Part shown: positions 1 through 64,000 of the stretch, in pieces
Layout of the letters: every line of letters begins with the position of its first letter
How positions within the stretch are numbered: the first letter of the stretch is position 1
The notes under the pieces: generated by a model
Seen by the model: the letters and a program-made list of their open reading frames with translations, nothing else
Database searches by the model: none
What the model was told of the DNA's origin: nothing
Origin: a virus
Reading direction: 5' to 3' (one strand)
IMG/VR virus record: IMGVR_UViG_3300006923_000018
Location: 1-64,000 of that record
Length of the DNA stretch: 64,000 bases
Translations under genes and position numbers: made by a program

Positions 1-1
1 G

Positions 2-637
2 TGGGAAAATCTGATAACTTCGATAAAAGATTGCGAGATTGCTGCTCGTATCCGCACTTCGAAGGGTCGCACCGTGGTTTCTCAGCTAGTTGCCATGGAA
101 CAGTTTATCGGGGATGCGCGATCCGGTATACTAGAAAATGAATACGGTAGCTTTTTGTCTAACCCGTTCACTGGTGAGGAGACATTCACGTTCACAATTG
201 CACAATACGAGTCATATTGTGCAATCACTGAGTTTGATCTAGAACAATCTGACGGTAGCTACAAGCCACACCGAATGACAACAGCAGGAGCGGCCATCTA
301 TAATGCCTGCATAAAGGCTACACTCTCCTCAGAGGAATCGGTACGTACTGCCAAAGCTTGGGTTCAAGCTCACCCCGTATTGCCTCCAGGGTGTATTCAT
401 ACGGCCAATACATACTCAGGCGGTGGATGGAATTCCAAGAAGCAGCAATATTCGGGCAACGGTCCAGCGATCGCAATATTCAAAGCGGGACTGATAGCAA
501 AGTGCGTAGCACGTGAAGCTACAAAAGCTGAGCAAACACTTGCTAATAACACTTGCCGCATGACTTCCAAGGCTTGGAATTCAAATCCTCAGACTATCGT
601 AAAAATTACACTAACAACCCGTCCAAAGGATAGTTAG
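2..637 (+). CDS. hypothetical protein, 5'-truncated by the window
   Basis: The frame of ORF 74..637 is open back to position 2. A strong hairpin follows the stop. Confidence 0.7.
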   Translation, partial: WENLITSIKDCEIAARIRTSKGRTVVSQLVAMEQFIGDARSGILENEYGSFLSNPFTGEETFTFTIAQYESYCAITEFDLEQSDGSYKPHRMTTAGAAIYNACIKATLSSEESVRTAKAWVQAHPVLPPGCIHTANTYSGGGWNSKKQQYSGNGPAIAIFKAGLIAKCVAREATKAEQTLANNTCRMTSKAWNSNPQTIVKITLTTRPKDS

Positions 638-644
638 ACGCACC

Positions 645-696
645 GATCAAGCCCGATCGGTCCTATGATCGATCGGGCTTGATCTGATCTGTTTTA
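645..696 (+). terminator. hairpin / probable intrinsic terminator or processing site
   Basis: Perfect 15-bp inverted repeat GATCAAGCCCGATCG (645-659) / CGATCGGGCTTGATC (670-684), then TGATCTGTTTT. Confidence 0.6.
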
Positions 697-707
697 TTGC
701 AACTATT

Positions 708-973
708 CAACAACAACAAACCAGGAAAAATCAAAATGAACCCGATAATTGAAATCATCTATATGTGTTTAGTTAGCTACGGATTAGCCGGAGGGGCGCT
801 GTCTATCCCTCTTATGATTATTGGTGATATGCTACCGAATGATAGTCGTGTAGCTGCGGCCATTTGGATGTTTAACCTGAGCACTCTGAGTGCATTGTGT
901 GCTCTGGTGCCAGTTCTATTTATCGGTCTCGCGATATCCTAAACAACAACAACAACAAACCAGGAAAAATCAA
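708..973 (+). repeat. 27-bp direct repeat forming identical gene leaders
   Basis: CAACAACAACAAACCAGGAAAAATCAA at 708-734 and 947-973, each directly before an ATG. Confidence 0.9.
736..942 (+). CDS. small two-TM membrane protein
   Basis: ATG at 736 after CAACAACAACAAACCAGGAAAAATCAA; two hydrophobic segments. Confidence 0.65.
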   Translation: MNPIIEIIYMCLVSYGLAGGALSIPLMIIGDMLPNDSRVAAAIWMFNLSTLSALCALVPVLFIGLAIS

Positions 974-1302
974 TGTTACCATTCCATAATACTAGGTCTG
1001 ATACATGGCAAAACGACGCGAATACCCAGCGTTTGCTTCGTATTCTATTAGAGAATTCTCCGCGTATGGTGGGGCTGTTTGAGGTAAATGAGAACGGGTT
1101 CATCGACGATAGCGGAGCTTTCTATATCGGGCAGCTAATGCCCCTTCATGCTAGTGAGGAGCTTTCCCATATTCGTAACAGGCGTATAGATCTCGGAGCA
1201 ATCGGAGGTGATCGTTACGTGTTCATGTTGGTCGAAATTAATCAACTTGAGCGCCTTCCCAGATCCATTTTGATCCAACAACAACATAAGGGGCAATCAT
1301 GA
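973..1302 (+). CDS. hypothetical protein
   Basis: 109-aa ORF with AGGA SD and CAA leader. Confidence 0.7.
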   Translation: MLPFHNTRSDTWQNDANTQRLLRILLENSPRMVGLFEVNENGFIDDSGAFYIGQLMPLHASEELSHIRNRRIDLGAIGGDRYVFMLVEINQLERLPRSILIQQQHKGQS

Positions 1303-1766
1303 CATATATCCCACCGTTTCATGAGCCGGTAGCCGAGGAGCAATCCTATTTTCTACACTTGCGCGTGGTTAAGGCGATTGAAATGTTTCCTGCCTTAAGT
1401 ATGGCGATCAAGTCGCACGATCGAGATCAAGTTCATAAATTGATCCGATCGATCCGTTCAGAGCTATTGGAACTCCTGAACGGATCGATCGGTCTACAAG
1501 TCGGTGAGATCTCCTGCATGCGATATTTCAGCGCTGCCGCTGAACCCTTGACGCAAGTAATTGACGGGAGATGTCTTATTATGCGCAGGCGTTTTCCTGT
1601 GTTGCTGTTTGATCGGTACGTTGCCAAGTCGCGATCAATTGTGGAGAGACTAAGGCGAGATTTGGAAACGATAGGACTATCCGAGCACGATCTAGGACTT
1701 ATGGTAAACGGACACAAACAATGCGAGTACGACATCGATCGCTATCCCGACTATAACCGACTCTAG
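1299..1766 (+). CDS. hypothetical protein
   Basis: 155-aa ORF, ATGA overlap with upstream gene, CAA-rich leader and AAGGGG SD. Confidence 0.7.
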   Translation: MTYIPPFHEPVAEEQSYFLHLRVVKAIEMFPALSMAIKSHDRDQVHKLIRSIRSELLELLNGSIGLQVGEISCMRYFSAAAEPLTQVIDGRCLIMRRRFPVLLFDRYVAKSRSIVERLRRDLETIGLSEHDLGLMVNGHKQCEYDIDRYPDYNRL

Positions 1767-1786
1767 ACCAGCCCAACAACGCACCT

Positions 1787-1820
1787 AAACCCGTTAGACT
1801 AACCTCTAGCGGGTTTTTTT
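1787..1820 (+). terminator. intrinsic terminator ending the early cluster
   Basis: AAACCCGTTAGA-CTAACC-TCTAGCGGGTTT stem followed by a T-run. Confidence 0.85.
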
Positions 1821-2037
1821 ATGTTTGGGCCTATTTGTAACTGCTCAGACTGGTGTATGTGAACCGGTTAGACGATTTAACCCGCTTCATGTTATTCGGA
1901 TTCAGAACAGATCGCTGACAGGTGCCTTTATTGACCAGCAAAGCGCGATCCTGTGGTACTGCTCAGGTGCGATCTGCTCAGCTTGTGTCGATCGGTCTCA
2001 GCGATCGTTTGCTCTATAGCTAACTAGGTCACCTAGT

Positions 2038-2109
2038 GAAACGCGTTCTAGTTTCTCCGGAGAAACGTGTTCTAGCTCAGATCAAATTCACCGGAGAAAC
2101 TTGTTCTAG
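2038..2109. repeat. three GAAACnnGTTCTAG direct repeats
   Basis: Copies at 2038, 2062 and 2096; palindrome TTCTCCGGAGAA at 2053-2064. Confidence 0.8.
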
Positions 2110-2820
2110 TTTGTCGGATTCTTGATCTGATCTGAGCCATGGTTTCAGATCAAATTCTCGACACCTACTCAGACGATTTACATAGCTATCTCAGAGGTCA
2201 ATGATCATGAGATACACCCCGATCCAATGGTGATCTGGTTTGCAGAATTGAATAATCAAATACAGTTAGCCTATCCTGGAGTATGTAACTCACTAATTGG
2301 CTGGTGTCGTGAGGGATTGTGATGGATGTGAGGTACTACCGGCCTCCCTGATAAGGTAGTTAGAAAGTAAGTTTTCGAGCAGTTGCATAGTAATCTGTCT
2401 GTACACCTGTCTAAGCAACACTGATTTATCAAGCTTCTAACGTGGCTATCAAATTCGCATTCGACACAGATCTAATAGTGGAGGATCTAACTGGACAATT
2501 GGATGATCAGAGATCGTGCCAAGCTATAATCTAAACTGGTCATATCAAAACTATCGGCTTAGGAACTCGATGATCCAAGGTTGCAGAGTCGGACTATCAA
2601 GCATGACTGATCAAGTCGCTGATAGTGGAGTATCAAAGCGGACAACTGAACTATCAAGCTTGTAAGCGAACTAATCAATGCTTCGGACGATAATCGGGTT
2701 TTCACCTATGTAATCTAATGCCCCACTTCTCATTATATCCCCCGCCGGTAATCAAGGTTCAAAGCCCGTTTTAATCGATTGTGGCCTACATCCGACAATT
2801 TTTTCATCAAATTTTTCAAC

Positions 2821-3011
2821 TATGCAAATCTGAATTTTTTTTCTATGCAAAATTTCAGGGTCATCACTCACTAATCCAGTTTCTAAGCCTAAAGGTTTGT
2901 ACTGTATCGGATGATTTGCATCTATGCAAGTTGCAGAGTTATCTATGCAAAGTGGTAGTTTAAGTATGCAAAATCAAAAGTTTAAGTATGCAAACGTATT
3001 TTGCTATGCAA
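2821..3011. repeat. seven TATGCAA iteron-like repeats
   Basis: TATGCAA at 2821, 2844, 2923, 2944, 2965, 2987 and 3005, mostly 21-23 bp apart, followed by an AT-rich tract. Confidence 0.85.
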
Positions 3012-3667
3012 TTGACTGTATCTCATGTTTTTGTTTTGAAAAGTTCTTTTTGGCTCGGTGTTTTTTGTTAAAACCGTAAGAACTGGGCTAATTTTGATTA
3101 ATAATTCGGTTTTATAGCCTAAAGACGTCAATTACTTAAAGTAATTTCTAGATCGTCTCCATAATCGGGGTTTAAAGGGGATAATTTTTTACACCTTATA
3201 TATTATATATATACTACTACGTAGTAGTAGTATTAGGCTAGCTGCGCTAGCCTTATACAAACTGATCGTTTGTCTTGTTTGGCAACAAGTTATTTCTGCC
3301 CCTGATGGGGCTATTCGCCTAACATGCCTGTCATTTGTCGCTTCGCTCCAAACGGTTATCAATCCGCTGGGTTGATAACGGCGTTTTTCTTTCCCTTCGG
3401 GGGGCAGAGCCAAGCGAAGTTATTTAATAATACAATAATTATACTATTAGCTTTTTTGGCTTTTGCTTGTGGGTGTGTCGTCAGTTTTGGTATGTTATAG
3501 TCTTGAGCTACTGGGGGATTTACTGGATGAGTTTAGGTGGTCATACGGGGAATACGTATGTTGGGTCATCTGGTGACTGTGTGTATTTTCATTAGTGTTT
3601 GTGTGGGATGTTATTTAGCGGTTGAGTGTGTTCTTCGGATTCTCTACTGGTCATTATTTGGGGGTAA

Positions 3668-4606
3668 TTGGTACAGATGAGTCGTCTAGAGACATCATTA
3701 GGGATGGATGAGTCTGTTGAGACGATTCATCGACCTGGTTGGTTATGCAATCGTTTGGTTCAGGGTGATTGTTTACGCGAGTTGCGTCGAGTGCCGGACA
3801 ATTCTATCCAATTGGTGCTTTGTGATTTGCCTTATGGCACAACAGCTAACGATTGGGATTCTGTAATCTCGTTGCCTATTTTATGGACTCATTACCGTCG
3901 TATTTTGAAGCCTGGGGGTGTAGTTGCGTTAACGGGTCAGGGTCCATTTACGGCCAGGTTAATTTTGAGTAATGAGTCGTGGTTCAAGTATAAAATGGTG
4001 TGGGTAAAGTCGAAGGCTACGAATTTTTTAAATGCGAAGCGTCAGCCGTTGCGCAAGCATGAGGACGTGGTAATTTTTTATGGTTCACGTCCTGTGTACA
4101 ATGTATTGAAGCAGCCGGGAGATCCGTATGACAAGGGTATTCGCAAGAATCAGCTAACTGGTTCTTATGGTGAGTTTAATCCGAGTCATTGTCGTTCTGA
4201 CGGTGGTCGTTATCCGACAGACGTGGTTTATTTTAAGTCATCGGAGTCTGAGGGAACGGTTTACCATCCGACTCAGAAGCCAGTGCAGTTGGGTCGTTAT
4301 TTGGTACGTATGTTTTCTAATCCAGGAGACGTGGTGTTAGACAACTCGTTTGGTTCTGGTTCTTTTCTAGTTTCTGCTTTACTTGAAGGTCGTAATTTTT
4401 ACGGGATTGAATTAAATGATGAGTCGTTTCAATTTTGTTCAAAGCGGACAAGTTGGTTTGACATAGCGCGGAAACGCTTAAAAGAGGCGTGGAAAAGCTT
4501 AGATAGTGTCCATCGGGGTTGGATTACGCGAGTTGGTGAACTACGAGGCCCTGTAGCGCCCGTTAAGGCCCCTACAGCGAGCCCGGCTCCTGAACCTAGC
4601 CCTTGA
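3668..4606 (+). CDS. DNA amino-methyltransferase, beta class (N6-A/N4-C)
   Basis: Catalytic DLPY motif precedes HPTQKP and DNSFGSGS (SAM-binding motif I), the beta-class order. Confidence 0.9.
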   Translation: MVQMSRLETSLGMDESVETIHRPGWLCNRLVQGDCLRELRRVPDNSIQLVLCDLPYGTTANDWDSVISLPILWTHYRRILKPGGVVALTGQGPFTARLILSNESWFKYKMVWVKSKATNFLNAKRQPLRKHEDVVIFYGSRPVYNVLKQPGDPYDKGIRKNQLTGSYGEFNPSHCRSDGGRYPTDVVYFKSSESEGTVYHPTQKPVQLGRYLVRMFSNPGDVVLDNSFGSGSFLVSALLEGRNFYGIELNDESFQFCSKRTSWFDIARKRLKEAWKSLDSVHRGWITRVGELRGPVAPVKAPTASPAPEPSP

Positions 4607-5012
4607 CACCTTTATTCGATTTAAACGTCCTCTAGGGGTGTGCTACAGCACGCTTTTCGTGTCATCTTCTTAATGCGGCGTATGTTGCGACGAGGATGAG
4701 TAGGATAGGCAGAATGAGTTGTAGGTCTAGTGGGTTTATGAGTTCGAGGTATTGTTGAGCAGAGTACTGAGGATATTTTTGGTACATTTCACTATGTAGT
4801 TTTTGGTAGGGTGTAGGAGTTGCAGTGTGTAGAGTATTTTGTTTTCGTTAGTATTTACAATTTCGAATGTTGGTAATTTTTGAGAGTGGTCTGGGATGAG
4901 TAGGAAGTGGCAGCCGATGAAGTGGAGGGGTATGGTTGAGTACTTAGTATTGGTGGGTGCGTTTTTCATATGTATGGTACTGTGTTTAATCTTAATACAC
5001 GGAATTAGTTAG

Positions 5013-5246
5013 ATGGAATTAGATGTAAAAGATCCTAAGACGATATTATTAGGAGCGATGGCGTTAGCTGCTGTGAGTGCTGGCGGCAGTTTATTGGGTT
5101 TAACGATAGAGCCTCAGAGTGTAACTGATCTTCGAGTTGAGAAGGGTCATTTGGAGGGTCGTTTATTGTTATTAGAGGGTATAGTGGAGGATTGCGAGTC
5201 TATTTTATCTGAGGCCCGGTCACGTCATTTAAGTAAGGAGGAGTGA
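5013..5246 (+). CDS. small TM + coiled-coil protein
   Basis: N-terminal hydrophobic helix and heptad-like C-terminus; extended -10 upstream at 4975-4983. Confidence 0.6.
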   Translation: MELDVKDPKTILLGAMALAAVSAGGSLLGLTIEPQSVTDLRVEKGHLEGRLLLLEGIVEDCESILSEARSRHLSKEE

Positions 5247-5521
5247 TGTTTCGTTTTGGTTATAAGATAGGTATTTTGCTAATTGTATTGTTAGTGGCGG
5301 GTATTTTCTATTTATCCTTAGCTTCTGGTCAGGAGTTATCTGCTGTTGATCTTGTGGTGTTAGATCCTGAGTTAGAGTCATGTCGAGCAGCTTTAGAGGA
5401 GTGTAGGAATCCGAAGTTAGACGACGGTGGATATTTGGAGGAGTTAGACGCGTTACAGCAGCGGATACAGACGATGCAGTCAGTGCCTGTTGAGCCGGTG
5501 TTGGAGTCTAAGTCTGAGTAG
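5243..5521 (+). CDS. N-terminally anchored coiled-coil protein
   Basis: AAGGAGG SD; hydrophobic N-terminus; acidic coiled-coil region. Confidence 0.6.
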   Translation: MMFRFGYKIGILLIVLLVAGIFYLSLASGQELSAVDLVVLDPELESCRAALEECRNPKLDDGGYLEELDALQQRIQTMQSVPVEPVLESKSE

Positions 5522-5532
5522 TTATTGGGGGA

Positions 5533-5826
5533 GTGATGTCTGAGGCAGAGAAAGACTTATACATGCGAATTGGCAAGTTAGAGGATGGTATTTCGGACAT
5601 TAAGGTTGAGGGTGCTCGGACCTACAAAGATCTGATTAACCATCACGAGATGGACAAGATCAACTCTGCTTATGTGAAGGTGGCTTTGGAGGAGCTTAAG
5701 GAGGCGACTAGAGACCCGTTAGCGGACAAGGGTATGTTTGGTCGTTGGTTAGCTGATGTATTGACCCCTCAGACGATCGCCATTATTTTAGCTATTTTGG
5801 GTGCTGTAGTGGGTGCGAAGTTGTGA
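5533..5826 (+). CDS. coiled-coil + C-terminal TM protein (holin-like architecture)
   Basis: RIGKLEDGISDIKVE heptads; C-terminal IAIILAILGAVVG. Confidence 0.55.
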   Translation: MMSEAEKDLYMRIGKLEDGISDIKVEGARTYKDLINHHEMDKINSAYVKVALEELKEATRDPLADKGMFGRWLADVLTPQTIAIILAILGAVVGAKL

Positions 5827-5890
5827 GTGGCCCCGCGCACCGCATTCGAGGTCGGTCGAACAGTTGAGGCCGATGGCGGGGTCAAGATCT

Positions 5891-6130
5891 TTATATCACA
5901 GGTGTTGAGAATAGAGTATCGAGTGTTTCTGTCTTGTTGGTTCTCCTGTTGAAGCTCTTGACGGCTTTTTTTTGTGTTGCGCAATAGTGCCCGCTAAGCG
6001 TTCCGCCTGGTCCTGGGACTAATTGCCACCAGGTGACGTATTCGTCGAGGCGTTTTGCCAGCACTATGAATCCTGTCCCTGATTTGCATGGGGCACGCTT
6101 TATCAGTTGTGCGCCATTTTCCAATCGCAT
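5891..6130 (-). CDS. phage hypothetical protein
   Basis: AGGAG SD; EYVTW...GHY pattern seen in small phage proteins. Confidence 0.6.
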   Translation of the reverse strand: MRLENGAQLIKRAPCKSGTGFIVLAKRLDEYVTWWQLVPGPGGTLSGHYCATQKKAVKSFNRRTNKTETLDTLFSTPVI

Positions 6131-6143
6131 GATTTCTCCTAGT

Positions 6144-6767
6144 TTAGTAGTATGAGCAGACGAGTTCTTTGATCATTTCGTCTATTTCGGTGTCTTTTCT
6201 ATGGAATTTAAGTATGTTGAGCATTTTCTCATTGGTGCCGATGTCTCGGCTAAACCCTGTGGGGCTATTCTTATCTTGAACGAATAGTTGTTTAGGGAAG
6301 GCATGAGCGGCGACCCACATATCTCCAGCGAGTTCATAGATTTGTTGAAGAGTTTTCATATCTGTGTTTTTGGAGATTAGGTTAGGTTCATGGAACATGA
6401 GGTTAAGTGCGTGTTTAGCTTGTAGTGTATTGGGTCCGTCTGGTGAGTCTCCGAAGAGGAAACCGTGAATGAAGTAGAGTATGTCTATTTCTTGGAATAG
6501 TGCTGTGTTTGGTTTATGTGCATATCCAGAGAAGCCGAATACGAATGCGTTGCAGTCGGGCCTTTGTTTATGAAGTTGTTGGAAGAGTTCATTTCCTGCT
6601 GATTGTCCGCCTTGGCTGTCTTCGTAACCAATTTCGAGTAGCAGCATAGCTGGTTGTGAAATTTCATCTTTACTGTTGAGGTCGAACAGTTTTACGTGTT
6701 TGTTGTTTTTGACAAGTTCGAGCATGGCTTGTTCTTGCTGATTGGGGTCTGGGTCGATGTTTCCCAT
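6144..6767 (-). CDS. hypothetical protein
   Basis: 207-aa ORF in a tightly packed minus-strand block; GGAGG SD. Confidence 0.7.
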   Translation of the reverse strand: MGNIDPDPNQQEQAMLELVKNNKHVKLFDLNSKDEISQPAMLLLEIGYEDSQGGQSAGNELFQQLHKQRPDCNAFVFGFSGYAHKPNTALFQEIDILYFIHGFLFGDSPDGPNTLQAKHALNLMFHEPNLISKNTDMKTLQQIYELAGDMWVAAHAFPKQLFVQDKNSPTGFSRDIGTNEKMLNILKFHRKDTEIDEMIKELVCSYY

Positions 6768-7042
6768 TATTCCTCCGTTTCCAGTGGTATGGTTTCTAAG
6801 TGTAGTGCAATTGGGTTAAGGTCTTTTCCGTCGTTAATTATTTCGAAGACTTTAAGAATATAGGTAGCTTGGGCGTTCAGGAGGTCATCGACTTGGAATT
6901 TCTTTTCTCTATAGAGTTTGAGTTCTGTTTTGGCTGCTTCGGTGGCTTTTTCGATTGTTTCTGCTGCTGCCCAGGTTCTGCTAATTCCGGTAGAGTCTGA
7001 GCAGGTGGCGAGGAATCGTTGTCTAGTCGTTGTTTGTGTCAT
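6767..7042 (-). CDS. hypothetical protein
   Basis: Coupled to the next gene by a 1-nt overlap. Confidence 0.6.
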   Translation of the reverse strand: MTQTTTRQRFLATCSDSTGISRTWAAAETIEKATEAAKTELKLYREKKFQVDDLLNAQATYILKVFEIINDGKDLNPIALHLETIPLETEE

Positions 7043-7319
7043 CTTGTTTTCCTTGGCTTAGTTCTTCTGTGTTTATGAAGAAGATTTTTCCCATAGGGAA
7101 GATGTTATCGAGAAGAAAGATCATGTCTCTGATGTTTGATTTTTCTTTACGGTGTTCTGGCACTTGTGAGAGTTGTTTAATAGCGACGGCGAGTGCTTGT
7201 CCGACGATGTATTGTCCTCTGACGGTATTGAGGAAGTGTGTTGCTGTTTTGTAGATTTCTGGGTCTGGGTGGTCATTGAGTGCATTTAGTGTTTGTGTAG
7301 TTTGTTCATCCGTTTTCAT
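7023..7319 (-). CDS. hypothetical protein
   Basis: Likely start at ATG 7319 (AAAGGGAAACAACATG) rather than 7415. Confidence 0.6.
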   Translation of the reverse strand: MKTDEQTTQTLNALNDHPDPEIYKTATHFLNTVRGQYIVGQALAVAIKQLSQVPEHRKEKSNIRDMIFLLDNIFPMGKIFFINTEELSQGKQDDTNND

Positions 7320-7524
7320 GTTGTTTCCCTTTAATGGCGATAGCTTTGTTGATGTTTTTGATTTTTTCAACAAGGTTGATTCTGGCGTTATCTCTCGCTT
7401 CTTTGCCTTGTTCACCGAATTGTTTATCGAGTAGTTCGAGTTGTTTAAGAAGTCTTGTGTTGTGTCTAAGGATGCTTGCTAGTCCTTCCCTTGTGAGGGT
7501 GTCAGCGAATTGTTGTGGTGTCAT
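7306..7524 (-). CDS. hypothetical coiled-coil protein
   Basis: 72 aa; AAAGGAA SD. Confidence 0.55.
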   Translation of the reverse strand: MTPQQFADTLTREGLASILRHNTRLLKQLELLDKQFGEQGKEARDNARINLVEKIKNINKAIAIKGKQHENG

Positions 7525-7627
7525 GTGTTCCTTTTTCTGAGTATAGTTTTGGTGGGATTTGTAGTTTTGGTTTTAGTAGTATCTGTATGTTTTTGGCGCC
7601 AGCCGTGTAGTTGTCCTCCGCATCCGA

Positions 7628-7885
7628 TCAGTCTTCCGTCTGTTCTGTTGTGGTCTGTGTGTTGTTCAGCCGCCGACGAACAGACAACTTAGTTACAAGG
7701 GCAGCAAGTGCAGTTGCGCCCACATAATGAAAGTCTCGCAGATCAACCGGAGCCCCAAGATCTGCCTCAAGCTTAACGAGCGCTTCGCCCAAGAGTGTTT
7801 CAAGCTCATTATTTAACTGTGAGGTAATTGGCGCCCATGCGTCATTATCTTCAAACAATCGTTTAGTCATTAGTATTGTTTCCAT
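7628..7885 (-). CDS. hypothetical protein
   Basis: 85-aa ORF within the minus-strand block. Confidence 0.55.
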   Translation of the reverse strand: METILMTKRLFEDNDAWAPITSQLNNELETLLGEALVKLEADLGAPVDLRDFHYVGATALAALVTKLSVRRRLNNTQTTTEQTED

Positions 7886-8066
7886 TTTTAAAGAGGGGTG
7901 TGTCTTTGAACCTGTTGAGTGGTCCTTTTGCGAGTTGGTTGATCTCTTCTTCCCATTTCCAGGGTTTTTCTAGGACATGGAGTATAAGTTCTATGCTTTC
8001 TCCTTTATTGGCAAGTATTCGAATGTAATTAAGTAATTTTCTTGAGATGTAATAATCGTCTTTCAT
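7863..8066 (-). CDS. hypothetical protein
   Basis: 67 aa; ATGA-type coupling to upstream gene. Confidence 0.55.
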   Translation of the reverse strand: MKDDYYISRKLLNYIRILANKGESIELILHVLEKPWKWEEEINQLAKGPLNRFKDTPLFKNGNNTND

Positions 8067-8536
8067 TTGGTTTCCTGTTTACTGAGGTTGTGTGGGATCA
8101 TTTGTAGTCGCCAGCCCATTCTGTTGAGGTTGGAGTCGCATGTCATCTTGGTGGCAATGCAGCCAATCTCGACGCCTTCTCCTTCTGGAAGTAGCAGCTT
8201 TTTAAATTCTTGGAATTCGTCCGGGTAGAAGAGTGGGAATTGCTTGTTACTGACATATGCGTGCGTGGAGTCGTTTTGGAGACATTCTAATACGCAGCGT
8301 GCAACCTCGACAACGGCGGCGTCTAGGGGCCGTAGGTCGCCAAAGCCAAAGGCTTCCGCGAGATGTGGGGGGTGCAGGTCAAAGCCTAGCTTGTAGCGCT
8401 GATTTGGCAGAGGGTCTGGGAAGTCGTTTTCTGTTTCCCAGTTATAGTATGGTGTTGTTTCTTCAGTGATTCTGCATTCGAGATCATATTTTTCTAAGAA
8501 TGCTAGGTATTGGTAGGCTATTTTTCTTAGATTCAT
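8063..8536 (-). CDS. hypothetical protein
   Basis: 157 aa; GGAGGTG SD; 4-nt overlaps on both sides. Confidence 0.7.
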   Translation of the reverse strand: MNLRKIAYQYLAFLEKYDLECRITEETTPYYNWETENDFPDPLPNQRYKLGFDLHPPHLAEAFGFGDLRPLDAAVVEVARCVLECLQNDSTHAYVSNKQFPLFYPDEFQEFKKLLLPEGEGVEIGCIATKMTCDSNLNRMGWRLQMIPHNLSKQETK

Positions 8537-8826
8537 CGTTCACCTCCGAGTAGGTGAAGAAGTGCTTGGTGGTGTTGATCTATCCAGTAGACCACGAGGA
8601 TACTGATAAGTAGTACAAGGTTTCCTTTTGAGTAGAGGAGCAGTTTGTACCAGGGGATTGTTTTCTGATTTTTTGTTGGTGTTTCTTTTCCCCAATATTT
8701 CCGTTCTCGATTAAGTATTCGAAATTGGTTATCTAAATAATTAGATATTTGTTTAATGAGGTTACGTTGTTTAGTTACTGAGATGTTTTGCGGCTTTGCC
8801 ACGTTTACTAGCTGTATATATTGCAT
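8533..8826 (-). CDS. hypothetical membrane protein
   Basis: C-terminal hydrophobic helix; leader CAAACCTGGAAATATCATG. Confidence 0.55.
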   Translation of the reverse strand: MQYIQLVNVAKPQNISVTKQRNLIKQISNYLDNQFRILNRERKYWGKETPTKNQKTIPWYKLLLYSKGNLVLLISILVVYWIDQHHQALLHLLGGER

Positions 8827-9101
8827 GATATTTCCAGGTTTGATTTTAAACAGCGTCGTTGCTGCTCACTCTCTAGGTGCAGAAGCGGCGTTCATCTGAC
8901 CGTGCTGGGGAAAGTTTTTAGGTATGCGCTTTGAACCTGGATTATTCGGCGCATTTTTAGAGGGGCGGTGGGGCTGGGAGTGATGCGGTCTCGTTGGCCC
9001 TTTGGTTAGGTTAGTGTACTGTATGTTTATAGGGGGTGTATTTGTTAGTATCGGAGTGGCATTGGCGGCTAATCTGGCGTCCGCGCTTTGGTCGTTGGAG
9101 T

Positions 9102-10736
9102 TTACTTTGCAGGGTTCTTCGTCGGTCTAACGAGGAGGTCGTCGGCACCGCACTTCATCTCCGTAAGGGGCGGGTTGATCTCCTGCCCCCTGGTGTAGTG
9201 CGTTCTTTTCCTAGTGACTAAGTAGAGGAGTCCGTCTTTTTTCCCAATTCTCCGTTTTGTCCCGAGGATTTGTTCATTTTGCGATGGTTTAAGCACCCAT
9301 CGTTTTGCTTGTCCGTGCGGCACATATTTAAAGGGTACTGGTTGTTTTGGTCTATTATCTCTTTCTTCTTTCTTTTGTTTTTCTTCTTCTTGTTGATCTA
9401 GGTATTGAATTTGTTTGACCCAGGTTCTGAGTCCTCCTTCATCGAGTCTAATGGTATTATTGCGTTTTGAGTTCCTAGATCCTCTTTCTTTCTTTTTTCG
9501 TTTCTTCCTAACTTTTCGTTCAACTACAATGATTTCGCTATTGAGTGCTGCGAGCGCATTAGCTGCCATGACTTCGAATTCCCAGGCTTCAAACTCATTA
9601 TCTTTAAGTTCAACTAATAGCTCTGGTGCTTTTTTGTGATATGACTTGGACTTGGCTGGTGTCAGCGGCATTGGGATATTAATGCTTGACGCGAAAGCAT
9701 TATGTTCTGGTACGAGTTTGTTCCAAGCGTGAACAACCTTATGTTTTACCATCCCGTGCAAGATGATGGATTCATCGAATGGTATCCCTATCGACTTAAC
9801 GGCGGTATAGAGTTGATTTCTATATCCTGGTAAGATTTCCACCTCGGGCTCTACGCTTTGGAATTGGTGTCCTCTTAGGTCTTGTTCAATCTCAGTTTTA
9901 TTGTTCACCTTCACATCTTGCCAAGTAAACATGACTGTTTTTCCATAGAAGGGATGTCCTGGAAGTGGTAGGTCTCCCCATCGAATCAGGCTTTTCCCTT
10001 TCTTGGCTCGGCTTCGGTGTACCTGCTGTAGTGCCCTCATTGATTTGATTGTGATTTCGACTACTTGCGTGCCTGTTTTAAGCCAGTCTGCCAGGACTTG
10101 TAAGTTTCTGACTTTTTCGTGTAAGCTTCTCGCTTCCGCTTCACTGACATCGAGTTTTAGGTTTGCGGCTTTATGTTCTTGTATAAAGTCCATCTTTTGT
10201 ATGACGAGCCAAGCGATGATTTTAGCGGCGTGCGCTATGCTTCCTTCTGCGAAAGATCTGAGAGCATGTATAAGTGCGAAGTCTACGACATACTCATCAC
10301 TTAGAGGATCTGGTATTGTCGCGAGCCATACTGCCATATCTTTGTTTATTGTATCCCATGGGTGTTTGGGGTCATAGAACGAGCTTTTGAGAAGTTCATT
10401 AAAGACGTGATCGGGGCTATGCTCTCCTGCTATCATTAGTGACGAAGCTACGATTAGGAACTTCTGCACTTGTTCCCAGCTAATGAAGTGGTGCTTCATC
10501 TCTTGCATGAGTGAAGTTCCAAAGGCTCCGATATGAAGTAATTTTGCTGTTGGTTGTAGTGATGGGTTTCTTTCTTGTTTCTCAACTAGATCTAAAACTT
10601 CTGCAACAATTTTTGGGATTGCTTCCGTGAGGTCGTATGCGCTGCGCAATAGTTCTGCGTACTGTTTGGTCCCACGCTGCGTTGTTTTCATCTGTTCGAG
10701 GTAGGTGTCTATTATGATCCAGTGATTGCCTTTCAT
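9102..10736 (-). CDS. large hypothetical protein with Lys/Arg-rich tract
   Basis: Long ORF. Start 10736 (ACAACAGG leader) avoids a 115-nt overlap. Contains RKVRKKRKKKER. Confidence 0.75.
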   Translation of the reverse strand: MKGNHWIIIDTYLEQMKTTQRGTKQYAELLRSAYDLTEAIPKIVAEVLDLVEKQERNPSLQPTAKLLHIGAFGTSLMQEMKHHFISWEQVQKFLIVASSLMIAGEHSPDHVFNELLKSSFYDPKHPWDTINKDMAVWLATIPDPLSDEYVVDFALIHALRSFAEGSIAHAAKIIAWLVIQKMDFIQEHKAANLKLDVSEAEARSLHEKVRNLQVLADWLKTGTQVVEITIKSMRALQQVHRSRAKKGKSLIRWGDLPLPGHPFYGKTVMFTWQDVKVNNKTEIEQDLRGHQFQSVEPEVEILPGYRNQLYTAVKSIGIPFDESIILHGMVKHKVVHAWNKLVPEHNAFASSINIPMPLTPAKSKSYHKKAPELLVELKDNEFEAWEFEVMAANALAALNSEIIVVERKVRKKRKKKERGSRNSKRNNTIRLDEGGLRTWVKQIQYLDQQEEEKQKKEERDNRPKQPVPFKYVPHGQAKRWVLKPSQNEQILGTKRRIGKKDGLLYLVTRKRTHYTRGQEINPPLTEMKCGADDLLVRPTKNPAK

Positions 10737-10753
10737 TACTTTTGCCTGTTGTG

Positions 10754-11545
10754 TTAGATCCCCAGCTTCTCTATGACTAAGTTTATGTATTCGTTGTCCA
10801 CAAATGGATGATGCAGTCCAGAGAGCGTGTAATCTCCCTGGATGCCTTCCACTTTTGTAGATAGCCATTGATTGATATATTTAATGAATGGTAGCGGGAG
10901 ATCTTCTGACGACAGTATGTTTTCATTTATAGCTTCGAGCAGGACTCGTTCAATTCCCCAGAAGTGATAATCAAGTGCTCCGTTATAGAAGACGTTGTTA
11001 TTGGTGAACAGTTCGATATCGGAGATGACCTCATCGCCAAGGCAGGTTGGATAGATATCGACATAGAGGAAATCGAATTCATACCCTTGGCATGTTTCCC
11101 TGCCGTCACCGTGTATGATTTCGAGTTTATTGAAGCCTTCCCTATTACTAAACGAGTTCGTGAAGAAGCTAATGATTCTCTCATCTTTCTCGAACACGGT
11201 AAGTTTAGTAACTGAGGGTTTGGCGATTGTTCTGAGTGCGTAGTGTCCGAGCCCCAGCCCGACTGTTCCGACGTTTCCATTTGAGTATAGGATTGGGAGG
11301 TGTTGTGACTGGCACTCCATCCTAGTAAGGCTCATCCATAGCACTCCGTCTATTCGGAGCACCGGCACGAGCAAATCCCCTATAGCGAAGTGTCTATTTA
11401 GGTAATCATCGAGCACTCCCATGGGGGCTCCGCTGGTGAGTACAATTCCGTCTTGGTCATAGGCTTTGAGATTGTAGAAGTCTGCTTCTTCTCTGACGTA
11501 TTGATTTGTAAATGGATTTCTATCTGCCCATTCTTTGTTATCCAT
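10754..11545 (-). CDS. class I SAM-dependent methyltransferase, spermidine-synthase-like fold
   Basis: VGLGLG motif I, LTVFEKD acidic motif II, IIHGDG, FDFLYVDI. Confidence 0.75.
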   Translation of the reverse strand: MDNKEWADRNPFTNQYVREEADFYNLKAYDQDGIVLTSGAPMGVLDDYLNRHFAIGDLLVPVLRIDGVLWMSLTRMECQSQHLPILYSNGNVGTVGLGLGHYALRTIAKPSVTKLTVFEKDERIISFFTNSFSNREGFNKLEIIHGDGRETCQGYEFDFLYVDIYPTCLGDEVISDIELFTNNNVFYNGALDYHFWGIERVLLEAINENILSSEDLPLPFIKYINQWLSTKVEGIQGDYTLSGLHHPFVDNEYINLVIEKLGI

Positions 11546-11597
11546 TGAAAGCTCGGTAGTTGAAGGTTTATTTAGTGTCCGGCGAAAACTTAAAGAC

Positions 11598-12068
11598 TCA
11601 TGTTCCCTCTACTTTGTACAGCGGTATATGATCCCAGAATCGGCACCGGATTAAGTGCTCTTTGACTATTGGCAGATTTGATATCTTGTTCCACAGAAGC
11701 GTGCAGTCGTCCTCTACAGCGCCGTAGAAAGCCCTGGCGTCCCCGCTTCGGAATACAGCAGCAATACCGACTATCAGAGCGGCTTGATCGGTAGACCATC
11801 CGCTGAACTTGTGATCTCCGGCTATCAGTAGCTTACAGAAGCGTCTCACAAAGGTTTCTTTCTGCTCTCTGGACTCCAGGCTCCGCAACTGCTGCATGAC
11901 TATGCTTGGCTCACATTCCATTAGGACATTGATATAGACATCTCTCGCTGTAGGTGCCTTGTTCATGATTTCAACCTCTTCTAATTTCTGTTTGTCTGAG
12001 TCCATTGGTTCAACAATCACTTCAGTGCCCCTGAAGCCTAATGCGGATTCTTCGGTATCCATCGCCAC
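11598..12068 (-). CDS. hypothetical protein
   Basis: 156-aa ORF; start uncertain. Confidence 0.6.
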   Translation of the reverse strand: MAMDTEESALGFRGTEVIVEPMDSDKQKLEEVEIMNKAPTARDVYINVLMECEPSIVMQQLRSLESREQKETFVRRFCKLLIAGDHKFSGWSTDQAALIVGIAAVFRSGDARAFYGAVEDDCTLLWNKISNLPIVKEHLIRCRFWDHIPLYKVEGT

Positions 12069-12092
12069 AAGTGATTCTGAATAATTTGCAGA

Positions 12093-12383
12093 TCATTTGA
12101 TTACTTCCACAGGTATTTGTGGGCGTTCTGCTTCCTCCGATGGCTTGCCTTTGACTAGTTGCTCAACTAATTCAGTCAACTGCCTGACCTCTTTACGGAG
12201 GCACCCCACCTCTTCATAAACATTATCTAGGAACCACGAGTGGTCCTTAACAAGATCATACAACCTCTTGCCATCGGGAGGGTTTCGAACTGCGGCTTCT
12301 ATCTGGTAGATGAAGCGAAACTCTAGGGGGATTTCATTCGGATCTGACATCTTCAGCCCCCCATAGGTTCTCAGCGACGTCAT
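12093..12383 (-). CDS. hypothetical coiled-coil protein
   Basis: 96-aa ORF; true start may be the internal MSDPNE. Confidence 0.55.
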   Translation of the reverse strand: MTSLRTYGGLKMSDPNEIPLEFRFIYQIEAAVRNPPDGKRLYDLVKDHSWFLDNVYEEVGCLRKEVRQLTELVEQLVKGKPSEEAERPQIPVEVIK

Positions 12384-12612
12384 CTTCTTCAGTTTCAGTA
12401 CAGACCTCGACGCACTCCCAGTGGGGTATACGTGGCACTCCTGTTACGCTGGTGTGTGTCCACTCCCAATAGTAAATCCGTACCATCTTATTGTTGAGCC
12501 TGGTTGTAAGCTTTACTGTGGTGCCAGTCTCATGTGGGTTGATGTGAATGGCTCTAATATCGGTTATATCTGTATACTTCTTGAGCATCTCAAAGAGTAT
12601 ATGTAGTAGCAT
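12334..12612 (-). CDS. hypothetical protein
   Basis: Leader ACACAACCACAGGAGAACTAATG. Confidence 0.6.
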   Translation of the reverse strand: MLLHILFEMLKKYTDITDIRAIHINPHETGTTVKLTTRLNNKMVRIYYWEWTHTSVTGVPRIPHWECVEVCTETEEDDVAENLWGAEDVRSE

Positions 12613-12791
12613 TAGTTCTCCTGTGGTTGTGTTTTAAACGATGCGTAGGAGAGGTCGCTTCCATCAGCTTCCCTCACGATGCCTACGCTCACCGGCATGA
12701 TTTTGGGCCCTCCACAATGGAACTGCACGCTCCGGCTGACTGAGGGGTACGGCCTTCATGCGAGGTTGCAGGATAGTCAGCCGTCATGAGA

Positions 12792-13004
12792 TTAAAGGCC
12801 CTCCTCGGGCTCGTAGGCGTTTGGGTCGAGGGGTACGGGCTCTAGACCCTTCGAAGTGCGGTGGATGCGGTTCCAGGCCCCGTGGCACCCTCTACAGATC
12901 GGCTCGCGTTGGCCGTCTACTCGGATCGATGGAACGCGGTCTGGATTGAATGCGATAGGTCGCTGACAACCGGCGCATTCACCGAATGCGATGATGTGGG
13001 GCAT
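12792..13004 (-). CDS. small zinc-finger protein
   Basis: CAGC...CRGC pairs; CAGGAG SD. Confidence 0.65.
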   Translation of the reverse strand: MPHIIAFGECAGCQRPIAFNPDRVPSIRVDGQREPICRGCHGAWNRIHRTSKGLEPVPLDPNAYEPEEGL

Positions 13005-13082
13005 TGTCTATCTCCTGCTGTGTGATAGAGTGTTACACAGTATATATACGTATTCGGTTACGAATTGACGACAGGGGGTGAT

Positions 13083-13697
13083 ATGGGTGGTTACGAGGTG
13101 GTTTACTGTGATCCGCCCTGGTCGTACACACACAATACCTACTCGGCTCGCGACAATGATGGTATCAAGTCCATAAGCTTGAGTCATGTTACAGATAAGT
13201 ATCCAACGCTCAGCTTGGTTGAGATGATGTGTTGGGATTTGGAATCTATTTTAGCTGATGATGCTTTGATATTTATGTGGGCCACTGGTCCTGTATTGGA
13301 GGAGTCCTTTCCTCTCATGAATTCGTGGGGCTTTTCGTTTATGACGGTTGGGTTTGTCTGGGAAAAGGTAAAGGTGAACCCTGGCTATTACACAATGAGC
13401 AGTTGCGAATACGTGTTAATTGGAAAGCGTGGCACCATTCCTCAGCCGAGGGGGAGCAGGTCTGTTAGACAGTTTCATCAGGAGTTGTCTACACGTCACA
13501 GTGCAAAGCCTGATGAGATTCGCGAACGGATCGAAGAGATGTTTCCAACTCAGAAAAGGCTAGAGATGTTTTGCCGAACGCCAAAAGAGGGTTGGGACAT
13601 ATTCGGAAACGAGGTAGATAGCAGCATAGTCATCCCGAAGCGAAGCCGATTAGAGGTGAAGCGCCTTGGGAGTGTCATGTGGAGGAAGTGGGCATGA
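13083..13697 (+). CDS. MT-A70 family adenine methyltransferase
   Basis: DPPW catalytic motif, then FMWAT, WGF, FVWEK, HSAKP, LEMFCR and GWDIFGNE. Confidence 0.9.
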   Translation: MGGYEVVYCDPPWSYTHNTYSARDNDGIKSISLSHVTDKYPTLSLVEMMCWDLESILADDALIFMWATGPVLEESFPLMNSWGFSFMTVGFVWEKVKVNPGYYTMSSCEYVLIGKRGTIPQPRGSRSVRQFHQELSTRHSAKPDEIRERIEEMFPTQKRLEMFCRTPKEGWDIFGNEVDSSIVIPKRSRLEVKRLGSVMWRKWA

Positions 13698-13999
13698 GTG
13701 TTGATGATATGCGTAATCGTTTAAAGATAAACCGGAATCCAATTCAGCGTCCTGGTGTAGATCACTGTCTCCGCACGACAGTTTTTGGTGGTCCTGATGC
13801 GTCTCGCGATGTTCGTCTTTATCTTGACAAGGCGAGCTTGAGGCACATGCTGGAGATTGCATCTAAGTCTTCTTTGGAGATGGCTGTTATTAATATGGCT
13901 GGTCTAGAGATTTCTGTCTACCAGGCTGAATCTGGACATACTTATGAGGTGTGGAAGATTGTGGGATTGGCCCCTAAGCCGCTAAGTTTTAGTTTTTAG
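13694..13999 (+). CDS. hypothetical protein upstream of terminase large subunit
   Basis: GGAGG SD; ATGA overlap with the MTase. Confidence 0.65.
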   Translation: MSVDDMRNRLKINRNPIQRPGVDHCLRTTVFGGPDASRDVRLYLDKASLRHMLEIASKSSLEMAVINMAGLEISVYQAESGHTYEVWKIVGLAPKPLSFSF

Positions 14000-14008
14000 G
14001 GGTGATAT

Positions 14009-15658
14009 ATGGATGTTAATAACTATCATTATTTAATGAGTTCTTTAACGACTCAGTTTCCTTTATTTCGTTTAGCTCTTTCTACTCATCAAAATACTCG
14101 CGGCAAGCCTATTTCGTTTGCTGACAAGCCGTATTTGATTGAGCTTTATACTGAGCTTCCCAAGTTGCCCGGTGCTGATATCCGTAAGGCAGTTCAGACT
14201 GGTTTATCAGAATTGTTTATACAGCTTATTTTAGAGCGTGCAGGCTGGGCGGGTAAAATTACAGCTTACGTCTTGCCTACATTTACAATTAGAGATCGAT
14301 TTGTCCAGAACCGAGTGAACCCGTTACTGGCTTCTATCCCTGCTTATAAGATGCGAGCTACATCGGACGGCAAGGGAGGTCAGGGAAACCTTAAGCTGAA
14401 GCGTTTTGGCAAGGGCGCGATGATGTTTTTGGGCTCTAATACTGTAGCGGATTTTATTGAATTCTCTGCTGATGTTTTAGTTATTGACGAGTTTGATCAG
14501 TGTGATCCTGAGAATCTAGCTAAGGCTCGCGACCGATTAAGGGCTTCTGAGTACCCGCAGATGTTTCGTTTAGGGAACCCAACGTTGCCGCGCACGGGGA
14601 TTAGTCGTCTCTATGAGCAAAGCGATCAGCGGATTTGGATGAGTCGCTGCAACCACTGTAATCATTGGCAGCCGATTGATTGGTTTGCTAATATTATTCA
14701 TCGCAATGATACGGGCGATTGGGCTTTGCGTGACAAAGAGCGGATTGGTTCTAATTTAGATGCTCGACCTATGTGCGTTAAATGCAATCAGCCTTTTGAT
14801 CGTGGCGTGAAGCATGGGGCGTGGGTTGCGCGTCGTCCTTCAGTAGATTGGCGAGGCTACACGGTTAGCCGTCTTGATTGTTTAACTGAAAACTATAAGA
14901 ATTTATTTATGGAATGGATGAGCGGTCAGGGTCAATCTGAGATGCTGTCTACGTTTTACACATCTGTCTTAGGAATTCCGTATGAGCATAGTGGGTCACG
15001 ATTATCAATGGAGGCTTTAAACAACGCATCTGTTGGTGCAGAACTCGATTATGGTGGTGGTGATGCGTATGCTAATGAGGTGGTCACATTAGGCATTGAT
15101 GTTGGTGCAGTATTGAACTGTTCGCTAAGTGTGATGCGAAAGCGTGAAGACGGGACTTTATTACGTGATGCTCGCTATATTGGGGCAGTGCGGACGTTTC
15201 GTGAAGTGTCCGACATAATTCGTCGTTATCATGTTGATTGCTGCATAATCGACTCAATGCCTGAAACGCGCAAGGCTCAAGAGCTTCGTGATGAGTTTTT
15301 GAGTAGTGGATCTTGTCAGGTTTGGCTGTGTAGATTTCATCCGACCCAACGTGTTGGTCAGCAACTTTACGGTCTAAAGATGAATTTCAGGGAACGAGTA
15401 ATTACTGTAGATCGTACACAGGTGTTTGATGCCACATTTGACGATATTAAGCACGGAAGGCGTCGTTTCCCATCTGACATTCAAACAGTTTTCGGGTGGT
15501 CTGCTCAGATGCGTGCCAGCGTTCGTGTGTTGAATGAGGGGAAGGGGCGTATCATTTGGACAGAAGGCAGGAACCCGGATCATTATCGTTTAGCTGGAAT
15601 TTACGACCGCATTGCGTATGATGTTATGGAATACGGTGGTGGATATTTTGCTGCCTAG
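14009..15658 (+). CDS. terminase large subunit, lambda GpA-like
   Basis: KAVQTGLSE (Walker A variant), VIDEFD (Walker B), GNPT coupling motif, CNHC/CVKC Zn motif, GIDVG nuclease motif. Confidence 0.9.
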   Translation: MDVNNYHYLMSSLTTQFPLFRLALSTHQNTRGKPISFADKPYLIELYTELPKLPGADIRKAVQTGLSELFIQLILERAGWAGKITAYVLPTFTIRDRFVQNRVNPLLASIPAYKMRATSDGKGGQGNLKLKRFGKGAMMFLGSNTVADFIEFSADVLVIDEFDQCDPENLAKARDRLRASEYPQMFRLGNPTLPRTGISRLYEQSDQRIWMSRCNHCNHWQPIDWFANIIHRNDTGDWALRDKERIGSNLDARPMCVKCNQPFDRGVKHGAWVARRPSVDWRGYTVSRLDCLTENYKNLFMEWMSGQGQSEMLSTFYTSVLGIPYEHSGSRLSMEALNNASVGAELDYGGGDAYANEVVTLGIDVGAVLNCSLSVMRKREDGTLLRDARYIGAVRTFREVSDIIRRYHVDCCIIDSMPETRKAQELRDEFLSSGSCQVWLCRFHPTQRVGQQLYGLKMNFRERVITVDRTQVFDATFDDIKHGRRRFPSDIQTVFGWSAQMRASVRVLNEGKGRIIWTEGRNPDHYRLAGIYDRIAYDVMEYGGGYFAA

Positions 15659-15672
15659 AGCGGTCAGCGAAG

Positions 15673-16317
15673 ATGGACGAGTGGCAAGATTACTGGTTAA
15701 GGATGGAGTCCCGTTCTTCAATTTTGGAGAGGGAGTGTCTTCAGAATATTCATCAGCTAGCAGAGTGGGCGGTTGAGAATACTCGCGGGGATGTGGTGAC
15801 GTGCAGTCCTGGCAATGCGACGAGCGCGTTAGTCATCGGAAATGCAATTCGCGCAAAGTGCCCTAAGTACTGGTTTTATGATACCAGGAATAATTTTAAT
15901 TACTACATTCCTGATTCTGATTATGGCGCTTATGTGTATTCCAAACTGCATAGTTGTGACCCTGACAAGATGGTTGATCTATTCAATTCATTAAACTTAG
16001 GCTTGCCTATATTCAGTAGTGTCTTGAACAGTTTTAATATGGAGATTGAGATTCCCAAATCAATTTCATTTCTGCATATTAATGCAAGCCTTAATGTGTT
16101 GGTAAAGCGATGTTTAGATCTCTTCTATGATAATGTTGAAGAGGGCGGAATAATCGTTTTAGATGATTTTGGCTGGTGGGAAGGATCTCGCCGCGCTTTT
16201 TACAGTTTTTGTTTTAGTCATGGCGAGTATCCGTTGTTGGAGAGGTGTGGATGTAGCCAAGTGTATTGGATAAAGGGTCGCACTCATAATCGCATTAGTG
16301 GTTATAAAATATTGTAA
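15673..16317 (+). CDS. TylF/MycF-like sugar O-methyltransferase homolog, degenerate
   Basis: ISFLHI...CLDLFYDNVEEGGIIVLDDFGWWEGSRRA matches the TylF C-terminus; several canonical residues are changed. Confidence 0.65.
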   Translation: MDEWQDYWLRMESRSSILERECLQNIHQLAEWAVENTRGDVVTCSPGNATSALVIGNAIRAKCPKYWFYDTRNNFNYYIPDSDYGAYVYSKLHSCDPDKMVDLFNSLNLGLPIFSSVLNSFNMEIEIPKSISFLHINASLNVLVKRCLDLFYDNVEEGGIIVLDDFGWWEGSRRAFYSFCFSHGEYPLLERCGCSQVYWIKGRTHNRISGYKIL

Positions 16318-16352
16318 CCGCTATGATACTCTGAGTGCTGAAGGGGAAAGAG

Positions 16353-18758
16353 ATGGCAAAGGTCATTGGAACGGGTACTACATTAGTACAGAAGGAAAGA
16401 CCTGTAGTTGGCGGATGGCTCTCTGCGCCATCTGTTCGTAAGCGAAAGGGTTTAATTCCAACTTCTTCAATTAGCTCCACTACCGAAGTCAGTGTGAATG
16501 AAGTTCGCCCTAGCTCTATCCTATCAAATGCAGAGCTATGGTCAGTTTATCGTCGCACCCCAGATGTGCGTGCTGCCGTTGATTCAATTGTCCGGCGGGT
16601 GGCTACATTTGATTGGACGGTAGAGCCAACCGTGGATGCAACAAGCGATTTATATCTACAGGCTCTAGATATTGCTAATCGTACAAAAAGATTCCTGTCA
16701 GCCCCAAATAAGAATGGTGAGACATGGCAGGAGTTAATGACTGCTGCCCTTACAGACTTATTAGTATTTGATGCTGGTGCTATAGAAGTTGTTTTTGATT
16801 CTAAGAAAGAGCTTAAAGAATTAGTTGCTTTACCTGGAACTACAATTCGTCCTGTACTTAACGAACATGGAAGGCTGTTGAAGTATGTTCAGGATATGGG
16901 GGACGGCGGCCTCGGGGGAGCATATCTACGTCAAACCACTAATGGCTCTCCCCCAACCTTCAAGCCTGACGAGCTTGTCATGCTGCAAATGTTTACCAAT
17001 ACTCAGTCTGGTGGATACGGTAATCCATTAATCGAATCATTGGTTAATGAAGTTGTGACGTTGCTTCGTGGTTCTGAGCACATCATGCTTGCGTATGATG
17101 CGGATGAGATTCCTCCTGGGATTTTGGTATTGGCTGGTTTGGCTGGTAATGCTGCTCGTGAGGCTCGTGCAGATCTCCAGAACATGCGAGGGCAGGACCA
17201 TAAGATCCGCGTACTGACAACTCCAGATCCGGCTGGTGCTGGTGCTAAGTGGGTTGAGCTAAGGCACACTCCTAAAGATTTAGAATTCGAGAGCATTATG
17301 CAACAGATCCGCCGTACTGTATGGCGCGTGTTTGGTGTAATGCCTGTTGAGATGGGGGCCTCGGACGCCCTGCCTCGCTCCACTGCACAGATTCAGTTGG
17401 ACGTGTCCACTTCTCATTTAGTTACTCCTATTCTGGAATTGCTACAAGCAAAGATCAACGCTCGAATTATCCCCTTAGTCGTTGGCGATGCAGACCTAAC
17501 AAAGCTCGTCTCATTTAAGTTCGATCGAACAGCCCACCCAACAGCGGAAGATGCTCAGTATTTGTCTCAACGCTATCAGCGTTTAGTCGGAATTGGCGTA
17601 ATGACACGGAACGAGGTCAGAAAAGAGATTGGTCTTCTGCCGATTCTGAATGGTGATGTTCCTACTGTAGACACGGCTCAGGGTCCGGTCCCGCTGGACA
17701 TCTTGGTTAAAGAGGGTCCAGTTGGCGCATTAACCATTGAAGAGCCTTCAGTAGAAGATGAAATTACATCGAATGTTAGCCAGCAAGATATTGAGGACAT
17801 TGGTGACGAGGCTCCTGGCGAAGTGGCATTGTCTAATCGATCGGAGCCATCCTATTTTGGTTATTTGCCAAGTGAATGGCAACCCGAAGGATTCTTTTCT
17901 AAGTATCGGACAATAGAACTAGAGCGCCTTGGCTTTGCAGTTGCTCAGTACGCAAAGTTTGTTCAGCCGTATTGGAGAGAGGCGCGAGACGAGCTTGTCT
18001 CTTCTTTATCTGCTAACTATAAGGATGGAAAAATCTCTGATGAGGCGGCTGCTAATCTCAGGAATGACGTAGGCAGAGCCGTCGATAAGCTAGCTACAAA
18101 GTGGGGCGTGGCGACATACCCGCTTTACCTGGAGGCAGCAAAGATCGCTCATGAATCAGCTTCCAGGTATGTAGATGGAACGATTGAGATTGATTACGAG
18201 TTACTATCTAAGACATTTAACAATAATGCCATGTTTTACCTGACAAATGCTGAGGGGCTGTTGGGTGTAATGAAAACAAAAATGGTTATGTTTATTGATG
18301 CTTTAGTTGCTGATGGTCCTGTAATACGAACTAATCCAAAAACTCCACAGATTAGTGCTCCTAAAGACGTTGAGCCTGGGATGTCGATAGAAGAAATGCT
18401 CGAACGCGCAATACATGCGTGGGATTCTCAGGAGAACCGAATTGAAAATTGGTCAGGAAAACTTGTTGAGCTATCAAATATTGTAGCTGTATCCAGTTTG
18501 TCTTCTGCTGTGCCTTTTACACAAGTTGGCGGCGGCGATGAATGGTATTACGAGTGGGTTGAAGTGGGCGATAACCGCACTTGTTCGACATGTAGATCTG
18601 AAGGCGCGATGGGATTCCGTGCTCTGAGTCAGATCAAGATTCACCCTGGTGGTGGTACTGTATGCGGCGCACGTTGTCGTTGTGTGCTTGTTTTCTGGAA
18701 AAAGAGCGAGGTAGACTCTGGAGTTGCTGAGATTCTGGGGCCTGCTGAGGATGAGTAG
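16353..18758 (+). CDS. portal protein (HK97-like) fused to a MuF/SPP1 gp7-like head morphogenesis domain
   Basis: Portal motifs (PNKNGETW, YGNPLIE, PPGIL, VFGVMPVEMG, GVMTRNEVR) in the first ~450 aa; C-terminal W..VGDNRTCSTC...HP...CRC. Confidence 0.85.
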   Translation: MAKVIGTGTTLVQKERPVVGGWLSAPSVRKRKGLIPTSSISSTTEVSVNEVRPSSILSNAELWSVYRRTPDVRAAVDSIVRRVATFDWTVEPTVDATSDLYLQALDIANRTKRFLSAPNKNGETWQELMTAALTDLLVFDAGAIEVVFDSKKELKELVALPGTTIRPVLNEHGRLLKYVQDMGDGGLGGAYLRQTTNGSPPTFKPDELVMLQMFTNTQSGGYGNPLIESLVNEVVTLLRGSEHIMLAYDADEIPPGILVLAGLAGNAAREARADLQNMRGQDHKIRVLTTPDPAGAGAKWVELRHTPKDLEFESIMQQIRRTVWRVFGVMPVEMGASDALPRSTAQIQLDVSTSHLVTPILELLQAKINARIIPLVVGDADLTKLVSFKFDRTAHPTAEDAQYLSQRYQRLVGIGVMTRNEVRKEIGLLPILNGDVPTVDTAQGPVPLDILVKEGPVGALTIEEPSVEDEITSNVSQQDIEDIGDEAPGEVALSNRSEPSYFGYLPSEWQPEGFFSKYRTIELERLGFAVAQYAKFVQPYWREARDELVSSLSANYKDGKISDEAAANLRNDVGRAVDKLATKWGVATYPLYLEAAKIAHESASRYVDGTIEIDYELLSKTFNNNAMFYLTNAEGLLGVMKTKMVMFIDALVADGPVIRTNPKTPQISAPKDVEPGMSIEEMLERAIHAWDSQENRIENWSGKLVELSNIVAVSSLSSAVPFTQVGGGDEWYYEWVEVGDNRTCSTCRSEGAMGFRALSQIKIHPGGGTVCGARCRCVLVFWKKSEVDSGVAEILGPAEDE

Positions 18759-18891
18759 CGCTCTAATTATTTTAGTGGAATTCTTTGGATGTATAAATTA
18801 TCAATTACAGGTTATTATCTTGACGTATGAAGTATAATTGGGCTACCGTTTAATTGGTAATTCTATTAGATTTCATTTTAAGGATGACTTC

Positions 18892-20832
18892 ATGAATGAA
18901 AAATCTAGTGACGTTGTGTCTGCATTTTCAGATATTAAGAGCATCAAGCCGGAAATTTGCGAATCTTCTGGTAAGCGCTATCGTGTAATCAATTGTCGTG
19001 AAGAGTTCACTTTGCCTTTGTCTATGAGAAAGTCAACTGTGTTACCTGAAGTAAAAGTTGATGTGGATGCGACGGATGCTCCTGCTGTGGCGGGTGCTCC
19101 AAGTCGTCTTGTTGAGGGTTTGGCTAGTTCTACATCTGTAGACGCTTACGGCACAGAGATGAGTCGTGAGGCGCTTTTCAAGATGAGAGATCAGTTTGAA
19201 CGAGGAGTCCCATTACTTCCTCGTCATAATAATGGTCTCAGTGGTTCAGTGGAGTGGGACCAGGTAATTGGTCGTACCATCCGTGCTGATGTTGAGCGCT
19301 CTAATGTTGCTAGGGCTGCGGAAGGCGGTGATCAACAATATGTATTACGAGTTACTTCATCTCTTTATGATGATGACGACACATCCCGTAAACTGTTAAA
19401 TCGTTTAGCTGCTGGCCAATCAATTGGTCAATCAATTGGCGGATGGTTTATGCAGGTTCGTGTAATAAGTAATGATGAAGATGAGATTGAGCGTGTCATT
19501 GTAGATGACGTGGAGTTAGATCATTTGGCAATTACTCGCGCCCCAGCCAACCCTGACTCAAGTGGTCTTTACGCTTTGCTCAGTAGACTTGATGCTGGAA
19601 TTAAGAAAGCTGAATCCGATTCAGATAAATCAGATCGCCATATTGTTTCTGTGGCCGACAACAATGAAACTGTTACTGTGGTATACAAGAAGCTAGATTC
19701 TGAAGATAATGATAATGATGAAGAGTACGGCACAAACATGTTGAGCACTGATGACGAATCACTAGAGGTTCGCGAGGTTACGAAATTCTCGGACCTACCG
19801 CTTGCGCCTGAAAATGATCGGTGGGGATGGAACACTGAGTCTCAGAATGAGATTCTTGGTCCTGATGGGGATAATTGGGATACATATAAAAAGGCGCATT
19901 TGTGGTTTGATCCCAAAGACGCTGATTCAAAATCTGGTTACAAACTTCCTATTGCCAGGATGTATGGTCCAGAGTTACGAGTTGTTTTCCGGGCTGTTAG
20001 TGCAGCCATGGCAGCGCTAAATGGAGCCCGTGGCGGCGTTGACATCCCTGATGCAGATCGCAAAGGTGTGTATAATCATTTAGTGCGTTATTATAAAGAG
20101 TTTGATAAAGAGCCCCCTGACCTTAAATCAAAAGCTGAGGCGGATGAATTGAGTAAGGTAAACGAATTTGTGGAAAGTTCTAACTTAGAGGACCAGCCTT
20201 CTGTAGAAGAAGTGGTGGATCTCAGTTCTGAAGTTTCCCAACCCGAATCTTGTACTGAAACACAAGATAATCAAGTAGAACTGGCTTCGGTTGACGCTCA
20301 AAGAAGCGCAATACCGGCCAACCCGGTAATAAACTCACATGAGGTAAATGAAATGACTGATTCTGATTTTAATAAGATTCAGGAACTTTTGTCAGCATCT
20401 GTTGGTGGGTTGGCCGAGCGGGTTAAGGATTTGGAAGCGAAGCTTTCTGCCCCAGCACCCGTTGAGCCTGCTCCAGCACCAGTTGATGACGGGGTGAATG
20501 AGAAACTAGAGCGCCGCTTGGCTCAGGCTGAGTCCATGCTTGCTAAAATTGCGGAAAACCCTGTACGTCGAGGACTTGCTAACACAGCATCTCTCCGCGC
20601 CGGACCTGGTGCAACTAGCGAGCTAGACGGCATGATCACTCGTGCTCGTGAAGGTGGTTCGTGTCCATCGCTTTGCGCTATTATGGAACGTCATAAGGAT
20701 GTTCTTGCTGAAGAAAATGGAGTAAGTAAAGTTACTTCTAGTCAGCTTCGTGATCTTCTTGCTGCTGGCCTTCGTGCTGCGGCCAATGATGGTCTAATCG
20801 GTAACTCTGGCCTAACCGCTAGCTGGGAATAA
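18892..20832 (+). CDS. prohead maturation protease with C-terminal scaffolding region
   Basis: VEGLASSTSVD, LLPRH, SIGG and LAITRAPANP (HK97-type protease); acidic linker; coiled-coil C-terminus; directly upstream of capsid. Confidence 0.8.
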   Translation: MNEKSSDVVSAFSDIKSIKPEICESSGKRYRVINCREEFTLPLSMRKSTVLPEVKVDVDATDAPAVAGAPSRLVEGLASSTSVDAYGTEMSREALFKMRDQFERGVPLLPRHNNGLSGSVEWDQVIGRTIRADVERSNVARAAEGGDQQYVLRVTSSLYDDDDTSRKLLNRLAAGQSIGQSIGGWFMQVRVISNDEDEIERVIVDDVELDHLAITRAPANPDSSGLYALLSRLDAGIKKAESDSDKSDRHIVSVADNNETVTVVYKKLDSEDNDNDEEYGTNMLSTDDESLEVREVTKFSDLPLAPENDRWGWNTESQNEILGPDGDNWDTYKKAHLWFDPKDADSKSGYKLPIARMYGPELRVVFRAVSAAMAALNGARGGVDIPDADRKGVYNHLVRYYKEFDKEPPDLKSKAEADELSKVNEFVESSNLEDQPSVEEVVDLSSEVSQPESCTETQDNQVELASVDAQRSAIPANPVINSHEVNEMTDSDFNKIQELLSASVGGLAERVKDLEAKLSAPAPVEPAPAPVDDGVNEKLERRLAQAESMLAKIAENPVRRGLANTASLRAGPGATSELDGMITRAREGGSCPSLCAIMERHKDVLAEENGVSKVTSSQLRDLLAAGLRAAANDGLIGNSGLTASWE

Positions 20833-20843
20833 GGGGCTCTAAA

Positions 20844-21842
20844 ATGACTATGAATCCAAACTGGATGGGCGCATCAGATCCCCGTCGCCGCGAAGCAATT
20901 GAGCGTGCATTGAACGTTACCAATGTTGGTTCTGTATTAATGCAGTCTTACATTAACCGAGTTGTTCAACAGCTTAGCGTTCGAGAATTTGGCGCATGGG
21001 CTACCCTGGACCATCGAACTGGCTCCGGCCTTGCTGCATATATTAACCAGCGCACCCCAGGTGCAGCCGGTGGCGTATGGGTGGCAGACACGGCGGCAGC
21101 TACAGCAGAACAGGGGACGTATGCTCAGGTAACATTCCCGTATAAGACTTTGCTGACGCAAGGTGCTGTTACTCGTAAGGCTCAGGCTGTTGGCGCATCT
21201 TATGGTGACTTGCTTGCAACCTCTATCGCTGGAAAGAGTGAGGACTTTGCCGCTAAGATGGAATCTTCCCTCATCAATGGTGACACTAATGCAACTCCTG
21301 CTGAGATCAATGGTCTTCTAACGCAGATCGATCAGGTAGGTGGACAGGTTATCGCCAATACCAGCGCGGCTGCTGGTGATGATCTAACTCTTGCCCAACT
21401 TGATGCAGCTATTGACGCTGTTCGAGGCAGCGCTTCACGGTCGGACGTTGTGATTTACGGCTCATTCCTTGGAATGCGTAAACTCAATGCCGCACTTCAG
21501 GCGCAGCAGCAGTTTTCCAATATGACGGAAATTGCGGCTGGCTTCAGAGTTCGTACATACGATGGAATCCCAATGGTTACTACCACTGGCATTAACGATG
21601 ACATGGTTTGGAGCGGAACTGCTATCACGGCTACCACCGGTGCAGGTGCAGGCGTTGAGACGACTGCTCTCATTGTCGTTAATAAGCGAGACTGCTGGAT
21701 TGAGGAGCTTACCCCTCTCACCGTCATGCCGCTTGCTAAGACTACGAGCCAAACAGAGTCTTTCGAAATGTTCTGGGACGGAGCGCTGGTTCTTGGTAAT
21801 ACTAAGGGCGCGTCAATTCTCGGTGGTCTAAGCATCGTTTAG
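20844..21842 (+). CDS. major capsid protein (HK97 fold)
   Basis: Position after protease; 332 aa; E..LINGD...EINGL, LDAAID and YDGIPMV patterns; followed by a terminator. Confidence 0.85.
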   Translation: MTMNPNWMGASDPRRREAIERALNVTNVGSVLMQSYINRVVQQLSVREFGAWATLDHRTGSGLAAYINQRTPGAAGGVWVADTAAATAEQGTYAQVTFPYKTLLTQGAVTRKAQAVGASYGDLLATSIAGKSEDFAAKMESSLINGDTNATPAEINGLLTQIDQVGGQVIANTSAAAGDDLTLAQLDAAIDAVRGSASRSDVVIYGSFLGMRKLNAALQAQQQFSNMTEIAAGFRVRTYDGIPMVTTTGINDDMVWSGTAITATTGAGAGVETTALIVVNKRDCWIEELTPLTVMPLAKTTSQTESFEMFWDGALVLGNTKGASILGGLSIV

Positions 21843-21863
21843 GCTGACAATCTTAAGAACATC

Positions 21864-21907
21864 AGCCCTCGGAGCACTTTAGGTTGCGCCGGGGGCTTTT
21901 TCTTTTT
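21864..21907 (+). terminator. intrinsic terminator after capsid gene
   Basis: AGCCCTCGG...CCGGGGGCT stem followed by TTTTCTTTTT. Confidence 0.8.
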
Positions 21908-21936
21908 ATGATATAGTGCAAAGGGAGGAACGACGT

Positions 21937-22257
21937 ATGCCTGCTGCTTTGACCGAAATTCCAGTTAATTATCGTTTTGTATTACGACGGTATGATCGCG
22001 CTCCAGAGATCCCCATGATCTTTGCCACTTATGCGGAAACAACGTATAGCCGAAACCTTAATCTAGAAGGCACCCCGGCTCCTACGATTTTCCTAAAGAC
22101 TATACCTGCTAAAGAACGTGCGCTAAAGCTTGGATGGGTGGACGTTACTAAGGAGTTCAACCTTGAACACTCGCTACCGGAAACTGTAGTGGAAACGGTA
22201 ACGGAAATCGTTGAACCAAAAGTCCGTGCTCGGCGCGGTAGACCTAAGAAAAAATAG
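21937..22257 (+). CDS. hypothetical protein
   Basis: GGAGG SD; ends in RRGRPKKK. Confidence 0.7.
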   Translation: MPAALTEIPVNYRFVLRRYDRAPEIPMIFATYAETTYSRNLNLEGTPAPTIFLKTIPAKERALKLGWVDVTKEFNLEHSLPETVVETVTEIVEPKVRARRGRPKKK

Positions 22258-22260
22258 ACT

Positions 22261-22848
22261 ATGCCAACATTTACAACCCGTCATCGTGTCCGATCACTCC
22301 TTGGCCTTGCCAGTGGTGTCACTGTTCATGATGAACTAATCGATGTTCTTGTAGATGTTGCAGATCAAATGGTATTCGATGAGATTGATTTGCCAGCCGC
22401 AAGCGGTGGCCGAGTAACTGCATTTGATGAATATATTGATATAGATCGTTACGGCGTCAATGAGTTCGCAATTACTAATATGCCATTAGTAAGTGTCGTG
22501 GCAATTACTACTGGTGGAACCAGCGGCACGCTTTTGGATTCCGATAATTATTATTCTACAGCCTGGGGCCAAGTGCGTTTAACTAACAATGAATCTTATT
22601 TTCCGGTTGGTCGCCGTAAAGTATGGATTACATATAAGGCTGGATTTGTTAATATCCCACCTGACCTTTCTCACGCAGCCACGATCATAGCAGTTCATCA
22701 TTTTAATGAAGGGCCACACGTCGGTTTTCAAAGTGAACGATTATCCACTTATAACTATAAACTCGCGAATTTAGGCAATGGTATGACAATGCCGCCAATT
22801 GCTCAGCGCATCTTGTATAAATACCGCAGGGCTTTTGCCCGGCCATAG
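22261..22848 (+). CDS. head-tail connector (gp6/gp15-like)
   Basis: HDELIDVLV, PLVSVVAI, ITYKAGF..IPPDL, SERL..YNY and IL.KYRR motifs. Confidence 0.75.
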   Translation: MPTFTTRHRVRSLLGLASGVTVHDELIDVLVDVADQMVFDEIDLPAASGGRVTAFDEYIDIDRYGVNEFAITNMPLVSVVAITTGGTSGTLLDSDNYYSTAWGQVRLTNNESYFPVGRRKVWITYKAGFVNIPPDLSHAATIIAVHHFNEGPHVGFQSERLSTYNYKLANLGNGMTMPPIAQRILYKYRRAFARP

Positions 22849-22856
22849 GAGTCATT

Positions 22857-23255
22857 GTGACACAACTAAGAAAACGCAAAAGGCCAGGCGACCGCCTAAC
22901 GGTTCATACTCCCAGCGAAATCGTACACTGTCATCTAGTAGACAATTTTATGGTGGCATCGTGCAAGTCTTCATCAGCCGTTCGAGCACTAAAGCGAAAA
23001 GGGTTTAAGGTTTTTGAAGGCGCCCCCGCGTCAAAGCCAAAGAAGGCAGCCGCTAAATCAAGTCCAAACAAAGAATTAAAGTATGGAATTGAGTTCGATA
23101 TTCTACGCGCAAGTGTTGATGACCTTTGTGATGAGTTATCATCAGGAAGCCATGACGCTCACCTTAAAAACTTGTTAGAATGCGAGAAAGGCTCGAAGGC
23201 GAGAAAGACGGCTATTGAAGCCATAGAATCGAGAATTGCAAAACTAGCCCCGTAG
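22857..23255 (+). CDS. hypothetical head-associated protein
   Basis: C-terminal LLECEK..KARKTAIEAIESR helical motif common near phage capsid genes. Confidence 0.6.
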   Translation: MTQLRKRKRPGDRLTVHTPSEIVHCHLVDNFMVASCKSSSAVRALKRKGFKVFEGAPASKPKKAAAKSSPNKELKYGIEFDILRASVDDLCDELSSGSHDAHLKNLLECEKGSKARKTAIEAIESRIAKLAP

Positions 23256-23272
23256 TGAGCATCTGATTTCTA

Positions 23273-24025
23273 TTGCCACTGATGGTTATAGAGGATTTTA
23301 ATATTATGAAAAAGCATATAGTTACTGTAATTGGTGATCACTTTTGCGTGGGTGCTCGGGATATTTGCGGATTTCCCAATCGTCTCCATGTGGAGTTCGG
23401 GAAGTCTTCCGGCCCAATGTATACAGCCGTTCTGGGGCATGGCGTGTCTGGTGGAATCCGCAAGGTGTCAGAAGAGGTGTCATCCGCCATTACAGATGCT
23501 TATTCTTATGATGCTGATGAGTATACAGCCCTGCTCTGGGTTGGTGTTGGAGATCTAAAATCAGGCGGCATCCCATTTAGCGCTTGGGAGAATATGCTAG
23601 ATCATTGCCTTTGCTCTCTCTTGGCTGCTGACATGAACGTATATGTAATCATTCATAACTGGCCTTTTGACGCTTCTTTCTTTGATAAGTCTTGGAAGAA
23701 ATGGGTTATCAAAATTAATGATATTAAAAGAAGGCTTTGTAAAAAGTACGGTATTTGGTTTATACGAGTAGACGTGGAAACAGAAGACTTTGCAGATCTT
23801 TATTCCCTTAAAGCTAAATCGTATCAATATGTCTCTCATCAAATTGCTAAAGAAGTTTGCGCCGGTTTGAAAAAACAATCCGCTTCCGAGGACAGCTTTC
23901 CAGAAGTAGTGCAGCGGCCTTCTCGTAAACGGGTTGATCCTGTTATTGAATCTAATAATAATGAGGAGCAGAACATGAACTTAGTTATTGTGGCTCCAGA
24001 TCGCGTTCGCCACGAAAGGAGATAA
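23273..24025 (+). CDS. SGNH/GDSL-hydrolase-like protein with degenerate catalytic blocks
   Basis: VTVIGDH (block I, normally GDS), WVGVGDL (block III, normally GxND), DLYSLKAKSY (block V, normally DxxH). Confidence 0.5.
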   Translation: MPLMVIEDFNIMKKHIVTVIGDHFCVGARDICGFPNRLHVEFGKSSGPMYTAVLGHGVSGGIRKVSEEVSSAITDAYSYDADEYTALLWVGVGDLKSGGIPFSAWENMLDHCLCSLLAADMNVYVIIHNWPFDASFFDKSWKKWVIKINDIKRRLCKKYGIWFIRVDVETEDFADLYSLKAKSYQYVSHQIAKEVCAGLKKQSASEDSFPEVVQRPSRKRVDPVIESNNNEEQNMNLVIVAPDRVRHERR

Positions 24026-24026
24026 A

Positions 24027-24497
24027 ATGCGTCCTTCAGTTCTAATAGTTTGTGACAGCATGGATCATGCTTTGTTCAACGACTTGGTATACAAGAAAGA
24101 CTTGTGCATTGTTGGAGAGTGCCCAAAGGAGGGCGCTCCTAAGAAGTACGGCAATACTCCAATCACACTCTTAGATCATAGTGAATTAAATAATTTTAGT
24201 TGGATGAGCGTGGTGAGCGGCAGTTCAGATGGATGCGTTAAACTCCTGAAAGATACTTCTAATCTTACTCATGTAGTAGTGGTGGTAGTGGCTGGCGTTG
24301 CTAGTCCTGCTCTTAAAAAGCTATGCGATAAGGCTCTTTTAATAGAAGTTCATCCTGGCTATTTTGGGATTGTGTCTGCTGAGAATAATACATATGCGCT
24401 AGAGGTGATTGCAGATGGAAAGTCCCCGAAGGCTCCAGCCAAGGCACCTAAACCCGCGAAGGCTCCAGAGCCTGCCCCAGCACCGCCCGCGTCATGA
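24027..24497 (+). CDS. hypothetical protein with Pro/Ala/Lys-rich tail
   Basis: AAGGAG SD before ATG 24027. Confidence 0.65.
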   Translation: MRPSVLIVCDSMDHALFNDLVYKKDLCIVGECPKEGAPKKYGNTPITLLDHSELNNFSWMSVVSGSSDGCVKLLKDTSNLTHVVVVVVAGVASPALKKLCDKALLIEVHPGYFGIVSAENNTYALEVIADGKSPKAPAKAPKPAKAPEPAPAPPAS

Positions 24498-25129
24498 TTA
24501 TAAGTAGCGCACAGCGTCGGTTTACAATCATGCGCCTAACAGCGTTTGTTTTGGATGAGATTACATCTAAGGCAACAATGAGTGCAGATCGTCAGCCTGT
24601 CCGTGAATCAATCTTTCAGGTTCGTGTTCATAGCGGCACAACCAATTCCGGCACTGTCCAAATAACCGGATTAGACATAGACGGTAACTCTATCAATGAA
24701 ACTCTTACGTTTACTACAGCTGGCTATAAGCAAACCTCTAAGCGTTATGTAAGTATTAGCGCGGACGGTATTGTAACTACTGGCCTAGCGGATGAGGCGG
24801 CAGTTCCAAATATTGCAATCAAGGCTCTTGGTCCTGATGGTTCTATTCAGAACATATCGTACATAGTAACGAAGGGCTGGCCTGCGATCATGGATAGGAG
24901 TCGTCCTTCTCGTGCTGATTGGAAGGGTGAGATCCCAGGTTCAATGGAAGAGGAGCCAGTCTTCATTATGCTTCAGTGGACTGAAAACTTCTTCCCACGC
25001 GAAGGCGATATTTTTATAGATGATGATACTGCTGAGCAGTTTATTTTAACAGGAACCCCTCTGCTAGAGGGCTACGGTAGAGTTAGTCATTATGCAATCT
25101 GGGCGCAGAGGCGTCAGGGATCTGTATAA
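24494..25129 (+). CDS. virion structural protein, possibly head-closure
   Basis: Beta-rich GTVQITGLD..G..INETLT segment; C-terminal PREGD motif resembling head-tail adaptors; neck position. Confidence 0.5.
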   Translation: MIISSAQRRFTIMRLTAFVLDEITSKATMSADRQPVRESIFQVRVHSGTTNSGTVQITGLDIDGNSINETLTFTTAGYKQTSKRYVSISADGIVTTGLADEAAVPNIAIKALGPDGSIQNISYIVTKGWPAIMDRSRPSRADWKGEIPGSMEEEPVFIMLQWTENFFPREGDIFIDDDTAEQFILTGTPLLEGYGRVSHYAIWAQRRQGSV

Positions 25130-25163
25130 ACCTTTACTTCATATTTAAATAATTGGAGGTCGT

Positions 25164-28058
25164 ATGCTTGCTATGCGCGGCAAGATTGCGAATGATAAGA
25201 AGCATGATGCGTTAGTAGTTATCCCGACTATTGGCGTTCCCGAGCCCTTCCTTGGTTTTTATAAAAACTTTATTGATTCTCTTAGTCTTAAGGCAAAGAT
25301 TGTAATTTCTATAAACCCTGTAGAGAAGTCTCATGCGGACTTGTCTATTAAGTTAATCAATTCTGTTAATCTACCTGATGGATGCTCTTTGATTATTGAG
25401 CGTGCTGACGGCCCGATAGGTTTTGGTGCGGCTATAAATGCAGGTTTGATTAGAGGAATAAAAGAGGGCGGCCTTCCCAAGTATGTCATTACGGTGAATG
25501 ATGATCTAGTGCTCGCCTCTGGCTGGGACACTGGATTGATTCGCGGTCTTGAGGCAAAGTCCTTTTGCTCTCCTGTTGAGCTTCCTGATTCAGACACCCT
25601 CCTGCGTACCAAGTACGATATTTCTCATATCAATAAGATTGGTCTTGTAGGTCCAGTTACAGATTACGCTGGAGGGATGCAGCAAGTTATAAACAGGAAA
25701 GACCTGGGCTCTAAGAGTTATGCGGACTTTGCTAAGGAGTGGTCCGAGACTCCATTTAATAAAAATGTTCTGATGAGCACTAATCTTGTAGTTGGCCTGT
25801 GTTGCGGGATGAAGCGTGCTTTTATTAAAGACATGCTTTTAGACAACGGCGAATCCTACATTGGTATTTACGATGAGGATTCATTTCCTATCGGCGGGTA
25901 CGAAGACAATGATCTTTGTGTGCGTGCTTCATTAGCTGGGTGGGGAGTTGGCCTTGCGTGGGATGTTTTTGTTGGGCACCTGGGCTCACAAACTTTGAAT
26001 CGATACTTTCCAGATCATCTTCGAGGACGCAAGAATCAGTCGAATTATTACGAGAAGTGGAAAGATATAACTTACAGAAAAGCTAAAAATAAGCTTGTAA
26101 GTGTTTACCGGATAAAGATTTCAACAGTAAACGATCTAATGATGTTGAAGCAAAGCCTGTTGCGCCATTCAGAGATTGTGGACGGTCACGCGATCCTTCT
26201 CACGAATAATCCATTAGATATTATTGATGCTGCTGATTGGGCCGCTTCTGGTGCATCTCTTGATGCTAGAGATCATCAGTTGCTTCATGATTCCAGTAAT
26301 AAGGGTGCCCCTGGTGTTGCCAAGGCATTCAGGTCTTGGGTTCTCGACATTACCAATCAAGATCCCGAGGTCAAAGTTGAGGTATGGCAAAAAGGGTTTA
26401 ATGAGCGGGATGAGCGGAACAGAGCCATCGATATTGCAGAATCCATGAGTCCAGACTGGTGCATATCTATCGATCATGACGAGATTCTAGAAGACCGAAT
26501 TACTAGAGGACACCTTGAACGGTATATGCGTCATCCTGACCCGCTGGTCTCAACTTGGGAACTGGGATGGCTGAACCATTGGGATAGTCCACGTATGTGC
26601 CGCATAGACGGTCCCTGGGGAGACAAGGGGGAGTTCAGAGGGGGGATGCGGGGGTCTAGGCTGTGGCGCGTTCTGAACGGGCAAGAATCGCGAATTCTAA
26701 GCGGGGGTGAAGATGGTCTTCATTGTGGGAATATTCCTCCCTTCTTTCCATCATCTGTTCGCAAGTCCGGTGCGCGATTTAGGCACTTTGGATATTTGAA
26801 GGCAGAAGATCGGTTTAGAAAATATCAGTTTTATCGCAAGCTAGATCCCAATCCCTCCATTTCTGAAGTCGGCGCCCACGATTATAGCCATCTAATTAAT
26901 GAAGAAAAAATGATGATGCGTGTCTACAATCCAACAAACGGTATTGGGCTCCATATGCTAGTATATGAGAAAGAGGAGCCCACCAATATCGCGGCACTCC
27001 TCAACGAGTTGCACGGGATGATGGACCAGATTGTACTGGTGTGGACTGGAGAATGGAATGATGAGGACAAATTTTGGTCTGTTGCTGGGCTCGACGCCCC
27101 ATCCATAGAGGCATGGCCCGCAACGGGACCAAGCCGGGAGTTGGCTCATTACGCGCAAGCACATAACGCTGCCATTATTCATCATCCTCTCGAAAATAAT
27201 ATCGCGCAAGCACGGAATGCTGGCATCAATTACTTAAATCAATTTCATAAAAATGGACTCGGATGGGCTTTATTTCTAGATCCCGATGAGACCTTTTTAG
27301 ATATGCACGATACTGTTACAGCTATGCGCGAGATGGCCCTATCTACTGATGCGTGGGGGTGGCTCTTTAAGTATAGAAATCTTCTACCGGGTGGCGGATC
27401 TTCATCTTCTGAAAGTGTACGCATGGTCAAGCTGGATTCAGCCAAGATTATGCAGATGAACGGAAGAGTTCATGAATCATTTGGGCATTCAATTAAGCGT
27501 CTTCAAGATCTGGGCATTCACCCATCCTTCCAATACGCGCCGTTCTATTCAATCAATGATGGATTAAATCGGACACCAGAACAGAACGCGGCAAAGGTAA
27601 ATCTTTATCGTGGTCTACTGATTGAGGAGCTTGAAGCTAATCCGCTTCAGCCTGGTCCGTGGGTTTCACTGGGACTGCAATACAATAATGACGGAAACCC
27701 CGAAATGGCTAAAGAGTGTTACGAGCGAGCGGTCATTTGCGCCGGGACCAGCTTTTTGCCATTTATGGAGTTGGCACTTTATCATCTTCGTGTTGGGAAA
27801 TCATTACTGAAAGAGGTAGTAACTCGCACAGTAAGTCATCACGATGCCCACAATATTGCTGTGAAGGGCATTGAGATTTTAGACAAGCTGGCCCCAGGGC
27901 AACCCTATATAGAAACTGGTGGCCCTATTGCAAAGGATGCGCTGCTTCCTGATTTTCCATTCAGTGAGTTGATCGATAATATCGAAGAGTCTCAAAACAA
28001 CTCGATAAACGAGAGCGAATCCTTTACCATAGAGGAAGGGGCCGGGCTCCGCGTATGA
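25164..28058 (+). CDS. multidomain glycosyltransferase (three GT2/GT-A domains + TPR)
   Basis: Domain 1: VVIPT, GFGAAINAG, NDD, GGYEDNDLC. Domain 2: ERDERN, WCISIDHDE, HFGY. Domain 3: AQARNAG, WALFLDPDE, GRVHE. TPR-like helices near the C-terminus. Confidence 0.85.
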   Translation: MLAMRGKIANDKKHDALVVIPTIGVPEPFLGFYKNFIDSLSLKAKIVISINPVEKSHADLSIKLINSVNLPDGCSLIIERADGPIGFGAAINAGLIRGIKEGGLPKYVITVNDDLVLASGWDTGLIRGLEAKSFCSPVELPDSDTLLRTKYDISHINKIGLVGPVTDYAGGMQQVINRKDLGSKSYADFAKEWSETPFNKNVLMSTNLVVGLCCGMKRAFIKDMLLDNGESYIGIYDEDSFPIGGYEDNDLCVRASLAGWGVGLAWDVFVGHLGSQTLNRYFPDHLRGRKNQSNYYEKWKDITYRKAKNKLVSVYRIKISTVNDLMMLKQSLLRHSEIVDGHAILLTNNPLDIIDAADWAASGASLDARDHQLLHDSSNKGAPGVAKAFRSWVLDITNQDPEVKVEVWQKGFNERDERNRAIDIAESMSPDWCISIDHDEILEDRITRGHLERYMRHPDPLVSTWELGWLNHWDSPRMCRIDGPWGDKGEFRGGMRGSRLWRVLNGQESRILSGGEDGLHCGNIPPFFPSSVRKSGARFRHFGYLKAEDRFRKYQFYRKLDPNPSISEVGAHDYSHLINEEKMMMRVYNPTNGIGLHMLVYEKEEPTNIAALLNELHGMMDQIVLVWTGEWNDEDKFWSVAGLDAPSIEAWPATGPSRELAHYAQAHNAAIIHHPLENNIAQARNAGINYLNQFHKNGLGWALFLDPDETFLDMHDTVTAMREMALSTDAWGWLFKYRNLLPGGGSSSSESVRMVKLDSAKIMQMNGRVHESFGHSIKRLQDLGIHPSFQYAPFYSINDGLNRTPEQNAAKVNLYRGLLIEELEANPLQPGPWVSLGLQYNNDGNPEMAKECYERAVICAGTSFLPFMELALYHLRVGKSLLKEVVTRTVSHHDAHNIAVKGIEILDKLAPGQPYIETGGPIAKDALLPDFPFSELIDNIEESQNNSINESESFTIEEGAGLRV

Positions 28059-28065
28059 GGTAGTT

Positions 28066-28578
28066 ATGTCGATGTCAGTGGATGCCGGTAGTCTAAAGGT
28101 CATAATCTTTAGACTAGACGGCAAGAAGCGCGGCATTAAAAAGGCAAGCCTAATTGCTCTAGAGCGAATGGGTAAGATTCTCCATGCGCGTATTCTAGAG
28201 AATATGTCATACAAGGATCATTCATTATCTGATTTAGCCAGGTTAGATCATCCTTATGCAAAGCAACGTTATGGTGGAATTCAAATCCATAAGCAGAAGC
28301 CCTACGTCGTTCATCAGCAGGGAACACACAACAGCCTAAATCTGAACACTGCTCTTACTGGAAAGTTAATTAAAAGCCGGTATACATATGAGATTAAACT
28401 AGACCACAAGAAAGCCCCATATGCAAAATGGGTTATTTATGGAACTAAGGTAATGTTCGGGCGTAGTGTATTATGGCAAACCGGCGCTGAGAAATCTACT
28501 AGGCGAAAAATGATGAAGGAAGCCATTAAGGTTGTTGGTGCAGAGACAAGATTAAAAGCTGGCATTCGGTTCATATAG
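28066..28578 (+). CDS. neck protein, HK97 gp10-like
   Basis: APYAKWVIYGTKVM..R motif; basic; position. Confidence 0.7.
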   Translation: MSMSVDAGSLKVIIFRLDGKKRGIKKASLIALERMGKILHARILENMSYKDHSLSDLARLDHPYAKQRYGGIQIHKQKPYVVHQQGTHNSLNLNTALTGKLIKSRYTYEIKLDHKKAPYAKWVIYGTKVMFGRSVLWQTGAEKSTRRKMMKEAIKVVGAETRLKAGIRFI

Positions 28579-28586
28579 GAGGACTT

Positions 28587-29000
28587 TTGGCAAATTCAAT
28601 GTTGGACATCTTGCAGATTATACGCGGTCTGCTTTTTGCTGATAGCACCATTACTGGAATGGTTGGTGATGCGATCTATACTTCTCATATTCTTGATGCT
28701 GATGCTGGAACGGCGCCTCTCCCTGCGTATATTATTTCTCTTGATAATGGTACATCAATGTATAATGGACAGGTTCAGTTTCAGGATATTGAGGCTTACG
28801 GTTATTCGCGCATAAGTGCAGCCGAAGCCATGTCCGTTTATCAGGCTGGGTATAATGTTCTCCAGGCTAGTCGTCTCACGCTGGATAATGTTTCAGCCAA
28901 GGGATATATCTACGAAATCAATCGTCCCGATTCAGGTTATAACGATCGGATTAAAGCATGGTTTGTCCGTGGTCGATTCCATGCAGTAACGGCAGGATAA
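28587..29000 (+). CDS. tail terminator / tail completion protein
   Basis: L.AD..IT.MVG.AIY...PLPAYII pattern; size and position. Confidence 0.7.
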   Translation: MANSMLDILQIIRGLLFADSTITGMVGDAIYTSHILDADAGTAPLPAYIISLDNGTSMYNGQVQFQDIEAYGYSRISAAEAMSVYQAGYNVLQASRLTLDNVSAKGYIYEINRPDSGYNDRIKAWFVRGRFHAVTAG

Positions 29001-29200
29001 TGGAAACTCAGAGCAGTAAACCTTTTAGCGCTACGAATGGTATCTCAACTGATATTTATTGTTGCGGAGAGCCCATCTATAAATTGCGGGCTGGGTTGCG
29101 TATTCTTACTCAGCGATGCACGGCTTTGCCGGATACTTATTTAGATGTAAAGTGTCCCAAGTGTAATAAACGAACCAAGCTGAGAGTTGGTAAAGAGTAG
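29000..29200 (+). CDS. Com-like zinc-ribbon protein
   Basis: IYCCG...LDVKCPKCNK; coupled start at ATG 29000. Confidence 0.6.
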   Translation: METQSSKPFSATNGISTDIYCCGEPIYKLRAGLRILTQRCTALPDTYLDVKCPKCNKRTKLRVGKE

Positions 29201-29206
29201 GAATTT

Positions 29207-29569
29207 ATGAGTGTAGAAGATCGGCTAGCCAAGATAGAACGTCACATGCGCGGGATGGATGAGGAGATCAACACTATCTCTTCAATGGTTTCTGCGCCCA
29301 AGTCGGAAGAGCCCCCACCTCATCGCGGCGCTGCGAATCCAGATCAGATCTGGGCCTGCAAGAAGTGCAGTTCACGTCTAGGCTTTTATGATCCGGTAAC
29401 TGATCTATTACGGATTCGGTATAAGGATTTTGTAACGTTTATGCACATTGGTGTTGGTGGATTTGTTCAGGTTTTATGTAGATCTTGCTCCGAAATGAAT
29501 ACGGCTGAATACGAAGGGCGAAGTGAAAATTCATCGCCTGTACCGGAATTGGTTAAACAGTCGGGCTAG
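29207..29569 (+). CDS. zinc-ribbon protein with N-terminal coiled coil (Com-like)
   Basis: WACKKCSSRLG...VLCRSCSEMN. Confidence 0.6.
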   Translation: MSVEDRLAKIERHMRGMDEEINTISSMVSAPKSEEPPPHRGAANPDQIWACKKCSSRLGFYDPVTDLLRIRYKDFVTFMHIGVGGFVQVLCRSCSEMNTAEYEGRSENSSPVPELVKQSG

Positions 29570-29651
29570 CATCCATTTCCAAACCATGCTATCTTTTCTG
29601 AAGACGCCAGCCAGGTGCTTACCTCTAATTATGAATTAAGGAGACAAGAGC

Positions 29652-30212
29652 ATGCCTCTTAATATACCTACTGGCACAACAAACGACATTTCATTTGGTC
29701 CAGCGCGACTCTTCATCAAGCCCTGGGCTGCTGCGGCCATGGGAACCCCAGACACTGACGTAGGTTACATCAGTGAGGATGGCGTTAGTGTTGAAATTAC
29801 TAGCGAGATGAAAGATATTGTTCAGGGCAATCCTAAGCTTATTGAATATACTTTCAGCCAAACTCAGGGAGTTTCAGTCACTCTAAGCTCGATTGAGTGG
29901 GATTTTAATAATCTTGTCTATGCGCTCGGCGCTGGCGTTACTGCAAACGGTGCTACACTCAAGTATTCTTTTGGTGGAGATCCCCTTGTAAGTTCCGTAG
30001 CGCTCAACATTGAGCACCAGATGGCGGTTACTGGTAATACACTTAATCTTTATGTGTGGAAGGCCGTCAGTGAATCTGGAGTGAGCTTCCCGTTTGGCGC
30101 TGACGAGCATACATTTGAATACAAATGGAAAGCTCAGCGTGCGGACACTGATTGGGGTGGCACCGCCTTGACTTACGAAAAGCAACTGATTCAGATTTTA
30201 CGATCTAGCTAA
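29652..30212 (+). CDS. major tail tube protein
   Basis: ISFGPARLF..DVGY..DGV pattern; AAGGAG SD; upstream of chaperones and tape measure. Confidence 0.8.
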   Translation: MPLNIPTGTTNDISFGPARLFIKPWAAAAMGTPDTDVGYISEDGVSVEITSEMKDIVQGNPKLIEYTFSQTQGVSVTLSSIEWDFNNLVYALGAGVTANGATLKYSFGGDPLVSSVALNIEHQMAVTGNTLNLYVWKAVSESGVSFPFGADEHTFEYKWKAQRADTDWGGTALTYEKQLIQILRSS

Positions 30213-30288
30213 TCGTTTAGTTTAATCTGGAAGCCTTGTTGGGCTCGTGATATGGTAATAATGCCTAACGATGCCCAAGGAGGTACAG

Positions 30289-30801
30289 GTGCAAGAAGAA
30301 ACAACTAAGATAGATGAAGTTAGCAATCCAGGGTTAGATCTTACTCAGATGCTGGATACTTTAGTCCCCCCAAAAACGGTTACTGTAGTTGATGTGTTTG
30401 GAAATGAGTATGAGACCACTTCGGTCTGCTCAGCAAGATCACAGATTCGGATACTGAGAAAGTTTGAAGAATTGCAGACATTGCCCGCTATTGCAGAGCA
30501 ACTCGGAGACGATATTGCTATTGGCGATGCGGGATCGATCGCTGCCCTCATTGTAAAGGTAGCGTCTGACCCTCAAGTGCTTGGTGGAATTGCCTCAGCT
30601 TTTGAGATTGGTCATCCAAAGACTTACAGTCTTGCTGTTAAAGCTGCTAAGAAGCAAGGATTAAAAGAAATTGAAGATGCTGCGGATTTATTTCCGATTG
30701 AGGAGTTGGTTGCTGCCGTCCTCCCTTTGTTCATGCGTCTGTTACGCAAGAGCGCGACAGCGATAAACGCCCTAACGGGAGCGACGACCCCAGTAGCGTA
30801 G
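30289..30801 (+). CDS. tail assembly chaperone (gpG-like)
   Basis: AGGAGGT SD before GTG 30289; position between tail tube and tape measure. Confidence 0.7.
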   Translation: MQEETTKIDEVSNPGLDLTQMLDTLVPPKTVTVVDVFGNEYETTSVCSARSQIRILRKFEELQTLPAIAEQLGDDIAIGDAGSIAALIVKVASDPQVLGGIASAFEIGHPKTYSLAVKAAKKQGLKEIEDAADLFPIEELVAAVLPLFMRLLRKSATAINALTGATTPVA

Positions 30802-31106
30802 AGGGGTTAAAAATGATCCTTGGCGCATTATTGGCGTCTGGTCATTCTCTAGATCAAATCCTTGACATGTCATGGGATCAAATTGGTTTAATGGGGGAGT
30901 GCGTTTTAATACATAAGTATGAAATGCTTAATTCCCTCATTGAACCTGTAATGGTTTCTATGGGTGGTAAGTATAAATCGGGTAAAGTTAATCGTAAAAG
31001 TAGAAAACAGAAAACCAATAAGTCAAAACTTACGCCTAAGCAGCGTGAAGAGTTATTGATTCATCAATTTGCGAGCGCGGGAATCCCGATCGGTGTAAAA
31101 TCGTGA
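30702..31106 (+). CDS. tail assembly chaperone extension (gpT-like), -1 frame
   Basis: The -1 frame is open from 30702; candidate slippery heptamer CCCTTTG at 30723-30729. Confidence 0.65.
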   Translation, partial: GVGCCRPPFVHASVTQERDSDKRPNGSDDPSSVEGLKMILGALLASGHSLDQILDMSWDQIGLMGECVLIHKYEMLNSLIEPVMVSMGGKYKSGKVNRKSRKQKTNKSKLTPKQREELLIHQFASAGIPIGVKS

Positions 31107-31119
31107 CTGGAGAATTTGA

Positions 31120-34100
31120 ATGGCTAAGGCGAACTTAGGCGAGCTTTTAATTAAGATCGGCGTCGATACTAAGAAACTCGATGCCGGTCTTACTGATGCT
31201 GGTAACAGTTTAAAAAGGTTTGGTGTAAGTTCTAGGGCTATTTCTGCTGGTGTTACCGCAGCTTTCGCGGGTATGACGCTCGCAGTGGCGGCGTTCGGGA
31301 AGGCTACTACAGAGGTTGGTGCTGGATTTGAGCAATCAATGGCAACAGTGGGTGCTGTTGCTGGTTCAACAGAGGCTCAGCTTGGCCTCATGGAGACCAG
31401 GGCTCGTGAAGTTGGTCGAAGCACTTTATTTACTGCTCGCCAGAGCGCAGATGCGATGGTTGAGTTTGCTCGCGCAGGCTTTAAGGCTGGTGAAATCATC
31501 TCGGCCACTGAGCCAGCCATTAACCTGGCTGGTGCAACTGCGGCTAATCTGACTAGTGCTGTAAAGGGAGTAGCGGCGGCGCTAAAGGTATTTCAACTCG
31601 ACGCTGGTGAGGCTGCTCGTGTAGCAGATGTTTTTGCTGTAGCCACTCAGAATTCATTGTTTGATTTGCAGGGTTTAATTGATGCTATGAAGTATGGCGG
31701 TCCCGCTGCCGCTGCGTTTGGTCTAAGTATTGAGCAGGGAACTGCCTATATGATGGTCCTGCGAAACTTGGGTTTAGAGGCGAGTCAGGCTGGTGTATAT
31801 CTTCGTCAGATTTTAACTAGCGCGGCCAACTTAACACCAAAGGCTGCTAAGATATTTTCTGCGGTTGGTATATCTGCTGAGGAACTTGACCCAACCATTA
31901 ATCATCTTGACGATATTATTAGAAGACTTGGCGACACTACTGAGCTGAGTGGTAAAAAGATTCAATCTGCGTTTGGAACTCGTGGTGGTCCGATTGTTGC
32001 AGCCCTGGTTAAGCAATATCGTACACTTGGAGAGGAAGGGCTCCATTTCCTTAAGTTTCAAGAACAACTGGCTGAATCCGCAGGCGAAGCGGAAAAGATG
32101 TATATCCGGCAGATTGATACTGTAATTGGCCAGTTTACTATTGCGAAGTCAGCAATGGAAGACTTGTTCATTGCGATGTTCTTTGGATTTAATTTAGAGC
32201 TAAAAGATCTCGGGACTGCATTTGCGGAGCTATTTAACGCAATCCGAATTGAACTTAGTTCGAGTGGTTTCAGTGACTTCGGTGAGCCAATTAACGACTT
32301 CGCTGCCATCCTGAGAAACAACAAAGAGGGAATTGCGAAAGCATTTGTTGGCTTTGCTGAGGCCATTGCTGGTGTCGGAAACGCCCTAAATACGCTATTG
32401 CTTGTACTCCCGCTGGTACTTTTTGTATTTAATAATTTCAAAGGACTGCTCTATGGTCTGGCTACTGGTGGTTTCGTCCTGGCTACTAGCTGGGTAGTTC
32501 AGTTCGCTGGTGGACTCGCGACAACAGGAATTGTTTACGGGCGGTTCACGGGTGCGGTCGCCTACGCAACGGTTGCTCTGGGCGAATTCACAGCAGCGCT
32601 GGCCTTGTCAACGGGCGCTGTGCTGGGGATAGCGGCTGCTATTGGGGTGGTTGTTTACGCGCTATTCCGGTGGAAAACAGCAGAAGAAGATCTCGCAGCC
32701 ATTAGAAATAAGAAAAAGGCACAGAGATACGCTGAGCTTCAGCATCTTACAGATCTGAGGCAGTCTACTGATGCAATGGTCCTCTCTTTAATTGATCGTG
32801 CAGTTAAAGAGAAAACCCTCTCTGAAGAATTAAAGATTCAACTGAGACAGCTTAGCGTCTTAAATCGAAAGCAAATTGAAACGGGATTGGCAGCAGGAAC
32901 TCTGTTTGAAACTTCAGAAAATGCTGTCATGTCTTTGGCTGCTGCCTTTGAGATGCAAAAACAAGGGATGACGGGTGCTGATCGCTATCTTCGTGATGCA
33001 GAAAAGCATCGGCGCGGGTCACTAAAAAGTGCAGCAGACCTAAAGGCTGAAAACGCGACATTAGTTCAGCAGTATGACGCCATTATCAAAAAGCATGAAG
33101 GTACAGCGCTTGCGCAAGCTGCGGTTCGTAAAGAGGCAAGCACGCTTTTTGGTGAAGAGGTAAATAGCACTGAAGATGTCATTCGTGTATATGATAAGCG
33201 CGAAGAAAAGGTGGAGGAATTAATTGGAGGCGCCAACAGGCTCTATGAGGCGCTTAAGATGGGAAAGATAGCTCATGGGTTATCTCTTCATAGTAAATTA
33301 ATCTCCAATATTACTGGAAAAACAGCAAAGCAAGCAAAGGAAGAGAAAAATCTAGCAAATGCAATACTTAAGCGACTAGAGTTTGAGCTTAAGCTGATGC
33401 GGGAGATTGAGAATCTTCGAACCAGGGGCGCAACTACTAGGAAAAACGATTTAGCGGCCAGTATAGAGGCGGCGGAAAAACTATATGCTGCCGAAATAGC
33501 GGCTGCGCTGGAGATGGGCTTAGAAATTGCTGCCATAGAGTCAGATCTGGTAGAAACTATAAGCAATCTTAAGCTTAGATCTCGTCTTGAAACCATTAAT
33601 AAGCTGAAAGATATTGAAGAGGACGCGATTAAAAAAACGCGTTCAATGAGGGAGATGACTCAGGCTGAAGAGCTTCATTCAGAGTATCTCACGGCAGAAG
33701 CAAACTTAGATAGAATTTATCAGTTAGAAGTTGACGCTAATAATTGGAGTTGGGAACTTGCTAAGACATTTGAGGATGCAAAGCTTGCTCTTCAAAGAGA
33801 AGCAATCGCAAAAGCTGAAGAGATACGGCGTAATGACGAAAAGAAGCGTCTTGCTGATATTGAGCGAATCACTACAGAAATAAGCACTAGAGATTTAAAA
33901 GAATCAGAGCGTTTAGCATCTGAAAAGGCTCAGATTTTATCTCAGCTTAAAAGGGACGAGGTAGGCAAGCGGGAAGTTATAGAATCTGATTATGATTATA
34001 GAATTCGGCAGGCCCGAAAGGAGGAACGCCGAAATATAATAGAGTTTATTAATTGGAGAATAAGAAGAGGGCGGGAAGGTGTTAAGCGGATGCTTAATGC

Positions 34101-35649
34101 GGCGAAGGGCAAGGTTGCTCCTTTTATTATAGCTTTATTTGGCAGGGATAAAGAGTCTGATAAATACATGAAGCGTCAGGCTGGAAAAGCCTGGAAAGAA
34201 GCCCTAAAGCTTCAAAGGAAAATGGATCGTCAGGCAACAATAAATGAGCGCCGGAAAAGTAAGGGTAAGCCGGAAAAGGAGTTTGGACGTTTAAAAGAGT
34301 CCGCAAAAGAGGCGGCACAAGGGATTGCACAGATAATGGGTGCGACCTTGGGCGCTGTTGGCGCGGGTGCGGTGAAGGCTGTTGGGATGATGAAGTCTAT
34401 AGCAGGGGCTTTTTCTTCTGTTGTAAGCAAGTTTTCTGGATTCTCATTTAGTCCAGCAGCTATGGCGCAGGAGCTTGCTGCGGCTAAGGCGGCTGCCGAC
34501 GAAGAGGGTGCTGGGTTTAGCTATGCTAAAGAGGCTCGCAAGTATGTAGACGGCCTTGTTGATCAGGCAATTGGCTTTGCAGACGGTTTGGCTAAGGGTC
34601 TTGGTCCTGCACTTGAGCAGATAGCCGAACGTCTACCTGATTTATTAGATGCGATTATTGCAGCAATTCCGAAAGTGGTTCAGGCGATTGTAGATGTACT
34701 GCCTGGGCTTATTATGACCATCATTAACAAGCTTCCCGAGTTATTTTCAGCTTTGGTTAATGGATTAGTTGATGTTGCCTTAGCTCTATTTGATGCTTTA
34801 CCGGAGATGTTGACGCAGTTCCTTAGTGTTGCTCTGCCTGACATGATTACAACTCTTCTAGCAGCAATTCCTAAGATCATTGATGGATTTGTTAAGGCTC
34901 TCCCTGATATTCTTACAGCTATTATTGATTCTATTCCGATAATCATAGAAGCAATTATCATGGGTTTGCCCGATATAGTTATTTCTATAATTAAAGCTAT
35001 TCCAATCATTGTGATTGAACTTATAAAGGCAATCCCAAGGCTAATAGTTGCTATTGTTTGGGGGATACTTAAGGCATTAGGCGCGGTAGTTGGTGAGCTA
35101 GGCAAGATTATTGCAGAGGCTTTTGTTGGCGTGTTTAATTTCTTTAAGGATTGGATGGGGAGTCTCAAGGAGACGTTTAAGGGTGATCCCGAGAAAAGTA
35201 AGTCCCACAAGATTTGGACAACTATAGGAGACATTTTTACTTTAGGGGGTGTATCACGGTGGAAAAAGAATAAGGCGGAAGCATACGAGGAGCTTGGCCG
35301 AGAAATGCCCACTGGCGGGAATGCCTACTCTGGAATCAATTATGTCCCAGCGAATATGCGGGTAAATGTTCATAAGGGTGAAGCCATTATCCCTGCAAGC
35401 CGCAATGCTCAGGGGGATAAAGGGGGCATGAACCGTGCCGCGCCAGCCTCTTACGGAGGGGGTCCGGGTGGCGGCGGCATGGGTCAGCCTATAGATATTG
35501 CAATTATGGCAGAGGGTCGTCTTCTGGACGCGGTTCAGATCACTGCTATGCGTCGTGGTCATGCCCCTGAAATCAAAAGTGAGCTACGTCGCGCATCAGG
35601 TGTGACTGTTGGATTTAATCGTGGATCTTTCGACTATTGGACTAAGTAA
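31120..35649 (+). CDS. tape measure protein (TP901-like)
   Basis: 1509 aa, Ala-rich and helical; FEQSM..V.AV..FTA.Q.ADAM N-terminal domain; TM region; ~11-residue repeats; VHKGEAIIP. Confidence 0.95.
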   Translation: MAKANLGELLIKIGVDTKKLDAGLTDAGNSLKRFGVSSRAISAGVTAAFAGMTLAVAAFGKATTEVGAGFEQSMATVGAVAGSTEAQLGLMETRAREVGRSTLFTARQSADAMVEFARAGFKAGEIISATEPAINLAGATAANLTSAVKGVAAALKVFQLDAGEAARVADVFAVATQNSLFDLQGLIDAMKYGGPAAAAFGLSIEQGTAYMMVLRNLGLEASQAGVYLRQILTSAANLTPKAAKIFSAVGISAEELDPTINHLDDIIRRLGDTTELSGKKIQSAFGTRGGPIVAALVKQYRTLGEEGLHFLKFQEQLAESAGEAEKMYIRQIDTVIGQFTIAKSAMEDLFIAMFFGFNLELKDLGTAFAELFNAIRIELSSSGFSDFGEPINDFAAILRNNKEGIAKAFVGFAEAIAGVGNALNTLLLVLPLVLFVFNNFKGLLYGLATGGFVLATSWVVQFAGGLATTGIVYGRFTGAVAYATVALGEFTAALALSTGAVLGIAAAIGVVVYALFRWKTAEEDLAAIRNKKKAQRYAELQHLTDLRQSTDAMVLSLIDRAVKEKTLSEELKIQLRQLSVLNRKQIETGLAAGTLFETSENAVMSLAAAFEMQKQGMTGADRYLRDAEKHRRGSLKSAADLKAENATLVQQYDAIIKKHEGTALAQAAVRKEASTLFGEEVNSTEDVIRVYDKREEKVEELIGGANRLYEALKMGKIAHGLSLHSKLISNITGKTAKQAKEEKNLANAILKRLEFELKLMREIENLRTRGATTRKNDLAASIEAAEKLYAAEIAAALEMGLEIAAIESDLVETISNLKLRSRLETINKLKDIEEDAIKKTRSMREMTQAEELHSEYLTAEANLDRIYQLEVDANNWSWELAKTFEDAKLALQREAIAKAEEIRRNDEKKRLADIERITTEISTRDLKESERLASEKAQILSQLKRDEVGKREVIESDYDYRIRQARKEERRNIIEFINWRIRRGREGVKRMLNAAKGKVAPFIIALFGRDKESDKYMKRQAGKAWKEALKLQRKMDRQATINERRKSKGKPEKEFGRLKESAKEAAQGIAQIMGATLGAVGAGAVKAVGMMKSIAGAFSSVVSKFSGFSFSPAAMAQELAAAKAAADEEGAGFSYAKEARKYVDGLVDQAIGFADGLAKGLGPALEQIAERLPDLLDAIIAAIPKVVQAIVDVLPGLIMTIINKLPELFSALVNGLVDVALALFDALPEMLTQFLSVALPDMITTLLAAIPKIIDGFVKALPDILTAIIDSIPIIIEAIIMGLPDIVISIIKAIPIIVIELIKAIPRLIVAIVWGILKALGAVVGELGKIIAEAFVGVFNFFKDWMGSLKETFKGDPEKSKSHKIWTTIGDIFTLGGVSRWKKNKAEAYEELGREMPTGGNAYSGINYVPANMRVNVHKGEAIIPASRNAQGDKGGMNRAAPASYGGGPGGGGMGQPIDIAIMAEGRLLDAVQITAMRRGHAPEIKSELRRASGVTVGFNRGSFDYWTK

Positions 35650-38600
35650 TGGGTGGACCTAATTCCTATATCATATTTCCCGAAACAGTATTAACTGGGG
35701 AAAATAATGTTGTAAGTGTTCAACCGAACACTGATGGTGAGTACCCTGGCCAGGGTTCAGCAGATTTAAACAATACGGGATCTCTAACAGTTGTCCAAAC
35801 TGGAACTTATAAGGAAGGAGTTTCAACTTCAGCCAAAAAAACAAATTACCGAGTTTGTGATGCCGGTAGTAATTTTGCTGGTGCAACCTACGGCTGGAAG
35901 CCTTCCACGGACCTAGTTTCTCTTGGTGATGGCGCCTTTTTAGTAGATAGTACGAATGCCTTGGCTGCTGGAGATCTAATTCTCAACAGGATTAGCATTG
36001 GAGATTCTAATAAGTTTGATATCCTAAGCGTAGATTCTAACGATCAATCAGCACTATCCAAATCTATTGCAATTAACTTAAAGAAAGACCTCCACGGCAT
36101 TACTGCTACTGGCGCTACCGTCTGGGCACCGTGGGCAAATGTTGGGGCTGGCACAGTAGGGTCTGGTGATATTTTAATCAATGATGTAGATATACGTGCT
36201 GGAAGCGACATTGTTGTAACTGCAAATGACGGGACAGGAACTTTAGAGGCTGCAATTAATGCAAAGACATGGAAAACTGGGGTGACTGGAGATCTGGCTG
36301 CTGGGACGATGAGGTTGACCAGCGGTGGTTGCAATATCAAGCTTGAGCTAAGTGATAGTGGCGCTACGATTTTAAATGGTCTTGGTGGGGCTGTTTCCCT
36401 AACTCAGTTTGGATATATTACTCTGACGCACGAAACTCATATAGAGATTCGTGGGGCCAATCCTGTCTATATAGGATCTGTATTTGCTGACGGCTATTAC
36501 CAGACCCGTGAATGGTATGGCTATGATGACATGCGGTATTTTTATGCTGAGCATGGTGGAATGCTGACCAAGCCAGGATACGGAGCATGTTCAGTCTTCT
36601 GCAAGTTAGCGATGAGGGAACTTCTATATGTTGCTGAGGCAGCGCCAGGCGAGGGCGAGACAACATCAACTCTTAGAATTTCTTATCATGATGTTCGTTC
36701 TGAGTATGATGATTGGACCAGCACAACAGTAGAGCTTGATAAGGAGTTTGCCACTGGCTTTGGAGATCATAGAGCCGCCTTGCAGGTATGCGCTATGAGG
36801 GACGGGTCTCTGAGGCTACTGACTCAGCAGAATGGCCGTGATTGGGTTTTATGGCATTCTACAGATGGTCTTGTTTGGAATAGAATAAACGACAATATTC
36901 TGAGACGATTTACCACAGATTTAATGCAGGCTTCTCTTTGGCCCAGAATGGATGCCAGTGGTGATTTTCTTAGAATTGCCTGGATGGATTACACGTCAAC
37001 CGGCACTGGAAGTCATGAAGCTCTTACCTATTATCTAAGAACCATTGTTTCGTCGGATGGCGGGGCGTCGTTTACTGAGCCTACCTTTTCACTATCTCCC
37101 TATACAATCAGCGAAGACGGTAAGGGTTCTGATTATTTCATTTGGACAATGGCTGCGCTAGGTGATGAATCTGGGACATTTTATCTACATTTTTCAACTG
37201 GAAGTCTTACACGAAATTTCTATGCTAGGCGTTTAGACGGGTGGGCCGACACGACAATTTTCTTCGCCAATGCTGCTTGGAACACTACTACGCAGGGCGC
37301 ACATCTCGGCGCTGTGCGTGGGCCTGATTATTACTATGTATTCTTTCAGTTTCGTCAGCCCAGCGGAAACCCAAGCGCCGCTTGGATTGCGGAGGGGGCG
37401 AGTATGACGGTTTATGAGATAGATCCCTCTGAACCATTAAGCAGTACAAGTTGGCGCCGGTTGGGGATTAGTGGTCAATGGGATGGGACTTGTAAGTTTC
37501 AGCCAGCCCTCATCAGCTTGGTAAACTGCGGTGACTATATTTCTATGTTTGGTGCTCTAGTAGATAATGATACGGATGCTGCTACACTAGAAGCTGACAA
37601 TACTTGTTATTTAAGATTTGGAAAATGGGATAAGAAACCTATCAAGGAAACTTATCCAGAGTCATTTCAGACCTCGGCCATTGAAGACCTTGTTACCTTG
37701 ACCCATCAGCCGACTCGCACACTGTATCGTTTAAGCTGGAATGCCGCATTTGGGGCACCTGCGCCTGCATCTAATGCAAGTGCTTCATCCGATACTACTT
37801 GGACCAGAGATCGTCATCAGACAACCCAAAGCTGGAATGCGTGGAGATTTAAGCTTGAAGACCAAGCGACTGTAGGCAACTACGGCATCTATACCTTTAG
37901 CGACACTGCTAATTTGACTACTCACAATGCTCCAATATGGGGGGTTACTCCATCTATAGCTAACATAGCTGGAAGCTGTATTGAATGTGAAATGAGAATT
38001 GAACAGATTGAGGAGGGAATACATACAACTGAGATAGTTTTCTTTGGCGTGAAATCGTTTTATGGCACAACTTCAACCTCAACAAGACAGTTAGAGATCG
38101 CACTTTACTTTCATCAAAATGGGTTTGTTGTTTGGGATAAAATTTCAGATTCGTTGGCCACAACCGGAGTGACTGGTTTAGACATGACTGAATTTCATCT
38201 ATTCAGAATGGTGTTCAGGCCAAATCCAGGCACGGACAGTAGTAGATGTCAGATTTGGTATAAACAAATAGGGGATTTTGGAGAAAACGAGTGGGGACAC
38301 ACCCCTGTTTTTACCCCTACCCTTAATTCAGGCCCCGAATCATTTTCTCAGTCTATTCATTTTGGGCACGGCAATGTATCATATGGTAGTACAAAACGAA
38401 TATCACAATGGCGACGGATTGCGGTGCTTGATTATACCGATTGCAATCAGCTTGAAGATGATGATGTCCGATGGCCTGATGAGATGCGAGGCCACCTTGT
38501 AACTCAGAATCCGGTTCTAATTGATAATCATGCGTCTGCTCGCTGGGGCGGCGGCGGCGGAATGGATAATGATTATTTTACAGCCGAAGCTGATAGCAAT

Positions 38601-39677
38601 TATGCAGTTTCTAATGTATTTATTGACTCTCCAAGGATAGAGTGGCGAAGCGAATCTCATGGCGTTGATGAGTTGACTGACGGGCAAATTGTTTTAGTTG
38701 CAGATCCCAATGACGAATTCGCTCGAATTCGCTTTGAGGGAATCGCCTTCTTCAACACCAATTTTCTTAGCACGTTCATCGAATGGTCTGATGACGGAAC
38801 CACATGGGCCTCGGTGGAAGATGCCATTGACACCCCTTTAATAAGTGCTACGATTTATTCTATTGGTGAAAAGTTTTTTATTTTAGATCTTCCGTCTCAA
38901 GGCAAACCCATAATTGGGCAGATGCAGACTAATCAAAATAATACTTACTATCTGCAATTTAAGTCAACTGTAGATGAAACGACTAAATTTTATACTGTAA
39001 AGATTAACAAGCTCGATTATATTGATGGTGACAAGTTTTCTGTATATCTGGATACGGACAAGAACCTAAAAGCATACTTCGGTGATGAGCTTGGTGCTCC
39101 AGTTACGATTCACAGTAATCAATGGGCTTACCGCGCTACTGCTTCTGGTTCGTTTCAGCCTCAAATGTACGGAGTTAGATACCTCCGTTTTACTACCACT
39201 GGAAGTTATCCAAGCGCTGAAGGATATTGGAAAGTTGGCCGGATTGTGCTGGGTCCAGTATTAGATTTGGGTGTTCCCTTAGAGTGGACGCTTGAGAATA
39301 ATCAGCAGCCAAATGTGACAAAGTATCGAACCCGGAGCGCTATTCAGTGGGCCTTTGTGGAGGGTCCGCCACAAAGAACAATCAAAGGTCGCATTGTTGG
39401 TGATGTGAAAGAACAAGAGCGCATGAAGCTACGTTACAGTCTTCAGAAGTATTCAGAATACGAAAAGAAGTCATGCGTTTTAGTCAAAGACAGCACCTCG
39501 TACTATGGTAGTGAATCTGACAGCAATTATACTCGTCAAAACTGCAACCCAGACAATGTAATTCTTGGCAGGATTGCTAATGGAAGTCCACTGGATCAAA
39601 TTGCCTGGTATCAGGATGTGGATGGCATCTGGAAGCAGGCGGGTGACGTTGAAATAGAGTTTACGGAGGAGGTCTGA
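35649..39677 (+). CDS. large tail-tip protein with flagellin-D2-like insert and Asp-box (BNR) repeats
   Basis: Follows tape measure; Asp boxes STDGLVW, SSDGGASF, SDDGTTW; GD..IN..I...AINA...TGVT module. Confidence 0.75.
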   Translation: MGGPNSYIIFPETVLTGENNVVSVQPNTDGEYPGQGSADLNNTGSLTVVQTGTYKEGVSTSAKKTNYRVCDAGSNFAGATYGWKPSTDLVSLGDGAFLVDSTNALAAGDLILNRISIGDSNKFDILSVDSNDQSALSKSIAINLKKDLHGITATGATVWAPWANVGAGTVGSGDILINDVDIRAGSDIVVTANDGTGTLEAAINAKTWKTGVTGDLAAGTMRLTSGGCNIKLELSDSGATILNGLGGAVSLTQFGYITLTHETHIEIRGANPVYIGSVFADGYYQTREWYGYDDMRYFYAEHGGMLTKPGYGACSVFCKLAMRELLYVAEAAPGEGETTSTLRISYHDVRSEYDDWTSTTVELDKEFATGFGDHRAALQVCAMRDGSLRLLTQQNGRDWVLWHSTDGLVWNRINDNILRRFTTDLMQASLWPRMDASGDFLRIAWMDYTSTGTGSHEALTYYLRTIVSSDGGASFTEPTFSLSPYTISEDGKGSDYFIWTMAALGDESGTFYLHFSTGSLTRNFYARRLDGWADTTIFFANAAWNTTTQGAHLGAVRGPDYYYVFFQFRQPSGNPSAAWIAEGASMTVYEIDPSEPLSSTSWRRLGISGQWDGTCKFQPALISLVNCGDYISMFGALVDNDTDAATLEADNTCYLRFGKWDKKPIKETYPESFQTSAIEDLVTLTHQPTRTLYRLSWNAAFGAPAPASNASASSDTTWTRDRHQTTQSWNAWRFKLEDQATVGNYGIYTFSDTANLTTHNAPIWGVTPSIANIAGSCIECEMRIEQIEEGIHTTEIVFFGVKSFYGTTSTSTRQLEIALYFHQNGFVVWDKISDSLATTGVTGLDMTEFHLFRMVFRPNPGTDSSRCQIWYKQIGDFGENEWGHTPVFTPTLNSGPESFSQSIHFGHGNVSYGSTKRISQWRRIAVLDYTDCNQLEDDDVRWPDEMRGHLVTQNPVLIDNHASARWGGGGGMDNDYFTAEADSNYAVSNVFIDSPRIEWRSESHGVDELTDGQIVLVADPNDEFARIRFEGIAFFNTNFLSTFIEWSDDGTTWASVEDAIDTPLISATIYSIGEKFFILDLPSQGKPIIGQMQTNQNNTYYLQFKSTVDETTKFYTVKINKLDYIDGDKFSVYLDTDKNLKAYFGDELGAPVTIHSNQWAYRATASGSFQPQMYGVRYLRFTTTGSYPSAEGYWKVGRIVLGPVLDLGVPLEWTLENNQQPNVTKYRTRSAIQWAFVEGPPQRTIKGRIVGDVKEQERMKLRYSLQKYSEYEKKSCVLVKDSTSYYGSESDSNYTRQNCNPDNVILGRIANGSPLDQIAWYQDVDGIWKQAGDVEIEFTEEV

Positions 39678-42322
39678 TGCCGATTGGGGGTCCAGACTGG
39701 GATGCTCTTGCGTATCGATTTTGGGCAATTGAGGAATTCCGTGAGTTAACAAGTGGTCCGAGGGGAAAGCTTAACGAGCATTGGACTGATCAGATTCGCA
39801 AAGATCCACTTCTCTTGGGAATGCACATGTGTATCGACATGGTTTTCGGTGGTGGTCAACGATTACGTGTATCGACAGATCCCATCACCGCCTATCGCCG
39901 TACTCCAGCTTCTGGTCCTGTCACTGAAATAGTGTACGAGCCCATTTTAATGCAACAGCCAAGAGTCAATCAGCAGTATTCCCTTGGTACTGGATCTTCT
40001 TCTGCTCGTAGTTTCGCAATCTCTTTTGCTGAGAATAATATGAATCCCTATTCAATTATTTCTGAAGGGAGATTCATTGCAGGGTGGGCTGAGGTTTCAT
40101 TACTCATAGGCAATCAAGATTGGGAACTTAGATATGTTTTGATGCTTGGAGACATGAGCGGTGGCGTCACATTTGGTGCCGTAGATGAGATCATAGAAAC
40201 AGAAATTGTAGATCCCCTAGAGACTAGCGACTTATTAATTACTCCTTATACAGTTCAGGCTAATACAGCATTATCAGCTACTTGGTCTGCCCTGTCTACT
40301 GTAATGGCGGGCACTGTCATAGCAGATGACATCAAAATTAACGGGACTGATATTCATACAGGTTCAAATATAGTTGTAACTGCTGGTGACGGTACTGGAA
40401 CATTGGCTGTGGCTATCAATGCCCTTTCTTCTACTACTTCTGTTACCAGCGTTGCTACAAATGGACTCATGACGCTCACGGCTAGAGGTGGTGGGGAAAT
40501 AGATCCCCAAGTCAAACTTGAGTTTACCTCTAATGGAGGACTCATCTTAAATGGCGTGCCTGGGGCTGGCTCCATCACTCAGGCTGGCTCCACTACAGTT
40601 CCAGAGAGTTACGTTGGTTATCGTTATCCTCTTGTTTTCAACAGCCCAGTTAATGTTCCAGCTATTCGTCTATCTGCTGCAACTCCCCCTTATTTTCTAT
40701 GCTGGTTCGCCTCTGATGTTACGCCTTCTACCGTAAATGTTGATGGAGTAGATTATGGCTCAGCCAATCGTTATTATCCATATACCTTTTCTAAGGTGAA
40801 TGACGGAACTGGCGCTAACTATTGGAAAGTAGAATTTTCAACTGGTGATGCGGTTTGGGAGGCTGAGGCGCCTGTAAATGGAGGAATGACGATTTTCCCA
40901 GGAGATATTGTAATAGAGGGGGTTGACATTATGTCGGCTAATCCGAACTTTATTCTTCAGGCTAATGCAAATGGAACAAACATTCTAAATGGGACTTCTG
41001 ACCCAATTCTTGTAAATTCCACCTCATCAGGATGGGTTGCTGCTGATAATGTAAATGCAGGAGTATTAAATCCTGGTGATATTACTGTTCGTGGAGTAGA
41101 TCTCGTAGACAGCGGCTCGGTCAGTGTTCAAGTTGATGATAACTCATCAACTCTTATTGCTGAATTTGCTGAGAGGTATACGGAAACCGGAGTTATAGCG
41201 TTTCATGTGGCACACGGAAGCGGTTACAGAATTCGCCTTCAGTTTGAAGGGGAAGAGGAAAGTGGAATTCAAGATGATGACATAGGGGGACTTCTCCGTT
41301 CACTCATCAATAATGTGTATAACAAAACTGGAGTTATGGCCACCATAACTGGGGGTAAAATCAGTCTTACCAAAACCAACAATACTGATATTGATTTAGT
41401 TACGACTGCGAGGGGCGGCTATATATTAAATGGCGTATGGGGAGAGGTTAAGGCAACAACTCTTGGCGGATGGTCAGACAACACCAGTGTTTTTGTAAGT
41501 GGTTCTCGGGACGGTGGTGCTCCTGATGAGAATATCATTAAAGTTATTAAGCGTTTATGTACCAACTGGAGCACATTGGGCCATCATGGGATTAGCGATA
41601 ATCTCTTTGCTATTGCTGAGTCCAAAATACCTAACATCGCCAAACCAGCAGTCATTGTAAATGGCTCAGGGGGCGCCGATTCCGCCTCTGCGATAGAGTA
41701 TATTGAATCTACGTTATGCGCCAGTTTCCCTATGGTATCAATGGCATGGGGAAACGGTGGCTATGGTCCTGTAGTTACAGATCGAACACGAGGAGGAATT
41801 CGTATGCGATTGGTAGCGGGTCAGGCTCCGTTATTAGATAGATCTACAGCCATTAAGGAAACAGCAAAATCGTCATTAAGTAATCAATTTACGCTTCGCT
41901 ATAATTTTGATCCCGTAACAAATACGCATAATAGTTATGCGTCTAGGGACAGGAACAACAGCACCCTGTGCAGGATTAGCCAGGAGCAGGCAGGATTACG
42001 AGAGCGTGCGGTTATTGATTCTCCTCTTATTTATAGTTCGATTGTGGCTGATTATGTTTTAGACTGGCTTGTAGATCATTTTGCTCTTCCCTCATACTAT
42101 GTTGAGTACGATTGTTTCCAGCCTTTATTTATTACTTTAAACCTTGGTGATAACATCACAATAACTGATTCAGATATTTCTGATTCAGAGATCACAGCTA
42201 CAGTTGAAAAATTAGAGCTAGAGGGTGGCCGGTGTCGAATTGGTGTCCGGTTATGGCTCCTCTACGATAAGCTGGGCGGCGCCGCCGCAGGGATGGCTGG
42301 TTCTCAGTCTGGGAGCATTTAA
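39677..42322 (+). CDS. tail-tip / hub protein with flagellin-D2-like inserts
   Basis: C-terminal LNLGDNITITD OB-like hub signature; inserts homologous to the one in the preceding gene. Confidence 0.7.
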   Translation: MPIGGPDWDALAYRFWAIEEFRELTSGPRGKLNEHWTDQIRKDPLLLGMHMCIDMVFGGGQRLRVSTDPITAYRRTPASGPVTEIVYEPILMQQPRVNQQYSLGTGSSSARSFAISFAENNMNPYSIISEGRFIAGWAEVSLLIGNQDWELRYVLMLGDMSGGVTFGAVDEIIETEIVDPLETSDLLITPYTVQANTALSATWSALSTVMAGTVIADDIKINGTDIHTGSNIVVTAGDGTGTLAVAINALSSTTSVTSVATNGLMTLTARGGGEIDPQVKLEFTSNGGLILNGVPGAGSITQAGSTTVPESYVGYRYPLVFNSPVNVPAIRLSAATPPYFLCWFASDVTPSTVNVDGVDYGSANRYYPYTFSKVNDGTGANYWKVEFSTGDAVWEAEAPVNGGMTIFPGDIVIEGVDIMSANPNFILQANANGTNILNGTSDPILVNSTSSGWVAADNVNAGVLNPGDITVRGVDLVDSGSVSVQVDDNSSTLIAEFAERYTETGVIAFHVAHGSGYRIRLQFEGEEESGIQDDDIGGLLRSLINNVYNKTGVMATITGGKISLTKTNNTDIDLVTTARGGYILNGVWGEVKATTLGGWSDNTSVFVSGSRDGGAPDENIIKVIKRLCTNWSTLGHHGISDNLFAIAESKIPNIAKPAVIVNGSGGADSASAIEYIESTLCASFPMVSMAWGNGGYGPVVTDRTRGGIRMRLVAGQAPLLDRSTAIKETAKSSLSNQFTLRYNFDPVTNTHNSYASRDRNNSTLCRISQEQAGLRERAVIDSPLIYSSIVADYVLDWLVDHFALPSYYVEYDCFQPLFITLNLGDNITITDSDISDSEITATVEKLELEGGRCRIGVRLWLLYDKLGGAAAGMAGSQSGSI

Positions 42323-42741
42323 TGAGTTTGTTTAGTTACGATCGAAATCAGGCGTCCGCTTTGGACTTGAACACTTTTTCAAATACGATAAAAAGCACAA
42401 TTATTTCAAGTATTCCTGATGAGAAGCTATCTGGAAATGGATTAAGTTTTTCAACAATGGAAATGGCTGACATTGAGGAGGATTTCCAAGCCGGATCTGT
42501 ATCGGATATACCTGACTTAATGCTTGGCTGGAAGGCCAAGATAATGCAACTTGGTACAACTTATTGCCAGGTGGCCAAGTGGGAGGGCCGTACAATCTTA
42601 TTTGTATGGGATTTAGCTATTGTTTCTAATGTTGATGGTCGTCCCCATCTTGAATCGTATGGTGATTTATTAGCTACGATTACATTGACGCATCCTGATG
42701 GAAAAGAGATTTTAGAATATACTGTAAGCGTAGAGGTTTAG
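42322..42741 (+). CDS. hypothetical protein
   Basis: 139 aa; translationally coupled. Confidence 0.65.
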   Translation: MSLFSYDRNQASALDLNTFSNTIKSTIISSIPDEKLSGNGLSFSTMEMADIEEDFQAGSVSDIPDLMLGWKAKIMQLGTTYCQVAKWEGRTILFVWDLAIVSNVDGRPHLESYGDLLATITLTHPDGKEILEYTVSVEV

Positions 42742-43548
42742 ATGGATGATATGACTGAAAGCGGGCGTAAGCCTGAAAAGAGACGCGCTGCCAAGCCTGT
42801 GAACGTTTCGCAGCTAAAGTCGCCCCTAGAGCGCATCCGCAAAGAGCCAGAGATGGCCTATCGCTGTTTTCTTTTGTGGGCGATGCAGAATCCACGCAAG
42901 CGTAATCAGGCGGCTGCTGGGCGTGCTATTGAGCGTCATCCAAATGTCGTAATGCAGTGGAAGAAGCGGTGGTCATGGTTAGATCGCGTTGACTCTGTAG
43001 AGCTACCTGATGTTTGCGCTCAGGCTATTTACAGAAAACGTTTTTACGATCGTTATAAGCTTCGGGAATTGATTGAGGTAGAGAAGTATTTGGCAGTTCC
43101 GTTTATGCCGACTACTCCAATTCCGGCAACTGTAGCAGAGGAGGTCCACAAGGCCACTGCTCCGACTCGTCAGGAGCACAAGGAAAAGAAGAGACGTGAG
43201 GAAATGCGTCGGAAGCACAAGGCTCTGGTTGATGGTGCGATCGGTTTGTTGGCTCGTCGTATTGCTTCAGGTGAGATCAAATGCAGCATGAAAGATCTGC
43301 CTATTTTACTGAAGATAAGAAATGAGTATGAGGATAATCATCTTGGTAGCGAGGAGGGCACTGGGTTTATAATTGAAACTGTCCGTGTTAAGCAGGCCAA
43401 GGCGTTAGGTCAGGATATTTTGTCTGCCATGTTAGAAGATGCTCGGGAGTCGGTTGCGATTTTGGGTGCATTAGTTGCGGCTAAAGAGCTTAAGGACCGT
43501 GCTGAGATCATGAATAACGAAACGAGTGCATCTGGGGTGTCATCATGA
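42742..43548 (+). CDS. HTH DNA-binding protein, candidate terminase small subunit
   Basis: E..MAY..F...R.....R........QWKKRWSWLDR N-terminal HTH pattern followed by a coiled coil. Confidence 0.45.
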   Translation: MDDMTESGRKPEKRRAAKPVNVSQLKSPLERIRKEPEMAYRCFLLWAMQNPRKRNQAAAGRAIERHPNVVMQWKKRWSWLDRVDSVELPDVCAQAIYRKRFYDRYKLRELIEVEKYLAVPFMPTTPIPATVAEEVHKATAPTRQEHKEKKRREEMRRKHKALVDGAIGLLARRIASGEIKCSMKDLPILLKIRNEYEDNHLGSEEGTGFIIETVRVKQAKALGQDILSAMLEDARESVAILGALVAAKELKDRAEIMNNETSASGVSS

Positions 43549-43898
43549 GTTTGGATAGGCTTAATGCGGCAGACATTTTAAAATCTATTCCCTGGGAGGG
43601 CCTTTTAGAGTCTGCTGATAATTTTTTAGATGACAAGAATAAGAACGATAATGATTTAGACGAGTTCATTATTGACCAGATTGATGATCGTATTGATTTT
43701 GCCTCAATAATTAATGGTCCTGCTGGTGCGGTTGCTGAGGCTTTAGACGGACCAGTTATTAAGTTAGTTTCATCATTAATTAAAGCTATATCAGGAGATC
43801 CCGAGTCAAGACAGGCGCGGAGAGAGGTAAGGAAATCGCGCAGGGAGGCGCGGAGACTTGCTCGCCAGGAGCGAAAGAAGGCCAGGATTGATGGGTGA
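43545..43898 (+). CDS. hypothetical protein, acidic N-terminus and Arg-rich C-terminus
   Basis: 117 aa; coupled ORF. Confidence 0.6.
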   Translation: MSLDRLNAADILKSIPWEGLLESADNFLDDKNKNDNDLDEFIIDQIDDRIDFASIINGPAGAVAEALDGPVIKLVSSLIKAISGDPESRQARREVRKSRREARRLARQERKKARIDG

Positions 43899-44352
43899 GC
43901 TAGAATCTAAAGTAGACCGCAACTCTCAGCGCCTTGAAACATTGGAGGAGGACGTGAATACGCTAAAGATTGACGTTGCCAAGGTGCATCTTTCCCTTGA
44001 GCATAGCGATTTTCGTGCTGAAGAACGTTTTAAGTCGTTGTCTACATCTCAGATGGAAGTGAAGGAGATTCTTAAAGAAAGAATGAAGGATGAGGAGAGG
44101 CGTGCGAAAGAGTCTAGAGAGTACCGGGCGAGGCGGGAACAGTTAGAGCTACAAGCTAATCTCGATCGCCAGAAATGGGTAAGAAGCCTAATTAATCCAC
44201 AGACTCTATTTATTATATTTGCAATTATTCTAAGTTTTTTTGGAATGAGGGTCGCAGAGGTTGCTGAAATTGCAAATTTAGCAGGAATTCCGATACCCGC
44301 TAAACAACAAGGGTCAGCGCCGGATGCGTCTGAAGTCGTGGCGCCCGAATAG
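43891..44352 (+). CDS. coiled-coil + C-terminal TM protein (holin-like architecture)
   Basis: RLETLEEDV heptads; PQTLFIIFAIILSFFG TM, similar to the PQTIAIILAIL segment of 5533..5826. Confidence 0.55.
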   Translation: MGELESKVDRNSQRLETLEEDVNTLKIDVAKVHLSLEHSDFRAEERFKSLSTSQMEVKEILKERMKDEERRAKESREYRARREQLELQANLDRQKWVRSLINPQTLFIIFAIILSFFGMRVAEVAEIANLAGIPIPAKQQGSAPDASEVVAPE

Positions 44353-44436
44353 GGTATTCTGGGCGTCATTTTCGCTAAACTGTTGGCGTAAATTGGCTAT
44401 ACCTGCTACGAATGGAGCCTGGAAGGACCGCAAGCC

Positions 44437-45150
44437 GTGATCGTAGAAATCGAAAGATGGCTACAGACTAACGAATCTGACAGACCTCGTTTAGTTGAAG
44501 CCGCAAAAGATATAATAATCGCATTAGTGAGTAAGAGACCAAACTATGCTAATTGGCGCGGTCTGCCTCGATGTGTTGAAATTTGTCCATCATATTTGTC
44601 TAAGAACAAGAATTACAGTCCTCAGACATCTAGAAATGCGTGGTCTGCCTTGAAGGATATTGTTGGTTGGAGTCAGCTTCCGCGTAAACAGGTCCGACGA
44701 ACAATTACTAAGCTTGGGTTCCAGCCAAGGAAACCAAAATACGGCCATCGATATGGTACGCATTTGTTCATTTCTGGCTCGGTGTGGCGCGAACTAAAGA
44801 AGCTGTGTTTTCGGCTAGGACTGCTTAAAAATAAGCGTGCAAAGCCCATTGTGACAAGTATTATTAATAATACTAATAATACTACAACAAAGAAAGAATT
44901 ATCCCCCCCAGCCCCCCAAAGGGGGACGAGGCAGAGCCGAAAGGGTCGTGTTAAGCATCCTAAGTATAATCAAGATTGGAAATCTCTATCCTATCGGGGT
45001 AAGGTAAAACGCCTACTTTTTTACACTATGCAGAAAGAAACGCTGAAAGAGAGCAGAAATACCGAGGGGAATAACGGGGTTGCGTTATATGAGGATAACT
45101 GGGGTCCGCTCGCCGCTTTCAGGGTATACCCGGAATGGGGCATTGGGTGA
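44437..45150 (+). CDS. basic DNA-binding protein, possible replication initiator
   Basis: First gene of the replication block; INNTNNTTTKKELSPPAPQRG linker typical of phage initiators. Confidence 0.45.
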   Translation: MIVEIERWLQTNESDRPRLVEAAKDIIIALVSKRPNYANWRGLPRCVEICPSYLSKNKNYSPQTSRNAWSALKDIVGWSQLPRKQVRRTITKLGFQPRKPKYGHRYGTHLFISGSVWRELKKLCFRLGLLKNKRAKPIVTSIINNTNNTTTKKELSPPAPQRGTRQSRKGRVKHPKYNQDWKSLSYRGKVKRLLFYTMQKETLKESRNTEGNNGVALYEDNWGPLAAFRVYPEWGIG

Positions 45151-45197
45151 ATTGGCTGGCGATGTAGCCGGATCGGTGTATATTTGGTATATGTGTA

Positions 45198-46916
45198 ATG
45201 TCGGGACGAGGTTTCCCTCCGTCCGGCAACCTTCCTGTTGTTGTGGTGGGTCAGGGTCTTGCGGCCCTGGCCCTCATTACAGGTGATGAAGTGGATCAGA
45301 TACGCATCAAAATCGGCAGCGTGATCGGGATTGATGTTCAGCGACTGCCTGACGCTTGCTATCATGAGATTGTGAAGGATTTTACGGTAGAGAATCCTGA
45401 GTACGTGCGTCGTAAGAAGTTCAACCGTTCTCTAAGGAACGTTCCTGAGACGATTGTTCTTTACCGTCATTACAAGAACTGGATTGAGGTTCCTCGCGGC
45501 GCTCTGAGTAGAGTGCGAGAGCTATTAAAACGATACAATTTAAGTCCAATCTTCTTAACTAATTCTGTTGTAACTGAGTCTCACGGCTTTCATCCTATTG
45601 AAGACTTTAATGTAACGTTAAGGCCCTACCAACAACAGGCATTAGAGAGGATGCACAAATGTGTACAAGGCGTAGTCCAGATGCCCTGTGGTGCTGGAAA
45701 GACTGAGCTAGGCTGCGCGGCAATTCTAACCACTGGGGAGTCTGCGGTCATATTGGTCCACACGGACGATATTTACCAGCAGTGGAGGTCTAGGGTCCAT
45801 CGCATGTCTGGGACGGCTCCTAGAGTGGTTTCTGGGACAGCCAAGAGCGATTTGTCCCCCCTGATGCCAGGCGAGGTGTCGGTTTGCATGATCCAGACCT
45901 TAGTTAGTGCTGGTGAGCTAGCGTTTCCGTTAATCAAGAGTGCTGGTGTCGTGCTTACTGACGAGTGTCATCATATTCCTGCACGCACATGGTCAAAGTT
46001 AATGAATGAGTTTCCCGCTCGCTTTCGTTGGGGATTGACGGCTACTCCTGAGAGGAGTGATGGGCTTGGGATTTTGATTGAAAGCATGATTGGCAATTTG
46101 CTTTATAAGATAGATACTAAGGCTTTAATTAAAGAAAACTATTTAATGAGTCCAAAGATTATTCCTGTATGGACAGGCTGGCAGGCGCCGGAGGATTGTT
46201 ATCCATCGAAGGCGAAGTGTCCAGGGTGCAAGAAATGGATCAAATGTGTTGAGTCTCAGCATATAGATGAGCAGGTTTACTGCAACCGCTGCAATCATAG
46301 GCTTCCGTATTCTAGTCAGTTTGAAACTGGCAATTTGAATTACAGCAAAGCTGTTACTGAGATGAGTAACGACAGTTCACGAATAGCGATAATTGTAGAG
46401 CTTGTGAAAGCTGCAACCAGCCACAAGCGAACTGTTTTGGTATTAACTCCGAGAAAATCATCCGTTAATAAGCTTGTTGCGCGATTAAACTGGCAGGGGA
46501 TATCCGTTGTTGGTGTCACATCAGATTTTAAGAAGTCAGAGCGAAAGAAAATGATAGATGATGTGCGTAAGGGTAATGTCAGCGTTTTGGTGGCAACTCA
46601 GCTAGCTGACGAGGGGTTAGATCTCCCTGTCCTAGATTGTGCAATAAACACATCAGCCGGAAGGAACGTGGGTACAGCTAAGCAGCGGGTCGGGCGGACC
46701 TTACGATTAGCAGGTATGCAGCCATTGGTATTCGAGTTAGTCGATTCTGGGGAGTTCGAGGCCCAGTGGCGGGTGAGATCTAACGCCTATAGGAGCGAGT
46801 ATGGTGATTGCGTTCACAGCCTCGAACCACTGGAATTGCCCGATGCGCTAGAGGTGCTGGACGTGGTGGAGAAACCTGGTCGCCATATGTCCTCCGGTCG
46901 CGTATGTAGTGGGTGA
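45198..46916 (+). CDS. superfamily 2 DExH helicase with Zn-ribbon insert
   Basis: LRPYQ, PCGAGKT, DECHH, LTAT, EGLDLP and QRVGR motifs; CPGC/CNRC insert. Confidence 0.92.
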   Translation: MSGRGFPPSGNLPVVVVGQGLAALALITGDEVDQIRIKIGSVIGIDVQRLPDACYHEIVKDFTVENPEYVRRKKFNRSLRNVPETIVLYRHYKNWIEVPRGALSRVRELLKRYNLSPIFLTNSVVTESHGFHPIEDFNVTLRPYQQQALERMHKCVQGVVQMPCGAGKTELGCAAILTTGESAVILVHTDDIYQQWRSRVHRMSGTAPRVVSGTAKSDLSPLMPGEVSVCMIQTLVSAGELAFPLIKSAGVVLTDECHHIPARTWSKLMNEFPARFRWGLTATPERSDGLGILIESMIGNLLYKIDTKALIKENYLMSPKIIPVWTGWQAPEDCYPSKAKCPGCKKWIKCVESQHIDEQVYCNRCNHRLPYSSQFETGNLNYSKAVTEMSNDSSRIAIIVELVKAATSHKRTVLVLTPRKSSVNKLVARLNWQGISVVGVTSDFKKSERKKMIDDVRKGNVSVLVATQLADEGLDLPVLDCAINTSAGRNVGTAKQRVGRTLRLAGMQPLVFELVDSGEFEAQWRVRSNAYRSEYGDCVHSLEPLELPDALEVLDVVEKPGRHMSSGRVCSG

Positions 46917-46989
46917 TGGAGTGTAGCACAACTGGCAGTGCATCCGACTGTTAATCGGAAGGTTGCAGGTTCGAGTCCTGCCGCTCCAG
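46917..46989 (+). tRNA. tRNA-Asn (GTT), CCA not encoded
   Basis: Acceptor TGGAGTG/CGCTCCA, D stem GCAC/GTGC, anticodon arm TCCGA-CTGTTAA-TCGGA, T arm GCAGG-TTCGAGT-CCTGC, discriminator G. Confidence 0.93.
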
Positions 46990-47002
46990 TTCAGGAGGCA
47001 GA

Positions 47003-48283
47003 GTGACCCCAAAAATTGTAATCCCTCGCTATGAGGATTGTGAAATCCATGGTCTTCCGTGGGACGCATTTGTTGTTACCAATTCTGAGCGCAGCACATT
47101 GTTGTGCCCGCGCTGGAATTGGTTTCAGTACACTGAGAATCTTAGGCCGCTAGTTACAGATCGGCCTTTACGGATTGGGAGTGCTTGGCACCTCATCATG
47201 GAGTCGGTTTATCGTCATTGGATGGCCCACGATACTGAGTTCGATGATGCTGTATGGACAGATCCCCTTGAGAAAATTGAATCTGATTGGTCTGAGCAGT
47301 CTAAAGTCGGATTAGTGCCAGAGGACGAGTGGCGTACTGACGTGGAGAGGCTAAGCCGCTCCATGTATGGTTACATTCAGTATCGCGGTCGCGCTCCATC
47401 ATCAAAATATCGTATTGTAGCCGTGGAGCAGGCGCTATGCGCTCCAATAATGGAGAAGGACACAGACAATGTATTCTCCCCTGATGCGGCTTTAATGGCA
47501 GAGGAATACGGGTTCAGAGAGGCGCGTACCGGAGAAGGAAAGGATGGTAGGTGTTCTGTAATCCAGAAGCCTTATTACTACATTGGTCGTGCGGATGTAA
47601 TTGTTTTGCACCGAGAAACTGGTGATGCGTGGGTTTTAGACCACAAGTACACAGCTTCGCCTGAATCGTATCGAACGGCATCACTTATTGATTTGCAGAT
47701 GCCTGGTTACTGTTGGATGCTGGACTGGATGCTCAAGAACGGGCATATTGATTTTTCAGGTAGTGGCCGAGTAGGTGGCTATATCTTTGAGGCAACGAGC
47801 AGTGCGCTTGCACGCCATCCGACTTTTCTAAAAAGCGGGAAAATCTCTAAAGCTGCTAATGCTAGGATAGCGAGTTGGAACTTTATTAAGTTTTGCGAAG
47901 ACAATGAAATTGATGTTGCTCCGTATGCTGAGTACATTGAGTCGCTTAAGAAAAGAGTAGACAGAACGCTATATATATCAGATTGGACGCAGATTACTGA
48001 GAATGATATAGTGCGCTGCGCCAAGGAGGCGTATGGGGTAGCGAGGCGGATATCAGATCTGAAGTGGGACGCTGCGTTTGGCGACTTGTCTGATATTAAT
48101 TATAGTCATCCCCGTCTGCCATTGTGTAAGCGTCCAGGTTCAAAGTGCAGATACACAACGATGTGTTTCAGCGAGTCAGCTTATAGCCTGGGCTTTGAGG
48201 TGGGTGATGGTGTTCGTTGGATCACCAACCCTAAGTTTTTATCAAATGACAACAACAAGTTGGAAGAGGAGTTAGGATGGTGA
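47003..48283 (+). CDS. PD-(D/E)XK exonuclease, RecB/AddB/Cas4-like
   Basis: CPR, G..WH, GRAD, DHK, Q..GY and C-terminal C..C..C (Fe-S staple pattern). Confidence 0.85.
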   Translation: MTPKIVIPRYEDCEIHGLPWDAFVVTNSERSTLLCPRWNWFQYTENLRPLVTDRPLRIGSAWHLIMESVYRHWMAHDTEFDDAVWTDPLEKIESDWSEQSKVGLVPEDEWRTDVERLSRSMYGYIQYRGRAPSSKYRIVAVEQALCAPIMEKDTDNVFSPDAALMAEEYGFREARTGEGKDGRCSVIQKPYYYIGRADVIVLHRETGDAWVLDHKYTASPESYRTASLIDLQMPGYCWMLDWMLKNGHIDFSGSGRVGGYIFEATSSALARHPTFLKSGKISKAANARIASWNFIKFCEDNEIDVAPYAEYIESLKKRVDRTLYISDWTQITENDIVRCAKEAYGVARRISDLKWDAAFGDLSDINYSHPRLPLCKRPGSKCRYTTMCFSESAYSLGFEVGDGVRWITNPKFLSNDNNKLEEELGW

Positions 48284-49032
48284 CAAATAGTGGAATAGAA
48301 TATTATATGGTGGGGACCAGCGGCATGACGCCGTTGCTGAAGGCGTTTATGTATGGCGATAGCGGTGCAGGCAAGACGTTTACGGCGGCTTCTGCCCCTA
48401 ACCCCATATTTTTATTAACTGAGTCGAATGGATTGAAGAGCATTCAGAATTCAAATCCTGATGCGCTTGTGGCGCTGTGTACTGATATTAACCAGGTTCG
48501 TCAGTTTGTAGCTGCGGCATCTCGTGGAGAATTTCCTGATGAAGTGGAAACAATAGTTATTGATTCTATTACTGAGGTGCAGCGGTTATTTATTGATGAA
48601 ATATTAGCTGCCAAGGGTGATGGCGATAAAAAGATGGAATGGCAAGATTGGGGAGTCATGACGGCTCGTATGATTAAATTTGTGCGTTGCGTGAGAAATC
48701 TGCCGTACAACGTCATTGTAACTGCTCTTTGTGAGTATGCGACTGGTGATGATGGAAGCGTGACTCGGATATTCCCATCATTTCAGGGTAAGAAACTTGC
48801 TAATGACATCTCTCAGTTCTTCAATGTGGTGGGCGTGGTTATTCGTCGTGAGGTTGAGACTGAACATGGGATTGTTATTAAGCGCGGGGTTCTAGTTGAG
48901 GGTCCGTCCCGGTATTTAATAAAGCCGTGTCATCCTCTTGTAGGAATATTGGAGCCCAATGTTTCTCAATGGATAAATGAGTGGAAAGCATCAATTGATT
49001 CAACTGAAGATAAAACTTCAAATTCTAATTAG
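48277..49032 (+). CDS. AAA_24 / Sak4-like recombination ATPase
   Basis: YGDSGAGKT Walker A and IVIDSITE Walker B; lies between exonuclease and SSB-like gene. Confidence 0.85.
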   Translation: MVTNSGIEYYMVGTSGMTPLLKAFMYGDSGAGKTFTAASAPNPIFLLTESNGLKSIQNSNPDALVALCTDINQVRQFVAAASRGEFPDEVETIVIDSITEVQRLFIDEILAAKGDGDKKMEWQDWGVMTARMIKFVRCVRNLPYNVIVTALCEYATGDDGSVTRIFPSFQGKKLANDISQFFNVVGVVIRREVETEHGIVIKRGVLVEGPSRYLIKPCHPLVGILEPNVSQWINEWKASIDSTEDKTSNSN

Positions 49033-49041
49033 GGGGAAGTA

Positions 49042-58930: not shown

Positions 58931-58960
58931 GCCCCCACTATCGTAAGATGGTAGGGGCTT
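58931..58960 (+). terminator. hairpin after fibre gene
   Basis: GCCCC-CACTATC-GTAA-GATGGTA-GGGGC stem-loop; weak U tract. Confidence 0.5.
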
Positions 58961-58961
58961 A

Positions 58962-59378
58962 GTGCATTGGAGGGTTACTTTGGCAGTGCGATTATCTATT
59001 ATTCCGGCAGCCGACAGCATTTGTTTGACTATTCCTGTTGGCGTTAAATGTAGCATTGATTTTGCAGACGAAGAAGCCTGCAATCAGTTGCTCCAGCTTC
59101 AGGGTGATTTCGGCAAGATTAGCGAGCAGGGAATTCTTCCCATCATATTCCAGCATGGTGAAATATTACTTCGCGGTTTAGAGATGAGGACGGAGATCCA
59201 TCAGCATGTTTCTACATTTGAGAAGTCTTGCGAGTCTGCTCAGGCAAATGCACAGGAGAAACTTCGAGAAGAAGTAGAACTTCTTAAAGAAGAAACCCTA
59301 AAAGATATGCTGTTTGAGATTACTGAGGAAAAGCCAATTATATTAGAGTCCGTGCGCCCTGCATCTAAGAAGCTCTAA
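58962..59378 (+). CDS. hypothetical protein
   Basis: 138 aa; GGAGG SD suggests a TTG start near 58980. Confidence 0.6.
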   Translation: MHWRVTLAVRLSIIPAADSICLTIPVGVKCSIDFADEEACNQLLQLQGDFGKISEQGILPIIFQHGEILLRGLEMRTEIHQHVSTFEKSCESAQANAQEKLREEVELLKEETLKDMLFEITEEKPIILESVRPASKKL

Positions 59379-59570
59379 TTTTTACCCCCCTAGTTTCGTT
59401 TTTTTGATGGTTGAAAGTAAAAAACCATTAATAATTCTGTATACATATATGTATATAGGGGGCTCTGGTTGCGGCCTACCAGTTTTACGTTTTCTCTGCA
59501 AGTAGAGTCTGCCAATTCCATATGATACGCTGGTGTAGAATTTAATAGGTTTTCTGCTCGGGGTTTAATC

Positions 59571-60377
59571 ATGTCTACAGTTCGGCTTGGCTCATTGGGT
59601 CAGGATGTTGTCCTTGTTCAGCAGAGAATCAACCATCATGGCTTCGGTCCATTATCTGAAGATGGTGACTTTGGGAAAAAGACGGAATCTGCTGTGGTGC
59701 AATTCCAGATGGCGCAAGGGCTGAGGGGTGACGGGGTAGTGGGGCCGTTGACGTGGGGTGAACTGCTCGATGACTATGCGGAGGCGGTAGGTGGTCGGGC
59801 GGAGATAGCCCTTATGGTGCGCGAGAAGGAGTTGGGGGGCCTTGTGGCCAGCGCGGGCTCAGGGGCCGATATAGGGGCTGTTTTGTCGTTTGCGGTTGAA
59901 GATCTGGGCAAGCGCGAGCATCCCAGTGGTTCGAACGCCGGTCCTCATATTTCTCACTTGGTTGACGGATACCACGATTACTGGAAGCTGGATAAGTCTA
60001 AATATCCGGCCCTGCCCTGGTGTGCGATGGCTGTGAGCCGATGGATTTATCATGGGCTCGGGCTGAGTTCATGGAAGGAGCACCCGTTCGGCCATTTCTT
60101 CGGTGGCGTCGGTCAGATAGAAGACTGGTCGAAGGAGCACGGCAAATTTTTCACCCCCGAAGAAGATGGTCTTCCCCCTGTAGGAGCTATATTTTTGATG
60201 TCCAGATCATCTTCTGGCTCAGATCCGAGCCGATCGGCCAGATCAGGTCATACTGGTTTAATCCTATCTGTAGAAGATGATCAAATCGTAACAATAGAAG
60301 GCAATGTAAAAAACTCAGTAACATCAATGAACCGTAATCTGTCTGTCCTGACTGGGTATGTAATCTGGTGGGAATAA
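59571..60377 (+). CDS. endolysin: peptidoglycan-binding domain + CHAP amidase
   Basis: DGDFGKKTESAV..FQ..GL..DGVVGPLTW (PGBD); PWCA, GHTG and TIEGN (CHAP Cys-His). Confidence 0.9.
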   Translation: MSTVRLGSLGQDVVLVQQRINHHGFGPLSEDGDFGKKTESAVVQFQMAQGLRGDGVVGPLTWGELLDDYAEAVGGRAEIALMVREKELGGLVASAGSGADIGAVLSFAVEDLGKREHPSGSNAGPHISHLVDGYHDYWKLDKSKYPALPWCAMAVSRWIYHGLGLSSWKEHPFGHFFGGVGQIEDWSKEHGKFFTPEEDGLPPVGAIFLMSRSSSGSDPSRSARSGHTGLILSVEDDQIVTIEGNVKNSVTSMNRNLSVLTGYVIWWE

Positions 60378-60388
60378 TTGGAGTAATC

Positions 60389-60607
60389 ATGGATAAATTA
60401 AAATCTCGTAAGTTCTGGTTAGCAATCTTAGGCGCTTTAATGCCAATAGTCGGAGGATATGTGAGTCAGAGCCTATCATTAGAGCAGGCCCTAAGCGCAT
60501 CTAGCGCTGTCCTGATCGCCTATATAGTTGGTCAGGCATATGTTGATGGCAAGGAGAAAGAGTCCGCCCCAGTAAGGCTTTCCCTTCCTAAAGCTAAGGA
60601 AGAGTAA
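60389..60607 (+). CDS. holin
   Basis: KLKSRKFW N-terminus, two TMs, YIVGQAYVD; immediately after endolysin. Confidence 0.75.
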   Translation: MDKLKSRKFWLAILGALMPIVGGYVSQSLSLEQALSASSAVLIAYIVGQAYVDGKEKESAPVRLSLPKAKEE

Positions 60608-61033
60608 TCCAGCTAAGGATAACCGCTGACGGTAATCTGGGCGGGTTTGTGGTGCAGAATAACAGTTCGGTAATCCCCATTACTAAACCTTGCTTTCTAA
60701 GCGCGTTATTCTGCACCACTCACCCACTTTCCCACCTATATAATCTTATTATTTACTTCAAAAGTCCTCCTGAAAGTGCGCCTTTAAACTGGAATATGGG
60801 ACCGCTTCAAGATTTTACATTTATCATGGTAGTCAAATAACCTGAAATGTGGTATTTGTAGGAGTGTATTCGGAATCAACCGGTGCACCGGGGGGCCGAT
60901 CTGATGCACCTTATATATAGGGGACAGGCTAGGATATGGCGACACACCAGCAAAATGCTGTTTCAACCGTCACTTTCAAGCAGTAATCAGAAAGCTTATC
61001 CATTGTAATCTACAACAACAGCAGGAGGGCGCA

Positions 61034-62311
61034 ATGCCTGAAGATAAGACAGAAGAGAAACAAAACATCTCGGGGACAGGAACGCGGATCGATTGGAGTA
61101 CATCTAATTTTAGTATTACTCCGAGTAATTTGCAGGCGCTATGTGATCAGGCGGGTCTGGGGATCAGCATTGATCCAATAGATCTGAATTCGGTTGTTAA
61201 GCGAATCGGAAATAACTATAAGCGAAAGGTGCGCGGTCAGTATGAATTCCAGAGCAAGATCGTAAAAACTGGTGATTCTGATAAGACAATCATATCTGTT
61301 GCCATTTGGGAGCAAGATGAGATCACCGAGGAATCGAAAGCAGAGCACGTTAATCGTCTAGTATGGGATAACATCTCATCTCTCTGGCTTGACACTGGTC
61401 TTAAAAAAGTTGATGAGAATGCTCCGGCTGATGAGCAGCGCACCCAGGCTGCCATCATCGCTGCAACTTCTTATCTGCTCGGAGCAATCCGGCATGACCA
61501 GAAGCATCTCAACAGCACGCAGCTATACTGCTTGTACCTGAAAAGCTATCTCTCTGACAAGTGTATGGCAGTTGGAGTCTTCAATCATCGCTGCAAGCCG
61601 TATTACATCGGTCCTGGTTTTGAAGAGGAGAATTTTCAAAAGTTCTTATCATTTATGGGTAAGCTAACCTCATATTCTGATAAGAATGGTCAGCGATGGT
61701 TGTTCGACTGCACGTATCCCTCCACACAAACTGCAATCAATAATGCAGAGCAGGGCATATCCTGTATGGTAGAGGAGCTTCAGGAGAAGATGAGCGTATG
61801 GCGTAACTCTAAGAACAATGTTCGAGGAGACGCGCTTGCTGAGCGTATTGCTGAGTTTAATGATATTAAATCATTTGCTGGTCTTTTCTCTGATGCGCTT
61901 GAGTGTCAGATGGAGAGCCTAACTTCTGATTTTGATAAATGTCAGAGTATGATCGATCAGGCCATCAAATACCGTGACGCAGGCGCGAGCCCGCGTCTAA
62001 TTAAAGTGTTCCAGCGACTCATTGATCGTCACGATGATAATTGTCCGATGGGATTCGTTATCCCATCAGATGCCCTGCTTAATGTGAGCAAGGTGAAGAA
62101 GCCTAAGATCGGAGTCTTATGCGCTACCGCGTTGAAGGCGCCATCTTATTACAGTCCGTCAGGGTTAGGCGGTAAGGCTCTGAAGGCTTGCGGCTATCAA
62201 GGACGACTGATTGAAACTAAGGCTAAGAATTTCGACGAGGTAATGGAATACGATCTTGTTGTTATGAAGCTTGCTGAGGAAGAAAATCCAGAGGTGGAGG
62301 CGAATAGCTAG
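61034..62311 (+). CDS. hypothetical protein, first gene of early-type cluster
   Basis: 425 aa; leader TACAACAACAGCAGGAGG. Confidence 0.8.
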   Translation: MPEDKTEEKQNISGTGTRIDWSTSNFSITPSNLQALCDQAGLGISIDPIDLNSVVKRIGNNYKRKVRGQYEFQSKIVKTGDSDKTIISVAIWEQDEITEESKAEHVNRLVWDNISSLWLDTGLKKVDENAPADEQRTQAAIIAATSYLLGAIRHDQKHLNSTQLYCLYLKSYLSDKCMAVGVFNHRCKPYYIGPGFEEENFQKFLSFMGKLTSYSDKNGQRWLFDCTYPSTQTAINNAEQGISCMVEELQEKMSVWRNSKNNVRGDALAERIAEFNDIKSFAGLFSDALECQMESLTSDFDKCQSMIDQAIKYRDAGASPRLIKVFQRLIDRHDDNCPMGFVIPSDALLNVSKVKKPKIGVLCATALKAPSYYSPSGLGGKALKACGYQGRLIETKAKNFDEVMEYDLVVMKLAEEENPEVEANS

Positions 62312-62327
62312 ACAGCTAATCTTATTC

Positions 62328-62353
62328 GACGGGGTGCCCTTTGGTGCCCCGTC
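62328..62353 (+). terminator. GC-rich hairpin
   Basis: GACGGGG...CCCCGTC stem followed by ATCTTTATT. Confidence 0.55.
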
Positions 62354-62363
62354 ATCTTTATTG

Positions 62364-62407
62364 CAACAACATTATTTACTACAACAACATTATTTACTAC
62401 AACAACA
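62364..62407 (+). repeat. 18-bp tandem repeat x2.4 in a gene leader
   Basis: CAACAACATTATTTACTA x2, then CAACAACA running into GGAG. Confidence 0.9.
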
Positions 62408-62416
62408 GGAGTAATC

Positions 62417-62791
62417 ATGCAGGCAATAGCGCTGAAACTTAAATGGACTGAGTATACGGGTCCGCATAGCATAATCAATTCGATGAAAGTGATATTTGAT
62501 CTTGTGGTGGAAGCCTATCATGATGATATTACTTATGATCTTTCATTCCTAACTAAGTATTGCGCTGAATTAGATCTGCCCAATCTTGACAACGAATCAC
62601 TCCGTTGGAGTGTAGGCAATTGTGGTAGTCAGATCGGTATAGTGGAACATGGTGCCGAGTCTCGGTGGACTCATCATTGTGCCTCTTATCTGCACTACGA
62701 AATTCAGTTTTACAAGAACAAGTTTAAGCTTGTCCAGGTGGACGCTCACCTCACTTCCGAGAAGTACATCAATGCTATTGGGGGTATGTAA
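62417..62791 (+). CDS. hypothetical protein
   Basis: AGGAG SD with CAA leader. Confidence 0.7.
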   Translation: MQAIALKLKWTEYTGPHSIINSMKVIFDLVVEAYHDDITYDLSFLTKYCAELDLPNLDNESLRWSVGNCGSQIGIVEHGAESRWTHHCASYLHYEIQFYKNKFKLVQVDAHLTSEKYINAIGGM

Positions 62792-63264
62792 TGTCTAAGA
62801 TCATATCTGATCATCAGCGTATAGCAGGCGCCACCCAGACATCTGAATACTGCGGAGACATCCAATCGCTTGCTCGTACTTATATTGGATTTATTCAGGA
62901 ACATCGCAACAAACAAAATCATCCTTTGGGTAGGCAGTTCTATGTTGCCGATGAGGAGGAAGGTAAGGTTTACCTCTCACTCATTAAAGGCCCCATGGAT
63001 AAGTCGTGGGGCGAGATCCCCCGCAAGCTAAGGCATAAGTTGATGCGGCTGGTAATTGGCAACGTCCAATCTTCTCATGCTCTTTTACTTATTGAGGTAT
63101 TTGAGGTGGTCTATCTAAGCTGTCATGGCTTAAATGATCACTTCATGTGGAGCTTTAAGGTTGGCTCTACATCAGAATCAGATCTGATTTACCAAGATTT
63201 ACCAACAACAACACTTAACATCTGGAAAGAAGGCATAAACTCAGTCGTTTATACCCAAATTTAA
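62791..63264 (+). CDS. hypothetical protein
   Basis: 157 aa; coupled by a TAATG overlap. Confidence 0.7.
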   Translation: MSKIISDHQRIAGATQTSEYCGDIQSLARTYIGFIQEHRNKQNHPLGRQFYVADEEEGKVYLSLIKGPMDKSWGEIPRKLRHKLMRLVIGNVQSSHALLLIEVFEVVYLSCHGLNDHFMWSFKVGSTSESDLIYQDLPTTTLNIWKEGINSVVYTQI

Positions 63265-63376
63265 TACGTCTAATTTACCGTAATCGGGTTAGTTAGGATC
63301 GCGATTCAATAGAAAAACCTCAAAACGTCGCCTGAAAATGGCGGTTGTAGGCGGGTTTCTATATGTTTACACGTTC

Positions 63377-63405
63377 TTGACAACCACTAACCCTTCGCGT
63401 GTAAT
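63377..63405 (+). promoter_or_regulatory. sigma70-type promoter
   Basis: TTGACA (63377-63382), 17-bp spacer, TGTAAT (63400-63405). Confidence 0.7.
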
Positions 63406-63467
63406 AATAGGGCATGTTGTCAATTTATTCCTCGCGCGCGACGGCGCTCATAACAACAGGGCAATCA

Positions 63468-63794
63468 ATGGCCACAAAACTATCCCCCACAGTTAGCGCA
63501 ATCCTATGTCATGCGTTCAAGGTATCCATGGACACTGCTCAGATCTGGATCAAGTCTGGTCGTGTCTGTGTTGGCGCTCCATCGGATCACCGTTTGAACC
63601 ATTACGGTCCACGCGTGATCGGAGTTGATAGAACCTTGGAAAATCTAGACGATGGGCTCACCGATCGCTTTGAGATCCGAGTGTTAGTGCCTGATGAATG
63701 CGATCACCTTGTGAGAATTTGGCACACTGTGATCTTTACGCCGCCACCTACTAAGATTTTTAATTCAATTCAACAACAGCAGGAGATCAAATGA
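63468..63794 (+). CDS. hypothetical protein
   Basis: Leader TAACAACAGGGCAATCAATG favours ATG 63468. Confidence 0.65.
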   Translation: MATKLSPTVSAILCHAFKVSMDTAQIWIKSGRVCVGAPSDHRLNHYGPRVIGVDRTLENLDDGLTDRFEIRVLVPDECDHLVRIWHTVIFTPPPTKIFNSIQQQQEIK

Positions 63795-64000
63795 ATCTAC
63801 AACTAGATCAAACTAAAATAGCAATGAGATTAGTAGAAAAGGTTTTGCATCGTGCTCAAATCCCGCGTCGTGATCTTAGTCCAAATCAGATTCGTCGCCT
63901 GAATATGGATGATCTTGCAAGAGCGGAGCAAATTCTCGCAGTACTCATCTACTCAGGCACACTGCTTGAGATAGATGAGAGTGAGAATTCTCCCGACTAT
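63791..64000 (+). CDS. hypothetical protein, 3'-truncated by the window
   Basis: CAACAACAGCAGGAG leader, ATG 63791, open to the window end. Confidence 0.65.
   Translation, partial: MNLQLDQTKIAMRLVEKVLHRAQIPRRDLSPNQIRRLNMDDLARAEQILAVLIYSGTLLEIDESENSPDY

Follow-up and report, generated by a model that had tools for sequence, protein, structure and literature searches.

The outer domains of flagellins are dispensable for polymerization, exposed, variable and often engaged in surface contacts. Accessory domains are also familiar at the tips of phage tails, where "evolved" distal tail (Dit) proteins and other tail-tip proteins of lactococcal and Lactobacillus siphophages carry inserted carbohydrate-binding modules. 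In phages that encode TldR regulators, a complete phage flagellin gene reportedly remodels the flagellum of the host. Among the described systems closest to the locus analyzed here are the flagellin outer domains D2/D3 built around Ile-Asn (IN) motifs, as in Helicobacter pylori FlaA and FlaB (9YGU and 9YH1), Campylobacter jejuni FlaA (6X80) and Pseudomonas aeruginosa FliC (8ERM and 8SUG). A domain of this kind has already been likened to a phage structural protein, since the β-domain of the Sphingomonas sp. A1 flagellin p5 resembles the finger domain of T4 gp11 (PMC9751261; 2ZBI, 3K8V). Temperate phages carrying whole flagellins together with TldR regulators are described in connection with the regulation of flagellin expression (bioRxiv 10.1101/2025.07.22.666180).

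We analyzed a stretch of 64,000 nucleotides (the window), the first 64 kb of the IMG/VR virus record IMGVR_UViG_3300006923_000018, which has 76,280 bp and is rated complete by CheckV. Its virion gene block lies on the + strand and encodes the large terminase, the portal, the major head protein, a head-tail adaptor and a 186-aa candidate major tail protein; the latter assignment is weakly supported and hints that this uncultured phage group is long-tailed. Between the terminase and portal genes, a 214-aa ORF (15673–16317, + strand) matched TylF (macrocin O-methyltransferase) at 22.9 bits, with the cut-off at 23, and its product is a candidate methyltransferase of the head module, acting on sugars or proteins. 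The tape measure gene (31120–35649, + strand, 1509 aa) matched PHROG tape measure families with E-values down to 1.8e-58. Directly 3′ of it lies the gene for the first tail-tip protein, p1 (35649–39677, + strand, 1342 aa), followed by that for the second, p2 (39677–42322, + strand, 881 aa). The same order recurs in related loci, with p1 homologs 3′ of the tape measure gene in L004, L007, L088 and L089, and p2 homologs 3′ of p1 in L004–L007 and L089. Stop and start codons overlap between the tape measure gene and p1 (TAATG, 35647–35651), between p1 and p2 (TGATG, 39675–39679) and between p2 and the next ORF (TAATG, 42320–42324), suggesting that these genes form one translationally coupled unit. 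Neither p1 nor p2 matched any PHROG family, and their sole Pfam match was Flagellin_IN; the name "tail-tip" is therefore taken from gene order alone. The p1 gene stands where the distal tail protein is usually encoded, and p1 gave no match to a Dit family in Pfam, PHROG or NCBIfam, nor to a hub family in Pfam or PHROG.

The original prediction had located a double IN motif, in the order typical of flagellin variable domains, at 35940–36480, corresponding to aa 98–277 of p1 in the translation of 35649–39677. The motifs are present at this place. The segment ALAAGDLILNRISIG spans aa 104–118, SALSKSIAIN ends in an Ile-Asn pair (aa 142–143), and GDILINDVDI covers aa 173–182. The second central Ile-Asn pair (aa 203–204, within EAAINAK) is followed by MRLTSGGCNI and then by GYITLTHETHIEIRG. 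Central Ile-Asn pairs were also found in p2 (aa 247–248 and 544–545), which places both proteins among the carriers of the IN motif. The Pfam Flagellin_IN model (PF07196) is only 55 residues long, and it matched p1 (15.4 bits, aa 177–226) and p2 (16.0 bits) below its cut-off of 22.7. Taken alone, the Pfam model thus gives p1 a weak match; the 58% identical homolog P0002 exceeds the cut-off at 25.2 bits.

Searches independent of this short model gave a much stronger signal. A profile built from the central regions of flagellins, with no phage sequence included, matched p1 with E = 8.7e-40 over aa ~64–286; applied to all ORFs of at least 60 aa in the 76-kb genome, it recognized p1, p2 and nothing else. 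Using p1 aa 85–290 as the query, phmmer returned 48 matches at E ≤ 1e-3 among 1.84 billion representative proteins. When the other 47 were scanned against Pfam, 42 contained Flagellin_IN, 31 also showed Flagellin_N, and Flagellin_C was detected in 30; about 30 are thus complete flagellins, and most of the matches are ordinary flagellins of ~470 aa, matched at their central residues ~180–355. BLASTP aligned p1 with an 881-aa flagellin-family protein at 36% identity over 183 residues. In the alignment of phage and flagellin sequences, both IN motifs, the TGVTA strands and the closing strand of p1 are in register with flagellins, and, among the alignment columns (query numbering), N59 is nearly invariant and N120 invariant. 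The significant flagellin matches, together with this alignment, bear out the double-motif order that had been read from the letters. Judged by sequence comparison, the p1 segment is a true homolog of the flagellin variable region, far beyond what chance would produce.

Neither p1 nor p2 matched Flagellin_N or Flagellin_C (PF00669 and PF00700) at E ≤ 1, and probes for the flagellin N and C regions likewise gave no match. As it lacks the D0/D1 helical regions, p1 is not a flagellin. A phmmer search of PDB sequences with the p1 domain returned no match, and a PDB profile search with the module alignment was swamped by the D0/D1 helices of its full-length flagellin rows. With an alignment that contained flagellins, AlphaFold modeled p1 aa 85–290 confidently (pLDDT 89.3, pTM 0.84); prediction of aa 1–344 from the single sequence reached a pLDDT of 29. 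The best Foldseek matches of the p1 model were all flagellins, namely H. pylori FlaB and FlaA, C. jejuni FlaA, P. aeruginosa FliC and a Sphingomonas cell-surface flagellin, with 8ERM, 8SUG and 6X80 among the matched entries and a D2/D3 crystal structure among those of FliC. The confidently modeled part (35928–36515, + strand; aa ~94–289) superposes on flagellin D2/D3, and the p1 unit corresponds to the whole two-subdomain outer unit, equivalent to residues 174–381 of H. pylori FlaA. In the predicted structure, the fold of the p1 module is that of the solved flagellin D2/D3 domains. Foldseek also matched three uncharacterized proteins of uncultured Caudovirales in BFVD (A0A6J5T9Y4, A0A6J5KQ70 and A0A6J5NHT8) with probabilities of 0.96–0.99 and TM-scores of about 0.3; from these model comparisons, they may carry related domains.

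To define the borders of the module, we compared p1 with relatives recovered from IMG/VR and JGI metagenomes, using the p1 core and an alignment of p1 homologs as queries; IMG/VR locus searches with p1 alone, or with the 964-aa protein described below alone, recovered no relatives. The distant p1 homologs of L007 (1048 aa), L089 and P0051 (1213 aa) can be aligned to p1 only over the part that begins at aa 251–291, and the flagellin profile matched none of the three. A conserved N-terminal segment (aa 1–52; 35649–35804, + strand) aligns with aa 1–55 of P0051 and is common to the module-less homologs. Because P0051 keeps its first ~55 residues and resumes at p1 aa ~269, the inserted piece comprises aa ~53–268 (35805–36452, + strand). 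This segment is absent from the IN-less homologs, appears as a gap in the four-way alignment, and contains nearly all of the range 35940–36480. The existence of the three homologs without it confirms that, as proposed, the module was inserted close to the N-terminus of p1, whose gene directly follows that of the tape measure.

The p1 core (aa ~269–1342; 36453–39677, + strand) is conserved with or without the module, at 23–31% identity over its whole length to the homologs of L004, L005, L007 and P0051. It contains three degenerate Asp-box-like motifs (aa 404, 468 and 1047), and its Atlas feature matches were to BNR_2/F5_F8_type_C clusters with a score of 0.84, under the trust level; P0002 gave a weak BNR_2 match. 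These matches are no more than a lead, toward a possible sialidase-like BNR propeller with sugar-binding domains, which would make the core the real receptor-binding or depolymerase part of the protein.

Copy number varies among the relatives. The p1 homologs of L004, L005 (= P0006) and L088 are about 1470 aa long and contain one further unit in addition to the double module. In p2, an insert of ~400 aa (aa ~190–597; 40244–41467, + strand), recognized by the flagellin-only profile and absent from shorter homologs, contains three clear single IN units at aa ~197–287, 455–513 and 530–585. The profile matched its clear stretches with i-E-values of 7e-12, 4e-7 and 1e-8 (whole-protein E = 2.8e-24), and a marginal stretch at aa ~392–432 (i-E 1.4) does not stand alone. 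The flanks of the insert (aa 1–188 and 597–864) are kept in the 583–605-aa homologs of L004–L007 and L089, which have ~100 aa between these flanks and no IN match. Altogether, the insert is absent from four of the five recovered p2 homologs; the closest, P0005 (61% identical), has two units. In the IN-less homologs (L004:14410-16173, L007:12883-14700 and others), an unrelated stretch of ~100 residues occupies the site of the IN array. This position seems to tolerate exchange, and different domains may occupy it in other lineages.

The first unit of p2 is 50% identical to p1 aa 152–259 (unit 2), and the two group together in a tree of single units. In the same tree (101 columns, weak support), the extra p1 unit of L004 and L005 groups with their own unit 2. 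These groupings point to duplication inside the phage lineage. We found no sign of a recent event, as the DNA of the p1 and p2 units is alike only in short stretches, and the duplication between the two genes is old at the DNA level. For the double modules, we inferred an IQ-TREE phylogeny from 44 sequences, comprising the 30 rows nearest p1 and 14 others chosen at random, after exclusion of seven rows with long branches. A branch with support of 99/93, present in 97% of bootstrap trees, separated the four phage modules from the other sequences, and a FastTree analysis of all 155 non-redundant rows agreed on this grouping (support 88). No supported flagellin sister of the phage modules was found, and the backbone of the tree was not resolved. 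Since the tree is unrooted, the direction of transfer is taken from distribution, with very many flagellins set against about five phage contigs, and from these sequence data transfer from flagellin to phage is likely. Of the earlier claim that a whole flagellin domain had been captured, the homology, the full outer unit and the insertion are supported, and the direction is likely on distribution. The simplest series runs from no module, through capture into p1, to spread into p2.

The nearest flagellins among genome matches are 30–38% identical to the module and belong to Myxococcota/Bradymonadia, Zooshikella, Hahella, Oleiphilaceae, Nitrospirota, Undibacterium and others. It had been suggested that the taxonomy of the top matches might indicate the host. 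With a best identity of 38%, matches scattered over several phyla and no supported flagellin donor, the module does not reveal the host, and we rejected host assignment on this basis. The same observation bears on the idea that the phage is flagellotropic and that its captured outer domains dock on the host filament through contacts like those between neighboring flagellin subunits. D2/D3 domains of P. aeruginosa and Campylobacter-type flagellins touch each other on the filament surface, as in the type of structure represented by 8ERM, 8SUG and 6X80; the homology covers exactly this exposed part of flagellin, and several copies on two tail-tip proteins would provide avidity along a repetitive filament. 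However, flagellins so distant and so scattered taxonomically allow no matching host flagellin to be named, and the tail genes of L007 and L089 are the same apart from the absence of the module, which is thus not the essential receptor binder. We consider such docking unlikely. In its most specific form, in which the phage would recognize the host filament by a captured piece of that same filament, with the p1 and p2 modules slotting into the outer-domain lattice through homotypic contacts, the idea is likewise improbable; if true, it would represent a self-derived, like-binds-like receptor principle that has not been described for flagellotropic phages.

Relatives without the module are also informative with regard to glycosylation. 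A 964-aa protein encoded in the same virion gene block (25164–28058, + strand) was annotated as a multi-domain GT2 glycosyltransferase with a C-terminal TPR region from weak Pfam GT2 and TPR matches and from Atlas clusters. Its nearest Atlas clusters, all viral, were of the GT2(+TPR) type, with scores of 0.94–0.98 and TM-scores of 0.55–0.72 normalized by hit; a PDB profile search with the glycosyltransferase alignment returned TPR matches only. The original prediction had raised the possibility that the captured domain serves as a glycan acceptor, and the module could accordingly be pictured as a scaffold that the phage O-glycosylates with its own GT2-TPR enzyme, yielding a sugar-coated tail tip. 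Many bacteria glycosylate the outer domains of their flagellins, GT2+TPR enzymes that modify flagellin in this way include Listeria GmaR, and virion glycosylation by phage glycosyltransferases has been mentioned for mycobacteriophages; the TylF-like match, at 22.9 versus 23 bits, would fit as well. Homologs of the 964-aa enzyme, however, occur not only in the IN-bearing L004 and L088 but also in the IN-less L007 (31% identity) and L089 (37%), so that enzyme and module do not co-occur across relatives, and the enzyme predates the module and has another target. Being conserved in every relative seen (L004, L007, L088 and L089), it probably modifies a virion or host component common to the group. 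Nor was the inserts' Ser/Thr content, a possible sign of glycan acceptors, appreciably enriched, at 19.4% versus 17.0% in the rest of p1 and 18.9% versus 15.4% in p2. The glycan-acceptor claim thus gained no specific support, and we regard this role as quite unlikely.

It is very improbable that the module is an inert spacer or stabilizing decoration, a sturdy β-domain that adds bulk or inter-subunit contacts and binds no ligand. The double module persists, with a confidently predicted fold, across lineages in which p1 identity is only ~30%. Its units have been duplicated repeatedly into a second tail-tip protein, a pattern that suggests selection for additional copies and is better explained by avidity-based binding. 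The module is dispensable in the phage, because relatives lack it; its copy number varies, and it occurs in two proteins adjoining the tape measure. On this comparative analysis, these features favor an exposed, accessory module for adhesion or decoration.

Our preferred explanation, which we hold to be probable as a whole, is that a flagellin outer-domain module was captured once, was later duplicated, and plays an accessory role in adhesion or decoration at the tail tip. Residues ~53–289 of p1 would form two β subdomains, each around one Ile-Asn motif, and would correspond to the D2/D3 domains found in flagellins of Helicobacter, Campylobacter and Pseudomonas. The module would have been acquired in a single horizontal transfer from a flagellin gene by an ancestor of this small phage group and placed between the conserved ~52-residue N-terminal segment and the large p1 core. 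Subsequent duplication within the lineage would have produced the extra unit in p1 of L004, L005 and L088 and the three or four units of p2. As the D0/D1 helices required for polymerization are absent, the module is unable to build a filament. By analogy with flagellin, it may instead jut out of its carrier protein at the tail tip and serve as a dispensable adhesion or decoration domain that aids the first contact with the host surface, with the host flagellar filament or a surface glycan as candidate ligands. The conserved, possibly sialidase-like p1 core would perform the essential work.

The module appears confined to a narrow group. A tblastn search of 50,697 deposited phage genomes with p1 and with P0004 gave no match, and a motif-seeded scan of IMG/VR found the module only in this small lineage (contigs of L004 and L005). 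P0004 itself, a 973-aa protein from a 140,840-bp ENA contig, is little more than a row of eight IN units of the flagellin type and lacks the N and C helices of flagellins; it may represent another non-flagellar use of the IN module. A literature search for Flagellin_IN or PF07196 in connection with phages found nothing relevant beyond PMC9751261. The distant fold likeness between a flagellin IN β-domain and a phage baseplate protein was already known from that study (PMC9751261), and homology at the sequence level is new. Modular accessory tail-tip domains are well known in general; one that is clearly homologous in sequence to the hypervariable, surface-exposed part of flagellin is of unexpected origin, and provides a clear example of a domain passing between a bacterial motility organelle and the virion. 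The relatives form a natural series, with the module in zero, one or two proteins, that is suited to comparative adsorption work. Should the module bind flagella or be glycosylated, it would exemplify a new way in which phages reuse host surface parts.

Compared with IN-motif flagellins, p1 lacks the D0/D1 helices (Flagellin_N and Flagellin_C are absent), and the carrier is a 1342-aa phage tail protein; the DGRNI of flagellins reads GGCNI in p1, which also has a 3-residue insert after the second IN strand. T4 gp11 shares only a likeness of fold, with no IN motif and Leu-Gln in place of Ile-Asn (PMC9751261), whereas p1 keeps the IN motifs along with clear sequence homology to flagellin. The TldR phages resemble this one in carrying flagellin-derived sequence, but here only the outer domain is present, and it is fused into virion tail proteins. 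The arrangement recalls the "evolved" Dit proteins in that an accessory domain, variably present among relatives and thought to aid adsorption, is inserted in a protein encoded 3′ of the tape measure; it differs in that the p1 insert is of flagellin origin rather than a known carbohydrate-binding module, and in that it sits on a core of about 1050 aa with no Dit family match.
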